The translations under genes were made by a program, and so were the position numbers. From Nitrospiria bacterium (GTDB lineage: Bacteria; Nitrospirota; RBG-16-64-22), in NCBI GenBank assembly GCA_919903025.1, contig CAKKSE010000008.1:16334-80333 (forward strand): a stretch of DNA of 64,000 bases, in the 5' to 3' direction. Positions 1 to 64,000 of the stretch are shown here, piece after piece. Numbering within the stretch: position 1 is the first letter of the stretch; the number at the start of each line of letters is the position of its first letter. The notes under the pieces were generated by a model, which ran no database searches, was not told the DNA's origin, and saw nothing but the letters and a program-made list of their open reading frames with translations.

Positions 1-1
1 C

Positions 2-1171
2 TTTCCCTTTCTCGAATTCGAAGAGCAGAAGGACCTCCTCTCCCGCTTCACCGAGCAGAACCTCAAGGAGATCATCGTCGAGATGTCGCCGGACGACCGG
101 ACTGACCTTCTGGACGAGCTCCCCGCCGGCGTCGTGAAGAGACTCCTCGTCCTCCTCGATCCCGCCGAGCGGGCCGTGGCGAACGAATTGCTCAACTACC
201 CCGAGTCATCGGCCGGACGCCTCATGACGCCGGAGTTCGTGGACTTGAACGCCGACATGACGGTGGACGAGGCCATCGAGCGGATCCGCAAGACGGGCCC
301 GGACAAGGAGACGATCTACTACGCCTACGTAACCGACGCCACGCGCACCCTCAAGGGGATGGTCTCCCTCCGAACGCTCCTTCTGGCCAAGCCCGGCACG
401 CGGATCGAGGAGATCATGAAGGAGGAGCCGATCCGCGTCCAGACGGCCGACGACCAGGAGAGCGTGGCCCACGTCATTCGGAAATACGACCTGCTGGCCG
501 TCCCGGTCGTGGACCGGGAAGAGCGGCTCGTCGGGATCGTCACGGTCGACGACGTGGTGGACGTCATCGCGGACGAAGCCACGGAAGACATTCAGAAGAT
601 GGGCGCGATCGAAGCGGCCGAGGAGGGATACTTCCAGACGGGATTCCTCTCCCTCGCCCGGCGCCGGATCCTCTGGCTCATGATCCTGCTCGTAACGGCG
701 ACGCTCTCGGGAAGCATCTTGGAGCACTACACGGCCGCGCTCCAGACAGCCGTCATCCTCGTATTCTTCATTCCGATGCTCATGAACACGGGCGGCAGTA
801 CGGGCACGCAGAGCGCCACGCTCATCATCCGCGGACTCGCCATGGGCGAGATCGACGTCCGGCAGGTCGGCCGCGTTCTATGGCGGGAGTCGCTCATGGG
901 AATTGTCCTGGGAAGCGCCATCGGCGTTTTGGGGTTCCTCCGCGCCATGTTCGTCCCCGGGAGCGACCCCCAGGTCTGGCTCACGGTCGGCCTCACGCTC
1001 ATCGTGACCGTCACGACAGCAAACCTCATCGGCGCCCTCCTTCCCATCGCGGCCAAGCTGCTCCGCGCCGATCCCGCGATCATGGCCGGCCCGTTCATCG
1101 CGACGATCATGGACGCCACGACTCTCCTCATTTACTTCGAGATCGCCCGCCGGCTCCTGGGAATCGGGTAG
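2..1171 (+). CDS. mgtE: Mg2+ transporter MgtE (5'-partial; reading frame is open to the window edge)
   Basis: N-terminal MgtE_N-like acidic helix, tandem CBS domains, and a C-terminal MgtE membrane domain including GGSTGTQSATL. No stop codon upstream in frame. Confidence 0.85.
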   Translation, partial: FPFLEFEEQKDLLSRFTEQNLKEIIVEMSPDDRTDLLDELPAGVVKRLLVLLDPAERAVANELLNYPESSAGRLMTPEFVDLNADMTVDEAIERIRKTGPDKETIYYAYVTDATRTLKGMVSLRTLLLAKPGTRIEEIMKEEPIRVQTADDQESVAHVIRKYDLLAVPVVDREERLVGIVTVDDVVDVIADEATEDIQKMGAIEAAEEGYFQTGFLSLARRRILWLMILLVTATLSGSILEHYTAALQTAVILVFFIPMLMNTGGSTGTQSATLIIRGLAMGEIDVRQVGRVLWRESLMGIVLGSAIGVLGFLRAMFVPGSDPQVWLTVGLTLIVTVTTANLIGALLPIAAKLLRADPAIMAGPFIATIMDATTLLIYFEIARRLLGIG

Positions 1172-1181
1172 GGACGCTCTG

Positions 1182-1529
1182 ATGCCGAACGACGAGATCC
1201 TCGAATCTCTCCTCGCCTTCCGCCGGGAGCGGGACTGGGAGAAGTTCCACACGCCGAAGGACCTGGCGATCTCGATCGTCCTGGAAGCGGCCGAGCTTCT
1301 CGAGGAGTTCCAGTGGAAAAGCCCGGAAGAAGTCGCCCGGCACTTGTCGAATGAAGGAAAGGACCGCGTCGCCGAAGAGCTGGCCGACCTCGCCATCTAC
1401 ATCAAGCTGATGGCCCATGACCTTGAGATCGACCTGGACTCGGCCGTCCGCGCCAAGATCGAGAAAAATCGCGCGAAGTACCCGGTCGGAAAGTCCCGCG
1501 GCACAGCGAAGAAGTACACGGATCTGTAG
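1182..1529 (+). CDS. MazG-like nucleotide pyrophosphohydrolase (small, single domain)
   Basis: 115 aa with the EExxE...EELADL pattern typical of the MazG/NTP-PPase all-alpha fold. The start is 11 nt after the mgtE stop. Confidence 0.55.
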   Translation: MPNDEILESLLAFRRERDWEKFHTPKDLAISIVLEAAELLEEFQWKSPEEVARHLSNEGKDRVAEELADLAIYIKLMAHDLEIDLDSAVRAKIEKNRAKYPVGKSRGTAKKYTDL

Positions 1530-1556
1530 CCGGCCGCCTTTCTCCCCCTCTCGCCG

Positions 1557-1593
1557 TTGACACGTCCTGGCGCGGCATGCTAGGTAGCATGCC
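1557..1593 (+). promoter_or_regulatory. TTGACA -35-like hexamer followed by a perfect 20-bp palindrome GGCATGCTAGGTAGCATGCC (operator-like), upstream of the small RHH-like ORF
   Basis: Read directly: TTGACA at 1557-1562, inverted repeat at 1574-1593, AGGAGG ribosome-binding site at 1610-1615, ATG at 1621. Confidence 0.4.
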
Positions 1594-1620
1594 GTGAAGA
1601 TTGCTCGATAGGAGGCCAAA

Positions 1621-1923
1621 ATGGCCGCGCAGCGCAAAGCCCAAATTGTTTTTCCCGACGATCTCCTGCACGCAGTGGACCGCCTGGTGGGCAGGCGGAA
1701 GCGAAGCGAGTTCGTCGTCTCGGCAACGCTGGAAAAGCTCGTGCGCATCCGGTTTCAGGACGTTCTCAAGAAGACCGCTGGAGCGTGGTCCGTGGCAAGG
1801 CACCCGGAGACACACACAGATGACCCTCACCCGCTGGCTCAAGCGGACGCGAAGGGCGGCCTACTGATAGAGGACGCCGAGGCGAACCGCCGCTCTCCGC
1901 AAGGGGGTGTCCGTCGTCCATAG
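1621..1923 (+). CDS. Small ribbon-helix-helix/CopG-like DNA-binding protein (orphan antitoxin-like), weak call
   Basis: N-terminal sequence AQIVFPDDLLHAVDRLVGRRKRSEFVVSATLEKL resembles RHH antitoxins. Strong ribosome-binding site. The 3' end overlaps convergent vapC by 63 nt. Confidence 0.35.
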   Translation: MAAQRKAQIVFPDDLLHAVDRLVGRRKRSEFVVSATLEKLVRIRFQDVLKKTAGAWSVARHPETHTDDPHPLAQADAKGGLLIEDAEANRRSPQGGVRRP

Positions 1924-2220
1924 CTGAACGTTCGTCAGCAAGGCGGAGGCAAGCAGATGAGCGTCGACAAGACCAACCCCCGTTCCCATCAACCGTCTGG
2001 TCTCGATGAAGCTGAGGAGCTCGTCGTTCTCCACCGCCTTGGCCCGCGGGAGGGCCTGGAGAAGAGAAAGAACCTCGTTTCTGTTGCGCAGATGTCCGAG
2101 GGAAATTTCGCCAACGACGGACGGATGACAGAGTACCGCCCCGTCCAACAGCAATTCCCGCAAATGGACGTTTCCCTCCCGAAGGTGAGAAATCCAGATC
2201 GAGGTGTCGACCAGCACCAT
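1861..2220 (-). CDS. vapC: PIN-domain toxin VapC
   Basis: MVLVDTSIWI...D...acidic residues typical of the PIN fold. Start lies 3 nt downstream of the vapB stop. Confidence 0.8.
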   Translation of the reverse strand: MVLVDTSIWISHLREGNVHLRELLLDGAVLCHPSVVGEISLGHLRNRNEVLSLLQALPRAKAVENDELLSFIETRRLMGTGVGLVDAHLLASALLTNVQLWTTDTPLRRAAVRLGVLYQ

Positions 2221-2222
2221 CT

Positions 2223-2420
2223 TCAGCGCTTTGCGGCCCGTCTTCTCCGGACCGGCAGAAGGCGCTTTTCCGTCCCGCCGAGGTCAGCGAGTCGTCTGCC
2301 GCTTTCCCGGGCGATCAATGCCTCCAGCCCCATCTTCACGAGAGCGGTCTTCTCAGATACTCCGGTCAGCCTGGATGCTCTTGTCAGGACCTTCTCGTCG
2401 ATGTTCAGCGTCGTTCTCAT
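2223..2420 (-). CDS. vapB: VapB-type antitoxin (65 aa)
   Basis: MRTTLNIDEKVLTRASRLTGVSEKTALVKMGLEAL... is a classic VapB/MazE-like N-terminus. I trimmed the frame from the longer 189-aa ORF to the internal ATG at 2418-2420. Confidence 0.7.
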   Translation of the reverse strand: MRTTLNIDEKVLTRASRLTGVSEKTALVKMGLEALIARESGRRLADLGGTEKRLLPVRRRRAAKR

Positions 2421-2452
2421 GCATATTAGTATGCATGGCTCGTATGCGTTCG

Positions 2453-5152
2453 TCAAGCCCTCCCCAGCCACCCCTTCCGCACGGCGAGTTTCGCCGCTTC
2501 GAGAACCGGAAAGATCGTGAGCGCCGCCGCGACGGGCACAACGAGATCCGCCGGAGACAGACTCGCCGTCTGGAACACGTCGCGGAGCCCGGGCGCGTAG
2601 ACCACGGCCGCGAGAAGGGCGATCTCCCAAGCGATCGCGATGTTCAGCCACCGGTTCGACCAGAACCCCGAGCCAAAGATGGAATGGCGGTCCGAGCGAA
2701 AGTTGTACGCCTTGCCGAATTCGATCAGGATGAGCGTCACGAAGACCGTTCCCATCGCCCGCTGAACGCTTGCGCCCGTGGAGAGAAGCCACGCGAAGAG
2801 ACCCATGTTCACGCCCGCCGACCAGAGACCGCCGACGGCCATGAGGGCCACGACCGGCCGTGTGAAGATGCCTTGGCGCGGGTCGCGCGGGGGGCGTTCC
2901 ATGAGGTCCTTTTCCGGCGGATCGAAGGCGAGGGCCAGCGCCGGAAGACCGTCCGTGGCGAGGTTGACGTAGAGGATCTGGACGGCCGAGAGGGGCAGAG
3001 GGTAGCCGAGAAGCGTGGCGGACGCCATCAGAACGATCTCGCCCACGTTCGCGGACAGGAGGTACATCAGGTACTTCTTGATGTTCCCGAAGATCCCCCG
3101 CCCTTCCTCCACGGCCGCGACGATGGACGCGAAGTTATCGTCGGTGAGCGTCATGGCCGCCGCCTCGCGCGAGACGTCCGTCCCCGTGATCCCCATCGCG
3201 ATCCCGATGTCGGCCTTCTTGAGGGCCGGGGCGTCATTGACGCCGTCGCCCGTCATGGCGACGACGTGGCCCCTTCCCTGGAACGCCTCCACGACCATCA
3301 GCTTGTGGGCGGGAGAGACCCGGGCATAGACGCGGATCTCCTCGACGACCCTCGCGTGCTCTTCCGCGCCCATCGCATCGAGGTCCGCCCCGGTCATCAC
3401 CCGCCCGTCCTTGAGGAGTCCGATCTCCCGGGCAACCGCCTCGGCGGTGAAGCGGTGATCGCCCGTGATCATGACCGGGAGGATCCCCGCCGCTTCGCAT
3501 TTCCGGATCGCCTCCGGGACCTCCTCGCGCGGCGCGTCATAGATGCCGACGAGACCCAGGAGCGTCATTCCCCGCTCGCCTTCTTCGGCCGAGTAGGCCT
3601 CGGGCAGGGCCCGGTCCGCAAGGGCGAGCACGCGAAGGCCCCGGCCGGCCAGTCTTCGCGCCTCGTCGAGGATCCTCTCGCGCGCGGGGGGATCGAGGAG
3701 GGTTTCTCCTGACGGTGTCGCGCGCCGCTCGCAGGCGGCGAGGATCACCTCCGGCGCTCCTTTGGAGCAGGCGAAGAGACCGTCCGGCCCGCGGTGGAAC
3801 GTGGTCATCCGCTTCCGCTCGGAGGAAAACGGAGCCTCGCCGATTCGTGGAGCTTCGTTCTCCAGGGAGGCTTTCTCCATTCCCGCCTTCGCCGCCGCGA
3901 CCACGAGGGCCCCTTCCGTCGGATCTCCCGCGATTTGCCACCCCGCCTCCCCCCTCCGCAAGCGGGAGTCATTACAGAGGGCGCCCGCCCTCAGCAGACG
4001 AACCAGATCGGACCAGAGCGAATCCGTCGTCCCGACGGGAATCCCGCCCCGCTGAAGGCCGCCTTCCGGCTCGTATCCCGAGCCCGTCACGTCGATCTCC
4101 TCTCCGGCCAAAACGATTCGCCGGACGGTCATCTCGTCCTTCGTGAGCGTTCCAGTCTTGTCCGTGCAGATCACGGACGTGGAGCCGAGCGTCTCGACGG
4201 CCGGGAGGCGCCGGACGAGCGCGTTTCGCCTGACCATCCTCCGGACGCCCAGGGCGAGCGACACGGTCACAACGGCCGGCAGGGCCTCCGGAACGACGGC
4301 CACGGCCAGGGCGATCCCCCAGACGAACATCTGGAAAAGCGGCTCGCCCCTCAGGAGTCCCGCGCCGACGATCAGGGCCACGACAACGAGCCCGGCCTGG
4401 ACGAGCCGTTTGCCGACGCGGTCCAGCTCCTTCTGGAGCGGCGTCCTCCCCCGCTCGACGGTCTGAAGCATTCCGGCGATCTTCCCGAACTCCGTCGTCA
4501 TGCCCGTCTGAACGACGACCCCGCGCCCCCGCCCGTACGTCAAGGCCGTTCCCGCGTAGAGCATGTTCCGCCTGTCTCCCAGGGAGGCTCCGGCCTCGGA
4601 GACGAGCGAAGCGTCCTTCTCCACGGGCATCGATTCGCCCGTCAGGACCGCCTCCATCGCCTGAAGGTTGACCGCCTCGATCAGCCGCGCGTCGGCCCCC
4701 ACCTTGTCGCCCGTATGCAGGACGAGGAGGTCGCCCGGAACCAAGTCCCGTGCGGGAACCTGCCTCTCCTCGCCGTCCCGAAGGACGGTCGCCGCAGGCG
4801 CGGCGAGAGCCCGGAGCGCCTCGACGGCCCGTTCGGCCCGGTACTCCTGAATAAACCCCATGACGACGGCGAGGAGAACGATCGCCCCGATGACGACAGC
4901 CTCGGCGGCGTGACCCATCAAGGCCGAGAGCGCAACGGCGACAAGGAGGACGGCGAGAAGGACGTTCTTGAACTGGTTGAAGAAGATGGAGAGAGGCGAG
5001 ACGCCAGCGGTTTCTTTGAGCTCGTTCGGGCCGTACTCAGCCAGCCGCCTCAGGGCCTCCTGCTCGGAGAGACCGCCGGCGGAGGAACCGACCTCCCGCA
5101 AGACGTCCTCGGCGGCGAGGGAATGCCATGGAATGGTCTGTAGGCGATTCAT
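2453..5152 (-). CDS. P-type cation-transporting ATPase (P2-type, Ca2+/Mg2+-like)
   Basis: 899 aa with DKTGTLT phosphorylation motif, TGES, GDGVNDAPAL hinge and 10 predicted TM segments. Confidence 0.9.
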   Translation of the reverse strand: MNRLQTIPWHSLAAEDVLREVGSSAGGLSEQEALRRLAEYGPNELKETAGVSPLSIFFNQFKNVLLAVLLVAVALSALMGHAAEAVVIGAIVLLAVVMGFIQEYRAERAVEALRALAAPAATVLRDGEERQVPARDLVPGDLLVLHTGDKVGADARLIEAVNLQAMEAVLTGESMPVEKDASLVSEAGASLGDRRNMLYAGTALTYGRGRGVVVQTGMTTEFGKIAGMLQTVERGRTPLQKELDRVGKRLVQAGLVVVALIVGAGLLRGEPLFQMFVWGIALAVAVVPEALPAVVTVSLALGVRRMVRRNALVRRLPAVETLGSTSVICTDKTGTLTKDEMTVRRIVLAGEEIDVTGSGYEPEGGLQRGGIPVGTTDSLWSDLVRLLRAGALCNDSRLRRGEAGWQIAGDPTEGALVVAAAKAGMEKASLENEAPRIGEAPFSSERKRMTTFHRGPDGLFACSKGAPEVILAACERRATPSGETLLDPPARERILDEARRLAGRGLRVLALADRALPEAYSAEEGERGMTLLGLVGIYDAPREEVPEAIRKCEAAGILPVMITGDHRFTAEAVAREIGLLKDGRVMTGADLDAMGAEEHARVVEEIRVYARVSPAHKLMVVEAFQGRGHVVAMTGDGVNDAPALKKADIGIAMGITGTDVSREAAAMTLTDDNFASIVAAVEEGRGIFGNIKKYLMYLLSANVGEIVLMASATLLGYPLPLSAVQILYVNLATDGLPALALAFDPPEKDLMERPPRDPRQGIFTRPVVALMAVGGLWSAGVNMGLFAWLLSTGASVQRAMGTVFVTLILIEFGKAYNFRSDRHSIFGSGFWSNRWLNIAIAWEIALLAAVVYAPGLRDVFQTASLSPADLVVPVAAALTIFPVLEAAKLAVRKGWLGRA

Positions 5153-5169
5153 GGGCGGTGTCGAAGGAA

Positions 5170-5610
5170 CTAAAGCAGGCCCCTTTTCATGGCGCTCAAG
5201 AACGCCTCCGGCCCGAGAACCAGGATCCCCTCATATTCGCGGACATCCAGGAGATGGGCATCGCGGCTCACTATGTAGCGCGCGCCCGTCTTCAGCGCGA
5301 GATGGAAGAACTTGTCGTCGTCCGGGTCAGCCGGCACGATCCTCTCGCGGCCGCGGCTGTCGCCGAGATGGGAGCTCTCCTTGAGGAGCCCGATGAAGGC
5401 CTCGATTCTGTTGGCCGACCAGCCGAGAAGCGTACGTATTCTGGGATAGGAGAGAACGCGGCGGACTTCGGCCAGGATCTCGTTCGACAGCACCAGTTCG
5501 TATCTTGCCTCCCCTTCGAGTCCCGACGCCTTCAGGATCTCGAAGGACGGCCCCGTCGGGCCAAGAAGCGCCGAGACGATCTGGTTCGTATCCAGAACGA
5601 CCCGAATCAT
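5170..5610 (-). CDS. PIN-domain toxin (PIN_3 family)
   Basis: MIRVVLDTNQIVSALL...RDAHLL pattern. Overlaps the upstream antitoxin by 4 nt. Confidence 0.75.
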   Translation of the reverse strand: MIRVVLDTNQIVSALLGPTGPSFEILKASGLEGEARYELVLSNEILAEVRRVLSYPRIRTLLGWSANRIEAFIGLLKESSHLGDSRGRERIVPADPDDDKFFHLALKTGARYIVSRDAHLLDVREYEGILVLGPEAFLSAMKRGLL

Positions 5611-5888
5611 CCTGGCCGAGCGCGACGCCTCGCCCAGCGAACCGCCTGGTCAATCAGGCGCTCGATCTCCTCCGCCTTCTTCCCCTTGTTCCTTTCGTGG
5701 ACGTCCTCGATGATGGCCAACAGCGCCTTCTTCGACGCCTCGTGTCTCTCGAGAATCTCGATGGGAACGATCGCGGCGGCCGGCTTCCCCTTCTTGCTGA
5801 TGACGTAGTGGTCTCCCCGAAGACGAGCGCCATCCACCAGGTCTCCCAGCCTCTTCCGCGCATTCTCGACCGTCACGCTTCGGCTCAT
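5607..5888 (-). CDS. Phd/YefM-family antitoxin
   Basis: SVTVENARKRLGDLVDGARLRGDHYVISKKGKPAAAIVPIEILE is a typical Phd/YefM N-terminus. Start set at the internal Met (cat at 5886-5888). Confidence 0.7.
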   Translation of the reverse strand: MSRSVTVENARKRLGDLVDGARLRGDHYVISKKGKPAAAIVPIEILERHEASKKALLAIIEDVHERNKGKKAEEIERLIDQAVRWARRRARPG

Positions 5889-5979
5889 GGCTTCCTCCTG
5901 ATCCTTACAGAACTTACTAACAATGATAATTCCTGAGGGCAAGAAAGTAAAGCTCTCCCGTGGAGCGAGGAGGCCCTGA

Positions 5980-6993
5980 TCACCGCCCGCCTCTCTCCAG
6001 GATGTAGACCCCATAGGCGTTGAGAAAGTAGATCGCGAAGATCGCAGCGGCGACCCAGCTCAGGCGCAAGCCCCGCTTCGTCTCCGGCTGATAGAAGAGG
6101 GCCAGGATGGCGATCCCGCTCATAATGATCGCGGAGAGGGCCGGAAGGAAATGCGTGCGGGAGACATGCGCGAGAATGGGGCCAGGGGTGTAGAGGAGAT
6201 CATTCACGGCCAAGATGGCTAGGTTGAAGAGGTTGCTCCCCAGGAGTCCCCCAATGGCAAGGTCGATGGCGCCCATCCTCAGCGCCGCGAGCGAAGTCAC
6301 AACTTCCGGCAGCGTGGTGGCCATAGCAATGAGGAGCGTTCCTACGAACGTCTGCCCCCACCCCGTGGCCTCGGCTAGGTCCTCACCGACAAACGGCAGC
6401 CAAGCGGCCGCGGCGATGATCGCGGTCGCGTTCAGGGCAAACCCCCGGTAGGCTCTCGCCGAAGAGAACTCTTCGTACTCGCGGACCGCCTTCAGTTCTT
6501 CCCGAATCTTCCTCCGTTCGAACCGGAAGATCACCCGCATCCCGATGACGTAGAAAACGAGGAGGAGCGGTGTATACAGCCCGACCCAGGAGAGCCGAAG
6601 AGGAACTCCCATTCCGCTCATGAGGAGACCGACGGCCGCGATGCCCAGCATGACGACGCCGAACCCCGCCGCAAGAATATGCCCCTGCTCCGCCCGGGAG
6701 AGGACGGCGCCCGGGCGGTAGAGCAGGTCCAGTACGGCAATGACCGTCAGGTTGATCATGCAGGCGCCCAGCACATCCCCGACGGCGATGTCGGGCAAAT
6801 CCGCCGCCGTCACGGCACTTGCCCCCGTGATCAACTCCGGGAGAGATGTGACGGAGGCCATCAGGACGACGCCGATCCACGTCCGGCCCATTCCCGTCTT
6901 CTCGGCGATGATGTCCCCGTACCGCGTCAGGCGCACTCCCGCCGCGAGGATCAACAGCATGCACGCCGCGAATTGAAGCCAGATGGACAGCAT
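5980..6993 (-). CDS. CaCA-family cation/Ca2+ antiporter (YrbG-like)
   Basis: Two alpha-repeat regions (GxSxPE..., GNLLGSNLFN) and about 10 TM segments. Confidence 0.75.
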   Translation of the reverse strand: MLSIWLQFAACMLLILAAGVRLTRYGDIIAEKTGMGRTWIGVVLMASVTSLPELITGASAVTAADLPDIAVGDVLGACMINLTVIAVLDLLYRPGAVLSRAEQGHILAAGFGVVMLGIAAVGLLMSGMGVPLRLSWVGLYTPLLLVFYVIGMRVIFRFERRKIREELKAVREYEEFSSARAYRGFALNATAIIAAAAWLPFVGEDLAEATGWGQTFVGTLLIAMATTLPEVVTSLAALRMGAIDLAIGGLLGSNLFNLAILAVNDLLYTPGPILAHVSRTHFLPALSAIIMSGIAILALFYQPETKRGLRLSWVAAAIFAIYFLNAYGVYILERGGR

Positions 6994-7012
6994 GGTCTCC
7001 GGCTGAACGGGC

Positions 7013-8296
7013 TCAGGCGTACCTGAGCCACCAGTAGAGACTGGCGATCGCGATCGAGAACAGCATCAGCGGAAACGCCAACAGCATGAACGGGAGGAAC
7101 CGGATCGGCTGGCCCGCCCGCTCGGCGAACCCGGCGACGATCAGGTTGGCCGAGGCGCCGATGATCGAGCCGTTGCCGCCGAGGCAGGCCCCGAGCGCGA
7201 GCGCCCACCAGAGGGGGCGGATGGCCTCATCGCCTCCGAACGAGGGCCCCATGCCCTTGATAATCGGGATCATCGTCGCCACGAAGGGAATGTTATCCAC
7301 CAAGGCGGAGAAGACGGCCGAGCCCCACATGATGACCATCCCCGCCAGGAAGAGGTTTCCCCTCGTGAGGTCGGCCAGTTGGCCGGCCAGGATGTTGAGA
7401 AGCCCCGCCTTCTCCAGGCCGTGGACGAGCATGAACAAACCGACGAAGAAGAAGATCGTCACCCACTCGACCTCGCCGAACGTGTGGTGAAAATCCTTGC
7501 CGGACCACCAGAGGAGAACCACGGCGCCCGTCAAGGCGATGATGGCCGGCTCCAGGTGGAGGGAATGCGCCATCGTGAAGCCCGCGATCACTCCCGCGAG
7601 CACGGCCATCGACTTCCACAGGAGGACCCGGTCGCTGATGGCGTCCCCCTCCCGGAACTCCATGATCCGCTCCCGATCCTCCTCTGCAACCTTCATCTTG
7701 CGCCCCCAGATAAGGTAGAGGGGAAGAAGCGTGGCAAGAAAGATGACGACCGTCACGGGCGCAAGATGGATCACAAAGTCCATGAACGACAGCCCGGCGG
7801 CCGAGCCGATCAGGATGTTAGGCGGATCGCCGACGAGCGTCGCCGTCCCACCGATATTGCAGGCAAAGATCTGCGCGAACAGGAACGGGTAGGCCGAAAC
7901 CTTCAGGGCATCGGCGATCAGCATCGTCACGGGCGCCACGAGAAGGACCGTCGTCACGTTGTCCAGCAGGGCCGAGAGTACGGCCGTGACGACGGCCAAT
8001 ACGACCAGGATCGGCCACGGCCGCCCGCCCACCTTCTTGGCCGACCAGATGGCGAGGAACTGGAACACCCCCGACTTCTGGGTGATCGCCACGATCACCA
8101 TCATCCCCACGAGGAGGAAGATCGTGTTCAGGTCGATCCCTTTGAACGCGTCGGCCTGCGACTGGATGCCCGCGAAGATCATGATCGCGGCGCCCAGGAG
8201 CGCGATCACGGCGCGGTTGACCTTCTCCGTCATGATAGCGATGTACGTGGCGATGAAGATGCCCGTGGCAACGACGAGCGCGGCGGTTCCCGTCAC
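7013..8296 (-). CDS. ArsB/NhaD-superfamily anion permease (CitMHS/YbiR-like)
   Basis: 427 aa polytopic protein with IGGTATLVGDPPNILIG and duplicated halves. Confidence 0.65.
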   Translation of the reverse strand: MTGTAALVVATGIFIATYIAIMTEKVNRAVIALLGAAIMIFAGIQSQADAFKGIDLNTIFLLVGMMVIVAITQKSGVFQFLAIWSAKKVGGRPWPILVVLAVVTAVLSALLDNVTTVLLVAPVTMLIADALKVSAYPFLFAQIFACNIGGTATLVGDPPNILIGSAAGLSFMDFVIHLAPVTVVIFLATLLPLYLIWGRKMKVAEEDRERIMEFREGDAISDRVLLWKSMAVLAGVIAGFTMAHSLHLEPAIIALTGAVVLLWWSGKDFHHTFGEVEWVTIFFFVGLFMLVHGLEKAGLLNILAGQLADLTRGNLFLAGMVIMWGSAVFSALVDNIPFVATMIPIIKGMGPSFGGDEAIRPLWWALALGACLGGNGSIIGASANLIVAGFAERAGQPIRFLPFMLLAFPLMLFSIAIASLYWWLRYA

Positions 8297-8757
8297 TTCG
8301 CAGCTCCGCCGTACGGGATTTCCCGGAGGGAATCCATCTGCTTGAGGATGTCCCAGATGCCGATCACGCCCAGGATCCGGCCATCGCCGTCCACCACCGC
8401 CGCGTTGTGCGCCCGGTGCCCGCGGCGGAAGAGGAGCGTTGCCGCCTCCAGGACGGACGTCTCCGGCGACACGCGCTCGAAATCGGTCGTCATGACATCG
8501 CTCACAGGCTTTTCCCCCATCTCTTCGAGCCGTTGATAGGTCGTCGAGAGGTCCGGGGCGAACGACACGTCCTTCAAGTCCCCCGATACGATGTAGGATG
8601 GAAGGGCCTGGCGGAGCAGGTCGAAGGTAGAAAGCATCCCCACGACCCGCCCGGCATCGTCCACGACCGGGAGGTCGTGGAGACGGTGGGCCGCCACAAC
8701 CTTGAGAGCGTCGCGAACCATCTGGTTTCGATCGAGGACGACGACGCTGGATGTCAT
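8293..8757 (-). CDS. CBS-pair domain protein
   Basis: Two CBS motifs (MTSSVVVL..., VMTTDFERVSPETS...). The ORF extends to 8877, but the Met at 8755-8757 matches the usual CBS-pair start. Confidence 0.65.
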   Translation of the reverse strand: MTSSVVVLDRNQMVRDALKVVAAHRLHDLPVVDDAGRVVGMLSTFDLLRQALPSYIVSGDLKDVSFAPDLSTTYQRLEEMGEKPVSDVMTTDFERVSPETSVLEAATLLFRRGHRAHNAAVVDGDGRILGVIGIWDILKQMDSLREIPYGGAAK

Positions 8758-8890
8758 GATGTCACGGGCTTTCACGGCTGCTCCTTTCGTTCGGTAACGG
8801 ACGGCTGGCTCATCGACGGCGGAGCGGGACTTCTCCCCCGCCGCGACTACCGTAACCGGGCCGGAAGTCCGGGGCAAGTGAAATCGGTTT

Positions 8891-10108
8891 TCAGGACCGG
8901 GGGAAACGCACCCAGACGGCGAGCCCGATGAGCGCCGCCGCCGCGGACAACGCGAACAGCATCGGCGCGCCGGCCGATTCGTAGAAGAACCCGTTCACCA
9001 CCTGCCCCACGCCGATCCCAATGCCGAAGGAGAGGCTTCCGTAGACGACCTGCCCCATCGTCCGGAGACGCTCGGGGACGATCCGGTAAACGTGAAGAAT
9101 CGAGGCAACATGGAACGCACCGAAGGAGAAAGCGTGAAGCGTCTGGGCGAGGAAGAGGAGCGGCAATGAGAGCGTCGAGGCCGTGAGCGCCCAGCGGGCG
9201 GCCGCCAGGGCGAGCGAGGCACCGAGAACGGCCCGAACGCCGAGTCGGTCGATCATCCAGCCCGAAGCGAACATCACGAGGATCTCCGCCGCGACGCCCG
9301 TCCCCCAGAGAAGCCCGACGACAGACTTGGAGAACCCCACGCCGTCCAGGTAGATCGTGAAGAACCCGTAGTACGTCCCGTGGGAGAGCTGCATGAGCAA
9401 TCCCGCGATCACGATCCGGCGGTAGGCGGGATCCGCCAAGAGGCCTCGGAGGCCGTCCCCCCCGTCTTGCGGCGGCGCGTCCCCCCGGGGCGTGACGAAC
9501 GTCAACAGAAGGTTCGAGAGAAGGATGGCCGTCAGGATCGGGACGACGGCATCGGTTGAGCGCAGATCGATGGCGATTCCCGTCGCGACAACAAGAACGA
9601 TGAACCCAATCGACCCCCAGAGGCGGACGCGCCCGTAGTCGCTTCCCGACCGGTCGAGGCTCTCCAGGACGGTCACCTCGACGAGCGGATGGTGCGCCGT
9701 CCAGAATGCGGCGAACACGAGGAGGACTGCGGCCATCGCCGCAAAGCCCGACGGGAGGGCCAGCATCGCCCCCGCCGCGAGGGCCCCGGCCGCCGCAACG
9801 AGGGCGAGTCCTTTCCGGTTCGCCCTTCGGTCGGCCGCCCGCGCCCAGAAGGGCGGGATAATCGTCTTGCAGACGGGGATGATCGCGGCCAGAAGGCCGA
9901 TCTCGGCCGCCGAGAATCCCCTTCGCGCGAGGAAGAGATTGAAGTACGGAAGCAGGACACCGAGCGCGGCGAAGACAGAGAAGTAAAAGGCGCGGAGGAC
10001 CAGGATGTCTCGCGCGTCCGAAGTGGATGTGACCGGCTCTTGCACCGCCGCAAGATACGGCGGCGGACGGAAGAGTGTCAATCGAAGAACCCCAATTACC
10101 GAGAGCAA
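8891..10108 (-). CDS. MFS transporter
   Basis: 12-TM profile with MFS signature loops (GxxxDRxGRR-like). Confidence 0.75.
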   Translation of the reverse strand: MLSVIGVLRLTLFRPPPYLAAVQEPVTSTSDARDILVLRAFYFSVFAALGVLLPYFNLFLARRGFSAAEIGLLAAIIPVCKTIIPPFWARAADRRANRKGLALVAAAGALAAGAMLALPSGFAAMAAVLLVFAAFWTAHHPLVEVTVLESLDRSGSDYGRVRLWGSIGFIVLVVATGIAIDLRSTDAVVPILTAILLSNLLLTFVTPRGDAPPQDGGDGLRGLLADPAYRRIVIAGLLMQLSHGTYYGFFTIYLDGVGFSKSVVGLLWGTGVAAEILVMFASGWMIDRLGVRAVLGASLALAAARWALTASTLSLPLLFLAQTLHAFSFGAFHVASILHVYRIVPERLRTMGQVVYGSLSFGIGIGVGQVVNGFFYESAGAPMLFALSAAAALIGLAVWVRFPRS

Positions 10109-10329
10109 TCCTTGGGGAGTGGATCGGCCGCTATTCCGGCTGTTTTCAGAGATCGCCCGTCCTGCCGCCCTCCAAAACGCACTACGCCCAGAACAACATC
10201 AAGATCCCTCTCCGAGCCCCAATCAAGCCGGGACTCATCCGACACGCACAGACTCTTTGCGGAGCACAAAGGTCTTCATGTTTTAGAAGGACACGCGGTC
10301 ATGGGCCGGTTATGGGCCGGCTGAGGAAA

Positions 10330-10377
10330 TTGCTAATAATGGGTTGAGCGATAAATCGCTCAACCCATTATTAGCAA
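10330..10377 (-). terminator. Perfect 23-bp AT-rich inverted repeat (hairpin with a 2-nt loop) immediately 3' of tRNA-Met
   Basis: TTGCTAATAATGGGTTGAGCGAT-AA-ATCGCTCAACCCATTATTAGCAA read directly. No clean U-tract. Confidence 0.45.
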
Positions 10378-10383
10378 ATTTAA

Positions 10384-10460
10384 TGGTAGCGGGGGCAGGA
10401 TTTGAACCTGCGGCCTTTGGGTTATGAGCCCAACGAGCTACCGGACTGCTCCACCCCGCG
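10384..10460 (-). tRNA. tRNA-Met (CAU anticodon; initiator-like 5' CGCGGGG acceptor)
   Basis: Reverse complement reads CGCGGGGTGGAGCAGTCCGGTAGCTCGTTGGGCTCATAACCCAAAGGCCGCAGGTTCAAATCCTGCCCCCGCTACCA. Cloverleaf is canonical and CCA is encoded. Confidence 0.85.
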
Positions 10461-10499
10461 TCAGGGAAGTGATCTTATACCCGAACGACCCGCCGGGTG

Positions 10500-11882
10500 T
10501 CAAGCCTCGTCGCGAACTTCGCTGTCGATTTCGATCCCGAGCGCCTTAATCTTCCTGTGCAGGTTGCTCCGCTCGATCTCCAGCTCCTCGGCCGTGCGGG
10601 AGACGTTCCCTTTGTTCGCCTTGAGCCGGTCGAGGATGTAACTCCGCTCGAACTCGGCCCGGGCCTCGCGCAAGGGCCCAACGGTCGGAAGCGCCGCGGG
10701 TGCCTGGGATCGGCCCCCCTCCTGTTCGACCAGAGGCGGAAGGTCGGACTCCCGAATCTCCGACTCCGGCGCCATGATGACGAGCCGCTCGACAAGGTTC
10801 TTGAGCTCCCGCACGTTCCCCGGCCAGCGATGCGCCGCGAGCTTCTTGAGCGCCTCCGGCGAGACCGTCTTCGGGCGCTTTCCGTAGTCTTCCGAGAACG
10901 CCTTGAGAAAGGCGCTGACCAGAAGAGGGATGTCCTCGGCGCGATCCCGCAGAGGCGGAACGTGGATGGGAACGACGGCGAGGCGGAAGTAGAGGTCGTC
11001 CCGGAATCGGCCCGCCGCGATCTCGGCCTGGAGGTCCTTGTTGGACGCGGCGATGACGCGGACGTCGACCCGCATCGTCTGCGTCCCGCCGACCCGCTCG
11101 AACGTCTGCTGCTCGAGGACGCGAAGCACTTTCGCCTGCGTGGCGAGGCTCATGTCGGCCACCTCGTCTAGGAAGATCGTCCCGCCGTCGGCCAGCTCGA
11201 ACTTGCCGGGTTTAGCCCCCGTGGCCCCGGTGAAAGCCCCCTTTTCGTGCCCGAAGAGCTCGCTCTCGATCAAGTCTTGAGGGATGGCCGCGCAGTTTAC
11301 TTCCACGAACGGGCGGCCGGCCCGGTCGGAGGCGGCGTGAATGGCGCGGGCGACGAGCTCTTTCCCCGTCCCGCTCTCGCCGGAGATGAGGACGCGTCCC
11401 CGCGACGGCCCGGCCGTCGCGATCTGCCGCTTGAGATCCTCCATCGCCGCGCCCCCGCCGACCATCTCGCAACGGGAGTCCACTTTCCGGCGGAGAGCGC
11501 GGTTCTCCGAGAGGAGGCGGGACTCGGAGGCGGCGTGCTGGATCAGGAGGACGATCTTCTCGTACGAGAGAGGTTTTTCGAGGAAGTCGTACGCCCCGAG
11601 CTTGGTCGCCCGGACGGCCGTCTCGATCGTCCCGTGGCCGGACATCATGATGACGGGAACGTCGGGGTACGACTCGCGGATCCGCTTCAGGGCCTCCATC
11701 CCGTCCATGCCGGGCATCCAGATGTCGAGGAGGACGGCCTGGGGCTGTTCCTCGCGGAGGATCGCGAGGGCCGCCGTTCCAGAATCGGCCGTGCGGACCC
11801 GGTACCCTTCGTCGCCCAGGACTCCCCTCAGGGATTCAAGGATGCTCGCTTCGTCGTCAACGACCAGAATCGTCTCGGGCAC
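10500..11882 (-). CDS. ntrX: Sigma-54-dependent response regulator (NtrC/NtrX family)
   Basis: REC domain (D52-like), AAA+ sigma-54 activator core (GESGTGKE, GAFTGA) and a C-terminal Fis-type HTH. Confidence 0.85.
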   Translation of the reverse strand: MPETILVVDDEASILESLRGVLGDEGYRVRTADSGTAALAILREEQPQAVLLDIWMPGMDGMEALKRIRESYPDVPVIMMSGHGTIETAVRATKLGAYDFLEKPLSYEKIVLLIQHAASESRLLSENRALRRKVDSRCEMVGGGAAMEDLKRQIATAGPSRGRVLISGESGTGKELVARAIHAASDRAGRPFVEVNCAAIPQDLIESELFGHEKGAFTGATGAKPGKFELADGGTIFLDEVADMSLATQAKVLRVLEQQTFERVGGTQTMRVDVRVIAASNKDLQAEIAAGRFRDDLYFRLAVVPIHVPPLRDRAEDIPLLVSAFLKAFSEDYGKRPKTVSPEALKKLAAHRWPGNVRELKNLVERLVIMAPESEIRESDLPPLVEQEGGRSQAPAALPTVGPLREARAEFERSYILDRLKANKGNVSRTAEELEIERSNLHRKIKALGIEIDSEVRDEA

Positions 11883-11955
11883 GAAACCTCCTTATTCAGG
11901 CCGTTCGGTTGATGGGTAGATAGGAAAAGCCCAAACCACAAGCTCTTGTCGATCT

Positions 11956-11992
11956 GCAATTTTCAATTTTCAATTTCCAATTTTCAATTCTT
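11956..11992. repeat. AT-rich heptad tandem repeat (AATTTTC)n, copy A
   Basis: CAATTTTCAATTTTCAATTTCCAATTTTCAATTC between the ntrY stop and the ntrX start. Confidence 0.6.
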
Positions 11993-12014
11993 GGCATCCA
12001 CCCATCCGCCCAGG

Positions 12015-14219
12015 TCACGCCGCCTTGAGCGGCAGGTCGATCATGAACGTCGTCCCTTGGGGCTCGCCCCGGCCCACGCGGATCTGCCCGGCGTGCTCGC
12101 TCACGATCCGGTTCACGATCGCGAGGCCCAAACCCGTCCCGGATTTCTTCCGCGAGAAGTACGGGAGGAATATCTTGTCCATCTCCTCGGCGGGGATCCC
12201 CGGCCCGTTGTCCGCGACCTCGATCGCGACCTTCCCCTCGGCCCGGTGGGCGCGCGTCCGGACAACGAGGCGCCCGCGCCCGTCCATGGCTTGGACGGCG
12301 TTCTCAAAGAGATTCACGAAGAGCCGCCGAAGCTGCTCCTTGTCGAACGAGAAGACCGTCACGCCCGGATCCAGCTCGGTCTCGATCACGATGTCCCGGT
12401 GGGCCGAGCGGTAGAGCGCCGCCACTTCGCCGATCAGGATGTTCAGGTCGTTCGGCTGGGGACGGGCCACGGGGAAGCGAGCGAACTGGGAGAACTCGTC
12501 CACGAGCCTCTTGAGATCGTCCACTTGCTGGACGATCGTCCGCGTGCATTCCTCGAGGATGGAAGGGAAGTCGCCGGCCCCTTCCGCGAACCGCCGGCGC
12601 AGACGCTGGGCCGAGAGCCGGATCGGCGTGAGCGGGTTCTTGATCTCGTGGGCGATCCGCCGGGCCACCTCCTCCCACGTGGCAGTCTTCTGGGCCTTGA
12701 TGAGCTCGGTGAGGTCCTCGAAGAGAACCAGGAACCCCAGCGGCTCGCCCTTGGAATCGACCAGCCGGGAGACGGCCATGTGAAGATGGAGGCCCCGTCC
12801 GCCGATCGTCAGGGTCAGGTTCTTCTCAACCGTCCGCCTTCCCCCCTCCGAGAGCGACCGGACCAGATCGAGAACGGGCCGGAAGCCCCCCTCCGAAAGA
12901 ACCTCCCGGTACGGCCGGCCGACGATCTGGGCGGGGTCGATCCCGAGGATCTCTCCTGCCGCCCGGTTGAATGTCGTCACCTTGTTCGTGATGTCGACCG
13001 ACACGACGCCCGCCGCGACGTTCTCGAGGATCGTCTCGGTGTAGGCCCGCCGGGCGTCGATCTCCATCGCCGAGACTTGGAGCGACCGGTACGCGGCGTC
13101 GAGCCGCTGTCGCCCCGTCCGAATGTCCTCGGTCATCTTGTTGAAGGAGTCGACGAGCGTGCCGATCTCGTCGGCCGCGGTCGCCTCCACCTTGACGTCG
13201 AGGTCCCCCTGCGAAACGCGGTGCGTGGCCTCGGCGAGCTTCTGGATCGGGATCGTGATTCCCTTCGACAGGTAGAGGCCGTACCAGATCGCGATGAACA
13301 GGATCGCCAGCGTGATGAGGAGGAAGGTGAGGAAATAGCTCGCCTTGATGGGCGTCCGGTACGCCTGGAGCTGGCGGTACTCGTCGTACGCCGTGGAGAT
13401 GGAACCCAGCTTGGAGACGAGGGCCGGAGGGAAGTAGACGTCGATGATGACGATTCCCGGGATCCGCCCGCCCTTCGCCGGGATGGGAACGACGGCCCGG
13501 ACGATTTCGCCGGCGGGAGTCGCGACGATGTCCGAGACCGCCTCCCCCCGGAAGCCGCTCTCGACGGACTCGGGCGCCGGGGGACGAACGGCCTCTTCGG
13601 GAATGTCGGAGGCGGCTACCTTGAGGCGGGAGAGCGTGGGGCTCGTCCGGACCTCGATCCGGGCCATGTTCTCGTCGCGGAGCTTCCGGGACAGGAGGGC
13701 CGAGAGCCTCCCTTCGGCGCCCAAGGCGAGGAGCTCCTCCCGCGTGATTTCGTCCGCGATCCGGCTCCCGGCCCCCGCCGCCCGCTTCCGGGCCTCCTCG
13801 TAGTAGAGGGAGTGGGCCAGCTCGACGGCGTCGCGGAGCGACCGCTCGACGGGAGGGGAGAACCAGTTGTTCACGATGGCATTGATCATCCCCGTCCCCA
13901 CTATGAAGAGCCCGGAGGTCGGGATCAGGATGAGGACGACGAACGTGAGGACGAGCTTGGTCCGGAACTTCGAGCCCAGGACGTCCTGCCGCCGCTCGTA
14001 GTAGAGCTTGACCACGTTCCGCCCGACGAAGATCCCGAGGGCCAGGAGCAGGACGATGTTGATGTTGAGGAGGGTGAAGACGATGATCGTGTCGCCGAGC
14101 GAGCGCTCCGGAACGCCCTGGGCCAGGAGCTCGATCCCGGTGGCGACGACGGAGACGACGAAGAGCAGGAGGAGGACGCGGATCGTCCGCGTGTTTTTTG
14201 CCTTCCGCTCCTCGAACAT
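12015..14219 (-). CDS. ntrY: Sensor histidine kinase, NtrY-like (TM-HAMP-PAS-HisKA-HATPase)
   Basis: N-terminal multi-TM region, HAMP, PAS, H-box (HEIKNPL), and N/G1/G2 boxes. Start trimmed to the Met at 14217-14219 (MFEERKAKNT...). Confidence 0.8.
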   Translation of the reverse strand: MFEERKAKNTRTIRVLLLLFVVSVVATGIELLAQGVPERSLGDTIIVFTLLNINIVLLLALGIFVGRNVVKLYYERRQDVLGSKFRTKLVLTFVVLILIPTSGLFIVGTGMINAIVNNWFSPPVERSLRDAVELAHSLYYEEARKRAAGAGSRIADEITREELLALGAEGRLSALLSRKLRDENMARIEVRTSPTLSRLKVAASDIPEEAVRPPAPESVESGFRGEAVSDIVATPAGEIVRAVVPIPAKGGRIPGIVIIDVYFPPALVSKLGSISTAYDEYRQLQAYRTPIKASYFLTFLLITLAILFIAIWYGLYLSKGITIPIQKLAEATHRVSQGDLDVKVEATAADEIGTLVDSFNKMTEDIRTGRQRLDAAYRSLQVSAMEIDARRAYTETILENVAAGVVSVDITNKVTTFNRAAGEILGIDPAQIVGRPYREVLSEGGFRPVLDLVRSLSEGGRRTVEKNLTLTIGGRGLHLHMAVSRLVDSKGEPLGFLVLFEDLTELIKAQKTATWEEVARRIAHEIKNPLTPIRLSAQRLRRRFAEGAGDFPSILEECTRTIVQQVDDLKRLVDEFSQFARFPVARPQPNDLNILIGEVAALYRSAHRDIVIETELDPGVTVFSFDKEQLRRLFVNLFENAVQAMDGRGRLVVRTRAHRAEGKVAIEVADNGPGIPAEEMDKIFLPYFSRKKSGTGLGLAIVNRIVSEHAGQIRVGRGEPQGTTFMIDLPLKAA

Positions 14220-14254
14220 CTCGGCCGGGCTCTTGGATGGAGAAGGAATCGTCG

Positions 14255-14920
14255 TCACGGCGTCTCCCGGCGGAGGGCGACAGCCAGCGGGCCCGGGGAG
14301 CCCGGGGAGAAGGACCCGGGCCCCCGGAACGATTGCGTCCCCTCCTTGAGCGTGAACTCGGGCGACGTCTTCCACGACGTGGAGAAGTCGTTGAACGAGA
14401 CGAAGAAGAGGATCGTCTCCAGGATGGCCGGAACGTTCGGCGTCCGCGACTCGGCCTTGAGCTGGATGTAGTACGGCTCGTTGGGCGCGAGGACCGAGCG
14501 GGGCGCCACGACGACGGACGCGAGCCGGCTCGTCCACACGAGCATCGGTGAAAACTCAGCGAAACTCTTCTCCTCGGAGCGCTCCCCGTCGCTCGCCCGG
14601 ACGGCGTAGAGCTTCTTGACCGAGTCGTACTTCACCTGCCGGAGGATCGTCCGCTGGGCGATGAATTCATCCGGCCACCAGTTGTACGACCGGTAGAGGT
14701 TGAGCGTATAGCGGAACTCCTTCGAGAAGCCGTTCTTGAGCGCCTCTTCGATCGCGGACGCGAACGGCCCCGTGAGCACCGCCGAGACGGCGACGCCCGA
14801 CGGCCCGATCGTCACGACGACGTTCGAGATCTGCTCGCCCTTCGCGAGCGCCGAGGCTGGAAAGAAGGGAACGAGGAGGGCGGAAACGGCAATCAAGAGG
14901 AGCGATCGAATTTTCGTCAT
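14255..14920 (-). CDS. Secreted DUF4390-like protein (commonly encoded upstream of ntrY)
   Basis: Signal peptide followed by a roughly 190-aa domain. Positionally conserved with NtrYX in several lineages. Confidence 0.45.
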   Translation of the reverse strand: MTKIRSLLLIAVSALLVPFFPASALAKGEQISNVVVTIGPSGVAVSAVLTGPFASAIEEALKNGFSKEFRYTLNLYRSYNWWPDEFIAQRTILRQVKYDSVKKLYAVRASDGERSEEKSFAEFSPMLVWTSRLASVVVAPRSVLAPNEPYYIQLKAESRTPNVPAILETILFFVSFNDFSTSWKTSPEFTLKEGTQSFRGPGSFSPGSPGPLAVALRRETP

Positions 14921-15073
14921 CCGTCCGGAACCGGTGATGGAAACGGGGAACCGACTGACCTAATTTTGCAACACTAGCACCCGATCAGCCGGTGTGTCAA
15001 GGGGCTATTTGTGTAAGTATTTGATTCTTCAATATTTTTCTTCTTCCCCGCTTCCCCTTCCCGTTTCCCCGTT

Positions 15074-16117
15074 TCAGTCCTTTCCCCGCCTCTTCGGATC
15101 CATGTGATCGCGGAGAGCGTCGCCCAGGAAGTTGAAAGCCATCACGGTGAGGAAGATAAGGAGCCCCGGGATGAGAAGCCACTGGAACCTGAGGAGGTAT
15201 TCCACGTTCTGCGCCTCGGCGAGAAGAAGTCCCCAGGAGGAATCCGGGTCCTTGATCCCCAGACCAAGGAAGGACAGGGCGCTCTCGCCCAGGATGTAGC
15301 CGGGGATCGAGAGCGTCGCCGAGACGACGGCGTAATTGAACGTCGAGGGGACGACGTGGCGGACGAGAACCCGGGCGCCCGAGGCGCCCATCGCCCGGGC
15401 GGCCAGGACGTACTCGCGCTCCCGCTCGGAGAGGACGAGACCGCGGACGATCCGGGCGAGCCCCGCCCATCCGATGAACGAGAGGATGGCGACGATCAGC
15501 AGGTAGGTGAGCGACGACGGAAGCGTCGCCGGGATGATCACGGCCAGGGCCAAGAGGAAGTAGAACGTGGGGAGAGACATGAGGATCTCCGTCGCGCGCA
15601 TGATGACGAAGTCCGTCCGTCCCCCGACGTACCCGGAGAATGCCCCGATCAGGATCCCCAGCGTGTAGCTGATTGCGACGCCCACGAGGCCGATGGAGAG
15701 GGAGATCCGGCCTCCATACACGAGGCGCGAGAAGAAATCGCGCCCCAGAGCGTCAGTCCCGAGGAGGAAGAGGCGGGCGTCCGGGTCGGCCGTCGTGAGG
15801 ACCTTGCCGCGCTTGAAGAACGAAAGGCGGATCCGCTCCTCCGTCTCTTCGTACCGGCGCTTCCGGATGTCGGCAAGCTTCGTCTTGTGGACGTAGAGGG
15901 GCCCCTCCGACCACTCGCCCGGGGGCGCGAGATGGACGCGCATCGGCGGATGGTGCGGGTGGCGGCGGTTCTGCGCCGCCGGATCGTACGGCGCGGCGAC
16001 CGGCGCGAAGAGAGCCGCCAGCGCAAAGGCGGCGAGAAGCGCGAGACTAACGCGCGCCGGCCAGCCGGCGGATATCCAGAAGTCAGTCATCTTTCCCGAC
16101 CGGTGATCGTTTCTCAA
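15074..16117 (-). CDS. ABC transporter permease, OppC/DppC family (binding-protein-dependent inner-membrane component)
   Basis: EAA-loop region and 6 TM segments. Long N-terminal extension as in YejE/OppC. Confidence 0.8.
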   Translation of the reverse strand: MRNDHRSGKMTDFWISAGWPARVSLALLAAFALAALFAPVAAPYDPAAQNRRHPHHPPMRVHLAPPGEWSEGPLYVHKTKLADIRKRRYEETEERIRLSFFKRGKVLTTADPDARLFLLGTDALGRDFFSRLVYGGRISLSIGLVGVAISYTLGILIGAFSGYVGGRTDFVIMRATEILMSLPTFYFLLALAVIIPATLPSSLTYLLIVAILSFIGWAGLARIVRGLVLSEREREYVLAARAMGASGARVLVRHVVPSTFNYAVVSATLSIPGYILGESALSFLGLGIKDPDSSWGLLLAEAQNVEYLLRFQWLLIPGLLIFLTVMAFNFLGDALRDHMDPKRRGKD

Positions 16118-16206
16118 ACACTCACGGCCCGCCTATTACACACTTATGCTCCCTCCTCCCGCTTCACATCCCGACAACGGTGCACCCGGGCGACAACCAC
16201 CCTTCT

Positions 16207-16497
16207 TCAAGCAGCCTTGGCCTTTGCGATCCGGAGTCTCACCATGAGACCGATCTGGGCCAGCATGGCAATGAGCGTGTCGACGCTGAAGACGTCGATT
16301 TTTCCGCGCATCAAGTCGCTGATCCGAGGCTGAGTGACGCCCAGACTCTTGGCGGCCTCGGCCTGGGTCATGCCCTTGCGGCGGATGTATTTCTCGATCT
16401 CGGCCATCAGCTCGGCTCGAACACGCAGGTTCTCCGCCTCTTCGCGCTCGAACCCAAGATCCTTGAAAACGTTCCCGGATGACCTCGTCATCTTCAT
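16207..16497 (-). CDS. higA: HigA-like Xre-HTH antitoxin
   Basis: GMTQAEAAKSLGVTQPRISDLMRGK is a Cro/C1-type HTH. Start at the internal Met gives an ATGA overlap with the upstream toxin. Confidence 0.7.
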   Translation of the reverse strand: MKMTRSSGNVFKDLGFEREEAENLRVRAELMAEIEKYIRRKGMTQAEAAKSLGVTQPRISDLMRGKIDVFSVDTLIAMLAQIGLMVRLRIAKAKAA

Positions 16498-16835
16498 GTT
16501 TTCTCCTTTCTCCATTTCAACAGACGCCAGAAGCGTTCGGCCGCAAGATCGATGTCGTGCTTGGGCGTTTTCCTGGTCTTCTTGCCGAAGGCATGCAGAA
16601 CGTAAACGGCCTCTTCGAACTTGGCCACGTAGAGGACCCGAACCTCGCTCCCCGCGTGCACCCGGATTTCCCGAACGCCTGGGCCGACGGCCGGCATCGG
16701 CTTCCAGTCGGTCGGTTCATCTCCGGCCTGAACTTTGAAGAGCTGATACCCGGCATCCTTCCGCGCGTCGGGCGGAAAATCTCTCAGATCGTCGAGCGTT
16801 GTCGCCACCCATACCAGCGGCTTCATGATATACAA
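16494..16835 (-). CDS. higB: HigB/RelE-superfamily toxin (Gp49-like)
   Basis: 113 aa in toxin-first order, as in HigBA. AT-rich promoter directly upstream (16840-16880). Confidence 0.7.
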   Translation of the reverse strand: MYIMKPLVWVATTLDDLRDFPPDARKDAGYQLFKVQAGDEPTDWKPMPAVGPGVREIRVHAGSEVRVLYVAKFEEAVYVLHAFGKKTRKTPKHDIDLAAERFWRLLKWRKEKT

Positions 16836-16975
16836 ATACTTATATATATGTCAATGAATCCGCCGTCAAGTCTCGGCGGGTCCGGTGACCCGCCCTACGA
16901 AATTCGTCCGCTCACCCGACCGTAGGGCGGCACACCGTGCCCGCCCAACACCATGCGCGCCGCCCGGCCGCCGCC

Positions 16976-17941
16976 TCACTCATACCGAATCCTCGGGTCG
17001 GCGAACTTGAGGGCGATGTCGGCCAGAAGATTGCCGACAATCAACAACACCGCGCCGATCAGGATCGAGCCCATGAGGAGGAAGAGGTCCTGGGAGAGGA
17101 CGGCCTGGAGCATCAGGTTTCCCATCCCTTGCAGGTGAAGGACCGCCTCCACCAGCGCCGCGCCGCCGAAGAGAGCGCCCAACTCGTACCCCGCGATCGT
17201 GATGAACGGGTTGATCGCATTCCGGAGGATGTGCTTGTAGACGACGGTCCGCTCCGGGAGCCCCTTCGCGCGGGCCGTCCGGACGTAGTCCGCGTTCATG
17301 ATCTCCATCACGTTCCCGCGCATGAGGCGCATGAGTCCCGCCACACCCGAAGTCCCCAGGACGACGACGGGCAGGATGAGGTGATGCACCCGGTCCCAGA
17401 TCTTCTCGAAGAACGAAAGCGTGTCGTAGTTCGGCGAGAACGAGCCGCCCGTCGGGAACCACCCCGTCTGGAGGGCAAAGATGAGAAGGAGGAGAGCGAA
17501 GAAGAAGGATGGGATCGACATCCCCATGAAGGCGAAGAACGAGAGGAGCCGGTCGGCCCACGTCCCAGGCCGGAGGGCCATGAAGAGGCCCAGGGGGACC
17601 GCAAGCCCCCAGGAAACGACCATCGCCGCGGCCGAGAGGATCACCGTGTTGGGGAGGAAGCGGCCGATCAGGGAGAGGACGTCCACGTGGTAGAAGATGC
17701 TCTCGCCGAAGTCGAGATGGAGCACCCGCCAGAGCCAGAGAAAATAGCGGATGACGAGCGGCTTGTCGAACCCGTACTTGGCCTCCATCGCCTGGAGCGT
17801 CTCGGGCGAGAACTGGGGGTTCATCTTGAGGGAAGTGAAAAAGTCGCCCGGCGCGAGATCCACAACAACGAACGAGATGAACGTGATCCCGATGATGAGC
17901 GGGACCGCGTTGACCAGGCGCCTTAGAACGTACCGGCCCAT
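16976..17941 (-). CDS. ABC transporter permease, OppB/DppB family
   Basis: N-terminal MGRYVLRRLVNAVPLIIGITFISF is a classic OppB start. EAA loop present. Confidence 0.8.
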   Translation of the reverse strand: MGRYVLRRLVNAVPLIIGITFISFVVVDLAPGDFFTSLKMNPQFSPETLQAMEAKYGFDKPLVIRYFLWLWRVLHLDFGESIFYHVDVLSLIGRFLPNTVILSAAAMVVSWGLAVPLGLFMALRPGTWADRLLSFFAFMGMSIPSFFFALLLLIFALQTGWFPTGGSFSPNYDTLSFFEKIWDRVHHLILPVVVLGTSGVAGLMRLMRGNVMEIMNADYVRTARAKGLPERTVVYKHILRNAINPFITIAGYELGALFGGAALVEAVLHLQGMGNLMLQAVLSQDLFLLMGSILIGAVLLIVGNLLADIALKFADPRIRYE

Positions 17942-17986
17942 CTCACATCACCCCAACGCTGCGGAGCCGCGCCCGGACAGACGCGG

Positions 17987-19471
17987 CTACTCCTCTCTCA
18001 GGCTGTAGGCAAAATCGTTGTAAGCCATGAGCGTGATGATCGTTGATATCCTCACCCTTCTGTCGAACACCCACGGCAGGATCTTGAAGATGAACTTGAT
18101 CCGCTCCAGGTCGCGCGTCAGAAGATACGTCATCAGCCTCGCGGCAAAGAGCACCCTGTATTTCGCCTTGATCGGATTTCTCCTGTTCTGCTCCCGCCAG
18201 AAGTCCTTCTCCCAGAAATACTTGAGTTTCCTGTAGATGGACGCGAACGAATAGACCTCTCTCCACACGCGGACAAAGCCCTTCTTGAGTTCGGCGGGCG
18301 TCATGTTTCTTGGCTTGAAAACGACCGTCTTGGAATCGTATCGGTCCCAGTCCTTGTGCAACAGCCGGCCTTCCTTCTCCATCCTGTCGAAGAGGCCGGT
18401 GCCGGGGAACGGCGTCAGGATGCTGACGAGCGCGAAGAGCACGTTGTTGCCGTTGATGAACTCGGCCAGTCCGCGAAACGTCTCCTGGGTGTCGTTGTCA
18501 TGGCCCACGATGAAAGCGCCTTGAACGAGAATGCCGTGGGAATGGATCTTCCCGATCGCTTCGCTGAAGTCCTGCCTCAGATTTATCTTCTTGTTCATCT
18601 GCCTCAGGGTGTCGGGGGTGATGGATTCGAAGCCGATGAGGATCCCGCCGCACCCGCTCTTCGCCATGAGACCCAGAATCTCGTCGTTCCGGGCCACGTT
18701 CAGGCTCGCCTGGCACGACCAGCTCACGTCCAAGGGAGCCAGTTCCTCAAGAAACGCCTTCGCGTACCTTCTGTCCGCGACAAGGTTGTCGTCGGCGAAG
18801 AAGATCGCCTTCTTCCTCTCGAGGATGCCGTCCAGCTGAGTCTCACGGATATCGTTCATCACCTGCTCCAGGGAGCGGTGCCGGATCCGGGTCCCGTCGA
18901 ACGCGTGGACCGAGCAGAAATCGCAGAAGAACGGACATCCCTTTGTCGTCTGGACGATGTGCAGAAGGTACCTGTCGTTCTTGAGGAGGCGCCGGTCGGG
19001 CATCGGGCATTCCGCGAGATTGGGGTGGCCTGGGCTTCTGTAGATCGGCTTGAGCCGGTTGTTCCTGAAATCCTCCAGCAGATCCCCCCAGACCCCTTCC
19101 GCCTCGCCGATCACGACGCTGTCCGCGTGCCGGCACGCCTCCTCCGGGAGCATGGAGGCGTGAATCCCTCCCAGGACCACCTTGACGCCCCGCGCGCGGA
19201 ATTGCGATGCAATCTCGTACGCCCGCTTCGCGAACATCGTGCGAACGCTGATGCCGACGAGGTCCGCCGGCGCGTCGAAATCGATCGGCTCCACGTTCTC
19301 GTCCACGACCGTGACGTCGACGTCCGGCGGGGTGAGCGCCGCCAGCGTGGGAATGGCCAGGAGGTAGCCCGAGTACGCCTTCGAGAATATGAACCGGGCC
19401 ACGTACCTGTAGTCGTAGATGTTCTTTTCGTTGTCCGTTCCCTGCCGTGGGGTAATCAGCGTCAGTCTCAT
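17987..19471 (-). CDS. B12-binding radical SAM protein (class B) with a C-terminal DUF4070-like extension
   Basis: N-terminal cobalamin-binding Rossmann region, CPFFCDFC (CxxxCxxC) radical-SAM cluster motif, and a C-terminal roughly 100-aa basic/aromatic domain. Its start codon shares a nucleotide with the upstream substrate-binding-protein (SBP) stop. Confidence 0.8.
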   Translation of the reverse strand: MRLTLITPRQGTDNEKNIYDYRYVARFIFSKAYSGYLLAIPTLAALTPPDVDVTVVDENVEPIDFDAPADLVGISVRTMFAKRAYEIASQFRARGVKVVLGGIHASMLPEEACRHADSVVIGEAEGVWGDLLEDFRNNRLKPIYRSPGHPNLAECPMPDRRLLKNDRYLLHIVQTTKGCPFFCDFCSVHAFDGTRIRHRSLEQVMNDIRETQLDGILERKKAIFFADDNLVADRRYAKAFLEELAPLDVSWSCQASLNVARNDEILGLMAKSGCGGILIGFESITPDTLRQMNKKINLRQDFSEAIGKIHSHGILVQGAFIVGHDNDTQETFRGLAEFINGNNVLFALVSILTPFPGTGLFDRMEKEGRLLHKDWDRYDSKTVVFKPRNMTPAELKKGFVRVWREVYSFASIYRKLKYFWEKDFWREQNRRNPIKAKYRVLFAARLMTYLLTRDLERIKFIFKILPWVFDRRVRISTIITLMAYNDFAYSLREE

Positions 19472-21201
19472 CAGTACGCGAGCCTCATCTTATCCGGGTC
19501 GGGCGTCCCCCAGATCGTGGGATTGTACCCGAGCACGCGGTTCTTGTGGGCGACGAAGACCGACTCCCGGGCCGTGAGGATCACCGGAAGCTCTTCGTGC
19601 AGGATCTCCTGGATTCTTTTGTAGTACTGCGGCCTCTTCTTCGGGTCGAGCTCCCGCGCCCCGAGGTCGATCAGCCTGTCGATCTCCGCCTCCCACGCCG
19701 TCTCAGGCTTGGCCTGCCGCGGGTTCCACATGTGGAGATGGCCGCTCGACTTGTAGAAGGTCGAGCCCCAGTGCGGCTCCAGCCCCCCCGTCAGGCCGAT
19801 CAGGATCGCGTCCCACTCGAAGTTGCTGTCGAGCTTCTCGACAAGCGTATTGAATTCGAGCGGCTTGTAGTTGACCTTGAGCCCGAGCTTCTTCCAGTCC
19901 TCGAGGACGATCGCCGCGATCCGTTCGCGCGTCCGGTTCCCCTGGTTCGTGTAGAGGTCGAACGAGACGGGATTCCCGTTCGGGTCCTCGCGGATCTTGT
20001 CCCCGTCGCGGTCCCGGTACCCGGCCTCGTCGAGAAGTCTCTCCGCCTTCTTGAGATCGTACTCGTAGTCCTTGATGGCGGCGTTGTGGAACCTCTTGAC
20101 CTCTGGAGAGATGTCAGCCACAGCCGGCTCGCCGTACCCGCGGAACGCGTTGAAGACGATCGTCTCCTTGTCCACGGCGTGGGCCAGCGCCCGGAGGAAC
20201 CTCTTGTCCGTGAACCAGTCGAGGCGCGGATCGCGCTTCCCGCCCTTCACGTAGTGCCGGGGGTTCCGGTTGAAGGCGATGAACGGCGTCCCCGTGGAAA
20301 GCCCCAGCTCCTTCAGCGTCCAGTCCCTCGCCCGGGCCTTCCCGCGAATGGTCTCGACCATGTCGGCCGAGGGGCCGTAGATGTCCGTGTCCCCCGCGTC
20401 GAACTTGACGTAGGCCGTGTTGATGTCCTTCACGATCAGGAGGACGCGCCGCTTGACGTACGGAAGCCGCTCTCCCTTCTCGTCCGTCCGCCAGTAGCGG
20501 GGATTGACCTCGTACAGGACGTGCTGGGCGGGAACGTACTTCGTGATGAGGTACGGCCCCGTTCCGGCAAGCTCTTCCGGGGGCGTGTTGATGTTCCAGG
20601 CCGAGTCGAACTTCCCGGCGTCCAGCGCCGCTTCGAGCTTGTGCCTCGGCAGAATATCCACCTGCACGATGTCGAGGAACGGCGCGAAGGGAAAGGGAAG
20701 CGTGAACGTGACCGTGTGCCGATCGGCCGCCTTCACGATCATCTTCCCCCCCTCGATCATCCAGGCGTCCCGGATCGAGGAAGCGACCTTGGGGTCGTAG
20801 ATCGCCCGCGCCGTGAAGACGACGTCCTCGGCCGTGAACGGCACGCCGTCGCTCCAGAGAACGTCCTTGCGGAGCCTGAAGGTCCACGTCCGGCCGTCGG
20901 GCGAGACGGACCACGACTCCGCCAGGACGGGCTCGAAGTCGGTCGTGACGGGATCGCGCCGGATGAGCCCCTCGAAGAGGATCCCCGCGACGGCCGACGA
21001 CGACGTCTCCTTCGAGACGATCATGTTGAAGGTCTTGGGGTCCCCCAGCGTGTCGGTCGTGAGCGTGGGCGGAAGCTCCACCCGCTCCGCCTTGCCCGAG
21101 CAGGCGAGAAGAAGGGCAAACAGCGGAATGTAAGCGAACCGGGGAACGATCGTAATTCTGCGCACGGCGCGCATAATACCATAGTGAGAGCGCATTGCCA
21201 C
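19471..21201 (-). CDS. ABC transporter substrate-binding lipoprotein, family 5 (oligopeptide/dipeptide/nickel type)
   Basis: Lipobox LLLACSG and an SBP_bac_5 domain over about 520 aa. The start could be one of several N-terminal Mets. Confidence 0.8.
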   Translation of the reverse strand: MAMRSHYGIMRAVRRITIVPRFAYIPLFALLLACSGKAERVELPPTLTTDTLGDPKTFNMIVSKETSSSAVAGILFEGLIRRDPVTTDFEPVLAESWSVSPDGRTWTFRLRKDVLWSDGVPFTAEDVVFTARAIYDPKVASSIRDAWMIEGGKMIVKAADRHTVTFTLPFPFAPFLDIVQVDILPRHKLEAALDAGKFDSAWNINTPPEELAGTGPYLITKYVPAQHVLYEVNPRYWRTDEKGERLPYVKRRVLLIVKDINTAYVKFDAGDTDIYGPSADMVETIRGKARARDWTLKELGLSTGTPFIAFNRNPRHYVKGGKRDPRLDWFTDKRFLRALAHAVDKETIVFNAFRGYGEPAVADISPEVKRFHNAAIKDYEYDLKKAERLLDEAGYRDRDGDKIREDPNGNPVSFDLYTNQGNRTRERIAAIVLEDWKKLGLKVNYKPLEFNTLVEKLDSNFEWDAILIGLTGGLEPHWGSTFYKSSGHLHMWNPRQAKPETAWEAEIDRLIDLGARELDPKKRPQYYKRIQEILHEELPVILTARESVFVAHKNRVLGYNPTIWGTPDPDKMRLAY

Positions 21202-21344
21202 CCACGGCCGTTCACCACGGCCGTTCGATTCTGCATTCCCTTCACCCCCACCCTGGCCCTTGTATCTTGTCCAAGGGGGTCTGGGTCATAGACAATGGAA
21301 CCGTTCTTTAGCCAAGGCGTGGCAGATCGTCCTTGCCCCCCCCC

Positions 21345-21424
21345 GTCAAGGGGGAGGAAATTCCTGAAGCACCGACTTGCTCTTTTCCTCCCCCCTTGAG
21401 GGGGAGGAATAAGGTGGGGGGGGG
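21345..21424. repeat. G-rich hairpin element (CCTCCCCC-loop-GGGGGAGG family), two adjacent units
   Basis: CAAGGGGGAGGAAA ... TTTCCTCCCCCCTTGAGGGGGAGGAA read directly in the divergent promoter region. Confidence 0.5.
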
Positions 21425-21458
21425 TGATTCACCTTTTTCTGTGCTATACTTCCCGCCC

Positions 21459-22937
21459 ATGTCATCCCCGCGAACGTTCAAACTCCTGTACAAGATCGTC
21501 GGCCTCGTCATCATTATTGTGGCCGCCATCGCCGCGGCCTCCTACGCCGTCTCCGCCACCCGGGAAGAGAGGATCAAGCGGGAGGAGCAGGAGCTCCAGA
21601 TGTACAAGATGGCGAACATCATCGCCTCCCTCAAACTCATCGAGCCGGTCACCGGCCGGAACATCGACTGGGGAATCTACCAGAAGTTCGTGGACATCAC
21701 TGGAAGCCTCGACCCGGACATCGTTGCGATCGCCGTCATGGACGGGGCGAACAGCATCAAGGCCTACTGGGCGGAAGAAAACCGGTTCAAGACCGCGAAC
21801 CCCCAGGCCGCCCTGGACTTGAAGAGCGCCCTCCGCTCCGCCGTCGCCCAGGGAAAGCTCCGCTCCCGGGAAGGGGACCTCGTGACGGTGGACTCTCCGA
21901 TCGCGGTGGACAACCGCCCCGTCGCGCTCATCCGGATCGTCTTCTCCCAGACGCGCATGAAGGAAGACGTCGCGCGGAACAGGCGGACCAGCCTCAACAT
22001 CGCGCTCGGCGTCCTGGGACTCGGCATCTTGGGCGGAATCGTCCTGGCGCGCGGCGTGACGCGACCGCTCGAAAACCTCGCCGGCAAGATGCAGAAGGTC
22101 GCCGCGGGCGACTTCTCGGAACGGATGACGTCTTTCCCGCGGGACGAGGTGGGGATGCTCGCCCGCACGTTCAACGGAATGGTCGACGGGCTCGTCGAGC
22201 GGGACCGGATCAAGGCCGAGCGGGACCGGCTGGAAGTGGAGAAAGCGCGCTACCGCGATACCCTCCAGCGGTACGTCTCCCGCCAGGTGGCGGATCGGAT
22301 CCTGAGCGAGCACGGGACGCCCTTCCTCAAGGGAGAACGGCGGGACGTGACTATCCTCTTCTCGGACATCCGCGGCTTCACGCGGATGTCCGAGCGGATG
22401 CAGCCCGAAGAGGTCGTCCTGCTGTTGAACGAATACTTCTCGCTCATGATCGACATCGTCTTCAAGTACGACGGGATGCTCGACAAATTTATCGGGGACT
22501 GCGTGATGGCCGTCTTCGGCGCGCCGGAAGGGCACCCGGACGACGCCATCAGGGCCGTCCGGACGGCCCTGGAGATGAGGGACGCGGTCCGCCGGTTCAA
22601 CGACCGCCGCGCCAAGGAGGGTAAGGAGATGATCCAGGCCGGGATCGGGATCAACTCCGGCCAGGCCGTGGCGGGGAGCATCGGCTCCCTGGAGCGGATG
22701 GAGTACACGGTCATCGGCGACAACGTGAACCTGGCGAGCCGCCTCACGTCGAGCGCCGTGAGCGGGCAGATCCTGATCAGCGAGCAGACGTACAGGAAGG
22801 TCGGGAATTACGTCCGGGCGGCGAAGCTCCCGTCGATCCAGGTCAAGGGGAAGGAAGCGCTCGTGGACATTTACGAAATCGAGGACCTCGCGGCGGCCGA
22901 GACCGTCGCGATGCCCGGAGGAGGTCAGCGACAATGA
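21459..22937 (+). CDS. Membrane adenylate/guanylate cyclase with HAMP domain (class III CHD)
   Basis: One TM segment, a periplasmic-type region, a second TM segment, HAMP, then CHD with FSDIRGFT...GDCVMAVFG...NLASRL metal and substrate residues. Start trimmed to the Met at 21459. Confidence 0.8.
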   Translation: MSSPRTFKLLYKIVGLVIIIVAAIAAASYAVSATREERIKREEQELQMYKMANIIASLKLIEPVTGRNIDWGIYQKFVDITGSLDPDIVAIAVMDGANSIKAYWAEENRFKTANPQAALDLKSALRSAVAQGKLRSREGDLVTVDSPIAVDNRPVALIRIVFSQTRMKEDVARNRRTSLNIALGVLGLGILGGIVLARGVTRPLENLAGKMQKVAAGDFSERMTSFPRDEVGMLARTFNGMVDGLVERDRIKAERDRLEVEKARYRDTLQRYVSRQVADRILSEHGTPFLKGERRDVTILFSDIRGFTRMSERMQPEEVVLLLNEYFSLMIDIVFKYDGMLDKFIGDCVMAVFGAPEGHPDDAIRAVRTALEMRDAVRRFNDRRAKEGKEMIQAGIGINSGQAVAGSIGSLERMEYTVIGDNVNLASRLTSSAVSGQILISEQTYRKVGNYVRAAKLPSIQVKGKEALVDIYEIEDLAAAETVAMPGGGQRQ

Positions 22938-23866
22938 TGCGTTGGATGGGCGTGATCGCCGTATCGGCCGGACTGGTCTTTTCCCAGGGATGCGGGAAAA
23001 AAGAGGAAGACAAGAAGATCACGATCGAGTTCAACGTGAAGAAAGAGGAGGCCCAACCTCCCGAGAAAGCGGAGGAGAAAAAGGTCGCCGCCGCACCCGC
23101 TCCGACCGTGCCTTCGGGGCCTGCCCCGACTGTGCCTTCGGGGCCGGCTCCCGCTCCCCAGCCTCCGCCGGTCGCGCCTCCCAAGGCCGAAGTGAGAGAG
23201 GCGCCGCCGTCTCCGGCCGCGGCGCCCAAGACCGAGCCAAGACCCGAACCCAGGCCCGAAAAGAAGAAAGAAGAAGGACGGGTCGCCGCCATCGCGCCCA
23301 AGGCGCCGCCGCCGCCCAGGCCCAAGCCTGTCAACCTTCCGGACGATTTCCTCAACAAGGAAGTCTACGTCCGCACAACCCTCCACGCCTTGAAGAACAA
23401 GCTTTTCTGGCAGAATTTCCTGTCGGGCACGCCGATCGTCCCGGGAACGCCCGCGACGATCACGCTTGTGAAGGGAGGCGCGGCGGTCGTCACGATCAAC
23501 GGCGTCCCGCACAAGTTCGCCTTCTCGGGACACAAGGCGGAGCCCCGGCCGGCCGTAATGCTCTCGAAGTTCTTCTCCCCCGCCGACCCGGCGAAAGTCC
23601 TAACGCCCGAGGACCTCAGGGCGTCCCGGGAGCCCGAGGCCAGGCCCGGCATGTCGAAGACAGCCGTCCTCGCTCTCTACGGCGTACCGTACGCCGTGGG
23701 CGCGAACGAGAACCCCACGGGGATGCTGGCCCTCGACGAGATCCACAAGGACACCCGGTGGGTCTATCTCGTGACGAAGAAGGAGAAGCTCGTCATTGTC
23801 TTCAGCAACGGCAGGGTCTCCGGAGTGCAGAAGGGGAGCCCGAAGGGACGAGTCGAAGCGCCGTGA
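22934..23866 (+). CDS. Lipoprotein with Pro/Ala-rich linker (paralog 1)
   Basis: Lipobox FSQGC, repeated PAPTVPSGPAP units, and a C-terminal globular domain. ATGA overlap with the cyclase stop. Confidence 0.55.
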   Translation: MMRWMGVIAVSAGLVFSQGCGKKEEDKKITIEFNVKKEEAQPPEKAEEKKVAAAPAPTVPSGPAPTVPSGPAPAPQPPPVAPPKAEVREAPPSPAAAPKTEPRPEPRPEKKKEEGRVAAIAPKAPPPPRPKPVNLPDDFLNKEVYVRTTLHALKNKLFWQNFLSGTPIVPGTPATITLVKGGAAVVTINGVPHKFAFSGHKAEPRPAVMLSKFFSPADPAKVLTPEDLRASREPEARPGMSKTAVLALYGVPYAVGANENPTGMLALDEIHKDTRWVYLVTKKEKLVIVFSNGRVSGVQKGSPKGRVEAP

Positions 23867-24588
23867 AGAGCGGCCGCTTTATCGCCCCTCTTCTCCTTCT
23901 CGCCCTCGCCTCCTTCCCCGCCTGCGGCGAGAAGAAGGAAGAGGACAAGAAGATCACGATTCAGTTCAACGTCTCGAAGGAGACGGAGGAGAAGAAGAGC
24001 GAGACGGCCCCCGGGGCGCCGCAGAAGCCGCCCGCTCAGGCGGGAGCGCAAACTGCGCTCGCCCCGGCGGAACGCAAGGTTTCCCCCCAGCCCCCCGCTG
24101 TGCGGGGCGCCAAAGCAGCCGCCCGCGCGCCCCTGCCGCCTGAGGCCCCTGAAGCCAATGAAGTCAAAGAAAAGATCGAGGCCGCGAAGCGCGCTCTCGA
24201 TCAGCGGCAGGCGGCCGAGGCGATCCGGCTCCTGAACGAAGCCAAGCGGCTAGCCCCCGATCATCCCCGTCTTTACCCGATGCTCGCCCGCGCCCACCAG
24301 ATGAACCGGGACCGGGAAGGAGCGCGGGCCGCAATCCAGGAAGGCCTCGTTCGGAACCCGGACAACGCGCTCCTTCTCTATCTGCGCGGGTTCCTTTACC
24401 ATCGGGAAGGAAACGCCCATCTCGCCCGGCAGGACCTTCGACGGGCGCTTGAGATCGACCCGAACCTTCCGATGGCTCAGCGGGCCCGCCAGACGCTCCA
24501 GGATATCGAGGAAGGCAAGCCGCCCCGCCGTCCGGCCGCCCGCAGGCAAGGCCCCGGGGGAGGCCCGCCCGGAGTTGACGACTTCTGA
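23863..24588 (+). CDS. Lipoprotein with TPR-like repeats (paralog 2; GTG start overlapping the previous stop)
   Basis: MKSGRFIAPLLLLALASFPAC lipobox. Shares the CG(E)KKEEDKKITI(E/Q)FNV N-terminus with paralog 1. C-terminal TPR-like helices. Confidence 0.5.
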   Translation: MKSGRFIAPLLLLALASFPACGEKKEEDKKITIQFNVSKETEEKKSETAPGAPQKPPAQAGAQTALAPAERKVSPQPPAVRGAKAAARAPLPPEAPEANEVKEKIEAAKRALDQRQAAEAIRLLNEAKRLAPDHPRLYPMLARAHQMNRDREGARAAIQEGLVRNPDNALLLYLRGFLYHREGNAHLARQDLRRALEIDPNLPMAQRARQTLQDIEEGKPPRRPAARRQGPGGGPPGVDDF

Positions 24589-24654
24589 AGCCCCGGGTAA
24601 GATGGGTTTTGCCTTTGCCGGGCGCTTGGCCCGGCCTTCCACGGAGACGCCGCA

Positions 24655-25029
24655 ATGCCGTCGACCGCGAATATCCTTGTCATCGAGGATGAAGAACCGA
24701 TGCGGGCTCTTCTTTCCGCGGAGCTTGCCGACGAGGGATACGACGTCGCAACGGCCGCCAGCGGCGAGGAAGGCCTTGCCTTGTTCGACGCGAGGCGTCC
24801 AGACCTCGTCATCCTGGACATCAAGATGGCGGGGATCGGCGGCATGAAGACGCTCGAGCTTCTCCGCGAGCGGACGCTGGACGTCCCGGTCCTTCTCTTC
24901 ACGGCATATCCTGAATACAAGCAGGACTTCAACGCCTGGGCGTCCGACGACTACGTCGTGAAATCCTCGGACATGGCCCCGCTCAAGGAGAAGATCCGCT
25001 TCCATCTGAACGCCCGGAGGACTCGTTGA
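24655..25029 (+). CDS. Single-domain response regulator (CheY-like receiver)
   Basis: DD...D(57-like)...T...K receiver residues. 124 aa. Confidence 0.8.
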   Translation: MPSTANILVIEDEEPMRALLSAELADEGYDVATAASGEEGLALFDARRPDLVILDIKMAGIGGMKTLELLRERTLDVPVLLFTAYPEYKQDFNAWASDDYVVKSSDMAPLKEKIRFHLNARRTR

Positions 25030-26336
25030 CCGACCCGTCCGGGGGAAGCGCCGATCTCTCCGCCGCCCGCTTGGGCGAGCTCTGGCGGACGATCGAGGAC
25101 CTCAAGCGCCAGATCCGCGAGCGGGACGAGCTTCTCGCCGAATACCGCAAGGCCCTCGAAACCCACCTGGCCCCCCCCCGCCCGTACCAGATCGTGACGG
25201 CCAAGGAGAAGGTGGACCGTTCCATCGCCATCCTGAACACGCTCTACCACGTGAACGGCGGGTACACCTCGGCCATGTCCGGGCCGTACCGGGCGCTCTG
25301 GCTCCGGGACACGCTCTACTGCGCGATCGCCCGCGAGTACGTGGGCGACTTCGAGAGCATCAAGAAGACGTACGGCTTGGCCTTCGACATCTTTCACAAG
25401 TCCGGCGACAAGATATCGAGCTGTATCGACGATCCGCCGACGGCGAAGACCGACTTTCTCCACGCCCGCTACAATCCCCACACCCTCCAGGAGTTTCCCG
25501 AGGAGTGGGGCCACAACCAGCTCGACATCTTCGGCCTCTTTCTCTACAAGGTGGGGGATCTGCGGCAGAAGGGGATCGTCGTCTACCGCGACTACAAGGA
25601 CCTGAAGCTGGCCCAGGACCTCGTCTGGTATCTCTTCTCGCTGGACTGGGACAAGGCCCCCGATTTCGGCGTATGGGAAGAAGGGCCGGAGGTCCACGCG
25701 TCGAGCGTCGGGGCCGTCCTGGCCGGGCTCCGCGCGGCCCGGGAGCACATCGCCGAGATCCGCGTTCCCGGCCGCTTCCTCGCCGCTGGGCGCGAGGCCT
25801 TGGGCCGCCTTCTCCCGCGGGAAAGCGAGTCGCGGCCGTATGACCTGGCCCAGCTCTCCCTTCTCTGGCCGTACCGCGTCGTCTCGCCCGAGCAGAGGGA
25901 GCAGATCCTGTCGAACATCGAGACTCACCTCGTCCGCGAACGGGGGGTCATCCGCTACCCCGGGGACCGTTACTACAACGCCGATCCGAGCCGCCCCGAC
26001 GGAAATGAAGCGGCCTGGCCGATGGGCTTCTCGTGGCTCTCGATCGTGTACACCAAGATCGCCGAGGAAGACCTCGCCGCGGGACGCCGTTCCGACGTCA
26101 TCGCGTCATTCAAGAAAGCACACCACTACATCAAGAGGACCGAGTCAGCCATGGTGGACGGAGGGGCGATCCCCGAGCTCTACGTGGGCGACAAACCGAA
26201 TCCGAACACGCCGCTCACCTGGGCGCAGGCGATGTACATTGTGGCCGTCCAATCCCTGGAAAACCTCAAGCTTTCCCTGGACCGCGTCGAAATGGGAAGT
26301 GTGGCCGCGGAAATGGAGAGGGAAGGCGCGGGCTAA
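25026..26336 (+). CDS. Glycoside hydrolase family 15-like protein (glucoamylase/trehalase/phosphorylase-kinase-type (alpha/alpha)6 barrel) with an N-terminal coiled coil
   Basis: GH15-type motifs (LWLRDT, WEEGPEVHASSVG, W...E catalytic-region pattern). ATGA overlap with the upstream response regulator. Confidence 0.65.
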   Translation: MTDPSGGSADLSAARLGELWRTIEDLKRQIRERDELLAEYRKALETHLAPPRPYQIVTAKEKVDRSIAILNTLYHVNGGYTSAMSGPYRALWLRDTLYCAIAREYVGDFESIKKTYGLAFDIFHKSGDKISSCIDDPPTAKTDFLHARYNPHTLQEFPEEWGHNQLDIFGLFLYKVGDLRQKGIVVYRDYKDLKLAQDLVWYLFSLDWDKAPDFGVWEEGPEVHASSVGAVLAGLRAAREHIAEIRVPGRFLAAGREALGRLLPRESESRPYDLAQLSLLWPYRVVSPEQREQILSNIETHLVRERGVIRYPGDRYYNADPSRPDGNEAAWPMGFSWLSIVYTKIAEEDLAAGRRSDVIASFKKAHHYIKRTESAMVDGGAIPELYVGDKPNPNTPLTWAQAMYIVAVQSLENLKLSLDRVEMGSVAAEMEREGAG

Positions 26337-26344
26337 AGACGGTA

Positions 26345-26388
26345 TTGAAAATTGTAAATTTCAAATTGAAAATTTTCAATTTTCAATG
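26345..26388. repeat. AT-rich heptad repeat, copy B (palindromic arrangement GAAAATT...AATTTTC)
   Basis: TTGAAAATTGTAAATTTCAAATTGAAAATTTTCAATTTTCAATG between two convergent genes. Confidence 0.6.
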
Positions 26389-26408
26389 CCCTGCCAATGA
26401 CCTGGCGC

Positions 26409-26933
26409 CTACGTCCTCAGCGCCAGCTCGACAATGAGGACGACGAGAGTTCCGAGGACGAGGTTGACGCGGACGAGCGCGGTGAGACTCTTCAGATGGG
26501 CCGGGATCTCCGCGTACCGCACGCTCCCTGGCTGTTCCAAGCGGGCGAGATCGGACGCGGCGGCGTAGTGGCGGAAGACGATCCGGAGGAAGACGAGAAC
26601 CATCGCGAGCGTGACCGCGAACTTCGCCGTCATGAGAATCCCGTACCGGCTCCCGGCGAGGCTTGGCGACACGCCGAGCCGGGCGAAATAGAAGTAGGCG
26701 CCCGTCGCCGCGAGGACCGCGATGCTTGACCCGGCCAGGATGAAGAACCGCCGAAGGACCGGAACGATGAGCGGGATTCGCTCCTCGATCGGGCGGGTGA
26801 CGAGAACCGGGTGCAAGGCCAGGATGGCGAAGACCATGCCCCCAAGCCACGTCACGGCGGCAAGAACATGAAGAACGTGGAGCAGGGCATCGATCGTCAC
26901 CATGCGGATCCTCCGGAAGACGTCCGCGATCAT
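26409..26933 (-). CDS. Small polytopic membrane protein (CopD-like/DUF-type), function unknown
   Basis: About 5 TM helices. The N-terminal 57 codons of the longer ORF look non-coding, so the start is trimmed to an internal Met. Confidence 0.4.
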   Translation of the reverse strand: MIADVFRRIRMVTIDALLHVLHVLAAVTWLGGMVFAILALHPVLVTRPIEERIPLIVPVLRRFFILAGSSIAVLAATGAYFYFARLGVSPSLAGSRYGILMTAKFAVTLAMVLVFLRIVFRHYAAASDLARLEQPGSVRYAEIPAHLKSLTALVRVNLVLGTLVVLIVELALRT

Positions 26934-26987
26934 ATCCGGCGGGGGGCCGCGGCGTCCAGCGCCTGCTGAACCGAAGGAGAAGAACTC

Positions 26988-28250
26988 ATGGCGGAAGGAA
27001 TAAGCGGTTTCGTCGTCGTCGGCGTCATTCTGGCCGGCTCGATCGCAGCCTTCGTCATCGGCGCGATCATCGGCCGAAAAAAGGGCGCGGCCGAAGTCGA
27101 GCAATCCTTTAACCAGAACATCAAGCAGGTCGAGGCCCGCCTAGCCTCCGAGGGTTCTTTCCGGAAGGCGCTCCAGAACGAGATCGACTGGCTCAAAAAG
27201 GAGAACGAGCGGTACATCCACCTGTTCGTTACGTTCCCCGAGGCCGTCAAGCGCCTCAACTCCACCCAGTCGGTGGACGAAGTCTCCTCGGCCGTCGTCC
27301 GCCTGGCGAAGATGCTCATCGACGCGGACGAGATCAGCCTCTTCTTCTACAAGGAGGCCGAGAACGAGCTCCGCATCGCCCTGGCCTTCGGGATCAAGCG
27401 CGAGCAGGCCGAGGGGCTCCGCGTGCCGTTCGGCGAGGGGATGATCGGGACGGCGGCCGAGACCCGCGTCCTCCTCTCCGAGAACGAATACCGGACCAAC
27501 CCCGAATACGTCGAAAAGAGGGCCCGCGCGCGGGAGACGCGGATCGTGTCCACCTACGCCGCGCCGATCGTCTGCAAGGAAAAGCTCTACGGCGTCCTCA
27601 ACATCGGGAACATCAAGAACCGCACGGGAAACGAGCGGAAATTCCTGGCCATGATCTCCGACCTGGCCGCCGTCTCGCTGGAGAACGCCCTCACGCTCTC
27701 GGGGACGAGAACGGAGGCGACGACCGATCCCCTCACGAGCCTCTACAACCGGCGTTACTTCCAGGAGCGCCTCGTCGAGGAAGTCCAGCGCTCCCGGACG
27801 TACAACGTCCCTCTTTCCGTCTTCATGATGGACATCGACAACTTCAAGCACTACAACGACAACAACGGCCACCCGGAGGGCGACAGGCTCCTCAAGGCGG
27901 TCTCCAAGCTCATCCGGGACAACACGCGCAAGACCTCCATCGTCGCCCGCTACGGCGGCGAGGAGTTCATCGTCCTTCTTCCCGACACTCCCAAGGAAGG
28001 CGCCATGGCCTACGCGGAGAAGATGCGATCGCTCATCTCGGGGACGGAGTTCCCGCACGGCGACAACCAGCCGCTCAGGTGCATCTCGGTCTCCGGGGGC
28101 GTCGCCACGTTTCCCTTCGACGGGGACTCGGGCGACGAGATCGTCCGCCGCGCCGACGAGGGGCTCTACCAGAGCAAGGAGCGGGGGAGGAACCGCGTCA
28201 CCCCCTACGAGCCGCCCGCCTTCCACAAGATGACCCTGCCGGGAGACTGA
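26988..28250 (+). CDS. GAF-GGDEF diguanylate cyclase (membrane-anchored)
   Basis: N-terminal TM segment, coiled coil, GAF domain and a GGDEF domain with an intact RYGGEEF active site. Confidence 0.85.
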   Translation: MAEGISGFVVVGVILAGSIAAFVIGAIIGRKKGAAEVEQSFNQNIKQVEARLASEGSFRKALQNEIDWLKKENERYIHLFVTFPEAVKRLNSTQSVDEVSSAVVRLAKMLIDADEISLFFYKEAENELRIALAFGIKREQAEGLRVPFGEGMIGTAAETRVLLSENEYRTNPEYVEKRARARETRIVSTYAAPIVCKEKLYGVLNIGNIKNRTGNERKFLAMISDLAAVSLENALTLSGTRTEATTDPLTSLYNRRYFQERLVEEVQRSRTYNVPLSVFMMDIDNFKHYNDNNGHPEGDRLLKAVSKLIRDNTRKTSIVARYGGEEFIVLLPDTPKEGAMAYAEKMRSLISGTEFPHGDNQPLRCISVSGGVATFPFDGDSGDEIVRRADEGLYQSKERGRNRVTPYEPPAFHKMTLPGD

Positions 28251-28251
28251 C

Positions 28252-28635
28252 TTGACGAGAGAGAAGTTCGAGCGCCTCGTCGCGGAGGCCCTGGACGGCC
28301 TCCCCCTCAAGTTCCGCGAGAAGATGGCCAACATCGCCGTCACCGTCGAGAGCTGGCCCTCTCACGAGGACCTGGAATCGGTCGGCCTCGACCCGGAAGA
28401 AGACGCCCTCTACGGCCTCTACCACGGCGTCCCCCTTCCCGAGCGTGAATTCAACTACGGAAACACCCTCCCCGACCGGATTGTCCTGTACCAGGACGTG
28501 ATCGAAGAGGACGCCGCGGACGAGGACGAAATCCGCGAGATCGTCCAGGAGACCGTCGTCCACGAAGTCGGCCATTACTTCGGCCTCTCGGACGAGGAGA
28601 TGGAGGAATGGGAGGCGGGGGGGTGGAGGGAATAG
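28252..28635 (+). CDS. Zincin-like metallopeptidase-family protein (PF06262-like), TTG start
   Basis: HEVGHYFG is an HExxH motif. Acidic C-terminus. 127 aa. Confidence 0.55.
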   Translation: MTREKFERLVAEALDGLPLKFREKMANIAVTVESWPSHEDLESVGLDPEEDALYGLYHGVPLPEREFNYGNTLPDRIVLYQDVIEEDAADEDEIREIVQETVVHEVGHYFGLSDEEMEEWEAGGWRE

Positions 28636-28706
28636 AGAGAACGTACGATCCGGGCATCCACCGCTTCAACAGTACCCAGTTCGCTACCCAATTGGGCCGG
28701 TATTAC

Positions 28707-29759
28707 CTATTTCCGCCATCTCTGCGTCTTCCGCCACGCCGCGCTCTGTCCGCGTCCAAGGCACTCGATGCGGCCGTCCGATTTCAGGTTTTTCAAAACG
28801 CGCCGGATCAAGTCGATGCTCACGCCCGGACATAGCCTCTGAATCTCCGCCACACGAAAGGCATCGGACATTTCGTCAATCGCACGGGCCACAAGCTCCG
28901 ACTTTTCTCCCTTGGGGCTCTTGACCTGCCCCATGCGTTCCTCGAATTCCAGGTAAGCGGTCTTGAGGATGTAAAGAAGGTAATTCACATACGGCCAAGG
29001 ATCATTCTTCCCTTCATGCCATTTCGTGGAACTCTGCTCAAGCGTCTCGTAATAGCGTTCTTTATTCTGCTCGATGAGGCGTTCCAGACTGATATACCGG
29101 CCGACTTCATATCCGAGGTGATGGCATTGGAGCAGGAGCAACAGCCGCGACACCCGGCCATTGCCGTCCCTGAACGGATGAATACAGAGAAAATCCAGAT
29201 TGAACGCGGCCATCGCGATCAACGGGTGAATCTTGCGCTCCTCAAGGCTCGCGTCCCAGAGCACGGCTAAAGTCTTCATGGCACCGGGGGTTTTCGCGGC
29301 CGGCAAGGTCTTGAAACGGATGCGGGATGTGCCGTCCGGACGCTTTTCGATGATATCCCCGTCTTTTTCCTTGTACTTGCCGGCATCCCAGATTTCCCCG
29401 CGAGCCAGCCGGTGCAAACGCAGGATCGTCTCTTCGGTAATCGGAAGCCTCGGCCCTTTCTCATGGATCAGGGCCAGCGCTTCCCGATAACCATGCACTT
29501 CCTCTTCGTTCCGGTCTCGGAGAAGTGGCCTGCCGAAAACGAGCGTCTCGATGCGCGCCCTCTCCACCTCCACCCCCTCGATCCGGTTCGACGAAACCGT
29601 GCTCTCGATCAACGCGTGCTCGCGCAACACCTTCAAGCGCTGGGGTGATTGCCGCGTGAACAACTCCTGTTTGCCGCGCGCCTCGCCGAGATCGGTGAGA
29701 TACCACGAGGTTGTTACCGGAATGCTCTCGTGCTTCGCCAAGAGCTGGCGCAATGTCAT
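28707..29759 (-). CDS. Fic family protein (class II; N-terminal inhibitory SxxxEG helix) with a C-terminal wHTH
   Basis: HPFRDGNGRVSR Fic motif. TVSSNRIEGVEV is the inhibitory motif. Start trimmed to the Met at 29757-29759. Confidence 0.8.
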   Translation of the reverse strand: MTLRQLLAKHESIPVTTSWYLTDLGEARGKQELFTRQSPQRLKVLREHALIESTVSSNRIEGVEVERARIETLVFGRPLLRDRNEEEVHGYREALALIHEKGPRLPITEETILRLHRLARGEIWDAGKYKEKDGDIIEKRPDGTSRIRFKTLPAAKTPGAMKTLAVLWDASLEERKIHPLIAMAAFNLDFLCIHPFRDGNGRVSRLLLLLQCHHLGYEVGRYISLERLIEQNKERYYETLEQSSTKWHEGKNDPWPYVNYLLYILKTAYLEFEERMGQVKSPKGEKSELVARAIDEMSDAFRVAEIQRLCPGVSIDLIRRVLKNLKSDGRIECLGRGQSAAWRKTQRWRK

Positions 29760-29971
29760 CACGGTTCTCGCTCTCCAATGGGCTGTTGTAGCGCGGATTC
29801 TATCATCTTTTCGCATCTGTACAACGGAACTCGGAAATCGTCGAGGAGAACCGCATGGGCGGCAACAATCCCGGCCCGTAAGTTCTTACAGACTTATGAC
29901 AGGGGTCACTACGAGGTGGAAGGAGTCTCGGCGGGTGTGATATAAAGGCCGCTCGTTCGGATTCAGCTTCT

Positions 29972-30070
29972 GGGAGCGGCTCGGTCACTGGTGGACCGCT
30001 AGGTCTTCAAAACCCATGTGGGGTGCTGAGAGGCGCTCCAGGTGGGTTCGATTCCCACACGCTCCCGCCA
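29972..30070 (+). tRNA. tRNA-like gene with selenocysteine-tRNA architecture (UCA anticodon, long extra arm), a candidate selC or a pseudo-tRNA
   Basis: Hand-folded from the sequence. The 7-bp acceptor GGGAGCG/CGCTCCC is followed by a G8·A mismatch abutting the T-stem, giving 8/5 geometry. The D-stem is CGGTC/GACCG. The anticodon arm has loop CTTCAAA, identical to the E. coli tRNA-Sec loop. The extra arm is an 8-bp stem (3 G·U pairs) with a GAGA tetraloop. The T-arm is GTGGG-TTCGATT-CCCAC, with G73 and an encoded CCA. Total length is 99 nt. Confidence 0.45.
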
Positions 30071-30399
30071 GATTCTCTTTGTTTCCAGGGTCGCCCCCAC
30101 TGGTCAACGCCATCAATCGTTCGCTTCCATCGTCTTTTCGCCCCCGCCGCCCTCTTTCGCACCAGATGAGGAACGCTGACGGCTTTGCAGAACGAGCGTC
30201 CAGCAGACCGTCGGCTTCCACTCCTCAGGGGCTCCGCCGGCCTTCCGATCCTCTCTCAGGATCTTGCGGAGTTCCCGCCAGTCCTCCCGCGTCCACCTGT
30301 ACCCCTCGCTCCGGTCTTCGCTCCGTGTATTCCCGTTCCGGCACATGCCCTATCCCCCCTTGCGAACCGGCCGCCCAAGACGGGTAACACAGGGTCCGT

Positions 30400-32619
30400 C
30401 TACTCAAACTCGATCTTTACATCGTTGGAGAGGTTCAGATCGGCCAGAATCTGCTGAAGTTCGGTCTGCAGGGACCGGGCCGAATCTGCGCTGGTGGTCA
30501 CCGAGAACTCTACACCGATACGCAGATCGGAGCCCGATCTGAGCTTCGGAATGATCTTGGTTCCCAGCCTGTTCCAGTGCTCCGGAGGGATCGTGCCGAC
30601 CACTCTGAGCGTCCGCGTTTCCTGAGCAGGTCCCTTTGTAATGCCGGGAAGCGACGTGAGTATTTCCGGTTCCGCCTCGGGTAGACGTTCCGGCCCTTTC
30701 ACGACGACCCCAACCTTCAACGCCTCGGCCCTCGCCTTCGTCAGGAGGAAGACCCCGCTGTCGAACACAATCTCCTCCGGCGCGACAACCTCCTTAAACC
30801 AGACCCTCTCGTATTCTCCATCCGTCCTCAATCCCGACGCCAGGCCCAAGCTTCCCTTGTCCACGAACTCAGAGATCTTGCTCCTCAAGACCTGTTCGGG
30901 ATCCACGAGACGGGTCAGCGCCCCGGTCAGAAAACTCTGGCGGAGGCTCGCCAGCGGCCAGGCACTGGTTTCCTTGAAAGCGGGCGGCCAGTTCCGCTCT
31001 ATGCAGCCGGCTCCCACGGATTCGTTTAGAAGCGAGTATGACTTGAGAGCGGAGATAATCCGGCCGGCCAGCGTCTCACTGGCGCTCGCGTGTCCCGCAC
31101 CGAGGTCAATGATTTTGAGCCCGCTTGCTTCACCAGGATCCGCAAGCGCCACGCACCGATAGCTGGCCCATACTTCGGCCTTTGCGGACTCCTCGGCGTC
31201 CCTGACGCGCGTGTGCAGTTCAAGCCGGTCGGACCGGTCGAAGTCGCCGCCCAGGATGCCTTCATCCACGTCTCTTTTCACGCGCCTCCAAGCGAGCCAT
31301 GTCTCGACCTTCTCGCGGAGGTCCCGGCCGGGCTTCTTGACGCACCAGACGAGCGCCGCTGGATACAGCCGGTCGGAAGACCCCCGCCTCTTCGTCCACT
31401 CAAGAACCCTCTTTGGCACGTCCCCTTTCGCTTCCCACTCGATCTCCGGAGACGTAACCACGAGTGTCAGCCTGGGGGAATCCTGGATTTCAGACGCATC
31501 CGCCGGAAAGGGGGCCCAGGAGATGCTTCGCCCCCGGTCGAATTCGACTTTGACAACCAACTCCATGGCAGGCCGGATTTCGTTCTCCTCGTCAAGAGAG
31601 GCCCGTCTGTCGCTCACGACCTTCTTCAAAGTCGGCAGGTAGCCGATCCGAAAGCCATCGGTTCCCGCCTTCCGTACGTAGTAGGCTTTCGACTCGAGCG
31701 CCAGGGCGGCAGTGTCGATGGATGTCGTGTCGGTCCCTGGCTCGCCCAGGGCGAACCTCAGCTCCGGGAGATGTGCGACCCGGTCCAGTTGTCCCCCGGA
31801 CGATTCGAAGAGAATGGCTGTCGCTACCCGCCTATGAATGCCGCGCAGCAACCCCTTGGCATCCGCATCGAGCACGCGGGTATGCGCGTTGGCGCCGGCA
31901 ATGTCGGTATCGATCGCGGCGACCAGGCGGGATTCTCCCAGTTGACCGAGCACGATGCTTCGGAACTCCGGTACTTCGAGCGGCGCCGAGCCGAGAGTAA
32001 TTAGCGGCTCTGTTCTTGCCTTCTGGAAGCCTTCCCGCCAGTCGCAATGCACATAGATGCTTCCATCATCCGCCAACAAATCACGCATCAACACCAATCT
32101 CTCGTAGATCATGGCTATAAAGGAATCTGCGCCCTTCCCCCACGTATCGCGGTAGGCGAGTTCTTCGAGAATGCTCGGCTTCTTGGTAAAGGTGTCGTCG
32201 CCAATTTCGATGTCCATCGAGAAGTCCGCGCCCACGTCGAACGGCGGATCGATGTAGATCAGCTTGATGCCGCCCTGCTTCTCGATTTCCTCATGCAACG
32301 GACCATTCTTGAGGCTGGCGAGAATCAGCTTGTTGTCGCCCCAGATCAGCTTGTTGGTCCAGCCCTTGAGCTGCCGCCCACTGGCGGGGTCGAACAGGTC
32401 GCCCTGAATCTTTACGTCCTTCTCCGCCCGCGGCTCGTCCACCTGCTCGATAGTCTGAAACGGCAGCACCACATTGCAGACCCCATTCGTTTTGCCGTTC
32501 CATACCAACTCCACCTCGCGCTTCTCCTCGAACAATAGAAAGCGGTACTTCTCCGGCAGCGGCTTGCCGGCCTCCAGCAGTTTCACAATGTCGCGGATTT
32601 CGTTGTCGGTTAGCTTCAT
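30400..32619 (-). CDS. Mod-like N6-adenine DNA methyltransferase-domain protein with a roughly 480-aa uncharacterised C-terminal region (canonical FxGxGTT motif I not evident)
   Basis: N-terminal 200 aa include NKLIWGDNKLILASL and GGIKLIYIDPPF (motif IV, DPPY-type), then SIYVHCDWR. This matches the beta-class Mod/N6_N4_Mtase order. The start overlaps the stop of the upstream ATPase (ATGA). Confidence 0.6.
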   Translation of the reverse strand: MKLTDNEIRDIVKLLEAGKPLPEKYRFLLFEEKREVELVWNGKTNGVCNVVLPFQTIEQVDEPRAEKDVKIQGDLFDPASGRQLKGWTNKLIWGDNKLILASLKNGPLHEEIEKQGGIKLIYIDPPFDVGADFSMDIEIGDDTFTKKPSILEELAYRDTWGKGADSFIAMIYERLVLMRDLLADDGSIYVHCDWREGFQKARTEPLITLGSAPLEVPEFRSIVLGQLGESRLVAAIDTDIAGANAHTRVLDADAKGLLRGIHRRVATAILFESSGGQLDRVAHLPELRFALGEPGTDTTSIDTAALALESKAYYVRKAGTDGFRIGYLPTLKKVVSDRRASLDEENEIRPAMELVVKVEFDRGRSISWAPFPADASEIQDSPRLTLVVTSPEIEWEAKGDVPKRVLEWTKRRGSSDRLYPAALVWCVKKPGRDLREKVETWLAWRRVKRDVDEGILGGDFDRSDRLELHTRVRDAEESAKAEVWASYRCVALADPGEASGLKIIDLGAGHASASETLAGRIISALKSYSLLNESVGAGCIERNWPPAFKETSAWPLASLRQSFLTGALTRLVDPEQVLRSKISEFVDKGSLGLASGLRTDGEYERVWFKEVVAPEEIVFDSGVFLLTKARAEALKVGVVVKGPERLPEAEPEILTSLPGITKGPAQETRTLRVVGTIPPEHWNRLGTKIIPKLRSGSDLRIGVEFSVTTSADSARSLQTELQQILADLNLSNDVKIEFE

Positions 32620-35297
32620 GATCCACCCACCAAATGCGCAGCTTGTGTGTTCTTCTTCAGATGCGCATGCTGCTCTTGTGCTTTTTCCGCCTTATCTTTC
32701 TGCTTGCTCAAAAAATCCTTGAACGACTCAAGATCGGCGGTCATCTCTTTGGTCGTTGGTAATGATGTATTCGCGGCAACGGCGTGGTCATGCAAGTCAA
32801 CAATTGACGATGCGCGCGTCATTCCGGCGAACACCGATTCGACCGACTCAAAATCTACGCGAACACCGGTTAAGCTCTGTGTCTTAATCTCGTTTTCCAA
32901 TCTCTGTAACACTTTATTAAACAGGATCTCCTCCACCGAGCGCTCCCACGTTGAACGCAGTAGTACGTAGTACTCACGATTCAGCTTCCTGTAATCGTCA
33001 GGGTTGCCAGCGGTTTCTGCTGCTTTTGCGTCCGCAAGCAGTTTATCCAGGTGATGTACGCGCAGCGCCACTTTGGAGCCAGACCATGGCAGAAAGCGGG
33101 TAACGATTCCGGTGGCGTTACCAAGCGCCTCAATGTTCTGCGGCGAAATCTCGGTGCCCTGATGGTCGGCGTCGGCTTCCTCCCACAAATCGCGAAGGAA
33201 GACGAGATCGTGCGTGAAGATGATGACTTGCCTTGTCCTTGCCTCTTTGACTAAAAGCCGGACAACACCACCGCGGATGCGGTGGTCGAGGGAGGTTACC
33301 GGATCATCCAGGATGATTCCGCAATTATCGTCATTCGCACTCAGTTCAGCCAGAAAGCAGGCGAGCGAGATGGCTGTCCGCTCGCCTTCACTAAATACCG
33401 CCTCGGGATTGCCCAGCGTGGCTCCTTCGATGGTTACCTTGTGGAGAACCTTGCCTTTGCCGCCCGGTTGCCGTTCGACGCCGAGCCGAGCTCTATCCAG
33501 GCCGATGTCTTTGAGATTATTAAGCATCTGGGTCTTGAACGCGTCGGTAACGAGTCGTTGCTGGAGTTCGCCCGCTTTCAGGGCAATCTTGTTCGTCGTG
33601 ATCTTGTCAGCCGCCGCTTTTTCAGCTTCGGCCAGCTTCAGGCTGCGCAAATGAGCGAGGACTGAAGCGAGATTTTGATTCAATTTAAGGCGGGCCTTGA
33701 GTTCGGCTATTTCCGCTTCGAGTAGCCGTATTTGCTCAGTTACTTTGGCATCATCGGCAAGCTCCTTGAGCCGTTCCCCAATGGCTTTGATCTCCGCGTC
33801 ACAGGCCTGCGCTGGTGACATTGGCTCAGGCGGCAGTTCTTCCCATTGGCGGGATTTGGCCGCTTCTTCGATGGCGGTAAGTCTGTTTGTTGCGGCTGGA
33901 AAGAAAACCTTGAGTTCTTCGAAGATTGTCGAACCGGCCGCCTTCAAAGAATCCTCAAGAACTTCGATTTCCTTCGGCATACCGTGCGGCAGTTCTGCCA
34001 ATGCCTTCCGCTCCGCTTCAGCATTTAGGGCTGCTGCATCGCGCTTGCTTGATACATCGTCCTGAATGAACTTCCAAAACCCTTCCAGCCGGAGCCGCGC
34101 TGCCTCATCAAGCGGTTGCAGGCAGAGCACGCATTTGGCGCCTTCTTGACTGGCTGGGAAGGGTTGGCCTGGGTATGCTACCTGCGTCGAATACTTCTCT
34201 GCGGCCATTAGTAGCTCGCGCCACACGTCACCGCCGACATCTTTCATTTCGAGGCCGCCGAACGTGGCCTTCGCGGCGACTTCAACGGCCTGCTCGCACT
34301 TCTGCAACTCGGCGATCTTGCCATTTATCTCGGTGACCCGGGCTGCTGAGATACCGTTCAGCATCGAGGATACGCTGGACTTGATTGTTTCCAGCCGTTT
34401 CTTCTGCGCGAGAAGCGAAGCTCGCAGAACCTGCGGTGAATTGGCCTTGAGTTGGGATAGTTCCTGTTCCTTGGCCTTGAGAGTCTCAGTATTTTGTTCT
34501 GTCCACTCGGCCCGTTTCTTTACATCGTCTTCCGATGTGCGCGCACCGATTGCCCCGATGAATTTGCCCGTAGCCGTGGTGTCCACAAGATGACTGAGCG
34601 CGTCCGGTTTCGGCGCATGCTGGGTAGCAAGGTCTTGAAGGCGTTTCTTGACCTCGGCAGTAATGTCGCCAAGCCCCCTGATGATGTCGAAACCATAGGG
34701 CAGGAAACTCAGCTCGTTGCTGCCCGTAATGTAGATGCGCGCGCACTTGGAATCGAACACCGCGAAGCGGCTGAGGCCGCTGGACGAGGGCGAGCCGTCA
34801 ATCCATTTTTCGTCGCGGACTTTGCCGGTCTCTTCGATCTCAAAAATTGCGGATGCGGGCCCCGTTTTCGCTGAAGCGTAGACATTGGGCAAGATGTCAT
34901 CGACCACACGCGCATGAAACGCCTTTTTCATCACACGGGCGTAACCAGACTTGCCGGACGCATTGTGGCCGTAGATCACGGTAAGCTGTTTGCCGATGGG
35001 CAGGCGCTGACCGTCTTTTAGCGCATTCACGTTTTCCAGGTCGCGCACCCCGACAAGGGCCAGTTTCTGACCAGGCACTGGTGGCGGAGGCAGGTCAGCG
35101 TTTTTCAACATCAGGTCGCCGAGAGGTGCAGCCGCCTTCTTTAGCCCGTGCTCGACAAGCGCGATATCGAATATTTCGTCTCTGTCTTTCTGCGGCAGTG
35201 AGCCACTTTTGGCGAACATCCGACGAATCGCCTCGTTTTGCCAAGGGGCCAAGTCCTTCGACAAGCTCAACAGTTCGGAAAATATATTGTTCGCCAT
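32616..35297 (-). CDS. AAA_13-family ABC-type ATPase, RloC-like (putative anticodon nuclease with a Rad50-like coiled coil and CxxC zinc hook)
   Basis: Walker A GHNASGKS. A roughly 400-aa coiled-coil insert containing KCVLCLQPL (CxxC). Then the signature, Walker B and D-loop (ILDDPVTSLD) and an H-loop (FTHD). The C-terminal roughly 200 aa are a non-ATPase domain, as in PrrC/RloC anticodon nucleases. Confidence 0.55.
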   Translation of the reverse strand: MANNIFSELLSLSKDLAPWQNEAIRRMFAKSGSLPQKDRDEIFDIALVEHGLKKAAAPLGDLMLKNADLPPPPVPGQKLALVGVRDLENVNALKDGQRLPIGKQLTVIYGHNASGKSGYARVMKKAFHARVVDDILPNVYASAKTGPASAIFEIEETGKVRDEKWIDGSPSSSGLSRFAVFDSKCARIYITGSNELSFLPYGFDIIRGLGDITAEVKKRLQDLATQHAPKPDALSHLVDTTATGKFIGAIGARTSEDDVKKRAEWTEQNTETLKAKEQELSQLKANSPQVLRASLLAQKKRLETIKSSVSSMLNGISAARVTEINGKIAELQKCEQAVEVAAKATFGGLEMKDVGGDVWRELLMAAEKYSTQVAYPGQPFPASQEGAKCVLCLQPLDEAARLRLEGFWKFIQDDVSSKRDAAALNAEAERKALAELPHGMPKEIEVLEDSLKAAGSTIFEELKVFFPAATNRLTAIEEAAKSRQWEELPPEPMSPAQACDAEIKAIGERLKELADDAKVTEQIRLLEAEIAELKARLKLNQNLASVLAHLRSLKLAEAEKAAADKITTNKIALKAGELQQRLVTDAFKTQMLNNLKDIGLDRARLGVERQPGGKGKVLHKVTIEGATLGNPEAVFSEGERTAISLACFLAELSANDDNCGIILDDPVTSLDHRIRGGVVRLLVKEARTRQVIIFTHDLVFLRDLWEEADADHQGTEISPQNIEALGNATGIVTRFLPWSGSKVALRVHHLDKLLADAKAAETAGNPDDYRKLNREYYVLLRSTWERSVEEILFNKVLQRLENEIKTQSLTGVRVDFESVESVFAGMTRASSIVDLHDHAVAANTSLPTTKEMTADLESFKDFLSKQKDKAEKAQEQHAHLKKNTQAAHLVGGS

Positions 35298-35377
35298 AGG
35301 AAACGCTGCTGGTTAGTAGTGCGTAAGCCTACAATCGCGGAATCTTCCGATGTTTTCGATACTGATAAATTTCTCAA

Positions 35378-36676
35378 TCATGGCTCACCGCTCTTGTCCG
35401 GCACCGCGTCTATGGGAGTAGATGCCTCAAGTGCCTTCATTTCCAGACCTTCGATCTCCTGCAACGACTTGCCCGCGATGCCTTGCAGGTCCCCATACAT
35501 TCCGACGGTTGACTGCATGACGCGGTCGATCTGCTCCTCGCGCTTGGCCCACTGCTTGGTGATCGCCTTCCTCTCCTTGTCGAGGTCTTCCTGCATGTTG
35601 GAAAACGCTTCGACGATGGCTTCCACCCTCTGGCGGAAGCGCGGGCCGGTGAGGTACTGGTAGATCATTTCCGTTTTTGTTTGCTGGCCTTCGGATGCCT
35701 GCCGCGCTATGGTGATTTCCAGCAACGACTGGCGAAGGATTACCGCCACCGGCAATGCAACGCGGGGGTGTGTTACCCAGACGCCCTCAACCATCTCGAA
35801 GGTTTCAACCCCTTTCGGCAAACTCTGGCTTACAATCACGGCGATTTCAGCTTTTGCGGTGCGTTGGTCTTCCCGCAATTTGGTCAGCCATGCGTCGCTC
35901 CAGTTTTTGGTGCGCTTGGACTCCCACAGGATGGTGCCGCTGGCCTGGCCGCCCGAGCCGACAACACGGTGCACCACATCCCCGCCGTATTCGCCCTTGG
36001 GCACGGGCTCGATAACATCGAAAGGGAATTTAGTGCGCAACAGACTTTCTAGTTCCAGTTCCTGCACTTCGCCCTGCAATTGCTGCGAGCCTTGTTCAGC
36101 CTTGCGTTTCAGGTCTTCAATCTGTTTCTGCATCGCGGCGATGATCTGTTCTTTCTCCATCACCTTAAGCTTCTGTTCGTCTTCGACCTCCTTGCGCGCC
36201 TGGACACGGGTAGCGGCAAGCCCTTCCTGAATCCGCTTCTCGATGGTCAGTTCTATTTCACGTCGGGCATCATCAAGCTCGCGCTGTTTGCGGATCAGGT
36301 CAGCCTGTGCCTTCTGCGCCTCGGCGAGTTTCACGTCCCGTTGTTTCAGCACTTCTTGCAGATCGGCAAGCTCCTTGCTCTTCTGATCCAGATCGTTCGC
36401 CAGCGCTAATTTGGCTTTCTTGGCTTCCTCCGCGGCGATCTTGGCGCGTTCCTGCCGAACCTTCTCGGCGACCTGATCGTCGATGGTGTCTTTCGCCTTG
36501 GTGAGTGCTTCTTCACGCTCACGGAGCGACGATTCGCGGCTGGCAATGTCAGCGTCTTTCTTTGCCAGGCGCTGCTCATAGTCACGGCGAGTGGATTCAA
36601 TGAGTGGCGCCGCCAGTGATTCCGTGAGTTTGATCTCGGTTTTGCACTGCGGGCAGACAATAGTTGGTTCTGTCAT
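35378..36676 (-). CDS. DUF2130-family protein (N-terminal CPxC zinc ribbon, long coiled coil, conserved C-terminal domain)
   Basis: MTEPTIVCPQCKTEI..., then KE-rich coiled coil, then a C-terminal globular domain of about 200 aa. Own AT-rich promoter region at 36680-36750. Confidence 0.55.
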   Translation of the reverse strand: MTEPTIVCPQCKTEIKLTESLAAPLIESTRRDYEQRLAKKDADIASRESSLREREEALTKAKDTIDDQVAEKVRQERAKIAAEEAKKAKLALANDLDQKSKELADLQEVLKQRDVKLAEAQKAQADLIRKQRELDDARREIELTIEKRIQEGLAATRVQARKEVEDEQKLKVMEKEQIIAAMQKQIEDLKRKAEQGSQQLQGEVQELELESLLRTKFPFDVIEPVPKGEYGGDVVHRVVGSGGQASGTILWESKRTKNWSDAWLTKLREDQRTAKAEIAVIVSQSLPKGVETFEMVEGVWVTHPRVALPVAVILRQSLLEITIARQASEGQQTKTEMIYQYLTGPRFRQRVEAIVEAFSNMQEDLDKERKAITKQWAKREEQIDRVMQSTVGMYGDLQGIAGKSLQEIEGLEMKALEASTPIDAVPDKSGEP

Positions 36677-36755
36677 CGACCTCTCCTTAACTCACTGAAA
36701 TTCGCTTTCCGAAATCAATTCCGGGAATCTTATAAAATTCTTCCTGACTCGGCGG

Positions 36756-37100
36756 TTACCTGTATTCGATACAAATTGCTATCCCCGCCACGATCTCCTC
36801 CATCAGCGGTTCGGGGAGCTGCCCCAGCTTCTTGACCAAACGGGTTTGGTCAACGGAACGGACCTGGAACGTATCCGCCCCCGACTTCTTGGTGAGGCCG
36901 TTCTGTTTGTCAGGTTCAAGGTAAATCATCCACGGGTAGCCGGCATATGGCGGTTTCCAGTCCGTGATGGGGACGATGATCTTCAAAGGCAGTTTGCCAA
37001 TGCTGTTGGAACTCACCACGACGGCGGGCCGGGTCTTCTTGATTTCCTGTCCAATGGTCGGATCGAGATTGACCAGCCACACCTCTCCACGGTCAATCAT
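36756..37100 (-). CDS. MazF/PemK/Kid-family toxin (mRNA interferase)
   Basis: GEVWLVNLDPTIGQEIKKTRPAVVVSSNSIGKLP is the PemK signature. Overlaps the upstream gene by a few codons. Confidence 0.75.
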   Translation of the reverse strand: MIDRGEVWLVNLDPTIGQEIKKTRPAVVVSSNSIGKLPLKIIVPITDWKPPYAGYPWMIYLEPDKQNGLTKKSGADTFQVRSVDQTRLVKKLGQLPEPLMEEIVAGIAICIEYR

Positions 37101-38295
37101 TGACCGCCCCGTCAAGTTCGGTGAAGGCGGTCAGCTCTTTGTCTGTTTCGTACTCGTGCACCGCGCGTTCCGCCGCCGCTTCGAGCAGTGTGCGGCGTTC
37201 GTCCAGCGACAGCGCGGCGATCTTCTTGGCCTTGGTCATTTCTCCCTCCTTACCGTTCAGCGATACTACGCCGGGATTCAATTCCTCGGCTCGCTCACGG
37301 GAGATAATGCCTTCCGCCATCGCTCGCAGCACGAGCTGTTTGAAGCGTAGCGGCTGTTCCGGTGCGACTTGCTTGCCGGGCTCGTGCTTGTGCCATCTAC
37401 GTTTGCGAAAAATGACCACGGTGTTCTTGTACCAGCTTGGCGTGATAATCCCGAGGTCCTTTGCGCGCCGCAACCAGGCCTGCATGCTCAAGCCGTATTT
37501 GTGTTTTAGCAGCAGCAGTTCATCGAACTCGATACGGCTTCGAGACCTACCAAGCTCCATGTATGCCGCTTCATCCGGCACCAAGAAGGCCGCGGCAAAG
37601 CGATGAGCGATATCCTCGTCTTCTTTCGGTTGTTTCTGCTTTATTACCAAATGCCCAAGTTCGTGGGTGAGATTGAACCGCTGACGATCTCCGGACATGG
37701 CGGCATTGGTGACAAGTACCGGAACCTTTCCCCCGTCGTCACCGAGAACCGTCGCCCAGGCTGAATGGCCGTCGAATCGCTCATCGGCATCCAGCGCCAA
37801 TACCGCGGCGGCGTGGTCTTCGAGTGTTTCGGCTAGATTCTCGATGGGGTCCAGACCGATTTTCCAAACCTCTCTAAGCTCTTTGGCGATTTTCTCTGCA
37901 TCGTCCACAGACTTCGCTTGTCGGGGTTTCGGAATGCCGGCCGCCGCGCGCCATTCGAGTTTCCTGTCGGCGGGGAACAGGGCGGCCAACCAACAATAGT
38001 GTTCGAGGTGATCGGAGATCTGTACTTGCAGCCGACTGGCCTCGGCCTTGGGCAAGCGGCTGTGTTTGCGGTAGGCGATGAACTCCACCTTGACCTTCGG
38101 TTCCTGCATGAAGTAGCTCGTCTTGACGCGCAGCGCATCAGCCAGACGCACGAGCACTTCCGGGCCTGGAACGCTCTTGCCGGTTTCGTACTTGGAAATG
38201 GCCTGCTTCGTGAGGAAGTGGTCCATCTTGGCTACCAGCGCGTCCATGGACAAACCTGCACCGAGCCTGGCCTGTTTCAACCGTTCGCCTATCAT
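37093..38295 (-). CDS. Xre-family HTH fused to an ImmA/IrrE (COG2856, M78) zinc peptidase domain, with a short C-terminal tail; predicted antitoxin/regulator partner of the MazF-like toxin
   Basis: N-terminal HTH_3 (LSMDALVAKMDHFLTKQAISKYETGK). Central HELGH (HExxH) with the downstream E typical of ImmA/IrrE. The last roughly 50 aa are charged/helical and overlap the toxin start. Confidence 0.7.
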   Translation of the reverse strand: MIGERLKQARLGAGLSMDALVAKMDHFLTKQAISKYETGKSVPGPEVLVRLADALRVKTSYFMQEPKVKVEFIAYRKHSRLPKAEASRLQVQISDHLEHYCWLAALFPADRKLEWRAAAGIPKPRQAKSVDDAEKIAKELREVWKIGLDPIENLAETLEDHAAAVLALDADERFDGHSAWATVLGDDGGKVPVLVTNAAMSGDRQRFNLTHELGHLVIKQKQPKEDEDIAHRFAAAFLVPDEAAYMELGRSRSRIEFDELLLLKHKYGLSMQAWLRRAKDLGIITPSWYKNTVVIFRKRRWHKHEPGKQVAPEQPLRFKQLVLRAMAEGIISRERAEELNPGVVSLNGKEGEMTKAKKIAALSLDERRTLLEAAAERAVHEYETDKELTAFTELDGAVND

Positions 38296-38307
38296 TCGAC
38301 CTCCGGT

Positions 38308-38390
38308 AGGTTGACGGAAAGGATTAGATTGACGAATTCGTCAACAGTTGACAGAATAACAAATAAGTTCCGTATTGTCAACCCATTGTC
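38308..38390. promoter_or_regulatory. Divergent promoter/operator region: perfect 16-bp palindrome TTGACGAATTCGTCAA plus inverted GTTGACA...TGTCAAC half-sites
   Basis: Read directly: palindrome at 38329-38344, GTTGACA at 38347-38353, TGTCAAC at 38376-38382, a further TTGAC at 38311. AT-rich. Confidence 0.5.
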
Positions 38391-38393
38391 GAG

Positions 38394-38576
38394 GTGGTCC
38401 ACATGGCAAAGAACCCACCACCCCGCGATAACCATCGCAAAGGCGCCGTTACCGGCCGTTCGCAGACTTACAACCCCAAGACCGACTCTTGGGTAAAGCG
38501 CGATACCGAAACCGGTCGGTTTATGGACCAGAAGTCCGATGACAAACCGTTCAAGGGCGTACGGAAAGAGAAATAG
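38394..38576 (+). CDS. Small basic hypothetical protein (60 aa)
   Basis: ORF lies immediately downstream of the operator region. Lys/Arg-rich. No recognisable family. Confidence 0.25.
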   Translation: MVHMAKNPPPRDNHRKGAVTGRSQTYNPKTDSWVKRDTETGRFMDQKSDDKPFKGVRKEK

Positions 38577-38627
38577 GATTTCGCACAAGCAGCCCCCCCG
38601 GACAAGTTCTCTCCCGGCCTCATGGTT

Positions 38628-38773
38628 GCCTGCGCGCCGCGCGCAAGCAGGCCGGTGATGATCCCGGGGTCTTCTTGCTTGCAGGCGCATGGTGGCGAGC
38701 GAAGCGAGCCACGATGCGCTTTACCCTGAAAGGGAGTCTGCCGGAGCGCCCGCCTGCGCGCCGCGCGCAGGCT
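38628..38773. repeat. Two copies of a GC-rich palindromic element GCCTGCGCGCCGCGCGCAGGC (REP-like, or bidirectional terminator hairpins)
   Basis: Copy 1 at 38628-38652 (with an AAGC insertion). Copy 2 at 38753-38773 is a perfect 21-bp palindrome. Confidence 0.45.
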
Positions 38774-38905
38774 GGGGGGGTTGCGGGGTTGTCGGTGGGC
38801 AGTGTCCGCGTCCGGCTCACGGCTCGCACCGCTAAAGAAAGTTCGAGCCTCGGTTAAGATGGTCCCGCCAGAGTCGTTGGGAGGAAGCGGTCAGGGTCCG
38901 CCCCG

Positions 38906-40156
38906 TCAGCCGGTGGGCGTTGCGGGTTGAGGCTCTTTGGCCGACTCGGGCTCCGGCTCCTTGTATTTCTCGTAGACCTCGAGTATCTCGTCTACCCCCT
39001 CGAAGAAAGCGTCCACGCAAACCGGGTCGAACTGCTTGCCGCGCTCCTGTCTCACCCACTCGATCACGTGGTCGAGGCTCATGGGGGGCTTGTAACAGCG
39101 GCGGGACGAGAGCGCGTCGAACACGTCGGCCAGGGAGACGACCCGCCCTTCCAGCGGAATCCGGTCGCCCCGCAGGCCGTAGGGGTACCCGGTGCCGTCG
39201 TAGTGCTCGTGGTGCGAGAGGGCCACGGACTTGGCCACGCGGATGAGGTCCGAGTCCGGGTTCCCGAGGATGTCGGCGCCGATGATCGTGTGGCCCTCCA
39301 TCACCTTCCGCTCGTCCTGCGTGAGCGGCCCCGGCTTCATGAGGATCGAATCGGGGACGCCGAGCTTCCCCACGTCGTGCATCGGCGAAGCGTAGAGGAG
39401 CAGGTCAATCTCTCCCTTGCTCCACCCCATGGCCTTCGAGATCAGGGCCGAGTACCGGCTCATCCTCTGGATGTGGTAGTAGGTGTCCCGGTCCCGGTAT
39501 TCGGCCGCGACCGACAGCCGTAGGATCGAGTCGAAGTGGGCCTTCTTGATCTGCGCCGTGAGATGGGCGTTCTTGAGAGCCACGGCGGCCTGGGACGCTA
39601 GGGATAGGACCAGTTCCTCGACCATCCCGGAGAACGCGACGGGCTTCCCGTGGGCGTCGAGCGCGTTGATGAGCTGGAGGACGCCGATCACCGTGTCCTG
39701 CGGGTCCTTGAGCGGCACGACCATGAGCGAGCGCGTCCTGTACATGTACCGCTCGTCGAACTCCTTGTTGAAGTGGTAAGGCTCCGAAGCGGGAATCTTG
39801 TAGGCGTCGCGGATGTTGAGTATCTGGCCGGTCGAAGCGACGTAGCCGGCGAGGCTCTGGTGGGAGATGGGGATCGTCCGGTTGAGGTATGGGTTCTTTT
39901 GAACGGCGCCGGCCTGGCGCTTCATGATCGTGTCGTTCTGAGACACGACGAACCGGAGGAGGCCGTCCTCGACGACATAGAGGCTTCCTGCGTCGGACCG
40001 CGTGAACCGTCTCGCTTCGGTGACGATCTGCTCGAGGAGAACGTCAAGATCGTGCTCGCTCGTGAGGGCGATGCCGATCTTGAGCAGATTGGAGATGAGC
40101 TGTTCGGTCCTTGAAGGGGCCATCGTCTTCTGAGAAATCCCCGCCGACACCGGCAT
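38906..40156 (-). CDS. GAF-domain HD-GYP phosphodiesterase
   Basis: GAF N-terminal domain. HD domain with HD...HHEHYDGTGYP (HD-GYP signature). Confidence 0.85.
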   Translation of the reverse strand: MPVSAGISQKTMAPSRTEQLISNLLKIGIALTSEHDLDVLLEQIVTEARRFTRSDAGSLYVVEDGLLRFVVSQNDTIMKRQAGAVQKNPYLNRTIPISHQSLAGYVASTGQILNIRDAYKIPASEPYHFNKEFDERYMYRTRSLMVVPLKDPQDTVIGVLQLINALDAHGKPVAFSGMVEELVLSLASQAAVALKNAHLTAQIKKAHFDSILRLSVAAEYRDRDTYYHIQRMSRYSALISKAMGWSKGEIDLLLYASPMHDVGKLGVPDSILMKPGPLTQDERKVMEGHTIIGADILGNPDSDLIRVAKSVALSHHEHYDGTGYPYGLRGDRIPLEGRVVSLADVFDALSSRRCYKPPMSLDHVIEWVRQERGKQFDPVCVDAFFEGVDEILEVYEKYKEPEPESAKEPQPATPTG

Positions 40157-40423
40157 CGTAAACCTCCAGACCTAGATTATACCAGAGGAATCCTCCCTTT
40201 CAAGAGCCCTGAATGGTTTTCCACAGTTTCTACATATTGTGTTCACAGCCCGTCGTCATCCTCCCGCTGGCCCTCGCCGATCCCCGGCCCCGAATCCTCC
40301 TTGACCCTCTTCTCGGGCCTCCCCTATAATCCGCGCGCTGACTGGAGTCCCCGGCCGCGAGCCCCTCTCCGCCGCCATCATTCCCAGCCATCATTCCAAG
40401 GACGAGCCGCCACACTGTTCCCA

Positions 40424-41872
40424 ATGAGCGCCCTTTCCGAACCTTCCGACGATTTCTTCGCCAGCCGGTACGCCCTTTCCGGGACCGACCTGGATCGAGT
40501 CCTGACCCGCGTCCTGGGTCGCTCGGTGGACTACGCCGATCTCTACTTCGAATACACAGAGAGCGAATCGGCTTCCCTCGAAGAGAGCATGGTCAAGAGA
40601 GCGGGGAGGAGCGTCAGCCAGGGCGTCGGCGTCCGGGCGACGGCCGGCGAGAAGACCGGCTACGCCTACTCGGACGACATCACGCTCGAGCGCCTGGCGG
40701 ACGCTGCCACCGCGGCCCGCGCGATCGCCGAAGGGACCGGCTCCGTCGTTCCCGCCCGCGTGGGGTCGCCTCGCCCTCCCGCCCGCAATCTCTACCCGGT
40801 CGAGCGGTACGCCGGAGAGATCCCCTTGAGCGAGAAGATCGATCTCCTGGCCGAGGTCGACCGGATCGCCCGGGCGGTCGATCCGCGGATCCGGAACGTG
40901 ATCGCCTCCTTCTCCTGCTCAAAGAAGCGGTTTCTCGTCGTCACGTCCGAGGGGGTCATCGTCGAAGACACTCAGCCGCTCGTCCGGCTCAACGTAGCCT
41001 GCATCGCCGAGGACGGGGGGAACCGTCAGTCCGGATCGTACGGGGGCGGGGGGAGGGCCGGTCTTGACTTCGTTCTCGGGGACCGCCTGTTCGAATTCTA
41101 CGCAAGAGAGGCCGCCCGCCAGGCCATTCTCAACCTCTCGGCCGTCGACGCGCCCGCCGGCGCGATGGACGTAGTCCTCGGCCCCGGCTGGCCGGGGATT
41201 CTCCTCCACGAGGCCGTGGGCCACGGCCTGGAAGGCGACTTCAACCGCAAGGGAACGTCGGCTTTCAGCGGGCGGCTCGGTCAGAAGGTCGCTTCCGACC
41301 TCTGCACGGTCGTGGACGACGGGACGATCCCCGGCCGGCGCGGGTCGATCAACGTGGACGACGAGGGGACGCCCTCGTCGAGAACCGTCCTGATCGAGAA
41401 GGGGATCCTCCGGGCCTACCTGCAGGATCGTCTGAACGCGAGGCTCATGAAGATGCCTCTCACGGGAAACGGCCGGCGCGAGTCGTACGGCCACCATCCC
41501 ATGCCGCGGATGACCAACACCTTCATGCTGGCCGGCGGGGACGACCCGGAGGAGATCATCCGGAGCGTCGGCAGGGGACTCTACGCGGTTGCGTTCGGGG
41601 GCGGACAGGTTGACATCACGAACGGGAAGTTCGTCTTCTCCGCCTCGGAAGCGTACATGATCGAGAACGGCCGCGTCACGGCCCCGGTCAAGGGGGCGAC
41701 GCTCATCGGAAACGGGCCGGACGTCCTCACGCGCGTCTCCCGCGTGGGGAACGACCTGAAGCTCGACGCCGGGATCGGGACGTGCGGCAAGGACGGCCAG
41801 TCCGTCCCGGTCGGCGTGGGCCTCCCCACGATCCGGATCGACGGGATGACCGTCGGGGGAACGAGGCCATGA
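40424..41872 (+). CDS. tldD: TldD-family metalloprotease
   Basis: TldD/PmbA fold motifs (HEAVGHGLEGD) and about 480 aa. Start trimmed to the Met at 40424. Confidence 0.85.
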   Translation: MSALSEPSDDFFASRYALSGTDLDRVLTRVLGRSVDYADLYFEYTESESASLEESMVKRAGRSVSQGVGVRATAGEKTGYAYSDDITLERLADAATAARAIAEGTGSVVPARVGSPRPPARNLYPVERYAGEIPLSEKIDLLAEVDRIARAVDPRIRNVIASFSCSKKRFLVVTSEGVIVEDTQPLVRLNVACIAEDGGNRQSGSYGGGGRAGLDFVLGDRLFEFYAREAARQAILNLSAVDAPAGAMDVVLGPGWPGILLHEAVGHGLEGDFNRKGTSAFSGRLGQKVASDLCTVVDDGTIPGRRGSINVDDEGTPSSRTVLIEKGILRAYLQDRLNARLMKMPLTGNGRRESYGHHPMPRMTNTFMLAGGDDPEEIIRSVGRGLYAVAFGGGQVDITNGKFVFSASEAYMIENGRVTAPVKGATLIGNGPDVLTRVSRVGNDLKLDAGIGTCGKDGQSVPVGVGLPTIRIDGMTVGGTRP

Positions 41873-43215
41873 CGTTCGACATGAACCGCGCCCACTACCT
41901 CCTCGCGCGCGCGAAACGGCTGGGCGCCACGTCTGCCGACCTCCTCTTCGCCGAAGGAGAAGCCTTCACGGCGAGCGTCCGGCTGGGGCAGGTCGAGAAG
42001 ATCAAGGACGCGCGGGAGAAGGTCGTGGGCATGCGGATCTTCGTCGGCCGCCGTCAGGCCATGAGCGCGACATCCGACCTGGCCGACGCCTCGCTGGACG
42101 GGCTGGTCGAGGACACGCTCGCGATGGCCCGCGTCACGGCCGACGATCCCGACGCCGGCCTCCCCGAACGGGAGGAGTTCCGGCTGGACCTTCCCGACCT
42201 CGGCCTGTGGGAGCCGGAGCCGGTCGATCTGACGCTCGACCGGCGGATCGATCTGGCCCGAGAGACCGAAGCCGCCGCCCTCTCGTCGGACGCAAGGCTT
42301 ACGAACTCGGACGGCGCGGAATTCGGGTCCTCCTCTTCCCGGATCCTTTTCGCGAACAGCCACGGCTTCCGCGGCGAGTACGCCGGAGCGACGTACGGAC
42401 TCTCGGTCGTGCCGATCGCCGCCGAGAACGGATCGATGCAGCGCGACCACTGGTACTCCGTCAAGCGCCGCTTCGCCCTGCTCGACTCCCCGGAATCGAT
42501 CGGAAAGGAAGCCGCCCGGCGGACGCTGAGGCGTCTTGGAGCGAGACGGGTCAAAACCCAGCGCGTCCCCGTCGTCTTCGATCCGGAGGTGTCGGCCGGT
42601 CTCATCGGCCAGTTGGCCGGCGCCGTCTCGGGGTACGCAATCTACAAGGGGGCATCGTTTCTCGTGAACCGGCTGGGCGAGGCGATCGCCGCCCCGGGCG
42701 TCACGATCATCGACGACGGAACGATCCCGGCCGGCCTCGGATCGAAGCCGTTCGATGGCGAGGGCCTCCCGACCCGGCGGACTGTCGTCGTGGAGAACGG
42801 CGTCCTCAAGAGTTATCTCCTCGACACGTACTCGGCGCGAAAGCTCTCGCTCCGATCCACGGGAAACGCGACGCGGGGACCAGCCGACGCCCCGACCGTC
42901 TCGCCGACCAATTTCTACCTCGAAGCCGGCGCGGTGTCTCCCGAAGAGATCGTCCGCGAGATTCCGGACGGCTTCTACGTCACGGAGCTGATCGGCTTCG
43001 GCGTGAACCTCGTGAACGGCGACTACTCGCGCGGCGCCGTGGGCCTCTGGATCTCCGGCGGGGAGCTCGCCTATCCCGTCGAGGAAGTGACCATCGCCGG
43101 GAACCTGAAGGAGATGCTGGGGTCGATCACGCGGATCGGGAACGACCTCGTCTTCCGCGGCCGGATCGCGGCCCCGACGATTCGAATCGACGGCTTGACG
43201 GTGGCCGGAGCGTAG
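41869..43215 (+). CDS. pmbA: PmbA/TldE-family protein
   Basis: Paralogous to the upstream TldD. ATGA overlap. About 450 aa. Confidence 0.85.
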   Translation: MTFDMNRAHYLLARAKRLGATSADLLFAEGEAFTASVRLGQVEKIKDAREKVVGMRIFVGRRQAMSATSDLADASLDGLVEDTLAMARVTADDPDAGLPEREEFRLDLPDLGLWEPEPVDLTLDRRIDLARETEAAALSSDARLTNSDGAEFGSSSSRILFANSHGFRGEYAGATYGLSVVPIAAENGSMQRDHWYSVKRRFALLDSPESIGKEAARRTLRRLGARRVKTQRVPVVFDPEVSAGLIGQLAGAVSGYAIYKGASFLVNRLGEAIAAPGVTIIDDGTIPAGLGSKPFDGEGLPTRRTVVVENGVLKSYLLDTYSARKLSLRSTGNATRGPADAPTVSPTNFYLEAGAVSPEEIVREIPDGFYVTELIGFGVNLVNGDYSRGAVGLWISGGELAYPVEEVTIAGNLKEMLGSITRIGNDLVFRGRIAAPTIRIDGLTVAGA

Positions 43216-44082
43216 ATGACCGAATCGCGCGAACTCAAGGTGGCGCTTGAGGCGGCCGATTCGGCGGGCGAGATCGTCCGCGGCTTCTACCGTCAGCGCT
43301 TCGACGTCTGGCAGAAGAGCAAGGACCAGCCGGTCACGGACGCGGATCTCGCCGCGGACAAGACCCTCAAGAGCGTCCTTCTTGGGGCCTTCCCCAACGA
43401 CGGGTGGCTCTCGGAGGAAACGGCCGATTCCCCCGAGCGCCTCTCGGTCCGGCGGCTCTGGGTCGTCGATCCGATCGACGGGACGAAGGAGTTCATCCGG
43501 GGCATTCCGGAGTTCTCGATCTCCATCGCCCTCGTGGAGGACGGACAGCCGATCGTCGGCGTCATCCAGAACCCGGTCACGGGCGAGACGTTCTCGGCAG
43601 CCCGCGGAAAAGGAGCGTCGCTGAACGGGCAGACAATCCGCGCGACGAAGACGCGGCGCTTCGCGGACGCGCTCATCATGACGAGCCACCGGGAGGTGAA
43701 GGCCAAGCGCATCTCGGCCGTGAAGGAAGAAGTCCGGGTCAAAGCGGTGGGGAGCACGGCCTACAAGATCGCCCTCGTCGCCGCCGGCCGGTGCGACCTC
43801 ATGGTCTCGTTCAAGCCGAAGAACGAGTGGGACGTGGCCGCGGGCGTCCTGATCGTCGAGGAAGCCGGAGGCCGCGTGACGGACCACGAGGGGAACGCGT
43901 TCCAGTTCAACCAGCCCGACACCATCCGCCCCAACCTCCTCGCCACGAACGGCCTCCTCCACGCCGCCGCCCTGCGGTTCATCCGGGACGTCAACCGACG
44001 AATCGATCTCGGCGTCACGAAGCCGGTTCAGCGTCCGTGCCGGCTTAAGCGGCCTTGCCGCCGCGTTTCTTCGCCTCCATAA
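43216..44082 (+). CDS. Inositol monophosphatase / 3'(2'),5'-bisphosphate nucleotidase (CysQ-like)
   Basis: IMPase motifs WVVDPIDGTKEF and a metal-binding DxE region. The C-terminal 30 aa may be a frame run-on. Confidence 0.75.
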   Translation: MTESRELKVALEAADSAGEIVRGFYRQRFDVWQKSKDQPVTDADLAADKTLKSVLLGAFPNDGWLSEETADSPERLSVRRLWVVDPIDGTKEFIRGIPEFSISIALVEDGQPIVGVIQNPVTGETFSAARGKGASLNGQTIRATKTRRFADALIMTSHREVKAKRISAVKEEVRVKAVGSTAYKIALVAAGRCDLMVSFKPKNEWDVAAGVLIVEEAGGRVTDHEGNAFQFNQPDTIRPNLLATNGLLHAAALRFIRDVNRRIDLGVTKPVQRPCRLKRPCRRVSSPP

Positions 44083-44320
44083 AGGCGCGGAGAAGCCGAT
44101 TGACGCGGGTCTGGTAGCCCCGGCCCTGGGCCCTGAACCAGTGGAGGACGTCCTTGTCGATTCGGATCGTGACGGTCTCCTTTTTCTTCGGCCACTCGAC
44201 GACAGCCTTCGTAAAGAACGAATCGTCAAGCGGAGGAATGTCGGAGTAGTCGATATCCCCGTCACTCATCGCGTCGAGTCTCTTCAAGTCGCTCTTGATA
44301 GATTTTCCTTTCGCGCGCAT
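44045..44320 (-). CDS. brnA: BrnA antitoxin (RHH/CopG-like, DUF-type)
   Basis: LKRLDAMSDGDIDYSDIPPLDDSFF is the conserved BrnA N-terminus. Downstream of brnT. Confidence 0.7.
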   Translation of the reverse strand: MRAKGKSIKSDLKRLDAMSDGDIDYSDIPPLDDSFFTKAVVEWPKKKETVTIRIDKDVLHWFRAQGRGYQTRVNRLLRAFMEAKKRGGKAA

Positions 44321-44552
44321 TGGCTTTCCTCATCGAAATGCCCCGCGTGGCATTGCCCCGCGGAGTATGGACCACGACGACGACACGGCCGGCCAGTGCT
44401 CCCAAGGAAATGAGACGCTCTTCGCCGTAGTCCGCCCGGTTATCCTCGAAGGTAACAGTGGGGCCGGCTAAGACGATGTCCGCGTCCTCGAAGCTCAGGC
44501 CGTGCTTCTTGAGATTCGCCCGGTTCTTCTTCTCGTCCCATCCTATTCTCAC
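44262..44552 (-). CDS. brnT: BrnT toxin (DUF497 ribonuclease), GTG start
   Basis: (M)RIGWDEKKNRANLKKHGLSFEDA...VVVVVHTPRG is the BrnT signature. Start set at the GTG at 44550-44552. Tandem TGTAAATA direct repeats lie upstream at 44564-44583. Confidence 0.7.
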   Translation of the reverse strand: MRIGWDEKKNRANLKKHGLSFEDADIVLAGPTVTFEDNRADYGEERLISLGALAGRVVVVVHTPRGNATRGISMRKANARERKIYQERLEETRRDE

Positions 44553-44625
44553 CGTAACGCAACTGTAAATACATTTGTAAATAACTGCAAGTTCTTCGGC
44601 CCCCAGCCCGGCCTGCCCGCCGGAA

Positions 44626-45420
44626 TCACCGCTGCGCCTTCTCCACCCGCACGACGTACCGATCATTCTTGAAAGCGAGGACCCGCGATTCGAACCTCTC
44701 CGCAAGGGCCGGTTCAACCTTCAGGCGGCGGAGAATGGCGAGATGGGCGTCGAACTCCTTTTCGCCTTGGGCCGCCGTTACGAGGACGCCGCCCGGCGTG
44801 AGGATCTTGAGGGCGTGGGCGAAGAAGGCCAAGGGATGAAGACGGTCGAGCGGCAGACCCCAGGCGAGGTGGGGAGTTTTCGTCACGAACGGGAAGAGGG
44901 CCGTGACGAGGTCCGCCGGGCCGGGCGCATCGAGAAAGTCCCCGGCAACGAACCGGGTCCCGGGCAGGAACGAGGCGTATCCGCGAGCGTGGTCGGCGCG
45001 GGAGCGGAGGTCGGTGTAGACACGGTAGGCGTCAATCTCGTATCCTGTCAGGGTAATCTTTCGCGTCCCGTGGATACGGAAGCGCTCCAGGAACCGGAAC
45101 AGGCCGAAGGCATAGAAGAAATTCTTGCACCCCGCGTCGATCCCGATTGCGGCCTCCCCATAGTTCCCCGTCCATCCCCGGTGGGCCGCCTCCAGGAGGT
45201 CCAGGAGATAGAGGTTCTCCAGGTAGGTCCTGAGGCGGGAGCGGGCCTTGAGGGGCGCCAGATCGTACCGGCCTTCCAGGTCGCGGATCCGGTCGGACGC
45301 CGGATGGTCGCGGAGAGAATCCTTCGGCTCGTTCCGCTCGACGAACGGCCCCCTCTGCCAGCGGACCTTTTGGCGAAGGCGGAAGAAGAAAGCGTTTCGG
45401 GCGGAGCGGATGGAGATCAT
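44626..45420 (-). CDS. Class I SAM-dependent methyltransferase-like protein (weak call)
   Basis: Roughly 265-aa ORF with IGIDAGCKNFFYAFGL (motif I-like) and plausible codon usage. The N-terminal extension of the longer ORF is antisense to mtgA. Its start overlaps the mtgA start by 11 nt. Confidence 0.4.
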   Translation of the reverse strand: MISIRSARNAFFFRLRQKVRWQRGPFVERNEPKDSLRDHPASDRIRDLEGRYDLAPLKARSRLRTYLENLYLLDLLEAAHRGWTGNYGEAAIGIDAGCKNFFYAFGLFRFLERFRIHGTRKITLTGYEIDAYRVYTDLRSRADHARGYASFLPGTRFVAGDFLDAPGPADLVTALFPFVTKTPHLAWGLPLDRLHPLAFFAHALKILTPGGVLVTAAQGEKEFDAHLAILRRLKVEPALAERFESRVLAFKNDRYVVRVEKAQR

Positions 45421-46189
45421 GATCGGAATGCTATCCAAACGGATGAACAGCCGCAAGAAACGGTTTGTGTACGCCGGGATCGGCCTCGGCGCCGGCCTTG
45501 TCCTGGCCCTGGGAGCCTTTGTCCTGACTCTGCCGGACGTGTCCGCGCTCGCCGGAACGAACCCGAGGACGACGGCGCTCATGGAGCAACGGGCCTCCGA
45601 GGCAAAGGCGAAGGGAAACAGCCGTGCCAGCCGCCGCGACTGGGTGCCGCTCAATCGGATCGCCCCGCACGCCGTCCTCGCAGTCGTCACGATGGAGGAC
45701 GACCGGTTCTGGCGGCACGAGGGGTTCGACTTCGTGGAGATGAAGGAGGCCGTGCAGAAGAACTGGGAGAAGAAAAGCTGGCGCCGCGGCGCATCGACGA
45801 TCACCCAACAGCTCGCGAAGAACCTCTACTTCGGGACGGAGAAGAACCTCTGGCGGAAAGTCCGCGAAGCGGCGACGGCCTGGAAGATAGAGCGGGCGCT
45901 GTCCAAGCGGCGGATCCTCGAGATCTATATGAACGTCGTCGAATGGGGAAACGGGATCTACGGCATCGAGGCCGCGTCACGGCACTATTTCGGAAAGAGC
46001 CCGGCGGACCTGTCGGTCGACGAGGCCGTCCGCCTCGCCGTCGTTCTTCCAAGCCCGAGGCGGTACGATCCCCGCGGATCGTCCGCGTTCGTCGAGAACC
46101 GGCGGTCTGTACTGCTGGAACGTCTCGCCCGAAAGGGCGTCCAGACCGAAGCGGAACTCGCGTTTGGAACGCCGGGGTCTTCACTTTGA
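45410..46189 (+). CDS. mtgA: Monofunctional biosynthetic peptidoglycan transglycosylase
   Basis: TM anchor followed by a GT51 domain (EDxRFxxHxG, STITQQL, RKxxE motifs). About 260 aa. Confidence 0.8.
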
Positions 46190-46220
46190 AATTTTCAATT
46201 TTCAATTTTCAATTTACAAT
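46186..46220. repeat. AT-rich heptad repeat, copy C
   Basis: TTGAAATTTTCAATTTTCAATTTTCAATTTACAAT, 13-47 nt upstream of the ABC-F start. Confidence 0.6.
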
Positions 46221-46232
46221 CCGGCTCTCATC

Positions 46233-48236
46233 ATGATCTCAATCCAGAATCTCCAGAAATCGTTCGGCGGCCGGGTCCTCTTCCGTGACGCCTCGCTCCG
46301 GATCGGCGCCCGGGACCGCGTGGCCCTCGTCGGGCCGAACGGCGCGGGAAAGACGACGCTGTTCGAGATGGTCGCCGGGAACGAACCGCGGGACGGCGGC
46401 GAGATCGTTATCGCCCGCGGCGTCACGGTGGGTTACCTTCCCCAGGAGATCCTTCCCCAGGGGAGCCGGGACGTCCTCAAGGAAGTCCTATCCGTCGCGG
46501 GCGACATCACGAGCATCGAGCACCGGCTGAAAGCCCTGGAAGCCGACATGGCCGAGGCGCCTCCCGAAGAAGCCGAGCGCCTCGCCCACGAGCACGGCGA
46601 GCTCATGCACCACTTCGAGCGGATGGGCGGATACATGATCGAGAACGAGGCCAAGCGCATTCTCACCGGCCTCGCCTTCCGGGAGACCGACCTCTCGCGC
46701 AGCGTGGAGACGTTCTCCGGCGGCTGGCGGATGCGGATCGCCCTGGCCAAGCTCCTCCTGGTCAACCCGGACCTCCTCCTCCTGGACGAGCCGACGAACC
46801 ATCTCGACCTTCTTTCCGTCATCTGGCTCGAGGGGTTCCTCCGCGCGTACGAAGGAGCGATCGCCGTCATCTCCCACGACCGCCAGTTTCTGAACAACCT
46901 CTGCACCGGCGTGGTGGAAATCGAGGGCGGGAGGCTCGCGGCCTACGTGGGAAACTACGAGGCCTTTACGGCGGCCAAGGCGGAGGGCCGGGCAATCCTC
47001 GAAGCGACGGCCAAGAACCAGCAAAAGAAGATCGCCGAGACCGAGAAGTTCATCGAGCGGTTCCGGTACAAGGCGACGAAAGCCCGGCAGGTCCAGAGCC
47101 GGATCAAGATGCTCGCAAAGGTGGACCGCGTCGCCCTTTCCGAGGAGCGGAAGAAGGTCCGCTTCCATTTCCCCGATCCGCCCCGGTCGGGGGAAGACGT
47201 GCTGGTTCTCTCCGGGGTCTCCAAGTCCTACGGCGGGAAGACCGTCTACCAGGACCTCGATCTCACCGTGCGTCGCGGGCAGAAGATCGCCTTGGTCGGG
47301 CCGAACGGCGCCGGCAAGTCCACCCTGCTCAAGATCCTGGCGGGCGTCCTGCCGTTCGAGACGGGCGAGCGGCGCGTGGGCCACAACGTGGAGACCGCCT
47401 ACTACGCCCAGCATCAGCTCGAGGCGCTCGAGCCCCGGCGGACGATCCTCGCGGAGATGCAGAACCACTGCCCGGAAGATTCCCAGGAGCGCCTCCGGAC
47501 CCTTCTCGGCGCGTTCCTCTTCACGGGAGACGACGTCGACAAGAAGATCTCCGTCCTCTCGGGCGGCGAGAAGGCGCGCGTCGCCCTCGCCAAGATGCTC
47601 GTCCGCCCGGCGAACTTCCTCTGCCTCGACGAACCCACGAACCACCTGGACATCCCTTCCCGCGACATTCTCGAATCGGCCCTCTCCAGCTTCGCCGGGA
47701 CTGTCGTCTTCATCACGCACGACCGGCACCTGATCCGCGCCATCGCCAACGGGATCGTCGAGATCGACGGCGGGCGCGCGTCGATCTATCCCGGCGATTA
47801 CGACTACTATCTGTACAAGAAGGGTGTATCAACCACGACCGCCTCGCGCGAATCGAGCGTGCCCACACCCCCTCCTCCCCTCCCCCCGCCCGCGGTGGGA
47901 GGGCCAGGGTGGGGGGCGGTCGCGTCCGGCCCGAAGACCCGTGACATGAAGAAAGCCGAGGCCGAAGCGCGGAACGCCCGGTACAAAGCGACGAACAGCG
48001 TGAAGAACCGGGTCAAAAAGGTGGAGGAATCGCTGAACAAAGCGCTGATCCGGAAGGAAGAGATCGAGCGTCAACTTGCCGATCCGGCGTTCTACGAGAA
48101 GAAGGAATCCTTCTTCGAGCTTCTCTCCGAGCACGGGAAGCTCAAGAAAGAGGTAGAGCGGTTCACGGCCGAGTGGGAGAAACTCTCCGCGCAACTGGAA
48201 GAAGCCGAGCAGGCCCTCGCCGAAACGGGGACCTGA
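46233..48236 (+). CDS. ABC-F family ATPase (two ABC domains, no TMD; Uup/EttA-like) with a C-terminal coiled coil
   Basis: Two Walker A motifs ([18 protein letters not shown]), two LSGG signatures and a C-terminal KE-rich coiled coil. The linker between ABC2 and the coiled coil contains a Pro/Gly-rich segment encoded by a G-rich repeat element. Confidence 0.85.
47868..47919. repeat. G-rich element (CCCTCCCC...GGGAGGGCCAGGGTGGGGG) embedded in-frame in the ABC-F coding sequence
   Basis: The 19-nt string GGGAGGGCCAGGGTGGGGG also occurs at about 55199-55218 in intergenic DNA. Here it encodes [18 protein letters not shown]. Confidence 0.5.
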
Positions 48237-49081
48237 TGAACAGCCGTCCGCCGGTCGCGCTTCTCGTTCTCCGGCTCCTTCCCCTGCGGCTCGTCTCCCG
48301 GCTGGCCGGCTGGCTGGCCGACAGGCGCCTCCCTCCTTCGATCCTCAAGCCGCTCATCAATTGGTACGCAAACCATTATGACGTGGACATGGACGAGGCG
48401 GTCGAGCCGCCGGGCGGATTCGGCACGTTCAACGAGTTCTTTGTCCGCCCCCTCAAGGAGGGCGCTCGGCCCGTCGATCCGTCTCCCGACGCCGTCGTCT
48501 CGCCCGTGGACGGCCGGCTCGTCATGACCGGAACGATCGAGGATGGGCGTCTCATCCAGGCGAAAGGCCTCGACTACTCAACCGTGGATCTTCTGGGCTC
48601 GCGGGAGGCCGCGGCATTGTTCGCGGGAGGGGGGTATGCGACCCTCTATCTCTCCCCCCGCGACTACCACCGAATCCACGCGCCCGTCGCCGGAAGGGTC
48701 GCAAGCGTCCGCCGCCGCCGCGGCCGCCTTCTTCCGGTGAATGATCTTTCAGTCCCGTTCGTAAAGGACCTCTTCGCCACGAACGAGCGGGTGATCGTGT
48801 CCATGGAGACGGAAGCCGGGCCAGTGGCCGTCGTGATGGTGGGGGCAACCAACGTGGGCCGGATCTCGCTGGCGTTCGAGGTTGCACCGGCGCAACGGCG
48901 GACGGACTGGGACTGGACGCCGGAACGCGACATCCGCCTCGCCAAGGGCGAGGAGCTGGGCCGCTTCGAGCTGGGCTCCACGGTGATCCTCCTCTTTGGA
49001 CAAGAGCGCGTGGCCCTCGATCCGTTCGCCGTGGGCGCCAGCGTCCAGATGGGCTCCCGCCTGGGACAAATCGTCCCGTAG
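48236..49081 (+). CDS. psd: Phosphatidylserine decarboxylase proenzyme
   Basis: PSD family motifs (FNEFF, LSPRDYHR, GST cleavage-site region near the C-terminus). ATG overlaps the ABC-F stop. Confidence 0.8.
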   Translation: MNSRPPVALLVLRLLPLRLVSRLAGWLADRRLPPSILKPLINWYANHYDVDMDEAVEPPGGFGTFNEFFVRPLKEGARPVDPSPDAVVSPVDGRLVMTGTIEDGRLIQAKGLDYSTVDLLGSREAAALFAGGGYATLYLSPRDYHRIHAPVAGRVASVRRRRGRLLPVNDLSVPFVKDLFATNERVIVSMETEAGPVAVVMVGATNVGRISLAFEVAPAQRRTDWDWTPERDIRLAKGEELGRFELGSTVILLFGQERVALDPFAVGASVQMGSRLGQIVP

Positions 49082-49222
49082 GGGTCGCACGGCCGCGCGC
49101 CCCTGCGCATCGAGGGTCGAGATCGCCGAATCGGCTTTCCCAGCCCGCTTTTCGCCGGCGCCTGGAAGGCGATGCCGCCTCGTTTGACACACGGACCCAA
49201 AAAGGGTACAAACGCACCCAAT

Positions 49223-49657
49223 ATGGGTGCGGAGATCGCCCCAGCTAGCCCCACCGACCTGAACGATGTTCTCGCGCTCCTGGCGGGCACCTCTCTCCCC
49301 ACGGACGGAGTCGCGGAATACTTTCGGCACTTCGTGGCGGCTCGGGTGGAGGACCGCGTCGTGGGCTCCGTCGGGATGGAGCCGTATGGGCCCAGCGCCC
49401 TCCTTCGTTCGCTGGTCGTGGCCCCGGATCTGAGGAATCAGGGAATAGGCCAGGCTCTCGCCAAGGAGCTCATCGCCAGGCTGCGCCAACAAGGAACCCG
49501 GCAGGTCTTCCTCCTGACGGAAACGACACTCACCTTCTTCGAGCGCCTCGGCTTTCGTCGTATCCCCCGAAGCGAAGCGGACCCGGCTGTCCAGCAGTCC
49601 GTCGAGTTTCGCTCAGCCTTTTGCGAGTCCGCCGCCTGCATGCAACTCGACCTCTGA
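49223..49657 (+). CDS. GNAT-family N-acetyltransferase
   Basis: Acetyl-CoA-binding motif RNQGIGQALAKEL (Q/RxxGxG/A). About 145 aa. Confidence 0.7.
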   Translation: MGAEIAPASPTDLNDVLALLAGTSLPTDGVAEYFRHFVAARVEDRVVGSVGMEPYGPSALLRSLVVAPDLRNQGIGQALAKELIARLRQQGTRQVFLLTETTLTFFERLGFRRIPRSEADPAVQQSVEFRSAFCESAACMQLDL

Positions 49658-49723
49658 CCAATCTTGCCCCGGGCGCGCGCTGGCGGCTTGGCTGACCGCG
49701 ACCCGCATCCCATGGGATCGGAC

Positions 49724-49772
49724 TTGACACAACCACGCCAATTCCGTATTGTCATACCAACCGGTAGGTATG
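49724..49772 (+). promoter_or_regulatory. Sigma-70-like promoter (TTGACA-17-TATTGT) with an imperfect palindrome CATACCAACCGGTAGGTATG overlapping the tetR start (likely TetR operator)
   Basis: Read directly: -35 at 49724-49729, -10 at 49747-49752, palindrome at 49753-49772. Confidence 0.45.
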
Positions 49773-50381
49773 CAAATGAGGAAACCACAGCCTGACTCCC
49801 CAACAAAGCGGAAACTCCTGGCGGCCGCCCAGAACCTTATGCTGGCCAAGGGATTCACCGCTACAACCGTGGATGATGTCTGTGAGTCAGCGAGGCTCAC
49901 GAAAGGAAGCTTCTTTCACTACTTCGAAACAAAAGAAGCCTTGGGGAAAGCCGTGCTGGACCGGTATGTCTCGACGATGTTTCAGGCCATCCAGGACGCG
50001 CCGTTCCTGAAAAAGGATGACCCCCTTCAGCGGATCTATGGCTACGTGGATTTCCTGATAGAGATGTCCCGGAACCCCGCCAAGCAAAGCGGCTGCCTGC
50101 TCGGGACCTTCTCGCAGGAGCTTTCTGACACCCATCCCGGCATCCGGAAGACTTGTGCCCAGCATTTCGCCCGTTGGGCCGAGGCCCTCCGGCTGGACAT
50201 CGCGTCCGCGAAGGCCAAGCACGCCGGAAGGAAACGCTGGGACCCCGCGGCACTGGCCGAGCACATCATCATAGTCGTGGAGGGATCCCTTATCCTGGCG
50301 AGGGCAAACCAGAACTACGGAGTCGTTGAAAGGAACCTGAAACAACTCAAGCAGTACATGAACGGTCTCTTTGGCAGATGA
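49770..50381 (+). CDS. TetR-family transcriptional regulator
   Basis: N-terminal TetR HTH (TTVDDVCESARLTKGSFFHYFETKEAL). The ORF also allows a TTG start at 49749. Confidence 0.8.
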   Translation: MQMRKPQPDSPTKRKLLAAAQNLMLAKGFTATTVDDVCESARLTKGSFFHYFETKEALGKAVLDRYVSTMFQAIQDAPFLKKDDPLQRIYGYVDFLIEMSRNPAKQSGCLLGTFSQELSDTHPGIRKTCAQHFARWAEALRLDIASAKAKHAGRKRWDPAALAEHIIIVVEGSLILARANQNYGVVERNLKQLKQYMNGLFGR

Positions 50382-50398
50382 CAAGGGAGGGAAACGCC

Positions 50399-51283
50399 AT
50401 GTACGTCGTTATCGGGGCAACGGGTAACACGGGAAGAGCGGTCGCCGAGACCCTGCTGGCCAGCGGCAAGAAGGTCAGAGTCGTCGGGCGGAGCGCCGAG
50501 CGGCTGAAACCTCTCATCAAAAAGGGCGCCGAACCGTTCGTCGGCTCCGTGGACGATCCGTCCGCGATGGCTCGCGCCTTCCAGGGAGCAAAGGCCGTCT
50601 ATGCCATGGTCCCGCCGAACTATACCGCGGAGAACCCGCGGGCAGACCAGAACAAGATTGGCGACGCCCTCGCAAGGGCCCTCGCCGAGGCGCGCGTCAC
50701 GCACGTCGTCAACCTGAGCAGCCTGGGCGCCCATCTCTCGAATGGGGCCGGCCCCATCAGCGGGCTCCACGACGTCGAAAAACGGCTCAGCACCCTGAGC
50801 GGCGCCCACATCGTCCACCTTCGGCCGGCCTACTTCATGGAGAACTTCCTCTTGAACATTCCCCTCATCAAAGGCCAGGGGATCAACGGGAGCCCGATGC
50901 GGCCCGACATCCCCATGCCAATGATCGCGACGCAGGACATCGCAACCGAGGCCGTTCGGCTCCTCCTGGACCTTGGCTTCTCCGGGAAGACGACGCGCGA
51001 ATTGATGGGGCCAAGAGACCTGAGCATGGTAGAAGCCACCCGCATCATCGGCTCCGCGATCGGCAAGCCGGATCTTCCCTATGTTCAATTTCCTTACGAG
51101 CAGGCCGAGAAGGCGATGGCCGGGATGGGGCTGTCGGCAGGGATGGCGCAGGCCATGACGGAGATGTACCGCGGCTTCAACGAGGGGGCCATAAGGTCCG
51201 CCGAGGGGCGATCAACCCGGAACACGACTGCGACCTCTCTTGAGGAGTTCGCCAAGCGCTTTGCAGCCGCATACGCCGCCTAG
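50399..51283 (+). CDS. NmrA-like NAD(P)H-binding protein (atypical SDR)
   Basis: GATGNTG Rossmann motif at the N-terminus. About 295 aa. Strong GGGAGG ribosome-binding site. Confidence 0.7.
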   Translation: MYVVIGATGNTGRAVAETLLASGKKVRVVGRSAERLKPLIKKGAEPFVGSVDDPSAMARAFQGAKAVYAMVPPNYTAENPRADQNKIGDALARALAEARVTHVVNLSSLGAHLSNGAGPISGLHDVEKRLSTLSGAHIVHLRPAYFMENFLLNIPLIKGQGINGSPMRPDIPMPMIATQDIATEAVRLLLDLGFSGKTTRELMGPRDLSMVEATRIIGSAIGKPDLPYVQFPYEQAEKAMAGMGLSAGMAQAMTEMYRGFNEGAIRSAEGRSTRNTTATSLEEFAKRFAAAYAA

Positions 51284-51430
51284 CGGTGTGTCCCACAAGC
51301 AGCTTTGCAGGCCGTTCGCGGTAAGTCCCGCCATCCGCCTTCAAGAAGAGCCGGAAACGCCGTTGATTTCCCCGCCGCTTCCGGTACAATACCGGCTCGC
51401 TCCAACCCTTCCAGGAGGTTTCGCGTGAAG

Positions 51431-52795
51431 ATGGCCTCAACCCCCGACGAGCGAAGAGCGGCGGCCGATCCCGTCTCCGCTTTTCTCGATCGCATCGCAA
51501 CCAGGCAAGCCCGCGTCGGAGTCGTCGGCCTGGGATACGTCGGCCTTCCCCTCGTCCTTCGGTTCGCCGAAGAGGGGTTCGAAGTCCTCGGCTTCGACGT
51601 GGACCCCCGCAAGGTCGAGGCATTGAACGCCGGCCGCTCCTACATCCACCACATCAAGGCGGAGACTGTCTCCGCCGCGCGCTTCCGTCCGGCCAAGCCG
51701 CTCGCCGCCACGGCCGACTTCGACCGGCTCTCCGAAGCCGACGCGATCATCGTCTGCGTCCCGACGCCGCTCGACGACCACCGGGAGCCAGACCTTCGCT
51801 ACATCGACCAGACGGCCGAATCGATCGCGCGCGTCCTCCGGCCGGGCCAGCTCGTCGTCCTCGAGAGCACGACTTATCCCGGGACGACGGATGAACGCCT
51901 CCTCACGCGCTTCTCGGCCGGGGGAATGCAGGTGGGCCGAGATTTCTTCCTGGCGTTCTCGCCCGAGCGGGAGGACCCGGGAAACCCGAAGTTCTCCACG
52001 CGCACGATCCCGAAGGTGGTGGGCGGGACGACGCCCGCGTGCCGCGAGGCCGCCGTCGCCCTGTACCAGTCAGTGATCGACAAGGTGGTCCCCGTCTCCT
52101 CGACGCGGGCGGCCGAGCTCACGAAACTCCTCGAGAACATCTATCGAAGCGTCAACATCGCCCTGGTCAACGAGCTCAAGGTCCTCTGCGACAGGATGGG
52201 GCTCGACATCTGGGAGGTCATCGATGCGGCCAAGACCAAGCCGTTCGGCTTCACGCCGTTTTACCCCGGCCCCGGCCTGGGCGGCCACTGCATCCCGATC
52301 GATCCGTTCTATCTCACGTGGAAGGCGCGGGAGTACGACTTCGCGACGCGGTTCATCGAGCTGGCCGGAGAGATCAACGCCGGGATGCCCGAATACGTCG
52401 TCCGGCGGATCGTGGACGCCCTCTCCGACAAGGGGAAGGGAATCCGCGGAGCGAAGATTCTGGTCCTGGGCGTGGCCTATAAGAAGGACGTGGACGACCA
52501 GCGGGAATCTCCCTCGCTCAAGCTGATCGAACTTCTCAAGGGACGAGGCGCGGAGGTCTCCTACCACGACCCTTACGTCCCCGTCTGCCGCGGACACCGG
52601 CACTATCCGGACCTGGAACTCAAATCGGTCCCCATGACGGACGAGTTCCTCCGGTCGGTCGACTGCGTCCTGATCGCCACGGACCACTCGAACGTGGACT
52701 ACGGCCGCGTCGTGGCCCTGGCCCCCCTCGTCGTCGACACCCGGAACGCCGCCAAGAACGTTCAGCACGGCCGGGAAAAGATCGTCAAGGCCTGA
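51431..52795 (+). CDS. Nucleotide-sugar dehydrogenase (UDP-GlcNAc/UDP-ManNAc 6-dehydrogenase, WbpO/TviB/WecC-like)
   Basis: GxGYVG NAD-binding motif, catalytic Cys region (GGHCIPIDP). About 455 aa. Confidence 0.8.
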   Translation: MASTPDERRAAADPVSAFLDRIATRQARVGVVGLGYVGLPLVLRFAEEGFEVLGFDVDPRKVEALNAGRSYIHHIKAETVSAARFRPAKPLAATADFDRLSEADAIIVCVPTPLDDHREPDLRYIDQTAESIARVLRPGQLVVLESTTYPGTTDERLLTRFSAGGMQVGRDFFLAFSPEREDPGNPKFSTRTIPKVVGGTTPACREAAVALYQSVIDKVVPVSSTRAAELTKLLENIYRSVNIALVNELKVLCDRMGLDIWEVIDAAKTKPFGFTPFYPGPGLGGHCIPIDPFYLTWKAREYDFATRFIELAGEINAGMPEYVVRRIVDALSDKGKGIRGAKILVLGVAYKKDVDDQRESPSLKLIELLKGRGAEVSYHDPYVPVCRGHRHYPDLELKSVPMTDEFLRSVDCVLIATDHSNVDYGRVVALAPLVVDTRNAAKNVQHGREKIVKA

Positions 52796-52798
52796 CCC

Positions 52799-53755
52799 GT
52801 GAACGTCCTCGTCACCGGCGGAGCCGGGTTCATCGGATCCAACCTCGTCCTCGCCCTGCTCGACCGGGGCGACCGTGTCCGCGTCCTGGACAACTTCGCC
52901 ACGGGGAGCAGGGACAACCTCGACGGGATCGAACCGGACCGCGCCGACCGCCTCGACGTCGTTGAGGGAGATATCCGCGATCAGGCCGCCTGCCGCGAGG
53001 CCTGCCGCGGCGTCGAGGTCGTCTATCATCAGGCGGCCCTGGGCTCCGTCCCCCGCTCGATCGAGGACCCGTCGACGACCGACGCCGTCAACATTCACGG
53101 CACGGTCAACATCTTCTCGGCTGGCCGCGAGGCCGGCGTTCGCCGGATCGTCTATGCGTCGTCCTCCTCGGTTTACGGAGACGAGCCGACTCTCCCCAAG
53201 GTCGAGGGCCGGATCGGCCGGCCGCTCTCGCCGTACGCTCTGACAAAGCTCACCAACGAGCGGTACGCCGACCTCTTCGCGTCCCTGTACGGAATGACGC
53301 TCGTTGGACTCCGGTACTTCAACATCTTCGGTCCCCGCCAGAGCCCGGACGGACCCTACGCCGCCGTGATTCCCCGCTTCATCCAGGCGCTTCTCTCGAA
53401 GAAAGCGGCGACGATCAACGGCGACGGCGAACAGAGCCGCGACTTCACGTACGTCGCCAACGCCGTCCAGGCGAACATCAAGGCGGCGGACGCGGGACTC
53501 CCGGCCGGCCACCATGTCTTCAACGTGGCCTGCGGCGAACGGTTCACGCTCAATGAGCTTCACCGGGTCCTGGCCGGCATGGTGGAGTCGCCCGTTCCTC
53601 CAATCCACGGTCCCGCCAGACCGGGGGACGTCCGGCACTCCCTCGCCGACATCATGGCGATTCAAGAGCGGCTCGGATACGCCCCGGAAACCGACATGGA
53701 AGCAGGCCTCCGCCGGACGCTTGATTGGTTTCGGATGGGGTCGCGGCCCGCCTGA
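52799..53755 (+). CDS. NAD-dependent epimerase/dehydratase (UDP-GlcNAc(A) 4-epimerase, WbpP/TviC-like), GTG start
   Basis: GGAGFIGS, YxxxK (YALTK) and an extended-SDR fold. Adjacent to the dehydrogenase, as in UDP-GalNAcA pathways. Confidence 0.8.
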   Translation: MNVLVTGGAGFIGSNLVLALLDRGDRVRVLDNFATGSRDNLDGIEPDRADRLDVVEGDIRDQAACREACRGVEVVYHQAALGSVPRSIEDPSTTDAVNIHGTVNIFSAGREAGVRRIVYASSSSVYGDEPTLPKVEGRIGRPLSPYALTKLTNERYADLFASLYGMTLVGLRYFNIFGPRQSPDGPYAAVIPRFIQALLSKKAATINGDGEQSRDFTYVANAVQANIKAADAGLPAGHHVFNVACGERFTLNELHRVLAGMVESPVPPIHGPARPGDVRHSLADIMAIQERLGYAPETDMEAGLRRTLDWFRMGSRPA

Positions 53756-53803
53756 TTCGCCGAGTGAATCGCCTCAAACGGTTGCGTGAGGAGGATATGA
53801 ACC

Positions 53804-54283
53804 ATGGAGACCTGCCCGGAATGTCTGTCCCCCGTCCCGGGCGAGGCATCCGTGTGTGCCGCCTGTGGGAGACGGATCAAGGGAAAGCAATGCCCAGAGT
53901 GCGGCGAACTGTCAAGGGCGGTCGCCAAGAAGTGCCAGTACTGTGGGCACAGCTTTGCGCGTGAGGAGAAGGTCGCGAGATTCGAACCTTATAGAACGAA
54001 GGCCTCCCTCCTCCCCACGCTCCTCCTTCGCGGCCGCTTGATCCCGCAAGAAATTCAGTTAACCCCTGACAAGATCGTTATCCGGAGCTGGGGCTTCTTC
54101 TGGCTCAGCCGCACCGACGAAGAAAGCCCCTGGGAAAAGATCGCGGGGTATCACTACCATTCCGGGTGGTTCTGGGATGGCGTCGAAATCCAGACCCGAG
54201 GCCAAAGAGCAAGCATCATAACTTGCTTGCCAAAACCAAGCGCGGCTCACATCAAGCGAATTTTGGAGCAAATGAAAGAGTAA
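53804..54283 (+). CDS. Double zinc-ribbon protein with a C-terminal bacterial PH-like domain
   Basis: CPEC...CAACG...CPECG...CQYCG (two C4 ribbons), then a roughly 90-aa bPH-like region. Confidence 0.5.
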   Translation: METCPECLSPVPGEASVCAACGRRIKGKQCPECGELSRAVAKKCQYCGHSFAREEKVARFEPYRTKASLLPTLLLRGRLIPQEIQLTPDKIVIRSWGFFWLSRTDEESPWEKIAGYHYHSGWFWDGVEIQTRGQRASIITCLPKPSAAHIKRILEQMKE

Positions 54284-54723
54284 AAACCCTCTCTAAACTA
54301 CGCGTCTACCTTCCGCAACTCTCAGGGGTCCACTGCAAGCCGCTCGACCCCGAAAGGGAGAGGAGGGCAGGCACGGTGTGCTTGCCCTACGGTGGCTTTT
54401 CGTAGGGCGGGTCACTGAACCCGCCTGAATTGATGCCCCGTGTTCTCCTCCCCCCCCCTAGACGGCCTGCCGGTCACCCGTAGACGACAGGGAGTCGACT
54501 GAAAGAGACCCAAGGATTCCGTCTCTCCGCCGCTGGACACTCTGGAACCACGACGTAACTCGCCGTTTTCATTGAGTATTCATCCAGTCGCTCTTTTCGG
54601 TCCGACCGCTCCCGTTATTGGAACATGGGTTGCATATCAGTTCATCCGGCCGTCGTCAAAGGGGATCGCGGCTCCTTGAAACGCAACTCAAGCCTCCGGC
54701 GCGGGCCGGAAGAACAAGGAGAA

Positions 54724-54921
54724 ATGACGATGACCCTCCTCGACAACATCGCCGAAGTCCACCTGGACGGTCTCGAAGCCGTGGTTGACATCGCAAAGAA
54801 CGACCCCGAATTCCTGAGCCAGCTCCGGCGGGACCCGGCTGAGGCCGTTCGAAAGGTCGGGATCGTTCTCTCCGACTTCGAATGGAGAATCATCCGCACG
54901 GCCGCCCGCCACATCGTTTGA
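54724..54921 (+). CDS. Small acidic protein (65 aa) with faint resemblance to NHLP/Nif11-type leader-like helices; function unknown
   Basis: AAGGAG ribosome-binding site 7 nt upstream. LSQLRRDPAEAVRKVGIVLSDFE resembles the DPxxAxxxxGxxL pattern of that family. Confidence 0.3.
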   Translation: MTMTLLDNIAEVHLDGLEAVVDIAKNDPEFLSQLRRDPAEAVRKVGIVLSDFEWRIIRTAARHIV

Positions 54922-55087
54922 TCGAAGGCAAGACGGATCGAGCCCAAACCGCCACGGACGGCATCATCCACGACTTCCCCCGCCAGCCGGAAATCCCTCC
55001 GCTCTCAGGGTGTTGAAAAAGTGGTCCTTCCGGCTTTCCTGTGGGTATCCCCCGCATGTTGTGGTCTCGGGATGTCCGCGTTTTTTC

Positions 55088-55222
55088 CCCCCCACCTTGA
55101 TCCTCCCCCGCAAGGGGGGAGGAGAGCGTGAGGCGGAAACGCCGCTTTTCCAAGGAGGTGGAGGAAGCCCTCAGAAAACAATCCCCTCCCCCTGGACGGG
55201 GGAGGGCCAGGGTGGGGGTGGT
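55088..55222. repeat. Two G-rich hairpin units (TCCTCCCCC-GCAA-GGGGGGAGGA and CCCCTCCCCC-TGGAC-GGGGGAGGG) plus the shared GGGAGGGCCAGGGTGGGGG segment
   Basis: Read directly in the 500-bp intergenic region upstream of the addB-like gene. Confidence 0.5.
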
Positions 55223-55460
55223 CGAGCGGGGCAACGCTTCCCCCAAGATATGGGCCACACCCACACAAAACCCGGATGCGCCGAAAAAGTATCTCACCCC
55301 AGCATCTCCTGGATTCCCGCTTTCGCGGGAATGGCGTGGAAGGGTGCGCGGGAGGTTTTTCAACAAGCTCCTATTGTTCGATCAGCCCCAATCTGATATT
55401 GATTGACCGGCGCATCCGGGAGTGACCCCATCTGTCACGGACGTCTGCTACCCTTTCACC

Positions 55461-58400
55461 ATGCCGATCGCCGTCCACACATTCTCGTACGCCGACTCCG
55501 GCGCCCTAGACCGCCTTCTTGCCCCGTGGGTGGCTGAGGCCGCCCGCCGCGGGCGGCCGTTCCGGTTCGACGACCGGATCGTTCTCGTGCCCTCCTCGCG
55601 GGCGGGCCGATTCGTCCGCGGGCGGATCGCCGTTCACGTCGCGCGAGCCGCGCAAGGCCAATCCGCGGCGTTCCTGCCTCCTCCGACGTGGACCTTCCGC
55701 CAGCTCGTCCGGGAGATCCTCCGGCCTGAGGAGGTCCCCGTCGTGGAGGAACTGGAGGAGGGAGTCCTTCTTGGAGGTCTCCTCAACGAGATGGGCGATC
55801 TCCCCGTCCTGGAGCCGCTCCGCGGACCTGACGGGAGCTTTTCCACCGGCCTCGTCTCGCACATTCTTAAGTTCTTCCGGGAGATCCGGGACTACGACGC
55901 GCCGCTTCCTCTGACGCCGCGGGTCGACGCAATCCGCAATCATCTCGGGCTGGTCCGGGAAACGGCCGAGGCCCTGGACGCCGTTCTCGACCGCTACGTC
56001 GGCCTCCTGGACCGGCTGAACGTTTGGGACGAGGCGGGTCTCCGCTACAGGGCACTGGAACGGCTCGCCGGGCCTGAAAACGATGCCCCGGCCTTTCTCG
56101 ACAACGTCCGGGAGATCGCGGCCTGGGGGTTCGAGGACATGGGCGCCCGGGAGCGGGACATCCTCCACCGCTTGTCCGAGCGCGTGCCGGTGACGGCCCA
56201 CGTCCCTTTCGTTCCGGCCTGCGGCGGATACGCCTCTTCCGGCCGCCTCGCCCGGCAATTGGGCGGGACGGAATCCCCGGAAGACGCATCCGCCGAGCCC
56301 TCGCTCGACGCGTTCATGTTTAACCGGGCGACGCCCGAGGAGCGCTCTGCCCTGGCCGGGCGGATCGTTCTCGCGCACACGATCACGCTCACGCCCGTTC
56401 CGAGTCCGGAGGCCGAAGTCACGGCCATCGCCCGGATCGTCAAGCAGGGCGCTCTGAACGGAGAAATCCCGGATCTCTCGCGCGTCCTCGTGACGTTCTT
56501 CGGGTCGGACCGCTACATCCCGCTCGTGGAGGAGATCTTTCCCCGGTACGGGATTCCGGCGAACATCGCGCCCGGGAAACGCGCGCCGCGGGTCCCGCCG
56601 ATTCAGGCCGTCATGGCACTCCTGGACGCCGCCATCGAGGCTTCGCCCGCCGCCGTCGCGCGCCTTCTCTCGACTCCCTATCTCTCCTTCCTCTCCGCCG
56701 AGGCGCATTCCCTTCTCCTCTCCCTCGCCCGGACGAATCCGCCGGCCGCGTCGAGGGAGGAATGGCTCTCCCTCGTCGACGAGACGCTTTCGGCCCAACG
56801 AAGTGAGCGGACGAATGAAGGAGACGCGAGCGGCGAGCCGCCCCGCGGAAAGGACGAAGAGCTCCGGCGGAGCGTGTCGGCCCTTTTCGATCGTCTCGAC
56901 CGGATAGCGAGGGCGTCCGGCTGGGAGGACGGAAGACAGGCGCTGTGGGAAGCTCTCGCCGCCGGAGGGTTCCGCGGGAACCTGAAGACGGAAGAAGACC
57001 ACCATGGGGTAAGACGGCTCTTCGAAATCTGGCACAGGCTCCAGTCGGCGGCTGGCGCAATGTCGAAGCTCTGCGGTCAGGCCGGCCCCCCGGGTCTCCG
57101 GGAGATCGCCGATCATCTCCGCCGGACCCTGGGCGGAGAGGCGGTTCGCGTCGCCGGCGATGGGGCGGCCGCCGTCCAGGTCCTCGATCCGATGGAGGCG
57201 CGGGGGATCGATTTCGATCTCGTCTGCGTGGGCGGGCTGACGATCGACGGCCTTCCCGGGAACGCGCCGACGAACATCTTCTTCGGCGGATGGGTCCGCG
57301 AACAGCTTGGGCTTCCCTCGGCCCGCCAGCGCGTCGAGGCCCGGCGGCAGGATTTCCTCCGCCTCCTCCATGCGGGGCGACGGGCCTGTCACCTCGTCTA
57401 TCCTCTCGAGGTGAACAACCGGCCCGTGGAGCGGTCACCATTCCTGTCCGAATTGGACGAGCTGGTCGAGATCGGACGGATCGTCAGCGTTCCGCCGAAA
57501 CAGACGGGTCCTCCCCTCTCGAAGGAAGAATGGGACCAAGCCGCGTTCGGTCAGGGGTCTCTCCCAGCCGGCGCGGCGCCGAGCACGGGCGATCTCCCGG
57601 AGATCGCGGAATCGTTCCGGTCGGCGATCGCCCAAGGCGCGGGGATCCGCGGCGGAACTCCCGGATACGGCGGGAACCTGACCGGGACGCCAGCCGCGCC
57701 CGTCATCCGGGACCGATTCGCCGACCGGATTTTTTCCGTTTCGGAAATCGAAAGCTGTCTCGAATGCGGGTACAGGTACTTCCTCCTCAAAGTCCTGGGC
57801 CTCCCCGCGCCCCTCCCCGGCCCCGACCAGGCGGAGGCGATCCTCCGGGGCAAGGCGTACCACGAGATCCTGGCCGCTTTCTACGGGGAATGGAAACGGC
57901 CGATCGCGGAAGGGGAGAAGGACGCGGCGTTGGCGCGGATGACGGAGATCGCGAAGGGCGTCTTTGCGCGCGAGGGGCTCGACGTCGAGGCAAGGCGGGC
58001 GCTGGCCTACGACGGCGTCCTCTCCTCCTGGATCGACGCCGAAGCGGAGGGCGGGTGGCCGGCCGAAGAGGTCTTCTCCGAGCAGACCGTGGAGGGAACG
58101 CTTGCCTCCGAAGACGGAGACGCGCGGTTCCGGGCGCGGATCGACCGGATCGACCGGATCGGATCCGATGCAGCCATCCTCGACTACAAAACGGGTTCGA
58201 GCCTTCCGACGCAGACGAGCGTCCGGGAGGGACGATCGCTCCAGCTTCCGCTTTACGCGCTTCTCCTCGAGCGGAGCGGCAAAGGGACCCGAGTGACGCG
58301 GATGGGTTACGCATCCGTGCGTCCGAAGCCAAAGGCGGGCATCACGCCGATCCTTCTGCGTGAGAGCGGGAAGACCGCGGACCGCCCCGCGGCCCGCACG

Positions 58401-58619
58401 AAGGCCTGGGCCGCGGACGAAGAGTTCGACGCCGTCCTGAATCTCGCCGCCGGCAGGGCCGTCGATGTCGTCCGCGCCGTCCGGGACGGCTTCTTTCCCC
58501 GCGCGGACGACCCGCGTGCGTGCAAGACCTGCGGTCTCTCCGACGTCTGCCGGAACCATCTGCTGTCGGAGGACACGGATGACGCCCCAAACAGGGGGGA
58601 GAATCAAGATGGCGGCTGA
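55461..58619 (+). CDS. addB: AddB-like PD-(D/E)XK nuclease subunit (degenerate helicase-like N-terminus, C-terminal RecB-type nuclease with Cys cluster)
   Basis: C-terminal ILDYKTG...LQLPLYALL nuclease motif and CKTCGLSDVC. No Walker A, as in alphaproteobacterial-type AddB. Stop overlaps the addA start. Confidence 0.7.
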   Translation: MPIAVHTFSYADSGALDRLLAPWVAEAARRGRPFRFDDRIVLVPSSRAGRFVRGRIAVHVARAAQGQSAAFLPPPTWTFRQLVREILRPEEVPVVEELEEGVLLGGLLNEMGDLPVLEPLRGPDGSFSTGLVSHILKFFREIRDYDAPLPLTPRVDAIRNHLGLVRETAEALDAVLDRYVGLLDRLNVWDEAGLRYRALERLAGPENDAPAFLDNVREIAAWGFEDMGARERDILHRLSERVPVTAHVPFVPACGGYASSGRLARQLGGTESPEDASAEPSLDAFMFNRATPEERSALAGRIVLAHTITLTPVPSPEAEVTAIARIVKQGALNGEIPDLSRVLVTFFGSDRYIPLVEEIFPRYGIPANIAPGKRAPRVPPIQAVMALLDAAIEASPAAVARLLSTPYLSFLSAEAHSLLLSLARTNPPAASREEWLSLVDETLSAQRSERTNEGDASGEPPRGKDEELRRSVSALFDRLDRIARASGWEDGRQALWEALAAGGFRGNLKTEEDHHGVRRLFEIWHRLQSAAGAMSKLCGQAGPPGLREIADHLRRTLGGEAVRVAGDGAAAVQVLDPMEARGIDFDLVCVGGLTIDGLPGNAPTNIFFGGWVREQLGLPSARQRVEARRQDFLRLLHAGRRACHLVYPLEVNNRPVERSPFLSELDELVEIGRIVSVPPKQTGPPLSKEEWDQAAFGQGSLPAGAAPSTGDLPEIAESFRSAIAQGAGIRGGTPGYGGNLTGTPAAPVIRDRFADRIFSVSEIESCLECGYRYFLLKVLGLPAPLPGPDQAEAILRGKAYHEILAAFYGEWKRPIAEGEKDAALARMTEIAKGVFAREGLDVEARRALAYDGVLSSWIDAEAEGGWPAEEVFSEQTVEGTLASEDGDARFRARIDRIDRIGSDAAILDYKTGSSLPTQTSVREGRSLQLPLYALLLERSGKGTRVTRMGYASVRPKPKAGITPILLRESGKTADRPAARTKAWAADEEFDAVLNLAAGRAVDVVRAVRDGFFPRADDPRACKTCGLSDVCRNHLLSEDTDDAPNRGENQDGG

Positions 58620-61600
58620 AATGATCCGCGATATCCGCCGTCACGTCATGATCCACGCCCCGGCCGGGTCGGGAAAGACCCACGCCCTCGTCACGCGGAC
58701 GCTCGCCCTGCTCGCCGCGGGAGAGACCCCGGAAGGGATCGTCGCCGTAACGTTTACGGACAAGGCGGCGCTGGAAATGCGGGAGCGGATTGTCCGGGGA
58801 CTCGCCCGTCCGGACCAAGCCGGATTCCCGGGCGCCGAGGAGAAGGACCGGCTTCGGTCGCTCTGGATGGAGGTCCGCGACGAGCCGCGGCGGCTCCGCG
58901 TGAGCACGATCCACGCCTTCTGCGGCGACGTCCTCCGCCGGTTCCCGATCGCCGTCGGCCTCGATCCGGACTTTTCCGTCCTCGACCCGCACGACCAGGC
59001 GTACCTCAGGGCGCGCGCCGTGGAGGAGTCTGTCTCCGTGTGGAGGCGGGGCCGCGGGACGGAGGCGGGCGAGAGGTTCCGAGAGACCGCGGGCGCGGCC
59101 GGAGGGATCCGCGCCCTGACGAAGATGCTGGTGGAGATGCTCGCGGGTCGAAAGCGGCTGGGAGACGTCATCAGGCGGTGGGCGGGGGACGGCGCGATCG
59201 ACCCGGACGAATACGCCGAGGAGTACGCCCGCGGCATGAAGATCGCCTGGACGCGCGTCTGGCTGGGAGGAGGAGGAGAGACCCTGCGGGAAAGACTGAT
59301 CGAGTTCTGCTCTGTCATGAAGGGCCACCCGACGGCGAACAAAGAGTACGCGCTCGAAACACTCACCGCCCGAGTCCACGCGGACGATTTCGGGACGACC
59401 GACGACATCGTCTCGCTCACGCTGGGATTCCTCACGAAGAAGGGCGAACCCCGCAAGGCATTCCGCATCGCGAAGAAGGAGATGAACGGCATTGACCGTG
59501 CCCTCTACGAATCGCTCCACGCTACGGTCGCCGGTCTCCTTGCCCCGCTCGCCGGCGAAGCGATGAGCCACCCGCCCGTCGAAACCGCGCGCCGGGCCGC
59601 CCGCGCGTGGGCTTCGTGCCTGGCCCTCTACGTCGAGGTCGAGCGGAGATACGACAATCTCAAGAGACAGCACGGGGGGATCGACTTCGACGACCTGGAG
59701 ATTCTGGCCTTGGGCCTCCTGACCGGCCAGGCGGCCGAGCGCGCGAGAGGCGACGCCGGGTTCCACCCGATGGACGCCCTCCTGGCCCTCGACAACCGCG
59801 TCCGCCACCTCCTGATCGACGAGTTCCAGGACACGAGCGGCCTCCAGTGGGAGATCGTGAAACCCCTCGTCTCGGAATGGCTCTCCGGAGAGGGATCGTC
59901 CGACACGCCCAGGACGTTCTTCGCCGTGGGAGATCCGAACCAGTCGATCTACCTCTTTCGAGACGCCGAAGTGACGCTCATGAGGTCCGTCCGGCGGAAG
60001 ATCGAGGACCTGCCGGAGGAAAACCGGGCCCTCGTCCCCTTTGAGACAAACCGCCGCTCAACCCGTGCGATCGTCGCGTTCGCGAACCACGTCTTTCCCC
60101 CCCTCCTCAAGGGCGATTACACGACTTCCCTCGGCACGCGCCTGGAAGAGGGCTCGGTGTCGATCCGGCTGGTCCTGGGAAAGGACCCGGGGCGGATCCT
60201 GGAGGCAAGGCTCGTGGCGGAAACGCTCCGGTCGGCCGAGGGACTCCCGGTCTTCGACAGAGACGCCAGGGACCCGCGCCCCGCCTCCTGGGGGGACATG
60301 GCCGTCCTCCTCCGCACCCGGACTTCCCTCGAAGTCTACTGCGACGCCTTCCGGACAGCGGGCGTTCCCTACGTCGTCATCGGCGGGCTGGGATTCTTCG
60401 ACCGCCCGGAGGTGCGGGACGTCCTGAACCTCTTCGCCCTCTTGATCGACGAGAACGACGACCTGGCCCTCGCCGCGTGGCTCACCTCGCCGGGGGCCGG
60501 TCTCTCCGACCTCGACCTCTTTGGCGTCGCGTCAGCCGAAGGAACGACCCTTCGCAGCCGCCTGAGGCGTCTGGCGTCCGCCGACCCCCGGCTCGGTCGG
60601 GTTAGCAGCGCGCTCGACCGCTGGTCGGCCTGGGCGGGCCGGGTCTCGATGGCCGAGATTTTGCGCCGCGTCTTCGAGGAGACGGCGTTCCGCGAAACGA
60701 CAGCCGCCCTGCTCGGACCGCCGGCCCGGGCGAACTTGGCGAAGCTCCACGAAATGGTCCGCGCCGTCGAGGCGCGCGGCTGGTCGGCCCCGGCCGACGT
60801 CCTCCACCGCCTCCAGACCCTTCGCGTCCACGGCGGAGACGAGGCCCAGGCCGACCTCCCGATGGAAGAAGCGAACGGATTGGGAAAAGCCCGTCATGGG
60901 TCGGTCCGGATCATGACCGTCCATGCCGCCAAGGGTCTCGAATTCCCGATCGTTATCGTCCCCATGCTGGGGAAACCGCATCCCCAGGACAAGCGTTCCG
61001 TCGCTGTCGAGGGAGGTTTCGCGGGCATCGATCTCCCCGGCGCCGCAAAGGGAGACCGCAATCCGTTCGCCTGGTTCCGCGCCCGGTACAATGAGAAGAG
61101 ACTCGCGGAAGAGAAGCGCCTCCTGTACGTCGCCGCGACTCGCGCCCGCGATCACCTCTTCCTGGCGGGAGGCGTTTCCGTAAAGGGAGAGACCGGACGG
61201 ACGATCGAATGGCCAAAAGCCGACTCCTCGTGGCTCGGCCTCATCGCCTCCACCGCGCTGATTCCCGAAGCGCCCGTCCCCGACCCGGCCGATGTATTGG
61301 AGATGCGGTTTAGATCTGCATCTTCCCCCGAAGTCATATTCCACGCGGCTGTGGACCCGTCCGCCTCCCTCCCCGACACGTCGGGGCGAGAGGAAACGGT
61401 CTCCGCGCGGAGTTACCCCGCCACGGAGGGCCTGGCGCAGGTCCGGCCGGCCGGACCGGTCTTCGTATCGGACGGCAAGAATCCCGATGAGGACGAAAGG
61501 CCCTTATCCTCGGCGCCGTGGGAGCCCGCGGTCGATCTGGCGCGGGAGAAAGGAACGCTCGTTCACCGGGCCCTCGACATTCTCGCGCGGGGCGGAGAAC

Positions 61601-62028
61601 CGGCCTGGGACCGCTGGAAGGACCGGATCGCCGCGGCCGCGCCCGAGATCGACGAGGCCGGCATTCAAAACGAGATCGGGAGAGTCCGCGAACACGTGGA
61701 ACGGGCCGTGTCGTCGCCCGGCGTTTCGTGGGCGGCGGGAAGGGAGGGATTGGTCGGGTCCGAGATCGACATCATCGTCGCCGAGAAGGAGAAGGCTCTC
61801 GCCGTTCGCCTCGATCGGCTATACTTGCGGGATGGGGTCTATCATATCGTCGACATCAAGACCGGCCGGGCCGACACGCCGGAGGAGACCGCCGCCCAGG
61901 TCGAGAAGTACCGTCCCCAAATGGCAATGTACGCAAGAGCCGTGAGACTCCTCTACGGGCCGGATGCGGCCGTCCGGACGTGGCTGTTGTTCACGGGCGC
62001 CCCGAAGGTTGTGGAAGTAGAAAATTGA
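58609..62028 (+). CDS. addA: AddA-like UvrD/Rep superfamily-1 helicase–nuclease
   Basis: Walker A APAGSGKTH, helicase motifs through VI, and a C-terminal PD-(D/E)XK nuclease (IVDIKTG). About 1140 aa. Confidence 0.8.
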   Translation: MAAEMIRDIRRHVMIHAPAGSGKTHALVTRTLALLAAGETPEGIVAVTFTDKAALEMRERIVRGLARPDQAGFPGAEEKDRLRSLWMEVRDEPRRLRVSTIHAFCGDVLRRFPIAVGLDPDFSVLDPHDQAYLRARAVEESVSVWRRGRGTEAGERFRETAGAAGGIRALTKMLVEMLAGRKRLGDVIRRWAGDGAIDPDEYAEEYARGMKIAWTRVWLGGGGETLRERLIEFCSVMKGHPTANKEYALETLTARVHADDFGTTDDIVSLTLGFLTKKGEPRKAFRIAKKEMNGIDRALYESLHATVAGLLAPLAGEAMSHPPVETARRAARAWASCLALYVEVERRYDNLKRQHGGIDFDDLEILALGLLTGQAAERARGDAGFHPMDALLALDNRVRHLLIDEFQDTSGLQWEIVKPLVSEWLSGEGSSDTPRTFFAVGDPNQSIYLFRDAEVTLMRSVRRKIEDLPEENRALVPFETNRRSTRAIVAFANHVFPPLLKGDYTTSLGTRLEEGSVSIRLVLGKDPGRILEARLVAETLRSAEGLPVFDRDARDPRPASWGDMAVLLRTRTSLEVYCDAFRTAGVPYVVIGGLGFFDRPEVRDVLNLFALLIDENDDLALAAWLTSPGAGLSDLDLFGVASAEGTTLRSRLRRLASADPRLGRVSSALDRWSAWAGRVSMAEILRRVFEETAFRETTAALLGPPARANLAKLHEMVRAVEARGWSAPADVLHRLQTLRVHGGDEAQADLPMEEANGLGKARHGSVRIMTVHAAKGLEFPIVIVPMLGKPHPQDKRSVAVEGGFAGIDLPGAAKGDRNPFAWFRARYNEKRLAEEKRLLYVAATRARDHLFLAGGVSVKGETGRTIEWPKADSSWLGLIASTALIPEAPVPDPADVLEMRFRSASSPEVIFHAAVDPSASLPDTSGREETVSARSYPATEGLAQVRPAGPVFVSDGKNPDEDERPLSSAPWEPAVDLAREKGTLVHRALDILARGGEPAWDRWKDRIAAAAPEIDEAGIQNEIGRVREHVERAVSSPGVSWAAGREGLVGSEIDIIVAEKEKALAVRLDRLYLRDGVYHIVDIKTGRADTPEETAAQVEKYRPQMAMYARAVRLLYGPDAAVRTWLLFTGAPKVVEVEN

Positions 62029-62072
62029 TAATTGAAAATTCTCAATTGAAGATTTGAAATTGAAGATCGAGA
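62019..62072. repeat. AT-rich heptad repeat, copy D (reverse orientation: GAAAATT units)
   Basis: GAAAATTGATAATTGAAAATTCTCAATTGAAGATTTGAAATTGAAG between the addA stop and the psuG start. Confidence 0.6.
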
Positions 62073-62080
62073 GACAAGAC

Positions 62081-63007
62081 ATGCGGACTGAAGGCGGAAT
62101 GTCGCAAGATTTCATTGTCTCGCCGGAAATCAAGGACGCCCTCGCCTCCGGGGCGGGCGTCGTCGCTCTGGAATCCTCCGTCATCGCCCACGGTCTCCCG
62201 TCGCCCGTGAACAGGACAGCGGCCCTGGAGATGGAACGGGCCGTCCGGTCGGCGGGGGCCGTCCCCGCGACGATCGCCGTCATGGACGGATCGGTTCGAA
62301 TCGGCCTCAATGCGTCCGAGATCGACCGCCTCTCCGACGGCGAAGGGATCGGCAAGGCCGGCGCGCGCGACATCCCATTCCTCGTCGCGTCAAATGGAAC
62401 GGCTGGGACGACGGTGTCGGGGACAATCCGGATCGCGGCCCTGGCCGGCATCCGGATCGCGGCCACGGGCGGGATCGGCGGCGTGCACCGCGGCGCGGAT
62501 AGTACGTTCGACGTCTCGGCCGATCTCCGCGAGATCTCCCGGACATCCGTCGCCGTCGTCTGCTCGGGGGCGAAAGGCATTCTCGATCTGGCCAAGACCG
62601 TCGAGATGATCGAAAGCCTGGGCGTACCGGTCGCGGGATACCGGACCGGCTTCTTTCCAGCCTTCTACGCCGTCAGCTCCGGCCTCAGGCTCGAACACCG
62701 GATCGAGACGCCGGACGAAGCCGCCCGGCTGGTAATGGAGTCCGCCCGTCTCGGGCTTGGAGGCCCGCTCATCGTCCAGCCGATTCCGGAGGACAAGGGG
62801 CTCGATCCCGCGTGGCTGGAGGAGACGATCGGCGAAGCGCTTCTCTACGCCGAGAGGGAAGGGATCCGCGGAAACGCCGTCACGCCGTTCCTCCTCCGCG
62901 CCGTCGCCGAGGCCACAGGCGGAGCCTCCATCGAAGCCAACCTCGCCCTCCTGATCTCCAACGCCCGCACAGCCGCCGAAATCGCCGTGAAGCTGGCAAC
63001 AGCATGA
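62081..63007 (+). CDS. psuG: Pseudouridine-5'-phosphate glycosidase
   Basis: VALESSVIAHGLP...GGIGGVHRG...VCSGAKGILD PsuG (IndA-like) motifs. Alternative start at 62099. Confidence 0.75.
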   Translation: MRTEGGMSQDFIVSPEIKDALASGAGVVALESSVIAHGLPSPVNRTAALEMERAVRSAGAVPATIAVMDGSVRIGLNASEIDRLSDGEGIGKAGARDIPFLVASNGTAGTTVSGTIRIAALAGIRIAATGGIGGVHRGADSTFDVSADLREISRTSVAVVCSGAKGILDLAKTVEMIESLGVPVAGYRTGFFPAFYAVSSGLRLEHRIETPDEAARLVMESARLGLGGPLIVQPIPEDKGLDPAWLEETIGEALLYAEREGIRGNAVTPFLLRAVAEATGGASIEANLALLISNARTAAEIAVKLATA

Positions 63008-63283
63008 GGGGAGACTGTGTCCGAAGGGGCGAGGATCGAGGAACGCTTGCGGTTCAGTCGCCGCGCGGGCTGAAGATCTCTTCCAGCATGAACCGGGCGC
63101 GGGGAGGAACTTGCGCTTCCGGATAGACCTCTTGGACAGCCTCCATGGCCTCGCCGGCGCTCCTGATTCCGACGTGCGCCAGGAGAAAGCGGATGTCGTC
63201 GGATGCCGCGTGCGGAGAGCCGCTCCGCCAGGGCCGTCAAACAGCGAACAATCTCGGAACGGTCCAAGGATTCGCCCGCCCGC

Positions 63284-63670
63284 TCAACAACGCTTGAGTT
63301 CGGTATCGTCCACGAAAATGCCCCGCCGCCTGAAGGACGCGGGGCTCTGGACGAGGGCGATCGCGTGCAGGCTCTTGAACGTCGTCGGGAACCACCAGCG
63401 GTCCAGGAACCGTTCGGGCTCGGAGGCCCAGGAAGGAACCGAGAGACCGTAGTGGAAAGCCAGGTGCTCCGCAAGAGCCCCCAAATAGGCGTCGAGCCGC
63501 GGATCGGCAACCCCCTCCGGTCGTTCCAGAATCATCCGAAAGCGCCGAGCGTCATCGGCGGCGTAGAAATCATCCAGGAATTCACGGATGCAGAGCCAGG
63601 GTTCTTCCCCCTCTTTCATGCGTTCCGCGGTTCTTCTGAGAGAAAGCAGTTTGTAGTCAACAACCGCCAC
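63284..63670 (-). CDS. Hypothetical protein (128 aa)
   Basis: Compact ORF with genome-typical codon usage and an upstream Shine-Dalgarno-like AGGAA. No recognisable motif. Confidence 0.3.
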   Translation of the reverse strand: MAVVDYKLLSLRRTAERMKEGEEPWLCIREFLDDFYAADDARRFRMILERPEGVADPRLDAYLGALAEHLAFHYGLSVPSWASEPERFLDRWWFPTTFKSLHAIALVQSPASFRRRGIFVDDTELKRC

Positions 63671-63771
63671 GATATTCCTCCGCGCAAGCGAAAGATAGCA
63701 CCAAGACGCTCTTCCGGCAAGGTTGAAGCGGCCCTCTCGCCCCTCGCTGGACCGCTTTGAAGCAAGCTGCG

Positions 63772-64000
63772 GCTATCCCTCCCCCGCCAGCGCTTCGGCC
63801 TCAGCGACCAGCTCCTCGATGAACGTCAGGCCCGTGTCCCAGAAGCCGGGGGCCAGGGTGTCGATCCCGAGCCGGGCGAGGAGGTTCTTCGGGGAATCCG
63901 ACCCGCCCGCGGCCAGGAGATCGATGTACTTCGGCACGAACGATTCCCCTTCCCGCTTGTATGTCTGGTAGAGAGAGAGGACGAGAAGCTCGGCGAAGGC
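63772..64000 (-). CDS. M3-family oligoendopeptidase (PepF-like), C-terminal fragment; the gene continues beyond the window
   Basis: The reverse-strand translation ...YKREGESFVPKYIDLLAAGGSDSPKNLLARLGIDTLAPGFWDTGLTFIEELVAEAEALAGEG* matches the conserved PepF C-terminus. Confidence 0.6.

Follow-up and report, generated by a model that had tools for sequence, protein, structure and literature searches.

A probable tolerated insertion of a class II triplex repeat in the linker of an ABC-F ATPase gene

The segment 47868-47916 of the window, meaning the whole 64,000-nucleotide stretch of DNA that was analysed, is probably a copy of a dispersed class II triplex repeat that was inserted in the linker of an ABC-F ATPase and has been tolerated there rather than adapted. 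Judged by its sequence, the G-rich hairpin repeat to which this copy belongs is a class II (purine-motif) intrastrand triplex family, earlier named BoxC, PIT elements or TMECO and known from the 1990s onwards. The ABC-F gene is intact, the feature is of a known repeat type and the practical message for the window is modest. What is new is the occurrence of in-frame copies in conserved genes of unrelated bacteria, the locations reported for E. coli MG1655, the Methanomicrobiaceae and D. radiodurans being intergenic.

Repeat architecture and copies in the window

The elements are units of approximately 35-40 nt with three arms on one strand, namely a C-rich arm, a G-rich arm complementary to it by Watson-Crick pairing, and a further G-rich arm that is the mirror of the preceding one, and the three arms are jointly read as C-G*G and T-A*T/A triplets. 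Five triplex motifs, three of them perfect with 9-10 triplets, were identified in the window by an ITxF-like scan with the published triplet rules (Table 1), while the same scan returned none in any of 100 dinucleotide-shuffled versions of the window. The ITxF definition (Holder 2015) comprises a pyrimidine arm, a Watson-Crick purine arm and a third arm running antiparallel to the second, with only C-G*G, T-A*A and T-A*T triplets, stems of 6-15 nt, loops of 1-6 nt and at most one mismatch. The window motifs conform to this class II definition except that loop 1 of the motif at 47868-47902(-) is 8 nt, beyond the published 1-6. This motif uses the same central hairpin as the one on the plus strand and the genic insert is therefore double-sided; the remaining motifs are members of two intergenic inverted pairs, one decayed partner being uncounted.

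Table 1. Repeat copies in the window and the ABC-F gene that carries one of them
Feature	Position	Strand	Triplets	Arms and loops	Remarks
ABC-F ATPase gene	46230..48236	+			Pfam ABC_tran x2, ABC_tran_Xtn, ABC_tran_CTD
Triplex motif in ABC-F ORF	47878..47916	+	10, 1 mismatch	arm 1 CCCTCCCCCC (47878-87); loop 1 GCCCGC (6 nt); arm 2 GGTGGGAGGG (47894-903); loop 2 CCA; arm 3 GGGTGGGGGG (47907-16)	holds exact 19-mer; scan, inverted repeat
Overlapping opposite-strand motif, ABC-F	47868..47902	-	8, 1 mismatch	CCTCCCAC / GGGGGAGG / GGAGGGGG	scan
Perfect motif	55184..55218	+	9/9	CCCTCCCCC-TGGAC-GGGGGAGGG-CCA-GGGTGGGGG	intergenic, ~200 nt upstream of AddB-like gene
Perfect motif, sequence variant	55089..55123	-	9/9	TCCTCCCCC-CTTGC-GGGGGAGGA-TCA-AGGTGGGGG	inverted partner of 55184 copy
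Inverted pair (55089 and 55184 motifs)	55087..55220	.			60 nt between
Perfect motif	21385..21420	+	10/10	TTCCTCCCCC-CTTGA-GGGGGAGGAA-T-AAGGTGGGGG	
Decayed inverted partner of 21385 motif	21332..21360	-		hairpin CCCCCCCC/GGGGGAGG, one mismatch	third arm gone
Degenerate remnant	21238..21263	-		ACAAGGGCCAGGGTGGGGGTGAAGGG	16/19 bases of 19-mer; arm 1/arm 2 hairpin gone

Exact copies of the 19-mer GGGAGGGCCAGGGTGGGGG were located at 47897-47915(+), within the ABC-F ORF, and at 55200-55218(+), between genes, and matches with 3 mismatches at 21245-21263(-) and 55089-55107(-). With up to 3 mismatches allowed, 0.08 matches are expected per window and 0 of 100 shuffles reached 4. The hairpin CCTCCCCC-loop-GGGGGAGG was exact at 21387-21407, 55102-55122 and 55185-55205 against an expectation of 0, and an inverted-repeat search recovered the ABC-F hairpin (CCCTCCCCCC / GGTGGGAGGG, one mismatch) with 12-nt arms that were 92% complementary. 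The initial annotation had described a single dispersed repeat family at three sites, which is borne out by the exact 19-mer, the shared hairpin and the shuffles. The 19-mer it placed at all three is exact at two of them, but the 21.3-kb site holds a variant of the same architecture. The hairpins it described are real, although the third arm, the mirror rule and the inverted pairing of the intergenic copies were missed.

The motif at 21385-21420 is located in the divergent intergenic region between an SBP_bac_5 gene (-) and a cyclase gene (+). As had been noted earlier, the intergenic copies lie beside genes for a cyclase (HAMP/Guanylate_cyc from 21459) and an AddB-like 1065-aa PD-(D/E)XK protein (from 55422), both annotated by Pfam. 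The decayed partner at 21332-21360 was recognised as an inverted repeat with 24-nt arms that were 79% complementary and as a member of repeat family D12. A third D12 member at 60093-60120 was missed by the triplex scan and was taken as chance.

The relation of the third arm to the hairpin was evaluated in 181 hairpins from 830 kb of other genomes, each with a perfect 9-bp pyrimidine/purine stem of asymmetric arm sequence and lacking the 19-mer. The mirror (antiparallel) rule was followed at 9/9 positions of the third arm in 50 of these hairpins and the direct-repeat rule in 4, and a direct-repeat reading of arm 3 was thereby rejected. Within the window a shift of the A in arm 2 is accompanied by one of the T in arm 3 (GGGGGAGGG/GGGTGGGGG as against GGGGGAGGA/AGGTGGGGG), variants elsewhere co-vary across all three arms (e.g. 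CCTTCCCCC/GGGGGAAGG/GGATGGGGG and CCCTCTCCC/GGGAGAGGG/GGGTGAGGG), and the conserved constraint in these sequences is the mirror, or triplex, rule.

As a single strand, the inverted pair at 55087-55220 folded into one long hairpin of -38.8 kcal/mol (z = -3.07), and single-element DNA hairpin energies were ordinary relative to shuffles (z from -0.1 to -2.9). The folding calculation covers Watson-Crick hairpins only, and hairpin energy is an unhelpful test here because unremarkable z values are expected for sequences of C- and G-runs. A search of the whole window against Rfam gave only two tRNAs at the gathering threshold, and one at E<=10 over 55040-55260 gave only microRNA-type hairpin matches far under threshold.

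The copy within the ABC-F linker

The stretch 47868-47919 encodes a Pro/Gly-rich peptide (residues 547-564) located after ABC domain 2 and before the C-terminal coiled coil. The initial annotation had placed a translated third copy there, and the ORF, the Pfam domains and the AlphaFold2 model agree with that placement. Residues 535-566 had pLDDT <50 and no secondary structure in the model and are a predicted disordered linker. Both copies in the window with the exact 19-mer, that of the ABC-F gene included, were checked and were free of stop codons with all six frames open.

An alignment of orthologs, which had been suggested as a check, points to an insertion. An ortholog with 84% identity (L121) is missing about 48 nt at the linker site and has no triplex motif, and the peptide signature was found only in P0001 among 120 listed ABC-F homologs, being absent from the other 119. 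A further ortholog with 86% identity (L120) also has a triplex motif at that linker position, but one of another sequence type, so that an earlier insert may later have been replaced, or insertion may have occurred twice independently. The linker flanks in the L120/L121 alignment were too diverged for exact insertion boundaries or a target duplication to be defined. On these alignments the copy is a lineage-specific insertion and a true copy of the repeat, the latter as claimed earlier and in keeping with the exact 19-mer.

A chance likeness was also considered, since the window has a G+C content of ~64% and Pro (CCN) and Gly (GGN) codons yield C-runs and G-runs in a GC-rich genome. However, the 19-mer is held exactly in common with an intergenic copy, the shuffled windows contained no triplex motif and the peptide signature is confined to one of the listed homologs, so that this reading is refuted and its probability is close to nil.

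Exaptation of the repeat as a protein linker had also been proposed, in which selection keeps the Pro/Gly-rich peptide as a flexible connection from the ATPase core to the coiled-coil domain. The copy is in frame and exactly in the linker, its sequence is typical of flexible segments, and the related L120 ortholog likewise has a repeat-derived linker segment. Set against this, conservation within the protein is lowest in the linker, which is hypervariable in length and sequence across all orthologs. Linkers of orthologs lacking the element are similarly long (about 30-45 residues), and nothing new is therefore provided by the insert, which lies in a segment predicted to be disordered and gives no sign of gained function. 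The same repeats are also present in numerous unrelated proteins, with each of the three reading frames and either orientation represented, and a kept frame is a survival filter rather than evidence of benefit. Adaptation of the linker is accordingly improbable, and the ABC-F copy is best read, from its sequence context, as a tolerated in-frame insertion.

Relation to known repeats and proposed behaviour

The family is previously published (Holder 2015 NAR; Hoyne & Maher), the studies by Hoyne & Maher (2000 and 2002) being TMECO/PIT/BoxC work as cited in PMC4666352. Literature searches with an exact 18-mer found no paper, and searches with peptide strings (GEGQGGG, TPTLALP and others) found nothing relevant. 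The architecture of TMECO has been reported along with a stable triplex of TMECO oligonucleotides in vitro by CD and NMR, while in-vivo DMS footprinting did not detect a stable triplex (Holder et al. 2015, PMC4666352). Inverted pairs have been reported in E. coli. For the published repeats, an association with local variability has been described, and promoter or terminator activity was not found.

TMECO/PIT/BoxC elements of E. coli and other Proteobacteria agree with the window copies in having three arms on one strand, 9-nt arms, a loop 1 of 3-6 nt and a loop 2 of 3 nt, as well as class II C-G*G and T-A*T triplets, multiple copies, frequent inverted pairs and unconserved flanks. The inverted pairs in the window are 55089-55123(-) with 55184-55218(+) and the decayed 21332-21360 with 21385-21420. 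The published pattern, CCCTCNCCC N3-6 GGGNGAGGG N3 GGGNGAGGG, differs from the window arms (CCCTCCCCC/GGGGGAGGG/GGGTGGGGG or TCCTCCCCC/GGGGGAGGA/AGGTGGGGG) by the change of one T-A*A triplet to C-G*G. The strict pattern had 0 matches in the window, where arm 3 is GGGTGGGGG and not GGGNGAGGG, and 6 in the other loci retrieved. In addition, TMECO elements were reported from Proteobacteria and as always intergenic in MG1655, whereas the window variant occurs in many phyla and also inside genes, with 47868-47916 in the ABC-F ORF and further genic copies in other genomes. The window copies were ruled out as strict TMECO by the absence of pattern matches and by the one genic copy.

Repeats in the Methanomicrobiaceae with G4 and C-rich tracks (PMC8044849) also resemble the window copies in having a tract of four G-runs beside a complementary C3TC3 tract, and hairpin, antiparallel triplex and G4 are in equilibrium in vitro. 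Their C-rich arm is on the 3' side and all copies were reported as intergenic, while the C-rich arm in the window is 5'. A similarity to H-DNA lies in the purine-motif triplets, the mirror-symmetric purine tracts and the association with genetic instability. For H-DNA a homopurine mirror repeat in duplex DNA is sufficient, and the opposite half-strand remains unpaired, whereas all arms of the window repeat are on one strand, and a single strand can therefore fold alone (Holder et al., PMC4666352).

It has been suggested for E. coli relatives, with support from CD, that such repeats act as a G4 switch (Kaplan et al. 2016). Applied here, a G4/hairpin/duplex switch would regulate nearby genes and, as the G-rich strand is the sense strand of ABC-F, would act in the mRNA to pause translation between domains. 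At 47897-47916 and 55198-55218 the sequence contains canonical G4 motifs, made up of G3+ tracts and loops of 1, 3 and 1 nt, and archaeal relatives change between triplex and G4 with potassium (PMC8044849). However, in the perfect copies at 21385-21420 and 55089-55123 the tracts beside A/T interruptions are GG only and yield no canonical G4 motif, yet both copies follow the triplex rule at all 9-10 positions, and TMECO was seen by NMR as a triplex rather than a G4 (PMC4666352). Genic copies elsewhere are in both orientations relative to the gene, as in Lhr of L064, and an mRNA-level function is therefore disfavoured. With four tracts of at least 3 G and loops of 1-7 nt looked for in every member, G4 was rejected as the unifying feature of the family and a switch of this kind is unlikely; the G-quadruplex potential noted earlier holds for the ABC-F and 55184 copies but not for the other two.

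A triplex repeat would instead behave as follows. The pyrimidine arm and the Watson-Crick purine arm are followed by a loop of ~3 nt and an antiparallel G/T arm and, by analogy with the in-vitro work on TMECO, a strand made single by replication, repair or transcription may form a hairpin with the third arm in the major groove. From the same work, the folded structure would be expected to stop polymerases in vitro and may be linked to local sequence instability. In this Nitrospirota lineage one copy is indicated by the alignment to have entered the hypervariable, disordered ABC-F linker after the split from the RBG_16_64_22 relative. It would have persisted because the frame was kept, none of the six frames has a stop and the Pro/Gly-rich peptide could be tolerated by a flexible linker. 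The copy is most likely a selfish or neutral tolerated insertion and not an adapted linker.

Copies in other genomes

A wider search, also among the earlier suggestions, found the 19-mer in representative genomes of many phyla, at no fewer than 119 loci. In-frame copies were found in RNR, MnmG, RecG, Lhr (6 copies), a PFL-like protein, a methyltransferase, a PMT_2 glycosyltransferase and a second ABC-F, while reports for E. coli MG1655, the Methanomicrobiaceae and D. radiodurans place the repeats between genes.

The initial annotation had suggested that the repeat looks like a small mobile or recombinogenic element. A miniature transposable element of the conventional kind (MITE or REP-like), with its transposase encoded elsewhere in the genome, would be consistent with multiple dispersed copies, inverted pairs, copies inside genes and a presence in many phyla. 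The 214 aligned copies do not bear this out, as no terminal inverted repeats or target-site duplications were visible, sequence conservation ended about 2 nt outside the three arms and base composition reached background within about 2-3 nt of the arms on both sides, so that ends of the MITE type were rejected. The unit is below typical MITE length, only 9 matching stretches were found in 2.9 million viral contigs (IMG/VR), and Holder et al. (PMC4666352) described the repeats as without association to transposons, phages or plasmids. A MITE origin accordingly has a low probability.

A more tentative proposal, which we hold to be possible but somewhat short of an even chance, is that the all-G variants (arm 3 = GGGTGGGGG) are DNA that is being actively copied and that spreads in frame into protein-coding genes in phyla throughout the bacteria, as a bacteria-wide equivalent of the Rickettsia palindromic elements (RPE, PMC10969869). 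RPE are likewise short palindromic repeats found in frame in unrelated housekeeping genes, where they are translated and tolerated. They are ~150 bp, confined to Rickettsia and without triplex architecture, and the resemblance is one of behaviour and of neither sequence nor structure. If the colonisation proposal is true, filled and empty sites in conserved genes could reveal how the repeats are copied.

The in-frame copies, found both in the ABC-F linker and in conserved enzymes from phyla that are unrelated, show that triplex repeats enter genes and would be translated, which accounts for one type of odd Pro/Gly-rich insert and for spurious small ORFs in genome annotation. Conserved genes with repeats provide rulers for dating insertions and defining their ends, and the repeats are a possible source of linker variation. 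Under the colonisation proposal, the all-G variants would contribute GEGQGGG, GGPGWG, GRARVG or TPTLALP peptide segments to the loops and linkers of essential enzymes (RNR, MnmG, RecG, Lhr and ABC-F).

Triplex repeats in the window and in other genomes

Exact copies of the 19-mer GGGAGGGCCAGGGTGGGGG were located at 47897-47915(+) and 55200-55218(+) and matches with three mismatches at 21245-21263(-) and 55089-55107(-), against an expectation of 0.08 matches from shuffles. The hairpin CCTCCCCC-loop-GGGGGAGG, of which none were expected in the window, occurred exactly at 21387-21407, 55102-55122 and 55185-55205, and the copy in the ABC-F gene had a hairpin of the same CCTCCCCC/GGGGGAGG type with one C.T mismatch. 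The repeat family with an ABC-F copy described in the initial annotation was therefore confirmed by the exact 19-mer, the hairpins and the in-frame segment. A scanner of our own built on published triplet rules identified five triplex motifs in the window (Table) versus none in 100 dinucleotide shuffles, and the register of arms 2 and 3 was preserved in the window variants, pairing GGGGGAGGG with GGGTGGGGG, GGGGGAGGA with AGGTGGGGG and GGGGGAGGAA with AAGGTGGGGG. The two motifs near 55 kb form an inverted pair with a spacing of 60 nt, and the whole region was predicted to fold as a single strand into one long hairpin (z = -3.07). The repeat had no Rfam family match; across the window Rfam recognized only a selenocysteine tRNA (70 bits, 29972-30066(+)) and an ordinary tRNA (10387-10460(-)).

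Searching a single representative genome for each species placed the 19-mer at no fewer than 119 loci, and the matches listed included Burkholderiales and other Alpha-, Beta-, Gamma- and Deltaproteobacteria, Chloroflexota, Planctomycetes (Tepidisphaeraceae, Gemmataceae), Acidobacteria, Bacteroidota (Salinibacter, Prevotellaceae), Spirochaetes, Elusimicrobia, Armatimonadota, Nitrospirae, Binatia and Schekmanbacteria. Our scanner recovered the full triplex motif at 99 of the 122 19-mer sites in these loci, usually in the order tTCCCTCCCCC and then, after a 4-6 nt loop, GGGGGAGGG, CCA and GGGTGGGGG. The third arm is the mirror of the first G-rich arm with A replaced by T, and on folding back a C-G*G or T-A*T triplet arises at every position, giving a one-strand purine-motif triple helix. 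The earlier reading as a hairpin repeat stood but had missed the mirror and triplet rule of the second G-rich arm. The 830 kb of fetched loci contained 217 triplex motifs, including 118 without the 19-mer that had many arm types, the three arms varying together. An unbiased test of the third arm took only perfect pyrimidine/purine hairpins with the 19-mer left out, and a 9/9 third arm followed the antiparallel rule in 50 of 181 hairpins versus the direct-repeat rule in 4 of 181. In three Dehalococcoidia loci (L005, L071, L079) another short hairpin repeat (cattcccgcgaaagcgggaat) often lay directly 5' of the triplex motif, so that small repeats of more than one kind appear to gather at shared intergenic positions.

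Potential for G-quadruplexes (G4), noted previously for the G runs, was rejected as the shared property of the family and is not its key structural feature, since canonical G4 motifs were found only in the two 19-mer copies and were absent from the 21385 and 55089 copies, which are perfect triplex motifs. Base composition across 214 aligned copies returned to background 2-3 nt beyond the arms, indicating no transposon-type ends, and only 9 matching stretches to the 19-mer were found among 2.9 million viral contigs.

Relation to known triplex repeats

Repeats of the E. coli type have been described by Holder et al. 2015 (PMC4666352) and by Kaplan et al. 2016 (PMC5100583). The TMECO element, equated by Holder et al. 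with the earlier BoxC and PIT elements of Hoyne and Maher, has the pattern CCCTCNCCC N3-6 GGGNGAGGG N3 GGGNGAGGG and 3610 copies in 262 proteobacterial genomes (PMC4666352). CD and NMR showed that in vitro it forms an intrastrand class II triplex of very high stability; it gave no stable triplex signal in DMS footprinting in vivo, lacked promoter or terminator activity in earlier work, and its loci have elevated local sequence variability between strains (PMC4666352). Work cited by Holder et al. (PMC4666352) holds that RNA does not form purine-motif triplexes, which points to a property at the DNA level. The strict TMECO pattern had no match in the window, where the copies differ from TMECO by one whole triplet, C-G*G replacing T-A*A. 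Judged by its sequence, the window element is a variant of the already known class II intrastrand triplex repeats, and this one-triplet difference sets it apart from TMECO proper. A related repeat of Methanomicrobiaceae, which has its C-rich arm on the opposite side, interconverts between triplex and G4 forms in vitro (PMC8044849).

Our literature search found no description of this triplex repeat family in frame inside genes. Published copies lie between genes or in non-coding sequence in E. coli MG1655, where every TMECO copy is intergenic and five inverted pairs occur (PMC4666352), in Methanomicrobiaceae, where the repeat is intergenic (PMC8044849), and in D. radiodurans. The novelty is modest and lies in the recurrent residence of triplex repeats within genes of several phyla. 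The closest known parallel in behavior comes from the Rickettsia palindromic elements.

In-frame copies in the ABC-F linker and other genes

The ORF 46164..48236 encodes the repeat segment in frame (18 residues), and comparison with orthologs placed the real start at ATG 46230. The protein has two ABC_tran domains, ABC_tran_Xtn and ABC_tran_CTD by Pfam and shares 84% identity with the ABC-F protein of 'Nitrospirae bacterium RBG_16_64_22', and the source organism falls within Nitrospirota. Alignment of 21 orthologs showed that the segment between YDYYLYKK and RKTKEQKR varies in both length and sequence in all lineages, and the window protein was no longer than its orthologs there. The ortholog in locus L121 (84% identity) lacked about 48 nt at the site of the window motif and had no triplex motif at all, and among the best 120 homologs the repeat peptide signature was found only in P0001, which is ~100% identical to the window protein. 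For residues 535-566, which separate the second ATPase domain from the C-terminal coiled coil (570-665), AlphaFold2 predicted no secondary structure and gave pLDDT values below 50. All six frames were open in the ABC-F copy (47865-47921) and the 55184 copy (55181-55221), which are of the CCA-loop all-G variant, unlike a TMECO-type sequence built here on the published pattern using the type A loop (TTA), which had stops in three of six frames; the open frames may account for the occurrence of this variant, in contrast to TMECO, within genes. The absence of the motif from L121, the variable linker, the restricted signature, the predicted disorder and the open frames together identify the ABC-F copy as a derived, lineage-specific insertion, and the linker is a site that tolerates almost any flexible peptide.

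At the same place in the linker, the L120 ortholog (86% identity) carried a motif of another type on the opposite strand, CCCCCCTTT-GCA-AAAGAGGGG-CGGA-GGGGGGATT (2093-2138, minus strand), and a weaker motif lay on the plus strand. Sister lineages therefore differ in the repeat variant that occupies this linker, reflecting either one old insertion later replaced or two separate insertions. The 19-mer, the ORF and L121 without the segment bear out the proposed in-frame insertion; the description 'exapted' is wrong or unproven as there was no sign of an acquired peptide function.

The 122 19-mer sites were screened for long ORFs that span the element and keep a coding-type GC pattern to either side of it, and candidates were checked by Pfam and against solved structures. 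At least eight sites were in-frame genic copies (Table), among which all three frames and both orientations were used; one strand encodes GEGQGGG, GGPGWG and GRARVG, the opposite strand TPTLALP and PHPGPPP. The Lhr-type ORF (1950 residues) of Acidobacteria bacterium LB_ACB_1 had two further motifs just outside it. The ABC-F of a Chloroflexota MAG, unrelated to that of the window, carried the exact 19-mer in frame (PSPASGGGPGWGL) where its second ATPase domain begins, a different site from the C-terminal linker.

Repeat copies, in-frame genic copies in fetched loci of other genomes (L numbers) and (CAATTTT)n arrays
Feature	Source	Position	Strand	Description
Triplex motif	window	21385-21420	+	10/10 triplets
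Decayed inverted partner of 21385 copy	window	21332-21360
Repeat remnant	window	21238-21263
Triplex motif, ABC-F	window	47878-47916	+	10 triplets, 1 mismatch
Triplex motif, ABC-F	window	47868-47902	-	8 triplets, 1 mismatch; hairpin common with 47878-47916(+)
Triplex motif	window	55089-55123	-	9/9 triplets
Triplex motif	window	55184-55218	+	9/9 triplets
Ribonucleotide reductase alpha	L022			19-residue insert PLSSDPLPRSAGEGQGGGF; alignment to human RRM1 otherwise continuous
MnmG	L058			~110 extra residues, two repeat-encoded segments; ~8 there in E. coli MnmG
RecG	L104			~60 extra residues between wedge and helicase domains
Acidobacterial Lhr helicase	L064	1205-7054		six motifs, both orientations, all between Pfam domains
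Chloroflexota ABC-F	L068	3183-5082		copy at different site from window ABC-F
PMT_2 glycosyltransferase	L002			inverted pair
Two-domain methyltransferase	L057			one copy
PFL-like enzyme	L061			one copy
(CAATTTT)n	window	11950-11990	+
(CAATTTT)n	window	26338-26381	-
(CAATTTT)n	window	46185-46222	+
(CAATTTT)n	window	62004-62061	-
(CAATTTT)n	L120	~405-445
(CAATTTT)n	L121	~4955-4995

Neighboring genes and a second repeat

By Pfam, a HAMP/Guanylate_cyc cyclase gene begins at 21459, divergent from an SBP_bac_5 gene ending at 21201, and a PD-(D/E)XK (AddB-like) protein of 1065 aa begins at 55422. A 581-codon ORF (19546-21291(+)) antisense to the real SBP_bac_5 gene enters the repeat remnant and ends in ...TPTLALVSCPRGSGS, an example of triplex repeats lengthening spurious ORFs in GC-rich genomes. 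An AT-rich tandem array, (CAATTTT)n, of 4-5 heptamers was located at four intergenic sites of the window (64% G+C). One array stops about 8 nt ahead of the ABC-F start codon and is kept upstream of the ABC-F orthologs of two relatives, and the arrays may act as operators or promoters or represent another dispersed repeat.
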